Shown here one piece after another: positions 1 to 25,321 of a stretch of DNA of 25,321 bases (position 1 is the stretch's first letter; each line of letters begins with the position of its first letter). Position numbers and translations under genes: made by a program. This stretch comes from a virus (lineage: Duplodnaviria > Caudoviricetes), in IMG/VR virus record IMGVR_UViG_3300027785_000131, positions 1 through 25,321 of that record; one strand, 5' to 3'. The notes under the pieces are model-generated. The model ran no database searches. It saw only the letters and a list, made by a program, of their open reading frames with translations, and had not been told where the DNA came from.

Positions 1-252
1 GACAAGATTAACCACGCCTTCTTCCATGGGTTTACCCTCCAGAGGAAAAACCCCTTTGAGGACCCCTCAGCCTCGTCTAAGGCCTCTACTGGTAGACCGC
101 GATATAGAGGTAGGGATGCACGGGCTTTAATCCTGGCTATTGCTGGTAGGTATGGTGAACCTGGGCAGGTTGTAGTAAGGACTGTTTCCTGTTCTTCTTA
201 TTACTGTGTCAACCCTAACCATTACTACTGGGGGAGTAGAAGTGATGTTCAG

Positions 253-1008
253 TTGGAGCGGTTGAGACGTAACGGAACTTCTTTGTCAAGAGAAACAATT
301 AAAAAAATTAGGACTTTAAGGAATAATGACCCTCAGCGTTACACCTATCAAAAACTTTCTGATGAATTCCATCTTTCTTATAGTGTTATACGTGGAATTT
401 GTAATAAGGGTATTTACTTACCGTCCAGTCCAACAGCACAGAAGCTTGTTATAGTTCCAGAGAAACTAGGCGTTAGCTCTGAATCCCTTGAAATTACAGA
501 AGAGGATGTAATGGACTACTCAAACATTGAATGCATATGGGGGCATAAAGGTAAGTTTGGATTGATGGGTGAGTGCTTGACCTGTATGGAAGAAATAGAA
601 AAAGGGAAATGTGAAATAAATCTTAAATCTTTTGCTTTTGATAAATATTGGACCGTCCGTAGTTTTTGGGACAAGGTTGTTATACCAAAAGATTTGGACA
701 CCAAAAAATGCTGGGTGTGGAAAGGCGGCAGAAAACCCAACAACGAAACCGTTGCGTATATGCCAAGTCCTTTCCATTCGGCTAAAGCACAGACAGCATC
801 GCGAGTTGCATTCTGGGTTTCAAGGGGTTATACAGGAAAGTACAGAATCATGCACACACAAGATTGTGAATCTGGCTGCTGTAACCCAACCCACTTAACA
901 ATAAAAGGATTAAAGTTAGGAGACCAGCCAGAACAGCTTACTAACTACGACCTTACCTATGGAAACATCTTTGAACAAGTTAGAAAAAGTAACGCAGAAG
1001 CACAGTGA
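253..1008 (+). CDS. His-Me finger (HNH-type) endonuclease with N-terminal HTH-like and Zn-binding segments
   Basis: FWDKV..CWVWKGG..ASRVAF..IMHTQDCESGCCNPTHL resembles phage HNH homing endonucleases; N-terminal YQKLSDEFHLSYSVIRGI is HTH-like; CxxxH..CxxC in between. TTG start uncertain. Confidence 0.7.
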   Translation: MERLRRNGTSLSRETIKKIRTLRNNDPQRYTYQKLSDEFHLSYSVIRGICNKGIYLPSSPTAQKLVIVPEKLGVSSESLEITEEDVMDYSNIECIWGHKGKFGLMGECLTCMEEIEKGKCEINLKSFAFDKYWTVRSFWDKVVIPKDLDTKKCWVWKGGRKPNNETVAYMPSPFHSAKAQTASRVAFWVSRGYTGKYRIMHTQDCESGCCNPTHLTIKGLKLGDQPEQLTNYDLTYGNIFEQVRKSNAEAQ

Positions 1009-1303
1009 AATTATACTTACTTGCTACCACGAAATAAATCCTAAGTGGATTGGAGTAATAGCTATAGGGCCTGATAAATACTGGACAGAACCTAACGCGG
1101 ATAAAGATGAGATAGAAAGCGATCTACGCATATTGGAAAAAAGATTAACTTATGAATTAATAGAAACAAAAGAAATGGAAGGGGTTTACCCTGAACGCGC
1201 TACAATAATAGAAGAAAAATATCAAGCAAGTGGTAGGGACAACGGCCTATACACTGGCTTAAATTTAATCAATGGCACTATACCTGACAGCACTTCCGAC
1301 TAA
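959..1303 (+). CDS. hypothetical phage protein
   Basis: 114-aa ORF overlapping both neighbours in a co-oriented run. Confidence 0.6.
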   Translation: METSLNKLEKVTQKHSEIILTCYHEINPKWIGVIAIGPDKYWTEPNADKDEIESDLRILEKRLTYELIETKEMEGVYPERATIIEEKYQASGRDNGLYTGLNLINGTIPDSTSD

Positions 1304-1964
1304 CTTAGGATTCACAAACCTCGGTACAGTTCAGGCCTACCCAACTGGTGGTACTGGGCCAACTGCTTACGGTCCGACAAGTTATTTTGGTAGTGACCCA
1401 CTACCATCAAGACCTGGCGATAGCGTTAATAACCCAATTAACCTCGGTGATTTAAGTTCATTTAGTTCTATTTCTAAGTCGTTAACAATTTCAAATTCTC
1501 ACGGCGGTTTAACAAGAATTCAAACAACATTTTATAAAATGCGTTTACTTCAAGCGCGTGCAGTACAGTTTACACAGAACTTCAGCCAAACTTCTTATGA
1601 CTCCAAAACAAATAGAAATACAATACTGTCGTTTTACGTAATTGAAGACGGTACACATAGAAGAGAGCTTCCAATAAACTCCAATGGCTACGTGTACGAT
1701 ATGTCCGGTGTTCCATACTCTGATTCAGATACGGACATAGTTGAAAGCCAGACAAAAGATTATCCAAGCATTATGCTTGCACCTAAAGATTATTTATTTT
1801 TAATAACAAATGATATTCGTTATATTGAAACAACTTACTCAATTGGATTAATAACATCTATTAATGATTGGAGGTATTCCGATGAAACATCTGAAAAGGA
1901 TATTAACTTTGATTCAATAACAGCGGCAGTAGACCTTGAGTTCGATTTTGGCAATGTGACTTAG
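1272..1964 (+). CDS. hypothetical protein, possibly virion structural
   Basis: 230 aa, G/T/S/P-rich N-terminus, acidic C-terminal DFG-type ending. Confidence 0.6.
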   Translation: MALYLTALPTNLGFTNLGTVQAYPTGGTGPTAYGPTSYFGSDPLPSRPGDSVNNPINLGDLSSFSSISKSLTISNSHGGLTRIQTTFYKMRLLQARAVQFTQNFSQTSYDSKTNRNTILSFYVIEDGTHRRELPINSNGYVYDMSGVPYSDSDTDIVESQTKDYPSIMLAPKDYLFLITNDIRYIETTYSIGLITSINDWRYSDETSEKDINFDSITAAVDLEFDFGNVT

Positions 1965-2000
1965 TTTATGCTACGCTATTAGTAGCAAACTACTTGTACT

Positions 2001-2195
2001 ATGAAAGTCGTCACTGTTGAGCAGCTTCAGTCAGATTTCGACGCTATCATGGACGATGTTGTTTTAAATCTAGAACATTATAAAATTACTACTGAAACTT
2101 ATGCGGTGATGCTTCTACCAATGGAGTCTTACGGGATATTGCTTGGGGCCTATGACGAGTGGCTAGAAGCAGGAAAACTATCAGTTATTCCTTAA
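2001..2195 (+). CDS. Phd/YefM-like antitoxin (orphan)
   Basis: MKVVTVEQLQSDFDAIMDDV..HYKIT..AVMLLPMESY follows the Phd/YefM pattern; 64 aa. Confidence 0.6.
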   Translation: MKVVTVEQLQSDFDAIMDDVVLNLEHYKITTETYAVMLLPMESYGILLGAYDEWLEAGKLSVIP

Positions 2196-2228
2196 CAAGC
2201 ACTATTTAAAACCTTATAACTCTGTTTA

Positions 2229-3197
2229 TTAAGTTGTTTTAACCGGGTTTTGTGCTGCTGCTTTAGCAAGTAAATCTGCTCTTGCTTTTTCAACAGCAGC
2301 AACATCCTCACTTGGAGTAGCAGGTGCAGTAGCAGTAGCAGGAGCAGGTGCAGATGCAGCAGCTTTTGTTGGAGTAAAGAAAGATCCCTCTTTGTTGTAA
2401 CCCTTACCTGCTAAGGTTTTAATTTCCTCTAAATCAGAGGTATACATATGCCTACTTAATTCAGGATTATAGAAACGTTGTACTTCTTGTGTATCTGCCT
2501 GAGCAGTATCATAAACTTTACCTACATCACCTTCATAATTAAACCCCTGAGAAACGGCAGAATCCCGTTCTTCTTTTGATGTTGTAAATAAATGGTTAGG
2601 TCCACCCGGTTTATCACCTGGTCTATACAAACGATACAAAGTACTTGCACCTGCAGTAGTGTCACTAGGATCCAGTGTTTTGAATGCAGTATCACCTTCT
2701 TTGACATAACCACTTAAAAATTCTTTGTCTGGCGTTGAGCTATAAAAATGTTGTTGAGTGCTTGGATTATAGTAACGATTAAATTCACGTAACTTGGAAC
2801 CTGCTGCAGTTACTGGGGTAGTAGTGTCCTTTACTGCATCAAGATAATCTTTTTGTTTCTCGTCAGCAATTGTAGATGCTGCTGTAGTTGCAGTTTTGTA
2901 TAAAAGTTCTTTAGGAATGCCAGTGGTTTCAGCTAAATATTTATCTCCTTTAGGAAGCGAAGATAAATAAGTTGCAGCGGCTTGATACTTTGTTTGTTCT
3001 TGGGTTTCGCGTAAATCTTTATCTGTTCCTACAGCTGCTATACGACTTGCTTTACTAGCGGCCCCCATGTCTTGGAGGCTTTTTAAATATTTCTCACCAA
3101 CAGCAAACGCTTCTGGTGTTGTAATTGAACGGTACAAGGAAGGCGCCGTAGGCGCAGGCATTATTACTGTAGGTGCGGTTGCTTTCTGACTTCCCAT
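2229..3197 (-). CDS. DUF5648-like repeat protein with Ala/Thr/Pro-rich ends
   Basis: Three repeats of RxYxP...HxY/FTS...GY/FxxEG (RYYNPSTQQHFYSS, RLYRP..NHLFTTSKEERD, RFYNPELSRHMYTS). Confidence 0.65.
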   Translation of the reverse strand: MGSQKATAPTVIMPAPTAPSLYRSITTPEAFAVGEKYLKSLQDMGAASKASRIAAVGTDKDLRETQEQTKYQAAATYLSSLPKGDKYLAETTGIPKELLYKTATTAASTIADEKQKDYLDAVKDTTTPVTAAGSKLREFNRYYNPSTQQHFYSSTPDKEFLSGYVKEGDTAFKTLDPSDTTAGASTLYRLYRPGDKPGGPNHLFTTSKEERDSAVSQGFNYEGDVGKVYDTAQADTQEVQRFYNPELSRHMYTSDLEEIKTLAGKGYNKEGSFFTPTKAAASAPAPATATAPATPSEDVAAVEKARADLLAKAAAQNPVKTT

Positions 3198-3215
3198 AAG
3201 TACCTATTTTTTTAC

Positions 3216-3602
3216 GTGGATCTCTATACTGATATTACTACTAATAAACTGCGCCAGGTGAGTCACCCCTACTGCCCCAAGCGGCATGAAGACGAGGAAC
3301 AAAATCAACTCAGCGTAAGTGATGGTCTTTTTCATGAGGAGGAAAACCCTTTACATATGGCCCAGTTTAACGAACTATTAGCCAGTATGTCTACAAAGAT
3401 TATGCATTCATTAATGACTCAGCAAGAAAAACAAGTAGCAAAAGCTTTTTGGGAGGCTTGTAATTATGGAGGTAGACCGAAACCAGGGGATTTAAAAAAC
3501 ATGGAAGACAAGAGAATTTATTACGAATGGGTTCTACGGCTTGCTCATTTAAAACAGTGTGAAAAGTTCTTAAAAAACGTTAAGATACCTATAGAAACGT
3601 AA
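3216..3602 (+). CDS. hypothetical protein
   Basis: 128-aa ORF, first of a co-oriented cluster; true start may be downstream. Confidence 0.55.
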   Translation: MDLYTDITTNKLRQVSHPYCPKRHEDEEQNQLSVSDGLFHEEENPLHMAQFNELLASMSTKIMHSLMTQQEKQVAKAFWEACNYGGRPKPGDLKNMEDKRIYYEWVLRLAHLKQCEKFLKNVKIPIET

Positions 3603-3611
3603 TAGCACCCC

Positions 3612-4193
3612 ATGTTGGCGGATTATCTGGTTGAAGAAGGGGAGTTACCGGCCTTACCGCCAGTAAAAAAACCTTCTATTGATCCCAATAAATACGTAAG
3701 CTATAGGTTTAACGGTTTAAATATTTCAGAAGTCACAATTGAGAACAGCAAGGAAAAATTAGTCTCCTCGTTAGCGGACCAGGTTGAGATGTTTATACCA
3801 CCATCTGGTAGTTTTGAGGACGCAGACTTAAAAAGGTATTTAGAACTTGTTTGTAGTTACGAAACATCTACAAATGATTTGGTTCTTGGGCTATCACTTG
3901 CAGATCAGATAAGAATTTGTTTTAGTGATATGGTACCAGCAAAAATATGTGCTAAATTTCCCGACATTGACCTTGCAACAAAACGGCGATATAGGTGCGT
4001 TGCAGAATACTTGATTCGGCAAGAAGAATTAATAAAAATGAGGGACGAATCTGGGAAATTAATTAAAGAAGTCGGTAATCTCGGTAAAATGGTAGTAATC
4101 TATAGGCCGCTACCTAAAATAAGAGAAACATTAAAACGCTCAGGGCTGTTTGCATTTATAAAACAGACCCCAGGGGTAACCGAAACCAAATAA
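3612..4193 (+). CDS. hypothetical protein
   Basis: 193-aa ORF, ATG start, tightly packed. Confidence 0.7.
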   Translation: MLADYLVEEGELPALPPVKKPSIDPNKYVSYRFNGLNISEVTIENSKEKLVSSLADQVEMFIPPSGSFEDADLKRYLELVCSYETSTNDLVLGLSLADQIRICFSDMVPAKICAKFPDIDLATKRRYRCVAEYLIRQEELIKMRDESGKLIKEVGNLGKMVVIYRPLPKIRETLKRSGLFAFIKQTPGVTETK

Positions 4194-4262
4194 CTTTTCG
4201 GTTATCCGTCCTATTTTTTATTTTTTCTTTGTTATTATCTCTATTAACTTACAACTTCAAAA

Positions 4263-4670
4263 ATGACTAACTACAGAAAACAAAAACTAGACAAACTAGC
4301 TGGAAACACACCAACCGAAACGGAACGTGTCCTGACTAAGCTTGTCATTGAAAGAGTCTGTGATGACATGTGTGATTTTTATGATCGGTTTTATTATTTT
4401 GAAGGGCCTGGAGCTATGGTTTACGTCCCAACGGCTAAAGAAGAGAAGAATTCAATGTTTTACATGCCGGTTGCAGCACTAATTGCAGCCAAAGAGGACT
4501 TCCAATCAAAAGATATGGATGGAGTTGCCGAGATAATGCGTAAAGCTATTATTAAAGCTGAGACACTTGACTTAGAGAAAGAAGCTTTATTTATTATTCA
4601 AGACCCACAGCATATGTCGTTACTGAATTATAAACGTGAAAAAGGTGTTGCTGACCTTGTTCCTACATGA
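4263..4670 (+). CDS. hypothetical protein
   Basis: 135-aa ORF with ATGA overlap into the next gene. Confidence 0.7.
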   Translation: MTNYRKQKLDKLAGNTPTETERVLTKLVIERVCDDMCDFYDRFYYFEGPGAMVYVPTAKEEKNSMFYMPVAALIAAKEDFQSKDMDGVAEIMRKAIIKAETLDLEKEALFIIQDPQHMSLLNYKREKGVADLVPT

Positions 4671-5287
4671 GTTATTACAAAAACCTACCTCGACATTTAT
4701 TTCTTACAAGAATTTTACGAATTGAAGAGGACTGGTTAACTCCTGTTGAATATTTACCTTATATATACGCTTTACTTGGTGACATTGACTTAGACCCCTG
4801 CACAACTGAACACGCCAATAAAGAATATTTACGTGCAAGAAAGATCTACACATTAAAAGAAGACGGTTTAAATACTAACGAACAGTGGTTAGGAAAAACA
4901 TATTTATTCCCTCCTACATACGGACGTTGCTCTTTTAATAAACAACGCGGTACATGGAGGTGGGGATTGAAAGGAGGCCACACCGGGAAGTCCCCATCTT
5001 CTATTTGGTTTAAAAGGTTAGAAAAAGAATGGAAACTTCGTAATGTCTCAGAAGCTTTATTTTTTTCTACTAGCCATGAAATATTAAGGAGCTGTCCAGA
5101 CATATGGAACTATCCAGTGTGTATACCAAAAGATAGAGCAAGGCTGATACACGGTAAATTTATGAAAGTCTTAGGTGCCCCATTTACGTGGGGGTTTTTT
5201 GTTTACTTACCTAGTACGGATTTAGGTTTTAATCAAATTGAAAGGTTTCAACAAATTTTTTCTAATATCGGTAAAGTCATCTGTTAA
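4667..5287 (+). CDS. phage Dam-like DNA N6-adenine methyltransferase homologue with altered catalytic motif
   Basis: WLTP, DIDLDPCT, YTLKEDGL..W motifs; FPPTYG at the usual NPPYG position. Confidence 0.7.
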   Translation: MSYYKNLPRHLFLTRILRIEEDWLTPVEYLPYIYALLGDIDLDPCTTEHANKEYLRARKIYTLKEDGLNTNEQWLGKTYLFPPTYGRCSFNKQRGTWRWGLKGGHTGKSPSSIWFKRLEKEWKLRNVSEALFFSTSHEILRSCPDIWNYPVCIPKDRARLIHGKFMKVLGAPFTWGFFVYLPSTDLGFNQIERFQQIFSNIGKVIC

Positions 5288-5531
5288 ACAAGCTAGCGCG
5301 GAAGGCGTTTCTAAATCCATAGGTAACGTCACCCGGTCCCGACATAATAAACCTTCCTTCATCTTCACCGTCTGAAGCTACGTTTTGTTTAATTAAATCT
5401 TTTGAATTGTTTATATACCTAGTTAAGAACCTTTTACCAGAGGTATTGTCGGACACACTTGAACCATTAGGACCATCGGTTTCCTCATACCGATTATCAA
5501 CGTCATAATCCTGACTTGTTTCTAATTTCAT
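5277..5531 (-). CDS. hypothetical protein
   Basis: 84-aa acidic ORF filling the intergenic space. Confidence 0.55.
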   Translation of the reverse strand: MKLETSQDYDVDNRYEETDGPNGSSVSDNTSGKRFLTRYINNSKDLIKQNVASDGEDEGRFIMSGPGDVTYGFRNAFRASLFNR

Positions 5532-5561
5532 GCTAGTATTTGGGCAGATACACTTACTGCC

Positions 5562-5945
5562 GTGATTACTTTTCAGTCTACTCCAAGTGAGGATACCATC
5601 TCATTCGACTCTTCTAATCCAGGTTGCAATTTTTCCAGCCGTAGTTTTGACTGGTATGCAGACAACAACTGGGAGACAGAAGCTAGCGATAATTTTTTTA
5701 AGCCTGACTTAAAAGAACTTGATACAGATAACGTGCATGGGCCAGCGCACTACACAAAAAACGAAGATATAGAGTGTATAGAAGCAATTAAAGCAGCATT
5801 AGGAACTGAAAAATTCCGTGGCTACTGTCAAGGTAATGTAATAAAGTATGTGTGGCGTGCTGACCACAAAAATAATACTTTAGAAGATTTAAAAAAAAGC
5901 AGGTGGTATTTAGATAGGCTTATTGCTTCTCATGAAAATAATTAA
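5562..5945 (+). CDS. DUF3310 family protein (T7 gp1.7/SaV-like)
   Basis: DNVHGPAHY..IECIEAI..GYCQGNVIKYVWR..K...EDLKKSRWYL signature. Confidence 0.85.
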   Translation: MITFQSTPSEDTISFDSSNPGCNFSSRSFDWYADNNWETEASDNFFKPDLKELDTDNVHGPAHYTKNEDIECIEAIKAALGTEKFRGYCQGNVIKYVWRADHKNNTLEDLKKSRWYLDRLIASHENN

Positions 5946-6688
5946 ATAGTTTTACTAGAACCAAGGCAACCTTGTTCTTGGTTCCAGTAACGCCAGAAAC
6001 GCCGTAAAGTTTCTTGGGATGGATCAAGTTCAAGTAATTTGCGTTCTAAATATTCAATTGCTTTTACTTGATTCGGCGTACCTAGATAACTTTCTCCTAT
6101 GTTTAAAAGGCATTGATTAAGTTTGCATTTATGTTCAAACAATAATGGTACCTCTTTGTCAGGTGCCATGTACATGTTGAGCTCAACGCGGCGGCGTTCT
6201 TTTAACTTATTGTCAGCACCAAAATAAATTGAATTTATTAATGGGCTCCACTCCTTAATAATTAACTTCTTACTGGCGTAAGAGTTTATTAATTCAAGTA
6301 AATAAGATTCTTTAAAAGCAGCTAGACCTACGCTATGTGCATAACTTAATAGTGCAGATCTTTTTTTACTGTTTAAACTTACAAGTACGTATGCTTGCAC
6401 TTTCTCAGCAAAAGGTTTTAGGTCTTCTACTAATTGCTTGTTTATTTCTTTTGTTGTAGCTTTAGTCTGCCAATTAACTGCATGATTTCTAATTCTCCCA
6501 CTGTCATACCCAATCTTATAGTGATCAGATCCTTGTTCTTTATAGCAACCAAAACGCCCGGAACCTAAGTAAATTCTGGGCGTTGTATATAATTGTATTA
6601 ATTTTATACCGTCTTGATTAAAAAATAAGGGTAAGGTTTCCTTATGGGACAACAACGCTGCCGTTGTAGGTGACTTCTGAGTACCCAT
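5942..6688 (-). CDS. GH24 lysozyme-fold protein, catalytic residues apparently lost
   Basis: GIKLI..IGY..L.EDL..F...V..LN....ALLSYAHSVG..LKERRRVE aligns by eye with the GH24 domain at 10715..11965. Confidence 0.7.
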   Translation of the reverse strand: MGTQKSPTTAALLSHKETLPLFFNQDGIKLIQLYTTPRIYLGSGRFGCYKEQGSDHYKIGYDSGRIRNHAVNWQTKATTKEINKQLVEDLKPFAEKVQAYVLVSLNSKKRSALLSYAHSVGLAAFKESYLLELINSYASKKLIIKEWSPLINSIYFGADNKLKERRRVELNMYMAPDKEVPLLFEHKCKLNQCLLNIGESYLGTPNQVKAIEYLERKLLELDPSQETLRRFWRYWNQEQGCLGSSKTI

Positions 6689-7028
6689 CTAATTCCAGTA
6701 GGACGATGTAGTTTTTGGTTGCATCTGTTACGGTAACAGCAACTACGCCTTTACTGCGGCCATCCTTTGCTATGTTAGCAAAAGTTTTGTACCCTGCCGG
6801 TGCAGTAGAGCCGTTGTAGACATCCTCTTGAAAAATCTCCATGGTATTGACACCATTACTTCTGTCTAACGTAACTATTAGACTACCTGTATTAGCTGGA
6901 TCAACACGGAAACCCCTAATGTTTAAGCCAGTGGTTGTGGATGCAGACGTTGTTCCTTGGTAGGTAACTTCACTTCCAGCATTAACAAAAAAGTTGTCAA
7001 TGGTCCCTTTGATTGTTCTGGTAGGCAT
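6642..7028 (-). CDS. hypothetical beta-rich protein
   Basis: 128 aa, T/G/V-rich, in a co-oriented run. Confidence 0.65.
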   Translation of the reverse strand: MPTRTIKGTIDNFFVNAGSEVTYQGTTSASTTTGLNIRGFRVDPANTGSLIVTLDRSNGVNTMEIFQEDVYNGSTAPAGYKTFANIAKDGRSKGVVAVTVTDATKNYIVLLELDGYSEVTYNGSVVVP

Positions 7029-7033
7029 GGTAA

Positions 7034-7255
7034 TTACGAGAGTTGGCTTTTTGTCAGGTAGTTAAACTTAATTTCAGCGTCTATGCCGTGTTCTTTCATA
7101 ATACCAAAGAACAACTGTTTGTCCATCATTTTTTGATGAAGCATGTCAATAAACGCTTCTTCTAGTTCATCTCTGTCAAGTTGTTTTAAGCTTAGCGCAG
7201 CAGCATGTAGAGCAAACTGTGCATCCACTGGTAGCTCTAAGGCGTTAGTGTCCAT
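7034..7255 (-). CDS. nblA: phycobilisome degradation protein NblA-like
   Basis: 73 aa; LPVDAQFAL...LKQLDRDELEEAFIDMLHQKMMDKQLF..IMK fits the NblA pattern (LxxEQxF..l.reqa..l.elxrQxm). Confidence 0.7.
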   Translation of the reverse strand: MDTNALELPVDAQFALHAAALSLKQLDRDELEEAFIDMLHQKMMDKQLFFGIMKEHGIDAEIKFNYLTKSQLS

Positions 7256-7440
7256 CGGCTCTCCAACTTATACTGTTATTTTAGCAGTTCTAAGTTGCTT
7301 TGTCGCCCGCTCTTTAGGATAAACCAGAGTTGACCCTTGTTAACGTCTTACCTTTACCAAGGCGTTCCATACTTGTTTGGTAAGAACGTAATCCATTTTT
7401 GCTCCATTGCTTGTTTAGACATATTGTGCCTAAAGCATAG

Positions 7441-8334
7441 GTGCTTCCAAAGATTAATCCTGATAAAAGGATAATAGCAAACACTTGCAAACCCGCTTTT
7501 AAACTACTATATTTTAAGCAACCCTACACTCAGGACACAGTGATTGAAAGTACCGTAACAACTGAGTTTATAAAGGCGGCTGTTGCTGGCGTAAGTAAAA
7601 CTCAAGTAATTCGTTACTTTAAAGAAAAATATAAATTTACCAATAAAGACATTGAAGAGCTTGTAGAATCCTGTTCTTTTAACAAGAAACCAAAAAGAAT
7701 TAATTATAATTTATTTTCTAATCGACCAATAACAAAAACAAAACAAGATATAAGATTTCCTTTTACTCAGATTTTTATACATAAGAATTTTTTATCATCA
7801 GAAACATGCAAGCAACTGATAGAGCTAATTAACGATAGGTCAAGGCCATCTACAGTTGCCAATCCAAATGATCAAGTTGTTGTGTCTGACTATAGGACAA
7901 GCAAGACAACTGATTTGCATTATTTTTATTCAATATTTTTAAATCGGTTGGACTGGAAAATTTGTCACTTTATGGACTTAGAACCATTTACTGGTGAAAC
8001 ATTACAAGGGCAAAGTTATTTACCTGGTGAATATTATAAGGAGCACCATGATTTTTTTCATCCAAAAACAAAAGAGTTTTCTATATATACAGAATGGATG
8101 GGGCAACGCACATGGACTGTTATGTGTTATCTAAATGATGTAGAGGAAGGGGGAGAAACTTATTTTAAACATTTAAAACTAAAGGTTAAACCTACAGAAG
8201 GAACTGCTGTTATTTGGAATAATCTATATAGAAACGGTATGCCTAATTATAAAACACTTCACGAAGCATTACCACCGATAAGCAATAATAAATATGTGAT
8301 TACTAAGTGGTTCAGGTCTTGGCCATTAATTTAA
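7441..8334 (+). CDS. 2OG-Fe(II) oxygenase, prolyl 4-hydroxylase-like
   Basis: RTS, HHDFF (HxD), RTWTVMCYLNDVEEGGETYF, HEALP, KYVITKW. Start may be the in-frame GTG at 7540. Confidence 0.9.
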   Translation: MLPKINPDKRIIANTCKPAFKLLYFKQPYTQDTVIESTVTTEFIKAAVAGVSKTQVIRYFKEKYKFTNKDIEELVESCSFNKKPKRINYNLFSNRPITKTKQDIRFPFTQIFIHKNFLSSETCKQLIELINDRSRPSTVANPNDQVVVSDYRTSKTTDLHYFYSIFLNRLDWKICHFMDLEPFTGETLQGQSYLPGEYYKEHHDFFHPKTKEFSIYTEWMGQRTWTVMCYLNDVEEGGETYFKHLKLKVKPTEGTAVIWNNLYRNGMPNYKTLHEALPPISNNKYVITKWFRSWPLI

Positions 8335-8675
8335 TTAGCGGAAATATTAAATTTAACTGTTGCGTTATGACCGCCGCTTTCACTAATAAAATTAGCACGT
8401 ATTTTTTTTACTGGAAACCCGCTGACATTATATGCATAAGTACCATTTGCGGTAATTTTTTCAGCACGCATTACACCAAAATTTATACCGTCAAGACTAC
8501 CCTCTAAATTAACATCAACGTGGGTATGTAGACTATTAACTATAACAACAAATGTATAATTACGTGTGGACAAATAGTTTGTAATATAAACGTCAACAGA
8601 ATCAGTAACCCCAGGAGCGGTAAGTGTCGGGAAATCAAAAAATACCGTTTGTTGATAACCTTCAAAATAACTCAT
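8331..8675 (-). CDS. hypothetical beta-rich protein (paralogue of 8679..9035)
   Basis: LEGSLDGINF...ITANGT...P.KKIRANFIS. Confidence 0.7.
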   Translation of the reverse strand: MSYFEGYQQTVFFDFPTLTAPGVTDSVDVYITNYLSTRNYTFVVIVNSLHTHVDVNLEGSLDGINFGVMRAEKITANGTYAYNVSGFPVKKIRANFISESGGHNATVKFNISAN

Positions 8676-8678
8676 AGT

Positions 8679-9035
8679 TTATTTAGCGCCAATAACAAAA
8701 GAAACAGTTGGTGAGCCTGACGCAAACGAAACTAAATTACAACGAATGTACTTTAATGGCATATCAATGTAAGTTAAAAAAGTTGTACCATTACTGGTAA
8801 CAGTAGTATTACCGGACGTATTTAAATTAAAATAATTTGTCCCATCTAAACTGCCTTCTATTTTAAAAACAACATTACCGCCAACAGGTATTGATGCAGT
8901 AGTAATTTGAATTAAAAAAGCAGTTAAAGATGATATATTCTGTTCTGCAACTTGAAAAGTTGCTACTGTACCTGCTCCTGAAAGAGCGCCTGAGCTAAAA
9001 AATACGCTATCAATAAAACTGGGATCAAAACTCAT
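8679..9035 (-). CDS. hypothetical beta-rich protein (paralogue of 8331..8675)
   Basis: IEGSLDGTNYF...VTSNGT...PLKYIRCNLVS. Confidence 0.7.
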   Translation of the reverse strand: MSFDPSFIDSVFFSSGALSGAGTVATFQVAEQNISSLTAFLIQITTASIPVGGNVVFKIEGSLDGTNYFNLNTSGNTTVTSNGTTFLTYIDMPLKYIRCNLVSFASGSPTVSFVIGAK

Positions 9036-9038
9036 GAT

Positions 9039-9509
9039 TTATTTTTTGTAATCTAAATTGGATTTTAACAGCCATTGATTTTTTTTATGTACCCTAGCTC
9101 GTTCAACTCCAAGATCTAAGGTTAACTGATCTCCAATGATGTCTGACTCAGTAATCAAATCATTGAAATTACAAGCAAGTGTATCGTGGTTTGCAGCTAT
9201 CTGAAGAATAATTTTGTCTTGGTTAAAACAATCTTCAAACGGTAACTCAGGCATATTTGAATATGTTAAATCCATTACTGTCTTAGGTGTAGCAATACCT
9301 AAAGAACGAATATGCTCAGCAACTGTATCTATGCCTTCTTCCATTTCACGGTATATTTTTTCTGTCAACAGATGGATTTCATAAAATTTACCTCCCATTA
9401 GTCCCCAATGGACAAGTTGGGTTTGGTGGTAAACATTAACGGAATCCCTTAAGCACTGCACTAGAAGGCAGTAGCAGGAAGTTTTTTTATCGGTTAGATC
9501 TTTTACCAT
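9039..9509 (-). CDS. dps: Dps family DNA-protection/ferritin-like protein
   Basis: HW.L.G..F..IH...E..Y......D.VAEHIRSLG and terminal K..WLL signature; 156 aa. Confidence 0.9.
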   Translation of the reverse strand: MVKDLTDKKTSCYCLLVQCLRDSVNVYHQTQLVHWGLMGGKFYEIHLLTEKIYREMEEGIDTVAEHIRSLGIATPKTVMDLTYSNMPELPFEDCFNQDKIILQIAANHDTLACNFNDLITESDIIGDQLTLDLGVERARVHKKNQWLLKSNLDYKK

Positions 9510-9514
9510 TTAAA

Positions 9515-9787
9515 TTACCAAAGGTGTGAGCACGCCCAGTATTTAGGCGTATTTTTATCCATGGGTTTATCACATCCCATTCTAGCCCTGAAATTTTTCC
9601 TCCGATCTTTATCTCCATGTTGGGTGTAGTCCTCATAACCTCTTCGCCCGTAACGAACTATAGCCTCTTCCCCATCATGACAAGACTTAACCACCCATTT
9701 ATGGGTATCGCCAGCTGGGGCACGTTGAGGTTTATTACACTTCATGTGCTCTTTTGATAGACGCTTAGCCTTAGCGTGGTCTGCCAT
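9515..9787 (-). CDS. small basic hypothetical viral protein
   Basis: 90 aa; VRYG..GYEDYTQH.D..RRKNFRAR...PKYW....LW. Confidence 0.7.
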   Translation of the reverse strand: MADHAKAKRLSKEHMKCNKPQRAPAGDTHKWVVKSCHDGEEAIVRYGRRGYEDYTQHGDKDRRKNFRARMGCDKPMDKNTPKYWACSHLW

Positions 9788-9789
9788 AT

Positions 9790-9972
9790 CTACATTCGAC
9801 CAGCCAGATTTGTTGCTACATCTTGAGATACAGCGCCTTTATCCGCAATTTCAAATGGGTCTGGCCTTCTGTAGGAATTTAATTTTTGAACATAGCCAGC
9901 AAGGAACTCAGACGGCACCATTGCTGGTTGTTGTCTATCAGGTTGCAATCCATCCAACATATGCATCCTCAC
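9790..9972 (-). CDS. hypothetical protein
   Basis: 60-aa ORF bridging the HNH gene and the 90-aa gene; start uncertain. Confidence 0.45.
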   Translation of the reverse strand: MRMHMLDGLQPDRQQPAMVPSEFLAGYVQKLNSYRRPDPFEIADKGAVSQDVATNLAGRM

Positions 9973-10348
9973 AAATATACGGAATAGCCTGATAAGCAGC
10001 GGCTAGGTTTAAGGACTTTGGTTTCTGCTCTGTCCATTCTTTAATCTTATCAGCCCTTTCTTTAGTGTATTTAGGATTGCCGTCTGTATACCATAAACCA
10101 AGTTTTTGAGATCCTTTAGCGGAGTTACAAGAACAGCAACAACAGGCAAGATTATTCCTTGAGTTATGTCCACCCTTATGCTTTGGAACAATGTGATCAA
10201 TCGTAGCGGTATTATGACAAAGTTGTTTCTCACAATAAGCGCAGTTCCACTTCCACGCCTCAAAAATACTTTGACGGAATTTTTTTCGAGCGAGTTTTGG
10301 AGTAAGGACAATTAGTTCAGCTAAGAGTTCGTTCTCAGTGTGAAACAC
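9938..10348 (-). CDS. HNH endonuclease (McrA-like)
   Basis: CAYC..TIDHIVPKHKGG....NL...C..CN..KG. Confidence 0.9.
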   Translation of the reverse strand: MFHTENELLAELIVLTPKLARKKFRQSIFEAWKWNCAYCEKQLCHNTATIDHIVPKHKGGHNSRNNLACCCCSCNSAKGSQKLGLWYTDGNPKYTKERADKIKEWTEQKPKSLNLAAAYQAIPYICEDAYVGWIAT

Positions 10349-10444
10349 GTTGCGCTCATGCTTCTAAATAAAAGATATGGCGCATACATCTGTATACATA
10401 CTAACAATAAAATACAGGGTTTAGTGTAAGCCGAACCGGCACAG

Positions 10445-10663
10445 TTAATCTGGGCTCATAATTTGACACGCTTCTAGGATTTGTTTGTTGGCCTTGTCTT
10501 CTAGCTGTTCTTTTAGAATATTAAGAACTTCTAAAGCCCCTTGAACTTTTAGATAGCCTTCTTTACTAGAAATTAAATTGGCCTCTGCTGTTCTAATTTC
10601 TGACGTTAAGGACTTTAGTTGCTCCTGCAATCCTTTCTCCAGTTCTAACACGTTTTCAATCAT
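10445..10663 (-). CDS. small coiled-coil hypothetical protein
   Basis: 72 aa with heptad Leu pattern and LKVQGALEVL. Confidence 0.65.
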   Translation of the reverse strand: MIENVLELEKGLQEQLKSLTSEIRTAEANLISSKEGYLKVQGALEVLNILKEQLEDKANKQILEACQIMSPD

Positions 10664-10714
10664 CAGACTAAGATAACTACTTGAATGTTAACAGGTTTTT
10701 ATTTAAACGCAAGG

Positions 10715-11965
10715 TTAACCCTTACTTCCCTTAATGATCCAACCCCAGCCATTAGCACAGCCACCGTAAAACAAACGTGGGTTTAAGTTTTTAAAACTAT
10801 AGTGACGGTTTTTACCTGCACCAGGGGACTGGTTCTCCCATACTCCGTTAACTAAGTCTAGGTCTCCATAAGGGTCCTGAACTAGCCAATAAGTACTGCT
10901 GTAGCCTGAGATGGTTATGAAGTGCCCACCGCCACGTGGGGAGTCTACAGTGCCGTGGTGGAGGATACCCACAGCCACAGGTTTACCTTTATCGATCTGA
11001 TCTTTAATATCCTGTTCTTCTAAGTTTGTATAAAATTTTGCAGATACATTAAGCGCTTCTAACGCTTTGTAATGAGCGTCCCTAGTAGTTGTATCGCCAA
11101 AACGGTCAACAACTTTAAAATAATCTGTATCGTCTTTTATTTCTTTTACGTTAAGGTATTTTAAACACATCGCAATTGAGCTTGTCTGACATTGGCGCCA
11201 ACCCTCGGGGCCGTTATCTTTTTGATCAAAGAAAGGAAAGTTACGTAAATAACGTAAATCTCCATCCTGTGCATAAGGGTTTATCTTCGGTGTTAGTCCA
11301 CTCCAATGAGCGTCGTAAATCCACCATCTACCCATTTTATTTCCCATTTCAAGCAGAGTATGTTGATCTTTCTTTTCTAAAACTTGATTACCTGGGTATG
11401 TTCTTCCCTGATAGACCTTTGCTTTACTCTCATTAGCAAGTTTGTCTGCGGGCTTAGGCTCTTTCTTAAACCAAGTTTGCTGAAGAGAGGTAACACTAAT
11501 GGTAGGTATTTCTTCTTTTTGGTTATTAACAGTACAGAATAACTTAATTTCTGTTGTTCTGCGCCTTATTAAACCAGCTATACTCTGACCATCACCACCT
11601 TTTGTCCACTTCACTAATTCCTGTGTTGCTGCAATATTGGGATTCTCTCCGCTATTTAAACGCTTGCGTAAAGTAGATTCACCTAACGCACCGGCCCCGA
11701 CATTATAAGTAAAACTTACAAGTGCATCAAATTGATTCTGATTTAAATTTATTGAAATTAATTTACTTACTGATTGTTCAAAAAAGTCTAAATCTTTTTG
11801 AAGTAGTTGTTCAGCTTGTTGTTCAGTAATTGTCTGACCAACATATACATCATCTCCTGTATGCCCATACCCTATGGTTAAAACGCCAACTACATCGTAA
11901 TAAGCGGTAAGCCTAAGGCCTTCAAATTCTTTTATTAATTTTAAGCCTTGTGCAGATGTTTTCAC
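10715..11965 (-). CDS. endolysin: GH24 lysozyme plus C39-like cysteine peptidase
   Basis: LIKEFEGLRLTAYYDVVGVLTIGYGHT (E/D/T triad), QFDALVSFTYNVG, GLIRRR; C-terminal Q..CQTSSIAM, GGGHF, DPYG (Cys-His-Asp). Confidence 0.9.
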   Translation of the reverse strand: MKTSAQGLKLIKEFEGLRLTAYYDVVGVLTIGYGHTGDDVYVGQTITEQQAEQLLQKDLDFFEQSVSKLISINLNQNQFDALVSFTYNVGAGALGESTLRKRLNSGENPNIAATQELVKWTKGGDGQSIAGLIRRRTTEIKLFCTVNNQKEEIPTISVTSLQQTWFKKEPKPADKLANESKAKVYQGRTYPGNQVLEKKDQHTLLEMGNKMGRWWIYDAHWSGLTPKINPYAQDGDLRYLRNFPFFDQKDNGPEGWRQCQTSSIAMCLKYLNVKEIKDDTDYFKVVDRFGDTTTRDAHYKALEALNVSAKFYTNLEEQDIKDQIDKGKPVAVGILHHGTVDSPRGGGHFITISGYSSTYWLVQDPYGDLDLVNGVWENQSPGAGKNRHYSFKNLNPRLFYGGCANGWGWIIKGSKG

Positions 11966-11985
11966 AGTGGCGTCAAGTGTTAATA

Positions 11986-12552
11986 CTAAACTATACCAGA
12001 AGTCGTAGTGCCTGAATTAAATGAAAGATAATCTATGCCACTAGAACCAGTAACGTAATCCGTTGTGCCAGAGCCAATCACTGAATCTGAGGTAACTAGG
12101 TTGTTACTGGCGCCCTGTATGGGCCAAGTGGAATACTCAGCTGAAGTAACAAAATTAGCTAAGTCATCTGTAGTTTTCGTGTTCTTAATTTTTAAAACTT
12201 TACTCCCCGATGTAGTACGTATGTTTTCCCTCCAGGTTTTAACGGTTGGATCTGTTTCTTTTCCGTTATCAACAGAACGCACAATCATCCAATCTGTAGG
12301 ACTAATTAAGGTATTAGCAGTCTGTCTGGTTTGATCCACCCATTGAACTACCAACTGGTCGTGGTCTTTAGGTATCCCTGGAGCCCAATAAAACCGTTGA
12401 TCGTAATAAGGGGGATCAGGGACCTCAGTAATTCCAATTGCTTTGCGATCTTCGGGAGAAGATAATCGAATCCAATTTGAAGGGTACTGGGTTCCATCCG
12501 GTGTTACAAATGGAGAATCTGGAGATATTGGCTTACCGTTTAAAAGAAACAT
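11986..12552 (-). CDS. tail-fibre-associated/assembly-chaperone-like protein
   Basis: QYPSNW..YDQRFYW N-terminus and L..TDW...R....WRENIR...W motif similar to tail fibre assembly proteins. Confidence 0.6.
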   Translation of the reverse strand: MFLLNGKPISPDSPFVTPDGTQYPSNWIRLSSPEDRKAIGITEVPDPPYYDQRFYWAPGIPKDHDQLVVQWVDQTRQTANTLISPTDWMIVRSVDNGKETDPTVKTWRENIRTTSGSKVLKIKNTKTTDDLANFVTSAEYSTWPIQGASNNLVTSDSVIGSGTTDYVTGSSGIDYLSFNSGTTTSGIV

Positions 12553-12645
12553 TATGCTTCAGGTTTTTAATTATTGTAAGCCTTCTCAGCTCTTGCAGCA
12601 CATTAACCGATTTTATGCTAGTCTGGGCCGACAGAGTTCCCGCTA

Positions 12646-13497
12646 ATGACAACACTGCTTGAAGCCTGGGAGCAATTCAAAGCCGAAAGAGCTATTGCCC
12701 TGTGTCCAACTAGTCTGCTTGCGGACTACAGGCAAGTAGGTAATTGGTTAAACAAATGCCCAATTACAGATTTAAATGAGGGAAGAAAAATATTAACATG
12801 GACATTAAGTCAAAAACCTATTAAATCTAGTCGGCGCGTAACAATGTACATAAAATCGTTATATCGTTGGGCATCCAGTGAAGATATAAAATTAATCGAT
12901 AAGAACCCAATTATTAGTTTTAAAATGCCAAAACCACCACAAGAAGATGTTGATATTATTGTAATTCCACGGCAAGAAACAGAACTGGTTTTGAAAGCAC
13001 TTGGATCAAAACAACCACGTAACGGCGCTAACTGGGCATTTTATTCTGAGTTTATGTTGCAAACTGCAATGCGCACTGGAGAAGTACGCGCACTTAAATG
13101 GGAAGATATAAAAGAAAATAAGATCCTTGTGCATAGTAACTATACTCTTACTCATGGGTATAAGAATTCAACAAAAACAAATAGAAAACGGTGGGTTCCT
13201 TTAAATACTAGGTGCCAAGAAATTATGTCTGCTGTATCAAAAGCCAATGAATATATTTTTCCCTGGAATAGGTATGCGTTTCAAAGTTATTTTTATGATC
13301 GAATGAAAGAGTTGCACGCAGATAAACTTATCCAAAATAGGTATAGGCCATATGACTTACGGCATACCGCAATTAGCCGGTGGATTGAGGCCCAGATTCC
13401 AGTAGCACAAGTTGCAAACTGGGCAGGTAATAGTTCGGAAGTTATTTGGAAGCATTATGTAAACGTTACTCAAGAGTATGAGATGCCTGTTCTATAA
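12646..13497 (+). CDS. tyrosine recombinase (phage integrase family), 283 aa
   Basis: TAMRTGEVRALKWEDI, TKT..R.VPL, YDLRHT, VANWAGNS, terminal WKHY. Confidence 0.92.
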   Translation: MTTLLEAWEQFKAERAIALCPTSLLADYRQVGNWLNKCPITDLNEGRKILTWTLSQKPIKSSRRVTMYIKSLYRWASSEDIKLIDKNPIISFKMPKPPQEDVDIIVIPRQETELVLKALGSKQPRNGANWAFYSEFMLQTAMRTGEVRALKWEDIKENKILVHSNYTLTHGYKNSTKTNRKRWVPLNTRCQEIMSAVSKANEYIFPWNRYAFQSYFYDRMKELHADKLIQNRYRPYDLRHTAISRWIEAQIPVAQVANWAGNSSEVIWKHYVNVTQEYEMPVL

Positions 13498-13512
13498 GCT
13501 TACTAAATAAGG

Positions 13513-13770
13513 TTAATCAGCCTTACGACTAAGGCTTATTAATGTTGTTAACACTGCCATCATAGATGTTATGGCTCTGCTATCACTGTCTGCACAAGTT
13601 GGCTGAGCTTCAATAGCTTTACCTTCAGGAGTACCTACATACTTAGCGTACCAAGGCCATGCTGTTGGGAAAACATAAAATCTACAGGCGCCCCACTGAG
13701 CAACAGTAAGCAACATGATTGAAGCTGCTGTAGCAAGTATTGAACGCCAGAGCCAGTTAGGCATGACCAC
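13513..13770 (-). CDS. small putative membrane protein
   Basis: 85 aa with hydrophobic N- and C-terminal segments. Confidence 0.6.
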   Translation of the reverse strand: MVMPNWLWRSILATAASIMLLTVAQWGACRFYVFPTAWPWYAKYVGTPEGKAIEAQPTCADSDSRAITSMMAVLTTLISLSRKAD

Positions 13771-13821
13771 GCAAGCAACTGTTAAATTAATTGTAACAAA
13801 CGTTTTGTTTTTACTTTAAAT

Positions 13822-13852
13822 AATCGTCCTAAGCATGACGTTAAATCGCTTA
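13822..13852 (+). promoter_or_regulatory. candidate H-type RNA pseudoknot upstream of ORF 13903
   Basis: cgtc(13825-28)/gacg(13837-40) stem; loop taagc(13830-34) complementary to gctta(13848-52). Confidence 0.4.
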
Positions 13853-13902
13853 CATCTTACCTTAATCCTATCTATTAACTTTTTTAAATTTTCACAAAGC
13901 AT

Positions 13903-14139
13903 ATGAAAAACTTTTTTCTTTCTTGTTCCTTTGTATTTGGCCTTAGTGCAGCAACCGTTTCATCTTACTGGGGGCTTACTGATATGTATCAACTAAATAA
14001 AGCATATGAAACACAGAATAACCACGCAGAGTTACGCCATAGGATCAATGTTTTTGCGGACGGAACGTGGATTTTACTTGGAATTGTAATTTCAGTTGTT
14101 TCGATTAGTGGGATTCACAAAACCCATGGGGACACTTGA
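13903..14139 (+). CDS. small putative membrane protein
   Basis: 78 aa, two hydrophobic segments. Confidence 0.6.
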   Translation: MKNFFLSCSFVFGLSAATVSSYWGLTDMYQLNKAYETQNNHAELRHRINVFADGTWILLGIVISVVSISGIHKTHGDT

Positions 14140-14886
14140 ACCAAGGGGACGTTGATTTAACCAGCCAATGTTTTCCAAGGCCTTACCTGCCCCGGCAACT
14201 GCGTAAAAACCTTTCTCACTTGGGGAACCTTCAACAACTTTATTAAAATACCAACTGAGAGGGTTGTTTGTATTGTAATTATCTGTTACATTTACAAAAC
14301 CAAAACGATCTGGGGTTGCTGAATATTGGCCGATTGCCATATTTGCGGGTTCATCCCTTAATTTCTCATATCCTTGTCTGTACTTCCCGGTGGTACTTAA
14401 TCCATAATTAATATTATTATTTGATGGTTGCGCGTAACCAAGGGTTTCATACCTATACTTTGCCGCATCTGGATTATCCATCACTCTAAATGGTTTACCC
14501 AATGGACCAGCGTAAGCCTTGACGCCAGTGGCTGCTGCCCAGTTGTTTCTATCTGTTGTTGGAACTGGAATTAATCCTTTATCTAAGACATCGTTTAAAA
14601 GTGCCGGAATGCTTCTACTGGGTTTAACATAATCTGAACCATAGGGAAGCGACCCTTTAAATACTGTCTTATCAACATTTTCATAAGCTTTACCAGCACC
14701 ACTGTAAACATCGGTTCCTAATTTATTTGCGCTATTAACAAATTGTTGTGCTTTTTGTAAAACGCTTCCGAACAGTCCTGCCGTATCCTCGTACTCTAAT
14801 TCAGGCTTATAACCAAACGTACCTTCCCCTGAATCTTTGATCGGGTCAAGATATTCTTTTAAAAAATTGTTAGGATTAACAGCCAA
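14092..14886 (-). CDS. hypothetical protein
   Basis: 264 aa, G/N/Y-rich; no motif recognised. Confidence 0.7.
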   Translation of the reverse strand: MAVNPNNFLKEYLDPIKDSGEGTFGYKPELEYEDTAGLFGSVLQKAQQFVNSANKLGTDVYSGAGKAYENVDKTVFKGSLPYGSDYVKPSRSIPALLNDVLDKGLIPVPTTDRNNWAAATGVKAYAGPLGKPFRVMDNPDAAKYRYETLGYAQPSNNNINYGLSTTGKYRQGYEKLRDEPANMAIGQYSATPDRFGFVNVTDNYNTNNPLSWYFNKVVEGSPSEKGFYAVAGAGKALENIGWLNQRPLGSSVPMGFVNPTNRNN

Positions 14887-14996
14887 CTAAAATAATTCTT
14901 TCTTTATTAATTATAGACTTGTTTTTTTAGTACACTTTGAAAACCCTTAACCACTAAAGGTTTTGGGCTGACCTCACAACTTTTGTTTAAACAGGC

Positions 14997-15002
14997 TATA
15001 CT
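14997..15002 (+). promoter_or_regulatory. possible sigma70-type -10 box for psbA
   Basis: TATACT about 40 nt before the structured leader; no convincing -35. Confidence 0.35.
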
Positions 15003-15039
15003 GAGTAAGTCAGGAAACGAAGATAAAACTTTACAATTC

Positions 15040-15152
15040 CTTACACTTCTGAAACCGAGATCACCAGAAGTAAATCATCTCTAATACCCGCATCCGAGGG
15101 TGATGTGGGAATAACACAACCCGTTCGTCCCCCGAGCTCATACCTACCCTTT
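15040..15152 (+). ncRNA. structured psbA 5' leader, PhotoRC-II-like RNA motif
   Basis: Stem acttctg(15045-51)/cagaagt(15065-71) whose loop gagat can pair with atctc(15077-81); stem cccgcatc(15087-94)/gatgtggg(15102-09) with cgagggt loop; directly 5' of psbA. Confidence 0.65.
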
Positions 15153-15157
15153 TAAAA

Positions 15158-16237
15158 GTGACTGCTTCAATTGCCTTACAAGAACAAACAAACCTATGGC
15201 AACAATTTTGCCGTTGGGTAACCTCAACTGAAAATCGGATATACGTTGGTTGGTTTGGAGTCCTAATGATTCCAACACTTCTTGCTGCCACCGTCTGCTT
15301 CACCATAGCTTTTATTGGTGCCCCACCTGTCGATATAGATGGGATCCGCGAGCCTGTATCTGGCTCTTTACTTTATGGAAACAACATTATTTCAGGAGCC
15401 GTTGTCCCCTCCTCAAATGCAATCGGATTACATTTCTATCCAATTTGGGAAGCTGCTTCCCTTGATGAATGGCTCTACAACGGTGGGCCGTTCCAGCTCG
15501 TCGTATTCCACTTCCTCATTGGCATCTTTGCTTACCTGGGACGCGAATGGGAACTTAGCTATCGATTAGGAATGCGCCCTTGGATCTGCATTGCTTATTC
15601 AGCACCTGTTGCTGCTGCAACTGCTGTATTCCTTGTATATCCTTTCGGTCAAGGGTCCTTCTCTGATGCAATGCCCTTAGGTATCTCTGGCACATTTAAC
15701 TACATGTTGGTGTTCCAGGCTGAGCACAACATCCTTATGCACCCATTCCACATGCTTGGAGTTGCTGGTGTATTCGGTGGATCACTTTTTAGTGCGATGC
15801 ATGGTTCACTTGTAACTTCTTCATTGGTTCGGGAAACCACAGAGAATGAATCGCACAATTATGGCTATAAGTTTGGCCAAGAAGAGGAGACCTACAACAT
15901 TGTGGCCGCCCACGGTTATTTTGGACGCCTTATTTTTCAATATGCATCTTTCAATAACTCACGTTCGCTTCACTTCTTCTTAGCTGCTTGGCCAGTAGTT
16001 GGCATTTGGTTCACTGCTCTGGGTGTTTCTACAATGGCATTTAATCTTAACGGATTTAATTTCAACCAATCAATTGTTGATAGTCAGAATCGTGTCGTCC
16101 CAACTTGGGCAGACATTCTGAACCGTGCTGGACTAGGCTTAGAAGTTATGCATGAAAGAAATGCTCACAACTTTCCATTAGATCTTGCTGCTTCTGAATT
16201 AACTTCTGTTGCGCTTACTGCACCATCTATTGGTTAA
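15158..16237 (+). CDS. psbA: photosystem II reaction centre protein D1
   Basis: Unambiguous D1 ([40 protein letters not shown]); GTG start; 359 aa, uninterrupted. Confidence 0.99.
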
Positions 16238-16257
16238 TAAATAAATTAACAAGTTAT

Positions 16258-16283
16258 AAGACCTTCTTTGGAGGGTCTTTTTT
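16258..16283 (+). terminator. intrinsic terminator after psbA
   Basis: aagaccttc-tttg-gagggtctt hairpin followed by a T run. Confidence 0.8.
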
Positions 16284-16308
16284 ATTGGTAAGATGTCCAT
16301 AAAGATTG

Positions 16309-16938
16309 TTAAACAATTTCCTTTATGTCGTATATATAGTGATTAGATGTTTCAAACAATCTAGTGTTTTCAACTGAGTACACAGTAGTGTCTATTTCAT
16401 ATCCAGGATTTTCAGAAATACGGTTAAAAGTCCATGCACTGTCGTACCATAAAATTCTATTGTTTGGGTAGGCATAATAATTTCCAGTCTCGACTTTAAA
16501 TAAATGAGCGCACTTATGCTCTGGCGTTTCTGAGTAGTTAAAATCCGTCATGCCTTTGTTCTCAAACGCCCAATCAAGTGTAAACATATAATCACCTTGA
16601 ACTTTTATACCATCAGGACGGATAAGATCTGCTTTCAATCCAGCAAGGCGATTTCTTCGTTGAACATCCACGTAAGAAGAAAAGCAATCCCAATACATAA
16701 TTTGATTAAGCGGTTCTATTACAGCGTCTGGTTTCCAGCAAAGTGAATGTAACGGTCTACGGGTCCAATTTACTCCGTTCTCTAAGAAGCATTCGAACAA
16801 AGGAACTCTTTTCTCCATCGATGCAACAGAGTGCACGTCACAGCGCGACACCTCTCCATGTCCTTTTTGATGGTTGTATAGGAATTCATTACGAACATAA
16901 CAAGACCAATCAGGTAGGTTGTGATTTAAATAAGACAT
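16309..16938 (-). CDS. hypothetical phage protein
   Basis: 209 aa, aromatic-rich; YLNHNLP, YMFTLDW, EHKCAH, AYPNNRILW. Confidence 0.75.
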   Translation of the reverse strand: MSYLNHNLPDWSCYVRNEFLYNHQKGHGEVSRCDVHSVASMEKRVPLFECFLENGVNWTRRPLHSLCWKPDAVIEPLNQIMYWDCFSSYVDVQRRNRLAGLKADLIRPDGIKVQGDYMFTLDWAFENKGMTDFNYSETPEHKCAHLFKVETGNYYAYPNNRILWYDSAWTFNRISENPGYEIDTTVYSVENTRLFETSNHYIYDIKEIV

Positions 16939-17032
16939 CTAATGACCAAGCTACTAAAGAAGACTCCTCATTATAACTAGAATCCACAAACCTGTACGTC
17001 CACACGTCATTCTGTTGAATGGTAATTTAGTA

Positions 17033-17359
17033 CTAATTATGTTTGTTTAATTCGTGTTTTATTTTACCGAGCATACGATTTATATTATTTATAGTTATCT
17101 CATTCTCTTCAGAAGATTCAACCATTCCTTTATAATACCCAAGGATATTTACTAACTCTTCAAGATCACGGTGTTGTATTTTTACTTCTAATTTTTCACT
17201 AAGAAACTTTTGATCTTTCTTTCTTGTTTTTGGTTTTTTATTTTGTTCATTACAAGTTAAACAACAAAAGGAATATCCTTGCTTAAATGTTTTCACTAAT
17301 TGAAAATGTTTTTCATTTAGTGGCTGTGTTTTTTTACAGTAGCTGCATACTCTTTTCAT
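17033..17359 (-). CDS. hypothetical Zn-finger-like protein
   Basis: CSYC...CLTC followed by a basic stretch; 108 aa. Confidence 0.6.
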   Translation of the reverse strand: MKRVCSYCKKTQPLNEKHFQLVKTFKQGYSFCCLTCNEQNKKPKTRKKDQKFLSEKLEVKIQHRDLEELVNILGYYKGMVESSEENEITINNINRMLGKIKHELNKHN

Positions 17360-17402
17360 TTAAACACCTTTTGAAAATAGTTTTTTTCCGATATGGGAGC
17401 CG

Positions 17403-17576
17403 TCACTCCTCGTCAAAATCAAAATACTCATAGAGAGAACTTAGCACACATTCTTCAATAGCCTCACATATACGTTCTTCACCAGGATTTTCGTCATGTT
17501 TAAATGCCCTTCTGTACCCACGGAGCACACCCTCGTTAATTGCTTGATCCAGTATGACAAGAAATTTTGGTTTCAT
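17403..17576 (-). CDS. small hypothetical protein (57 aa, not in ORF track)
   Basis: Translated by hand: MKPKFLVILDQAINEGVLRGYRRAFKHDENPGEERICEAIEECVLSSLYEYFDFDEE. Confidence 0.7.
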   Translation of the reverse strand: MKPKFLVILDQAINEGVLRGYRRAFKHDENPGEERICEAIEECVLSSLYEYFDFDEE

Positions 17577-17662
17577 AATTTGGGAACTGGTAAGTGCGAA
17601 GAGTTGACAAGATAGTTATGAAGACGTTCAGCCAAAAGTACGTCGTTTTGTTGTGGTGTCAT
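17573..17662 (-). CDS. possible 29-aa peptide
   Basis: MTPQQNDVLLAERLHNYLVNSSHLPVPKL; starts 4 nt after the previous stop and overlaps the next gene by ATGA. Confidence 0.4.
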   Translation of the reverse strand: MTPQQNDVLLAERLHNYLVNSSHLPVPKL

Positions 17663-17666
17663 GTTA

Positions 17667-17924
17667 CTAAATCAGATCCTTAAAAGAACGCAGTGTTTTC
17701 TGAGCAAGAAGTTTTTTGGCTTCCTGAAAAACCAAATCTAGTTCATCAGCGTCAATGCTTACGTAATGTTCTAGGTCATCGCCTAATTCACAAATTTTTA
17801 CAAAACCCCCTGCGCCTTCGTCGTCAATAGAAATCTGTAAAACTCCACGGCCATAAACAGGATTCGTATCTGTTCGATGGATAGAAACTGTAAGAATAGT
17901 TGCTACTGAAGCAGAGTCAGCCAT
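17667..17924 (-). CDS. hypothetical protein
   Basis: 85-aa ORF in the small-gene run. Confidence 0.65.
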   Translation of the reverse strand: MADSASVATILTVSIHRTDTNPVYGRGVLQISIDDEGAGGFVKICELGDDLEHYVSIDADELDLVFQEAKKLLAQKTLRSFKDLI

Positions 17925-17993
17925 AGGTCGGGATAAGAAGACTTATCTTACCGCACATCCTGAAATTTAAAACGAACTAGAAGTTGACCGGTC

Positions 17994-18008
17994 TAGTGGC
18001 GTTGACTA
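17994..18008 (-). repeat. inverted-repeat site TAGT-CAACGCC-ACTA
   Basis: Read directly; 4-bp arms, 7-nt spacer. Confidence 0.6.
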
Positions 18009-18260
18009 CTTAGCTTTTAGTTCGTCGGCGATGGCAAGGAGTTCTTTTCTAATCTGTTGACACTCAATATCTGCAGCAGCACGAAGAGCGGCAGCAAGTT
18101 TGTTTTCTGCACATATAGGAGCTCCACAAAAAGCATCCCAAATTAATTGGGCGCTAGGTGAAAGTATAGTATTTTCTTTAGGGAAATTTGAATCTCTATC
18201 TTCTTCCAAAAAAGTTCCTTCAAGAGCTTCAAAAAGATCTGTAAATAAAGTTGTTTCCAT
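18006..18260 (-). CDS. small hypothetical cyanophage-type protein
   Basis: 84 aa; LSPSAQ..DA..LAAALRAAAD..IRKELLAIADEL. Its TAG stop forms one arm of the site at 17994..18008. Confidence 0.7.
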   Translation of the reverse strand: METTLFTDLFEALEGTFLEEDRDSNFPKENTILSPSAQLIWDAFCGAPICAENKLAAALRAAADIECQQIRKELLAIADELKAK

Positions 18261-18319
18261 AATGATTAAATCTTAGGAGCGGAGCAAAAGCTGATACTCG
18301 CTGCCAAACCATACTACAT

Positions 18320-18382
18320 GACGCTGGATCGAGGGGAGCTACCGATGGATCGAGGGGAGTCAACGCTGGATCGAGGGGAGTC
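18320..18382. repeat. 3 x 21-bp tandem repeat
   Basis: Invariant tggatcgaggggag at 18325, 18346 and 18367 with 7-nt variable linkers. Confidence 0.95.
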
Positions 18383-18387
18383 CCTGA

Positions 18388-18410
18388 GTAAATCCGTCGA
18401 TTTCCACGGG
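18388..18410. repeat. 23-bp direct repeat, copy 1 (imperfect palindrome)
   Basis: gtaaatccgtcgatttccacggg, 22/23 identical to 18655..18677. Confidence 0.9.
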
Positions 18411-18522
18411 ATTAATGGTGTCGACTTATTAGTTTTGTGGATCACGGATTAGCACCTAGCAATCTTATGGGTCACGAAACGCCAATCCGTTAACGACAAA
18501 ATACGGACGTGCTCATAACTCG

Positions 18523-18537
18523 TAGTGTGCGGGACTA
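18523..18537 (-). repeat. inverted-repeat site TAGT-CCCGCAC-ACTA
   Basis: Arms extend to GTAGT/ACTAC. Confidence 0.6.
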
Positions 18538-18654
18538 CTGATAATGCCTGGTAGCAAAAACATTATGTTTAGTAAGTTGAACACTACGCCAGGTACTGTC
18601 CAACTTGGTGAACACTCGCCACCCTACCATATTTGTTACGTCACGAAAATGGTT

Positions 18655-18677
18655 GTAAACCCGTCGATTTCCACGGG
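18655..18677. repeat. 23-bp direct repeat, copy 2 (imperfect palindrome)
   Basis: gtaaacccgtcgatttccacggg; aacccgt/acgggtt arms. Confidence 0.9.
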
Positions 18678-18701
18678 TTAGAAGACGTGTCCACTTGTGG
18701 G

Positions 18702-21700
18702 CTACCGTGCTCTAGCATAATTAATTGGCGCTTCGGCAAAGGCGGCGTATATGTAATCACTGCTTGAAATATTTCCCCAAGAAGTTGCGGCACGCAGCTT
18801 AAATCCGTTAGACAAAATGTCAAATAATTCGCTATTATCTGCATCTGCCAAATCAGCAAACAATCCTTTATTGCTAACATTGTAGCCATCTCTGGCGGCA
18901 TCAAAAATCGCCCAATCGGATGTTGTATTTGTTCGTTTCAGAAGCACCCACCTCGGCCTAAACCCGGTATACACAAAAACGCCATCGCTCGATCCATTCC
19001 CGGTATACGATCCGAAGCTATTGTACCCGACTACTGGAGCGAAGGCGTATGCCACCCAATCAGGCGTTCCAATACCAGAACCAATGCTGAATACAGTACT
19101 AGTTGGAGACGTGTTGTTCCAATAGGTGTAAGTATTGGTCGCGGCAGTGCTGTTTAATAGCAGAGCTTTTGTATTGCCTATGTCTTTGTGATAAACAAAC
19201 CAATCGTTAGCACCCGGATTGCTTGTGCGAGCCTTCATGATAATCATTGAAGGAGCAACACCTAAGCCGTGACCGACTGTCCCCGTAGAAGCCCCAGTAA
19301 AAGTAGACACGCTAAACCCAGCAGTTGCATTAGCTCTCACCTGACTAGTGATGCTGCCTTGTGTGTTGGATACGGTTGAGGTGCCTGCGTCCCACGCCCA
19401 GCCGACAACAGAATTTCCAGACCCGTTGATTCCGGTATCCGACCCAACAGTAAAGCCAGTAGAAGTAAAAGCAGTTAGCACATCAGAAAAAGGGCCGGAT
19501 TCAGCACTTGTCGAATTACTACTCAATAAATATCCAGCACCTCTTACGATGTCATATAGCTGATGACTATAAGCATTACTGCGTGACTTTAACCAAACAA
19601 AATCTGGCGAAAAGTTTAACCCACTAATAGTTTGTGTTCCACCATTCCCCGTATAAAGCGCAACATCCATCACCGTATTAGACTTCGTGACTAATGGGGT
19701 TGGCAGATTCTGTGTACATAGTGTTTTGAAGCCTGATGGTGCGGTGTAGGCAAATGCGCGTTGGCCGAAGTTTGCGACGACGGCAGGGGATATTCCACTA
19801 ACGCCATCTGCAAAATAAGGTGCTGCACTTGCCATACCTGTGTACGTGTAGCCACCTGCATTGGTAGCCGGATTCTGGGTTCCACTACCTTGCCAAACAT
19901 TATTCACAGCAAACCAAACCTTTTTATTAGTTTGATCAAAAGCAACACCTACGACGTCATTGTTTGAATAGTTTGTTGTGTATGCAATTGTTGAAGAATT
20001 AATGTAAATTCCGTTGCTTGACGAAAAAGAAACAATGACGGCAATATTAACATCGTCTATTATATTATAGGCGTTAAAAGCAGCATTAGCATCGGCAATT
20101 CCAATGTATGCCCCACTAGCTGTTGATGCGGTGGATTCAAAGTAAAACTTGCCTGATTGCACCGCCACGCTTCCCCGTATTGAAACATACCCAGAAGATC
20201 TGCCAGTAGCTTCAAGATTGCCATTGGCAAGAGATGTACTGCCTGATTGATCCAACGGGTTCCAAGTGCAATAATTCCCCCTCACCTCGCCGCCCACGCC
20301 GGTGTCGGTCCCGTAATTAGTGGGGGAGTCTACGAGGGAATCGTTGGCTGCAGCAACAGAACCAATAATTGTGGCAGTAGGAGGGTTAAAGTTACTGGTA
20401 TATTTGGCAACGCCTTTGTAGATGCGGACATCGTTCATAAATCCTTGATAACGACCAAAATATTCTCCTCCATTTCCTTGGGATCTACCAATGTAAAAGG
20501 GGCTCCCTGATGAAACACTACCGGGAGAAGTAGCACTAAAAGCACCAAGAATGCCATTTATATATAAAGAAGTCCCATTCGCATCCTTGCAAAGTGCAAT
20601 ATGACCCCAGGCATTAATGCTAACTGCATTAGTACTGGTAATTGATACAGTAGTTCCACCTCGTACATAAGCTCCGACAGTTCCAGTGCTAGTAACAAGT
20701 AAAGACCAACCGGGCTGATCGTTAAAAGCAGTCCCCCCTTGACTCATTACCATACGGGCACCATTGGCTCCCGCAAATGACGTAAAGTATACCCAACATT
20801 CAACTGTAAAGTCTGTAGTGCCAAACGAAAAATCTGCGTCGTTTGCAATTGTTAAAATACTATTAGTGCCATCAAAACTCCCGCTGCTGCCATAAAACTT
20901 AGATTGGCTAGTTGATGTTGTAGTGCTAGTTACCGTAAATGATTTAGCGCTGCCACTTCCTTTAATTGTTGCACTTTCATCCGTAAATGTTGTTCCTCCA
21001 TTAGTGCCGTTCATCCCCACGGCAAGCACAATAGAAGCACTGTTAGTATCAGTGCGAGTTCCAGTACCCTTTACCGTACCGTAAGTATCTGTGGTGTTGT
21101 AGACAGGTAGAGCACCAGAAGCAGCAGCAACTGATGTTGGTCCTCCGGTATTAATACTTAAGTTATTCGGCGTCCAGTTATTACTCAGCCCGCTATAGTC
21201 CTTCCCTAATGTGCTGGCAGTGTTGCTGGAGTTATCAGCGAACAAAAGATTAAAGCCATTTGTGCCATAACTGCCGGTGTATGTTTTTGGTATCAGTTGC
21301 CCAGTAGTGGCATCGGTTTCGGTGAATGACGATGGGGTAAGTGCTTGGCCGTCGATGAAGTGGATGTTGGCGAGGTAGCCGGAGTAGGTGTTACTTCCTC
21401 CATAATCCCCAATCCTGTGCTGGTCTGTAGTGTTAATGCCAGTATCGTAGTTTAGCGACCCGTATGTTGCTGTTGAAAACGTAGTAACCTGTACGCCGTT
21501 AATGTAAAGCTTTACTCTGTTTGACCCTGTGGTCTGCGTAGTGTCAATAGCGTAAACAATGTGGTACCACGCCGAAACATCTCTAAATACTTGCGTTGTT
21601 ACTACATTTATTACTTCAGAGCTACCGTCGTAACTGCGATATTTCAGCGTATCGTCGGCGTTTATGTTGAATCCGTCAATGGGTAGGTTGGTGTTGTTAT

Positions 21701-21905
21701 TAAAAACGTGCTGAAGCACGCCCAAAGCACTCCGCTTCACCCACCCGCTCCATGTCCAAGTCCGCCTATTTCCCGCTACTGCCGGGGTCCGAGACAAGTA
21801 GGCACTGTCACTACTGTTGAATCTGAGACTACGCTCTATCTGTAATGCGCCACCAGTAGCGTCACCGAATAATAATAAGGGGTTGGTAGAACCTGGAATA
21901 GACAT
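18702..21905 (-). CDS. modular tail fibre/receptor-binding protein (2 x LamG/ConA-like, SPRY-like, 3 C-terminal repeat modules)
   Basis: WTWSGWVKR..WYHIV..LYING; DFTVECWVY..WGHIAL..LYING; LANGNL..GKFYFE..VGVAFD..NFGQ; YTGNG..F.P..V..K repeats. Likely start is ATG at 21905 (1067 aa), just after the upstream stop. Confidence 0.85.
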   Translation of the reverse strand: MSIPGSTNPLLLFGDATGGALQIERSLRFNSSDSAYLSRTPAVAGNRRTWTWSGWVKRSALGVLQHVFNNNTNLPIDGFNINADDTLKYRSYDGSSEVINVVTTQVFRDVSAWYHIVYAIDTTQTTGSNRVKLYINGVQVTTFSTATYGSLNYDTGINTTDQHRIGDYGGSNTYSGYLANIHFIDGQALTPSSFTETDATTGQLIPKTYTGSYGTNGFNLLFADNSSNTASTLGKDYSGLSNNWTPNNLSINTGGPTSVAAASGALPVYNTTDTYGTVKGTGTRTDTNSASIVLAVGMNGTNGGTTFTDESATIKGSGSAKSFTVTSTTTSTSQSKFYGSSGSFDGTNSILTIANDADFSFGTTDFTVECWVYFTSFAGANGARMVMSQGGTAFNDQPGWSLLVTSTGTVGAYVRGGTTVSITSTNAVSINAWGHIALCKDANGTSLYINGILGAFSATSPGSVSSGSPFYIGRSQGNGGEYFGRYQGFMNDVRIYKGVAKYTSNFNPPTATIIGSVAAANDSLVDSPTNYGTDTGVGGEVRGNYCTWNPLDQSGSTSLANGNLEATGRSSGYVSIRGSVAVQSGKFYFESTASTASGAYIGIADANAAFNAYNIIDDVNIAVIVSFSSSNGIYINSSTIAYTTNYSNNDVVGVAFDQTNKKVWFAVNNVWQGSGTQNPATNAGGYTYTGMASAAPYFADGVSGISPAVVANFGQRAFAYTAPSGFKTLCTQNLPTPLVTKSNTVMDVALYTGNGGTQTISGLNFSPDFVWLKSRSNAYSHQLYDIVRGAGYLLSSNSTSAESGPFSDVLTAFTSTGFTVGSDTGINGSGNSVVGWAWDAGTSTVSNTQGSITSQVRANATAGFSVSTFTGASTGTVGHGLGVAPSMIIMKARTSNPGANDWFVYHKDIGNTKALLLNSTAATNTYTYWNNTSPTSTVFSIGSGIGTPDWVAYAFAPVVGYNSFGSYTGNGSSDGVFVYTGFRPRWVLLKRTNTTSDWAIFDAARDGYNVSNKGLFADLADADNSELFDILSNGFKLRAATSWGNISSSDYIYAAFAEAPINYARAR
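19679..19693 (-). repeat. intragenic inverted-repeat site TAGT-CACGAAG-TCTA
   Basis: Arms extend to ATTAG/CTAAT; encodes LVTKSN just after the SPRY-like domain. Confidence 0.6.
20318..20332 (-). repeat. intragenic inverted-repeat site TAGA-CTCCCCC-ACTA
   Basis: Encodes VDSPTN between the second LamG and the SPRY-like domain. Confidence 0.6.
21799..21813 (-). repeat. intragenic inverted-repeat site TAGT-GACAGTG-CCTA
   Basis: Arms extend to GTAG/CTAC; encodes SSDSAY just before the first LamG domain. Confidence 0.55.
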
Positions 21906-21907
21906 AA

Positions 21908-22738
21908 TTATTGGGTAAGGTTGTTCACAAGTTGGCAAACAATGCTTGTACTTGTACGTACAGTATAACCAATTAAGTCAACTGCATTTGCTGTGGTGCT
22001 TAGATTTTTAAATGATTGGCCGCCAGGGAATTTCCAGTGACTGCCATAACTTAAAATCCTGCTTCCCGTTGCATCTTGCAGAATGTAAATCAAACCACTC
22101 TGCCCAACAGTCATGCCGGTTGGGTTGGCAAGTGTTCGAGGTGTTCCGGTCAAAGTGACTGTAAAGTTATTGGCAACTGAAAAATCAGGAGTAATTGTAG
22201 ATCCATCGGTTAAAGTTGCAATGTTCATTGCTCCAGTTCCCTGTACATATATTTTGGTATTACCTACAGATGCTCCTATAGCAAGATTACCGTTGGCGTC
22301 AAAAACAGCACGTTGAATACCACCGGTAGTAACACTGATTTCATTTGAACCGCTGCGATAAAAACCAGTGGTAGGTGCATTATCAAATGTAATACTTGGC
22401 GCACTATTTGAACCATCTGGAAAACTAGCACCCACCGCAACAAAATCAGACCCAGCAAGAACAACTCCAAAGAAAGCCCAACCTCCTGTTGGAGCAGAGG
22501 CAAATACTATGTTCGTACCTACTAAATTAAAACCAGCCGCACCGGTTGGGTCTGGCTTTTGAATTACACCATTAACAGAAATTAAACACTGTTGTGGGTT
22601 AGATGGAAACGGGACTGGTGAAATACCAGAAACTAATAATGGAAAGGATGTTGCAACGCCGTTAAAACTGGATCCAATATTATCAACACGTTGGTAACTT
22701 ATGCCAGGTGTTAATGTTGTGTTTCCTATATAACGCAT
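21908..22738 (-). CDS. tail/virion protein
   Basis: FNG....F.L, LISVNGVIQKP, DGS.SAPSITF...TTG.Y motifs; C-terminal domain shared with 23910..25319. Confidence 0.75.
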   Translation of the reverse strand: MRYIGNTTLTPGISYQRVDNIGSSFNGVATSFPLLVSGISPVPFPSNPQQCLISVNGVIQKPDPTGAAGFNLVGTNIVFASAPTGGWAFFGVVLAGSDFVAVGASFPDGSNSAPSITFDNAPTTGFYRSGSNEISVTTGGIQRAVFDANGNLAIGASVGNTKIYVQGTGAMNIATLTDGSTITPDFSVANNFTVTLTGTPRTLANPTGMTVGQSGLIYILQDATGSRILSYGSHWKFPGGQSFKNLSTTANAVDLIGYTVRTSTSIVCQLVNNLTQ

Positions 22739-22746
22739 GTCAGTTC

Positions 22747-23154
22747 CTATTTATTTTTTATTGAGTTCGGGCCAGTAGTAGCTGGTGCTATTGGCCACCG
22801 GACTTGATTTAATTTTACACCGAAAAACGTTTGTGGTAAGTCCCTCAACTGCTGTCTATAAGATACCCAAGCAGATTGATCTACAGTGCAACCAGAAGAA
22901 ACAGTCCAGTCTGTTGATTTAAGAAGGTAATTTCTTTTTAGAATAATGTTATTCCAAGAAGAATTATCTAGTTCAAGAACACGTTCTTCAAAGATTCTTG
23001 ATTCTAAATCTTGAAGGCGTTTTTCTATTTCAGTAATTTTTAAATTATATGTTTCTTCTTTTAGTTCTCCTTTGTTTTTAATATCTTCTTTTAAAGAACT
23101 CACCTGTCTGTACAGGATGTCAATATCACCAATTGTTGTTAGTCCTGTTGTCAT
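22747..23154 (-). CDS. tail fibre assembly chaperone-like protein
   Basis: RNYLLKSTDWT..W.SYRQQLRDLPQ..V.WP..P. Confidence 0.8.
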   Translation of the reverse strand: MTTGLTTIGDIDILYRQVSSLKEDIKNKGELKEETYNLKITEIEKRLQDLESRIFEERVLELDNSSWNNIILKRNYLLKSTDWTVSSGCTVDQSAWVSYRQQLRDLPQTFFGVKLNQVRWPIAPATTGPNSIKNK

Positions 23155-23498
23155 TATGTTTGCTCCAAATAACTAATCATTATGTCAAGTGCTGAGCCAG
23201 TATCTGAGCTAGCACGGATAACATCTGACGGTTCTATAATCAGTTTATTACCTTGTACAAGTTCTAACGAAGAACCTGCTGGTACTGGCCCATTCTTTAT
23301 AAGAAATACTGAATCGCCAACTGCAGAAGAAATATATACATTTGCATTCGCACTGCTACCAGTTTTGTTTGAAACCAAAACACTAAGAATAACAAGAGTA
23401 GCAGTGCCGCCAACTGTAAGTATATTAGTAGTCGCGCTTGATGTTACATCAGCTGTCAAAAGGCTTGACTTTGTATCTTTTTTAAAAGTGTTTGCCAT
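23154..23498 (-). CDS. virion structural-like hypothetical protein
   Basis: MANTFK start, beta-rich, VPAGSSLE...K......D, SYLE end. Confidence 0.7.
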   Translation of the reverse strand: MANTFKKDTKSSLLTADVTSSATTNILTVGGTATLVILSVLVSNKTGSSANANVYISSAVGDSVFLIKNGPVPAGSSLELVQGNKLIIEPSDVIRASSDTGSALDIMISYLEQT

Positions 23499-23903
23499 TT
23501 AACTTAGAGCAATAATTAAGGTTAAAGTGTCAGATGAAGTAGTGGTGCCAGCGACACTAAGACTTCCGTTAACGGTGAGGTTTCCAGAGAAGGTTGCACT
23601 CCCTGAAGAATCTATTGTAAGCCTTGCAACACCGTTCGTCACCAAAGATAATTGAGCCTGTACTGGACTAATAATACCAGTATTAACGCTGTTAGCAAAT
23701 TTAAGAGCGCAACTGTTTAGCGCACCGGGAGAAAGTAAACAGTTAGTACCATCTTCTCGTAAAAGTGGGAACCCACCAAGTGTTATAGCATCGTGAACTA
23801 TGGCTGTAAGTTTCTGTGTATCAACAGTGACTTCCCCCAGCGCACCCGCAAAAGCGATTGTTTGAGCGGTCGTACCACGCCTTAGTTGTACTTGAGTTGC
23901 CAT
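23499..23903 (-). CDS. short tail protein with Mtd N-terminal-like domain
   Basis: QVQLRRGTT....F.GA.GEVTVDT.....VHD..T.GG.PL. Confidence 0.75.
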   Translation of the reverse strand: MATQVQLRRGTTAQTIAFAGALGEVTVDTQKLTAIVHDAITLGGFPLLREDGTNCLLSPGALNSCALKFANSVNTGIISPVQAQLSLVTNGVARLTIDSSGSATFSGNLTVNGSLSVAGTTTSSDTLTLIIALS

Positions 23904-23909
23904 AATCTA

Positions 23910-25319
23910 TTATGTCACGTTTGTTATCAGTCTAGCTGTTATTCTTGTAGTTGATTCAGAATAATAAACCAGTACGTCAACGGCATTTGCAGTTGTTGTA
24001 GCAGTTGGTGTGCCACCTGAAAATTTATAAAATGAACCGTATGCAATTGTCCTCGAACCGGTCGCATCTTGAGTAATAACTATTGCGCCACTTTGTCCGG
24101 CAGTTAAGTTCGATGGGTTTTGGATTGTAGTGCTTGCACCTAAAGTTAAAGAAAAGTTATTAGAAACAGCAAAGTCTGGAGTAATAGAAGAACTACTTGT
24201 GAGGACACTAATTGTTCCACGTTGCGCCGCACTGTAACTTTGCGCTAGGCCTAGAACAGCAATAGTGCTTGTAACAGCTGGAAGAGTTAAGGTTCCAGAT
24301 GCTGCTGCTGTGGCAACAACTGTAGTGGTTCCTGATGACGACCCAGTAAATATATGCCCGCCAGTACCTGCGGTTAATGTTGTTGCGGTTAAAGCAGTTA
24401 AGCCAGTGATGCTAGTTGCAGTGCTTCCAAGAGCAATTGATGTAGAACCAACGGTGAGGCTACTATTAGCAAGCTGTGCGTTCGGAATAGCACTTGTACT
24501 AAATTCTCCAGTAGTACTGTTGTATGTTAACCCTGACCCGCCAGCTACACTTAATGCACTTCTAATGTTTAAGTCTGTAACTACTGAATACGTAACAGCA
24601 CCAGTGGTACTGTTATAACTTATTGACCCATAACCGCTACCACTGTTAGTGGCACTTAAAGCACCTCTAATGTTTAAGTCTGTAACCACTGAATACGTAA
24701 GTACTCCGGTCGTGTTGTTATAGCTTATGGACCCATATCCAGTTCCTGAGTTTGTTACACTTATTGATGATAACAACGCAAGCGTACCTGTTGCATCTGG
24801 GAGAGTAATGACACGTGCGCCGGTCGGCTGTGCAGGTACTAAGTCAATATATTGGCCAACTGTAATTACGGCACCCGTAAAAAGAATGCCCGCATAATCA
24901 GCTATTATGTGGGAAGCACTGGTAGATGGGTGTTTTAGCTCAAGTCCGGTGGTCTTTAAGTTAGTAATATCAAAACTTGTTACTGTAGAACCTAAAGCAG
25001 CAGGTGTAGCTCCAAAAGTAATACTGCTGTTGGCTAATTGAGAGTTTGGAATAGCACTTGTACTAAATGCTCCAGTAGTACTGTTGTATGTTAACCCTGA
25101 ACCACCAGTTACACTTAAGGCACCTCTAATGTTTAAGTCTGTAACCACTGAGTACGTAAGTACTCCAGTACTGTTGTTATAGCTTATAGACCCATATCCA
25201 GTTCCTGTGTTCCCAGCAGAAATTGATAACCGTGCCCTAGTATCTGTGTAATAAAGATTCGTACCTTCTGTTAAATTTGTTGTTGTATTTCCAGCAAAAT
25301 CTAGTCCATCCGTCGGGGT
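23910..25319 (-). CDS. repetitive tail fibre protein (5' end outside the window)
   Basis: Frame stays open past the annotated GTG to the window edge (..TTNLTEGTNLYYTDTRA..); SYNxTTG repeats. Confidence 0.8.
   Translation of the reverse strand, partial: TPTDGLDFAGNTTTNLTEGTNLYYTDTRARLSISAGNTGTGYGSISYNNSTGVLTYSVVTDLNIRGALSVTGGSGLTYNSTTGAFSTSAIPNSQLANSSITFGATPAALGSTVTSFDITNLKTTGLELKHPSTSASHIIADYAGILFTGAVITVGQYIDLVPAQPTGARVITLPDATGTLALLSSISVTNSGTGYGSISYNNTTGVLTYSVVTDLNIRGALSATNSGSGYGSISYNSTTGAVTYSVVTDLNIRSALSVAGGSGLTYNSTTGEFSTSAIPNAQLANSSLTVGSTSIALGSTATSITGLTALTATTLTAGTGGHIFTGSSSGTTTVVATAAASGTLTLPAVTSTIAVLGLAQSYSAAQRGTISVLTSSSSITPDFAVSNNFSLTLGASTTIQNPSNLTAGQSGAIVITQDATGSRTIAYGSFYKFSGGTPTATTTANAVDVLVYYSESTTRITARLITNVT
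24484..25205. repeat. intragenic near-identical DNA repeats in the tail fibre gene
   Basis: About 24484-24595 closely matches about 25048-25159; tctaatgtttaagtctgtaac occurs three times (near 24561, 24666, 25125). Confidence 0.85.
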
Positions 25320-25321
25320 AT

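Follow-up and report, generated by a model that had tools for sequence, protein, structure and literature searches.

Shufflons and fibre invertases (Rci, Gin, Cin and Min) are systems in which a recombinase varies a fibre or an adhesin, and the natural systems do so by flipping silent segments of a single genome, the sites involved having a common core. In cassette exchange engineered with heterospecific lox or FRT sites it is the heterospecific spacer that addresses each exchange. To our knowledge this logic of addressed exchange is known only from engineering and from the pdif sites of Acinetobacter. There, according to the portion of the account available, many sites with differing spacers lie on one mobile element, and single modules are replaced between spacers that match on each side, by way of a cointegrate and its resolution (PMC13141974).

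The stretch of DNA analysed here (25,321 nt, the window) contains a fibre or virion gene (18702..21905, minus strand; 1067 aa from the ATG at 21905) recognized by Pfam and PHROGs. Its product presents, in order, an N-terminal anchor, LamG-1, LamG-2, SPRY and DUF7483, the last comprising three repeats of ~110 aa. A first-pass annotation made from the sequence alone had proposed that recombinase-core-like sites bracket the recognizable domains, which agrees with the Pfam assignments, with the repeats (found by a separate comparison) and with a predicted model of the C-terminal half compared using Foldseek. The sites belong to lake cyanophages, whose fibre gene, like the small genes downstream of it, is punctuated by 15-base elements. 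Each site consists of two inverted arms (TAG/CTA, with 9 nt between) around a position-specific 7-nt spacer. All those of the fibre region read on the minus strand: S1 (21799..21813, TAGT-GACAGTG-CCTA, aa 31-36) precedes LamG-1; S2 (21194..21208, TAGG-GAAGGAC-TATA) covers aa 233-237; S3 (20318..20332, TAGA-CTCCCCC-ACTA, aa 525-529) lies in the linker preceding SPRY; S4 (19679..19693, TAGT-CACGAAG-TCTA, aa 738-742) lies in the SPRY/DUF7483 linker, a low-confidence segment of the predicted structure; S4b (19346..19360, AAGG-CAGCATC-ACTA, aa 849-853) and S5 (19019..19033, TAGT-CGGGTAC-AATA, aa 958-962) mark the joints of DUF7483 repeats 1 and 2 and repeats 2 and 3 respectively; and S6 (18682..18696, AAGT-GGACACG-TCTT) is non-coding, just behind the fibre stop. 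Arms are damaged at several window sites, including the right arms of S2 and S5, which in relatives are often better preserved as ACTA and TCTA respectively.

The eight sequences listed in the first-pass annotation are all present where it placed them, and its counts of five strict TAG-N9-CTA matches in 17994-21813 and none in 12550-17990 are right; five further strict matches lie elsewhere in the window. As sites, S1, S2, S3, S4 and S5 stand as written, two others had to be re-registered and one was discarded. The sequence read as a site with a 9-nt spacer (19331-19347) varies among relatives in its left arm and spacer and scores below 0 on a matrix trained on intergenic sites only, the conserved site being S4b, while the site correctly suspected behind the stop lies at 18682-18696 and not at 18679-18693. 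The discarded candidate, 21857-21871, falls where relatives vary freely. The expected enrichment over shuffled controls failed to appear in this gene alone, with three strict matches against 1.27+-1.06 in synonymous shuffles (p=0.12) and 11 relaxed matches against 7.7 (p=0.14), and across the window N11 spacing is as common as N9. A reading of the sites as hairpins was also rejected, arm positions 4 and 12 being, by eye, often non-complementary.

The system is nevertheless larger than first proposed, extending to a second family of fibres and to small genes arranged in an ordered array. Three more sites, again on the minus strand, lie downstream of the fibre gene within this array. Site a (18523..18537, TAGT-CCCGCAC-ACTA) recurs as an identical 15-mer with re-paired flanks in many phages. 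The slot between it and site b (17994..18008, TAGT-CAACGCC-ACTA) measures 25-688 nt in relatives and is filled in the window by an 84-aa ORF (18006..18260, minus strand) ending in a TAG codon that serves as the left arm of site b. Site c (17981..17995, TAGA-CCGGTCA-ACTT) overlaps b by 2 nt, leaving the b-c slot empty in the window; in relatives b-c measures 13-1221 nt. Between site c and a relic half-site (17601-17615) lies an optional block of 380 nt (17601..17981, minus strand) with an 85-aa ORF inside it (17667-17924, minus strand). This block is missing from L002 and from contigs of runs X4, X5 and X6, in which seven letters at the junction fit both sides. Slot contents vary while the order of the sites is kept in 195 of 199 pairs. 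In many phages without the insert S6 is followed directly by a gene of the fibre-assembly chaperone family, which in the window is found at 11986..12552 (minus strand, phrog_4912); what looked like the S6 spacer in inverted form, where the chaperone gene begins, is not general among phages and was dropped. Between 17400 and 19100 we found three promoter-like sequences (sigma-70 consensus only; shuffle mean 3.0) and one terminator-like sequence (shuffle mean 1.4), none of them on a site.

Comparison with relatives, from which L198 was left out as the window itself, shows constraint at the DNA level on the arms and on much of the spacer. In 60 recombinase-linked fibre genes synonymous conservation is 0.87 in the sites, 0.60 in their flanks and 0.47 far from them (p=2e-8 versus flank, this and the other p-values being optimistic because the genomes are related), bearing out the suspicion that synonymous positions within the sites are frozen. 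Of the 343 positions, 14 of the 15 most frozen lie inside sites, and conservation drops sharply outside -5..+15; at S4b third codon positions are conserved at 0.92-1.0. Among 75 fibres obtained by protein search the corresponding values are 0.47, 0.50 and 0.45. The spectrum of spacer lengths has its sole peak at N9, an N12 peak having proved to be a TAG-TAG register shift, and the N9 motif ranks first of 640 spaced palindromes in 52 lineages outside the training set. The same arm-spacer-arm geometry recurs at more than 20 unrelated positions. Spacers are position-specific, as had been suggested, with one family per position: that of S1 occurs in 26 of 43 cases and that of S5 in 61 of 66, while at S6, located by its arms only, 45 of 53 junctions share a single spacer family, with 14 left and 33 right variants. 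Within the window the spacers differ from each other by 3-7 nt in direct and at least 2 nt in inverted comparison, in keeping with the earlier view that equal spacers are avoided within one molecule.

Sequence identity switches at and around these sites. In the array 25 of 156 breakpoints fall inside the intergenic sites against 5.0 expected (17/24 for site stops versus 35/116 for other stops), and left-shared ends peak at the right edge of the spacer. Among near-identical fibre tracts 19 of 36 end at sites, against 8.8%; such tracts start at offset 0 of S4 in two pairs (L014/L019 and L158/L266), and identity to L005 falls at 21792, near S1. At the non-coding S6 the flanks on either side of the bare 7-nt spacer occur in all four combinations, and these four-gamete sets confine the crossover to 7-13 nt. 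Only two of the 24 spacer types yielded sets of this kind, and one of the two is weak. The mosaicism of the fibre gene is, however, not confined to the sites, as the first-pass annotation would have had it. Sharp BLASTN ends within the fibre lie near the sites but are not enriched in them (2 of 65; 2.4 expected), no site accompanies the block edges that recur at 21381 and 19772, the ends of the L028/L030 tract are remote from any site, and of seven places picked out by an unbiased scan two lie inside sites; in fibre pairs not classed as site-bearing, ends lie near the same joints in 5 of 16 against 7%. The contig joints listed are not on sites, there is no site at the 13823/14960 deletion, and the places where contigs of four runs break off, 21813 and 20317, are explained by 31-letter words with variation 30 nt away and were set aside. 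The unique spacers had also been taken to render the sites orthogonal. One-sided switches do mostly keep the spacer within one mismatch (185 of 340 and 241 of 333 pairs), but orthogonality is not absolute, because some junctions, directly behind the left arm in L227/L231 and L010/L134, join different spacers.

The candidate enzyme is an arm-less tyrosine recombinase of 283 aa (12646..13497, plus strand), whose gene converges on the fibre gene. Its match to PF00589 (E=5e-16) and the residues R142, K177, R239 and Y271, invariant in 11 sequences, place the protein in the tyrosine recombinase superfamily; at the two His positions it has Y236 and N262, in common with most of the related integrases in the alignment. 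Fold matches of its model (pLDDT 58) are all tyrosine recombinases, the top one, to the Tn1549 integrase, being weak, while a sequence search of the PDB gave no match. The protein has a dN/dS of 0.03 and does not carry the N-terminal arm-binding domain of lambda-type lysogeny integrases; its nearest outgroups are mostly of 350-400 aa, and four of nine scanned have the PF12167 arm domain. Sites lie within 3 kb of the gene in 18/18 and 22/24 lineages (40/42), whichever side the fibre lies, and in one set a site coincides with the recombinase stop in 34 of 69 cases against a 0.5% background; at least seven spacers are found fused to this stop. In L449, L452 and L494 the gene and the fibre lie apart. 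A search for a divergent clade with another motif, which would have linked enzyme and site, found none, a member of 45% identity having a TAG-type site too, and GTDB representatives (one genome per species, close-match seeds only) yielded three matches, none cyanobacterial.

The co-occurrence of sites and recombinase predicted at the outset holds in one direction: the gene adjoins site arrays, but most site-bearing phages are without it, so that a dependence of the sites on a recombinase in the same genome is not supported. Of 50 records in which S5 is perfect only four have the gene, and of the nine near-complete ones just one (the 0 of 80 among fibre-search records is weak, since most are fragments and many site-less). 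Seven complete site-bearing phages encode no tyrosine or serine recombinase, no recombinase or nuclease common to 13 site-bearing genomes was found, and in G011, where sites and array are present, a serine recombinase occupies the slot.

Taken together, the comparisons point to one spacer family per position, a fixed order with variable slots and junctions enriched in or next to the sites. On balance we favour, by no wide margin of confidence, a reading in which the sites are addresses for crossing over, where a tyrosine recombinase (probably the 12646-13497 protein) would exchange the fibre module or small gene between two sites for the contents of the corresponding slot in another phage. Cleavage would occur at the spacer edges, crossing over at one matching site would give a cointegrate and crossing over at the following one would resolve it, with mismatched spacers occasionally used; since the spacers within one genome differ, self-deletion would be prevented. 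The recombinase would also act in trans during co-infection, because most site-bearing phages do not encode it, and alongside it the longer conserved blocks would undergo ordinary homologous recombination. The original module-swapping proposal is in this sense partly supported, by the comparative signals, though not in its same-genome recombinase or its site-confined fibre mosaicism.

A fairly unlikely alternative is that the sites are the cores of conserved boxes serving homologous or single-strand-annealing recombination, as in T-even gp37/gp38, the palindrome being a by-product or binding a protein with another job. Blocks of 120-230 nt are indeed conserved around the coding sites, with flanks partly homogenized relative to distant positions, and the site-less block edges, the fibre breakpoints near rather than in sites and the optional recombinase would all suit it; it does not predict one geometry at so many unrelated positions, the abrupt fall in conservation at the site limits, the free re-pairing of flanks around a 7-nt core that is non-coding, or the peak of breakpoints where the spacer ends. 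That the motif arose by chance from conserved junction peptides is scarcely credible despite the missing enrichment within this gene, given that other phages encode the same peptides with free codons, that non-coding sites exist and that the signal repeats in an independent set.

The identity of the enzyme invites a different doubt. That a host tyrosine recombinase acts on the same addressed sites, the phage gene being a dispensable passenger or backup, we regard as distinctly improbable, although the only families shared among the various kinds of site-bearing phage (35-83 kb) are those of the endolysin, the fibre and, in 11 of 13, the chaperone, the seven complete phages noted above encode no recombinase, and some cyanobacteria have XerCD homologues with no predicted dif, as far as the available part of that survey extends (PMC3025954). 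A passenger would not be expected beside the site arrays of nearly all its lineages, with its arm domain lost and its dN/dS remaining at 0.03, and phages without a local recombinase have fewer intact arms (S1, 8/31 versus 14/17; S3, 20/30 versus 23/25; both confounded by phage type). Very unlikely is an integron- or Tn916-like system that inserts and excises genes without matching spacers. The junctions between different spacers, the fusion of the recombinase stop to several spacers and the Tn1549 fold match are what it would produce, whereas the fixed site order and the keeping of the spacer at most one-sided switches are not, and essential fibre domains would be lost if direct sites recombined freely.

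If recombinase-driven addressed exchange is true, the modular evolution of phage host-recognition proteins, usually ascribed to unspecific recombination, would acquire a specific mechanism, and the small recombinase with its more than 20 natural, short and mutually distinct spacers could be useful as a cassette-exchange tool. More tentatively, at somewhat under an even chance, unrelated cyanophages may form a natural, phage-encoded cassette-exchange network with shared 7-base addresses, set in frame at the joints of fibre domains and also placed between accessory genes. In this network some phages, the minority, would supply a domesticated arm-less integrase that swaps receptor-binding modules as a public good, to the benefit of the whole co-infecting community. 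Addressed exchange would likewise reassign the ‘integrase’ from which lysogeny is now read in freshwater Synechococcus phages. Integrase A12 of Synechococcus phage S-LBS1 (MG271909) is 67% identical, of the same family, and encoded directly behind a tail-fibre gene, and four of the six strict sites of that genome lie at 9067-10074. A12 was called a lysogeny integrase and other att sites were proposed, and induction showed no integration; the available part of that report does not mention the present sites (PMC6157547), nor was a prior description found in literature outside subscription journals. The system is directly testable because this cultured phage carries both enzyme and sites.

The locus differs from each of its nearest counterparts. 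It is not a shufflon or invertase, as was rightly recognized at first, having no common core, and repeats in 17500-23200 include no duplicate fibre tips; nor, again as proposed, is it a diversity-generating retroelement, with no reverse transcriptase among the 15 proteins scanned in the window, itself a genome fragment, and no long repeat (template/variable pair) in 17500-23200. Integron cassettes are reshuffled in order, while the sites here keep one order. T-even gp37/gp38 shuffling likewise places variable host-recognition segments between conserved blocks, but the conserved elements there are protein motifs, and the account, in its available part, makes no mention of a palindromic DNA site, a spacer code or a recombinase (PMC3157838); here such blocks are present and some ends lie away from sites, yet ends cluster at the sites. 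The PeSL cassettes of T4-type phages also use repeats that separate and shuffle small optional genes, these being, in the sections available, promoter-plus-stem-loop elements that resemble one another, recombine among themselves and give rise to mini-circles (PMC2839356), whereas the present sites differ in their cores, also occupy coding DNA and, between 17400 and 19100, coincide with none of the promoter- or terminator-like sequences noted above. There is a likeness to pdif (PMC13141974, as far as available), in its differing spacers, in module replacement between matching ones, for which the evidence here is comparative only, and in an element that need not encode the enzyme. The pdif sites have distinct 11-bp XerC/XerD arms, a 6-bp spacer, alternating orientation, intergenic positions and a host enzyme, while those described here combine near-symmetric TAG/CTA arms with a 7-nt spacer in a fixed order, also in frame inside a virion gene.

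The 25-kb window comes from a virus record, and its DNA is found in freshwater metagenome runs. It carries psbA, an endolysin and tail genes, including a minus-strand gene (21905-18702) whose 1067-aa product contains two stretches of LamG type, a SPRY domain and a DUF7483 region. This product is a putative tail fibre, a label resting on PHROGs and the annotations of relatives; when its C-terminal half was modelled (pLDDT 83), the structure matched SPRY folds. A plus-strand gene for a 283-aa tyrosine recombinase (12646-13497) points towards the fibre gene from 5.2 kb away. The sites discussed here are 15-nt elements in which two inverted arms of TAG/CTA type enclose a position-specific 7-nt spacer, and they form a DNA signal that is real, widespread and bears the hallmarks of a site-specific exchange code. 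Those in the fibre gene are S1 (21799-21813), S2 (21194-21208), S3 (20318-20332), S4 (19679-19693), S4b (19346-19360) and S5 (19019-19033). S4, S4b, S5 and the stop split DUF7483 into weakly similar pieces of 111, 109 and 110 aa; in the structure model, linkers of low confidence are predicted at S3 and S4, and turns within a confidently predicted fold at S4b and S5. Elsewhere in the window, a PhotoRC-II RNA (RF01717, 15031-15122) precedes psbA, and an optional 1.1-kb block of two ORFs (13823-14960), whose ends are not sites, is missing or replaced in three relatives' loci (L002, L006, L007) and in contigs of metagenome runs X1 and X4. Upstream of the fibre cluster lies an Mtd_N domain gene (23499-23903); none of the proteins scanned is a reverse transcriptase.

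The first-pass annotation had proposed eight recombinase-core-like sites at fibre-gene domain junctions as a module-swapping system; all eight sequences are present, two need a new register, one fails and the rest stand. Within the fibre gene alone there is no excess over shuffled controls (3 strict matches against 1.27±1.06, p=0.12), and relatives were therefore gathered by fibre (80 loci) and by recombinase (164 loci, which represent 72 lineages sharing less than 90% identity). The 6 kb behind the recombinase show a TAG-Nn-CTA peak at n=9, both in matches (142 against 12-53 for the other 20 lengths) and in distinct words (89 against at most 49), the n=9 excess upstream being smaller (77 against 20-60), and the complete genome G001 packs 13 of its 19 matches into 5.8 of 83.5 kb. 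A matrix trained on 35 intergenic sites only gives its five best scores in the window to b, S4, S3, a and S1, three of which are coding and outside the training set. Another 52 lineages, kept out of the training and mostly having another fibre family upstream, show a site density per 10 kb of 11.3 in the 2.5 kb that adjoin the recombinase gene towards the fibre, 2.1 over the following 2.5 kb and 0.4-1.1 in all other parts; here TAG-N9-CTA ranks first of 640 spaced palindromes (70 against 21.3). Three more strict matches in upstream tail genes (22776, 23786, 24128) are not claimed as sites; at the 24128 match, locus L005 keeps the arms with a changed spacer.

Synonymous positions within sites are frozen, which is one of the checks suggested in the original proposal. 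Of 343 four-fold positions compared across 60 fibres that are linked to the recombinase and share less than 85% identity, 14 of the 15 most conserved lie at site positions -4 to +14; median conservation falls from 0.87 within sites to 0.60 in their flanks and 0.47 in the remainder. The same medians are 0.47, 0.50 and 0.45 in 75 fibres from a protein search. Each position also has its own spacer family (S5 in 61/66, S1 in 26/43, for example), in agreement with the unique spacers first noticed, and in loci centred on the recombinase 31 of the 39 motifs of VGIGT type have the arms.

Behind the fibre, where S6 (18682-18696) and the array sites a (18523-18537), b (17994-18008) and c (17981-17995) lie, sites contain 25 of the 156 clustered breakpoints from BLASTN, shifted positions giving an expectation of 5.0, and six left-shared ends halt exactly at the right edge of the spacer. 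As a control for gene ends, breakpoints coincide with 17/24 site-bearing and 35/116 site-less stops (p=3e-4). Site a recurs as an identical 15-mer in 33 viral stretches, and the fibre-associated ones show left and right flanks re-paired at the site. The non-coding S6, located by arms alone, has one spacer family in 45 of 53 junctions (83 examined), which present 14 left and 33 right variants; with two alleles on the left and two on the right, every one of the four possible pairings is present among the loci L256, L361, L261 and L293, and the closest differences between the alleles adjoin the 7-nt spacer of S6. Such four-combination sets number nine at the S6 spacer; S2 has four, all weak, and the 22 other spacer types have none. 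In an unbiased survey covering 10,852 cores of nine letters, 11 had such sets, of which 5 lie in sites; by place, 2 of 7 distinct places are in sites, and several others are close by. The spacer is kept within one mismatch in most one-sided switches (185/340 and 241/333), and some junctions directly behind the left arm unite different spacers.

Array site order is constant in 195 of 199 pairs, and equal spacer types within one array number 3 against 20 in shuffles; both counts use families defined by their recurrence and include some contigs twice, and descent alone also preserves order. Slots, the DNA between neighbouring sites, vary in length (a-b 25-688 nt, b-c 13-1221 nt). In the window phage's own population, L002 and three runs lack a block of 380 nt that has one end at site c; 7 letters fit both sides of this deletion, the short side being only 20-26 nt. 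In a rare case, near-equal spacers form a direct repeat around one ORF (L279:3950 and 4264), an arm of one copy being damaged, as though re-excision had been prevented. Small paralogous ORFs, which belong to phrog_32006 and to a second family without a name, fill arrays at L279:3970-5140, L010:11023-11651 and L014:10859-11927, beginning just behind a right arm or ending in a left arm. A 23-nt direct repeat in the window (18388-18410 and 18655-18677) forms a small hairpin, and similar hairpins come after sites in L214, L005, L205 and L230; an 18-nt word occurs three times at 21-nt spacing in slot a-b (18321-18380), like repeats before site a in L111.

Inside the fibre, the idea that identity switches at sites holds in part. 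Long near-identical tracts, which are marks of recent exchange, place 19 of 36 ends within -10 to +25 of a site against 8.8%, twelve left ends lying between -9 and +6 and six of these at S6. For short matches, only 2 of 65 sharp ends are inside a site (2.4 expected) but 26 are within 30 nt of one (10.8 expected), because the sites are bracketed by conserved blocks. In pairs not classed as site-bearing, 5 of 16 tract ends are near the same positions against 7%. No site accompanies two recurrent edges of blocks (21381 and 19772) or a tract of L028/L030, and homologous recombination therefore also acts. HNH endonuclease-like ORFs, recognized by eye, are found at fibre gene ends (L015:14142-14654, L192:8494-8973, L494:13353-13853).

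Site-specific action of some kind at the sites appears probable from these comparisons. The acting enzyme is one that we infer, the recombinase at 12646-13497 being marginally favoured. Its family is a tight clade (dN/dS 0.03, 324 pairs) without the arm-binding domain that its nearest relatives carry. The suggested co-occurrence of sites with this clade is upheld locally, sites lying within 3 kb in 18/18 and 22/24 of lineages having both flanks; a site occurs at the recombinase stop in 34 of 69 lineages against 0.5% of background windows, the stop codon often being the arm, and in phage S-LBS1 four of six strict sites immediately precede the gene. A search of GTDB representatives found no copy in a cyanobacterial genome. 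The association fails, however, for most records with a perfect S5: this occurs in 64 stretches, and the gene was present in 4 of 50 records searched and in one of nine near-complete ones, while seven complete S5-bearing phages scanned had neither PF00589 nor PF00239. In these complete phages the strict sites still cluster in the fibre (G113 7/7, G129 3/3, G090 8/9), in G011 a serine recombinase occupies its slot, and the link may reflect mere residence in a fibre island. Since most site-bearing phages are without the gene, the enzyme would have to act in trans for most phages, supplied by a co-infecting phage or the host; intact arms are somewhat fewer in phages without the recombinase locally. 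Large serine-recombinase-like genes in or beside the slot (L279:6717-8096, L449:6172-7467, L452:6183-7478) could be true lysogeny integrases.

In the mechanism that we favour, exchange would be addressed by the spacer and carried out by a tyrosine recombinase, a dimer binding the symmetric arms and strands being swapped across the 7-nt overlap; one crossover, at a given address, would fuse the two genomes, which a further crossover at the neighbouring address would resolve. Overlap matching is generally required in lambda and Cre, and heteroduplex overlaps occur with Tn916-type integrases.

Our literature search found no description of these sites. PMC6157547 takes the S-LBS1 gene to be an integrase, and its passages on the gene offer no evidence that integration occurs; passages of PMC3025954 and PMC6416890 predict no dif for cyanobacteria. 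On the features tested the sites are neither shufflons nor DGRs, as initially argued, nor are they integron or PeSL. Their logic matches the module replacement at pdif sites as set out in PMC13141974, from which they differ in arms, spacer length, orientation and in-frame use.
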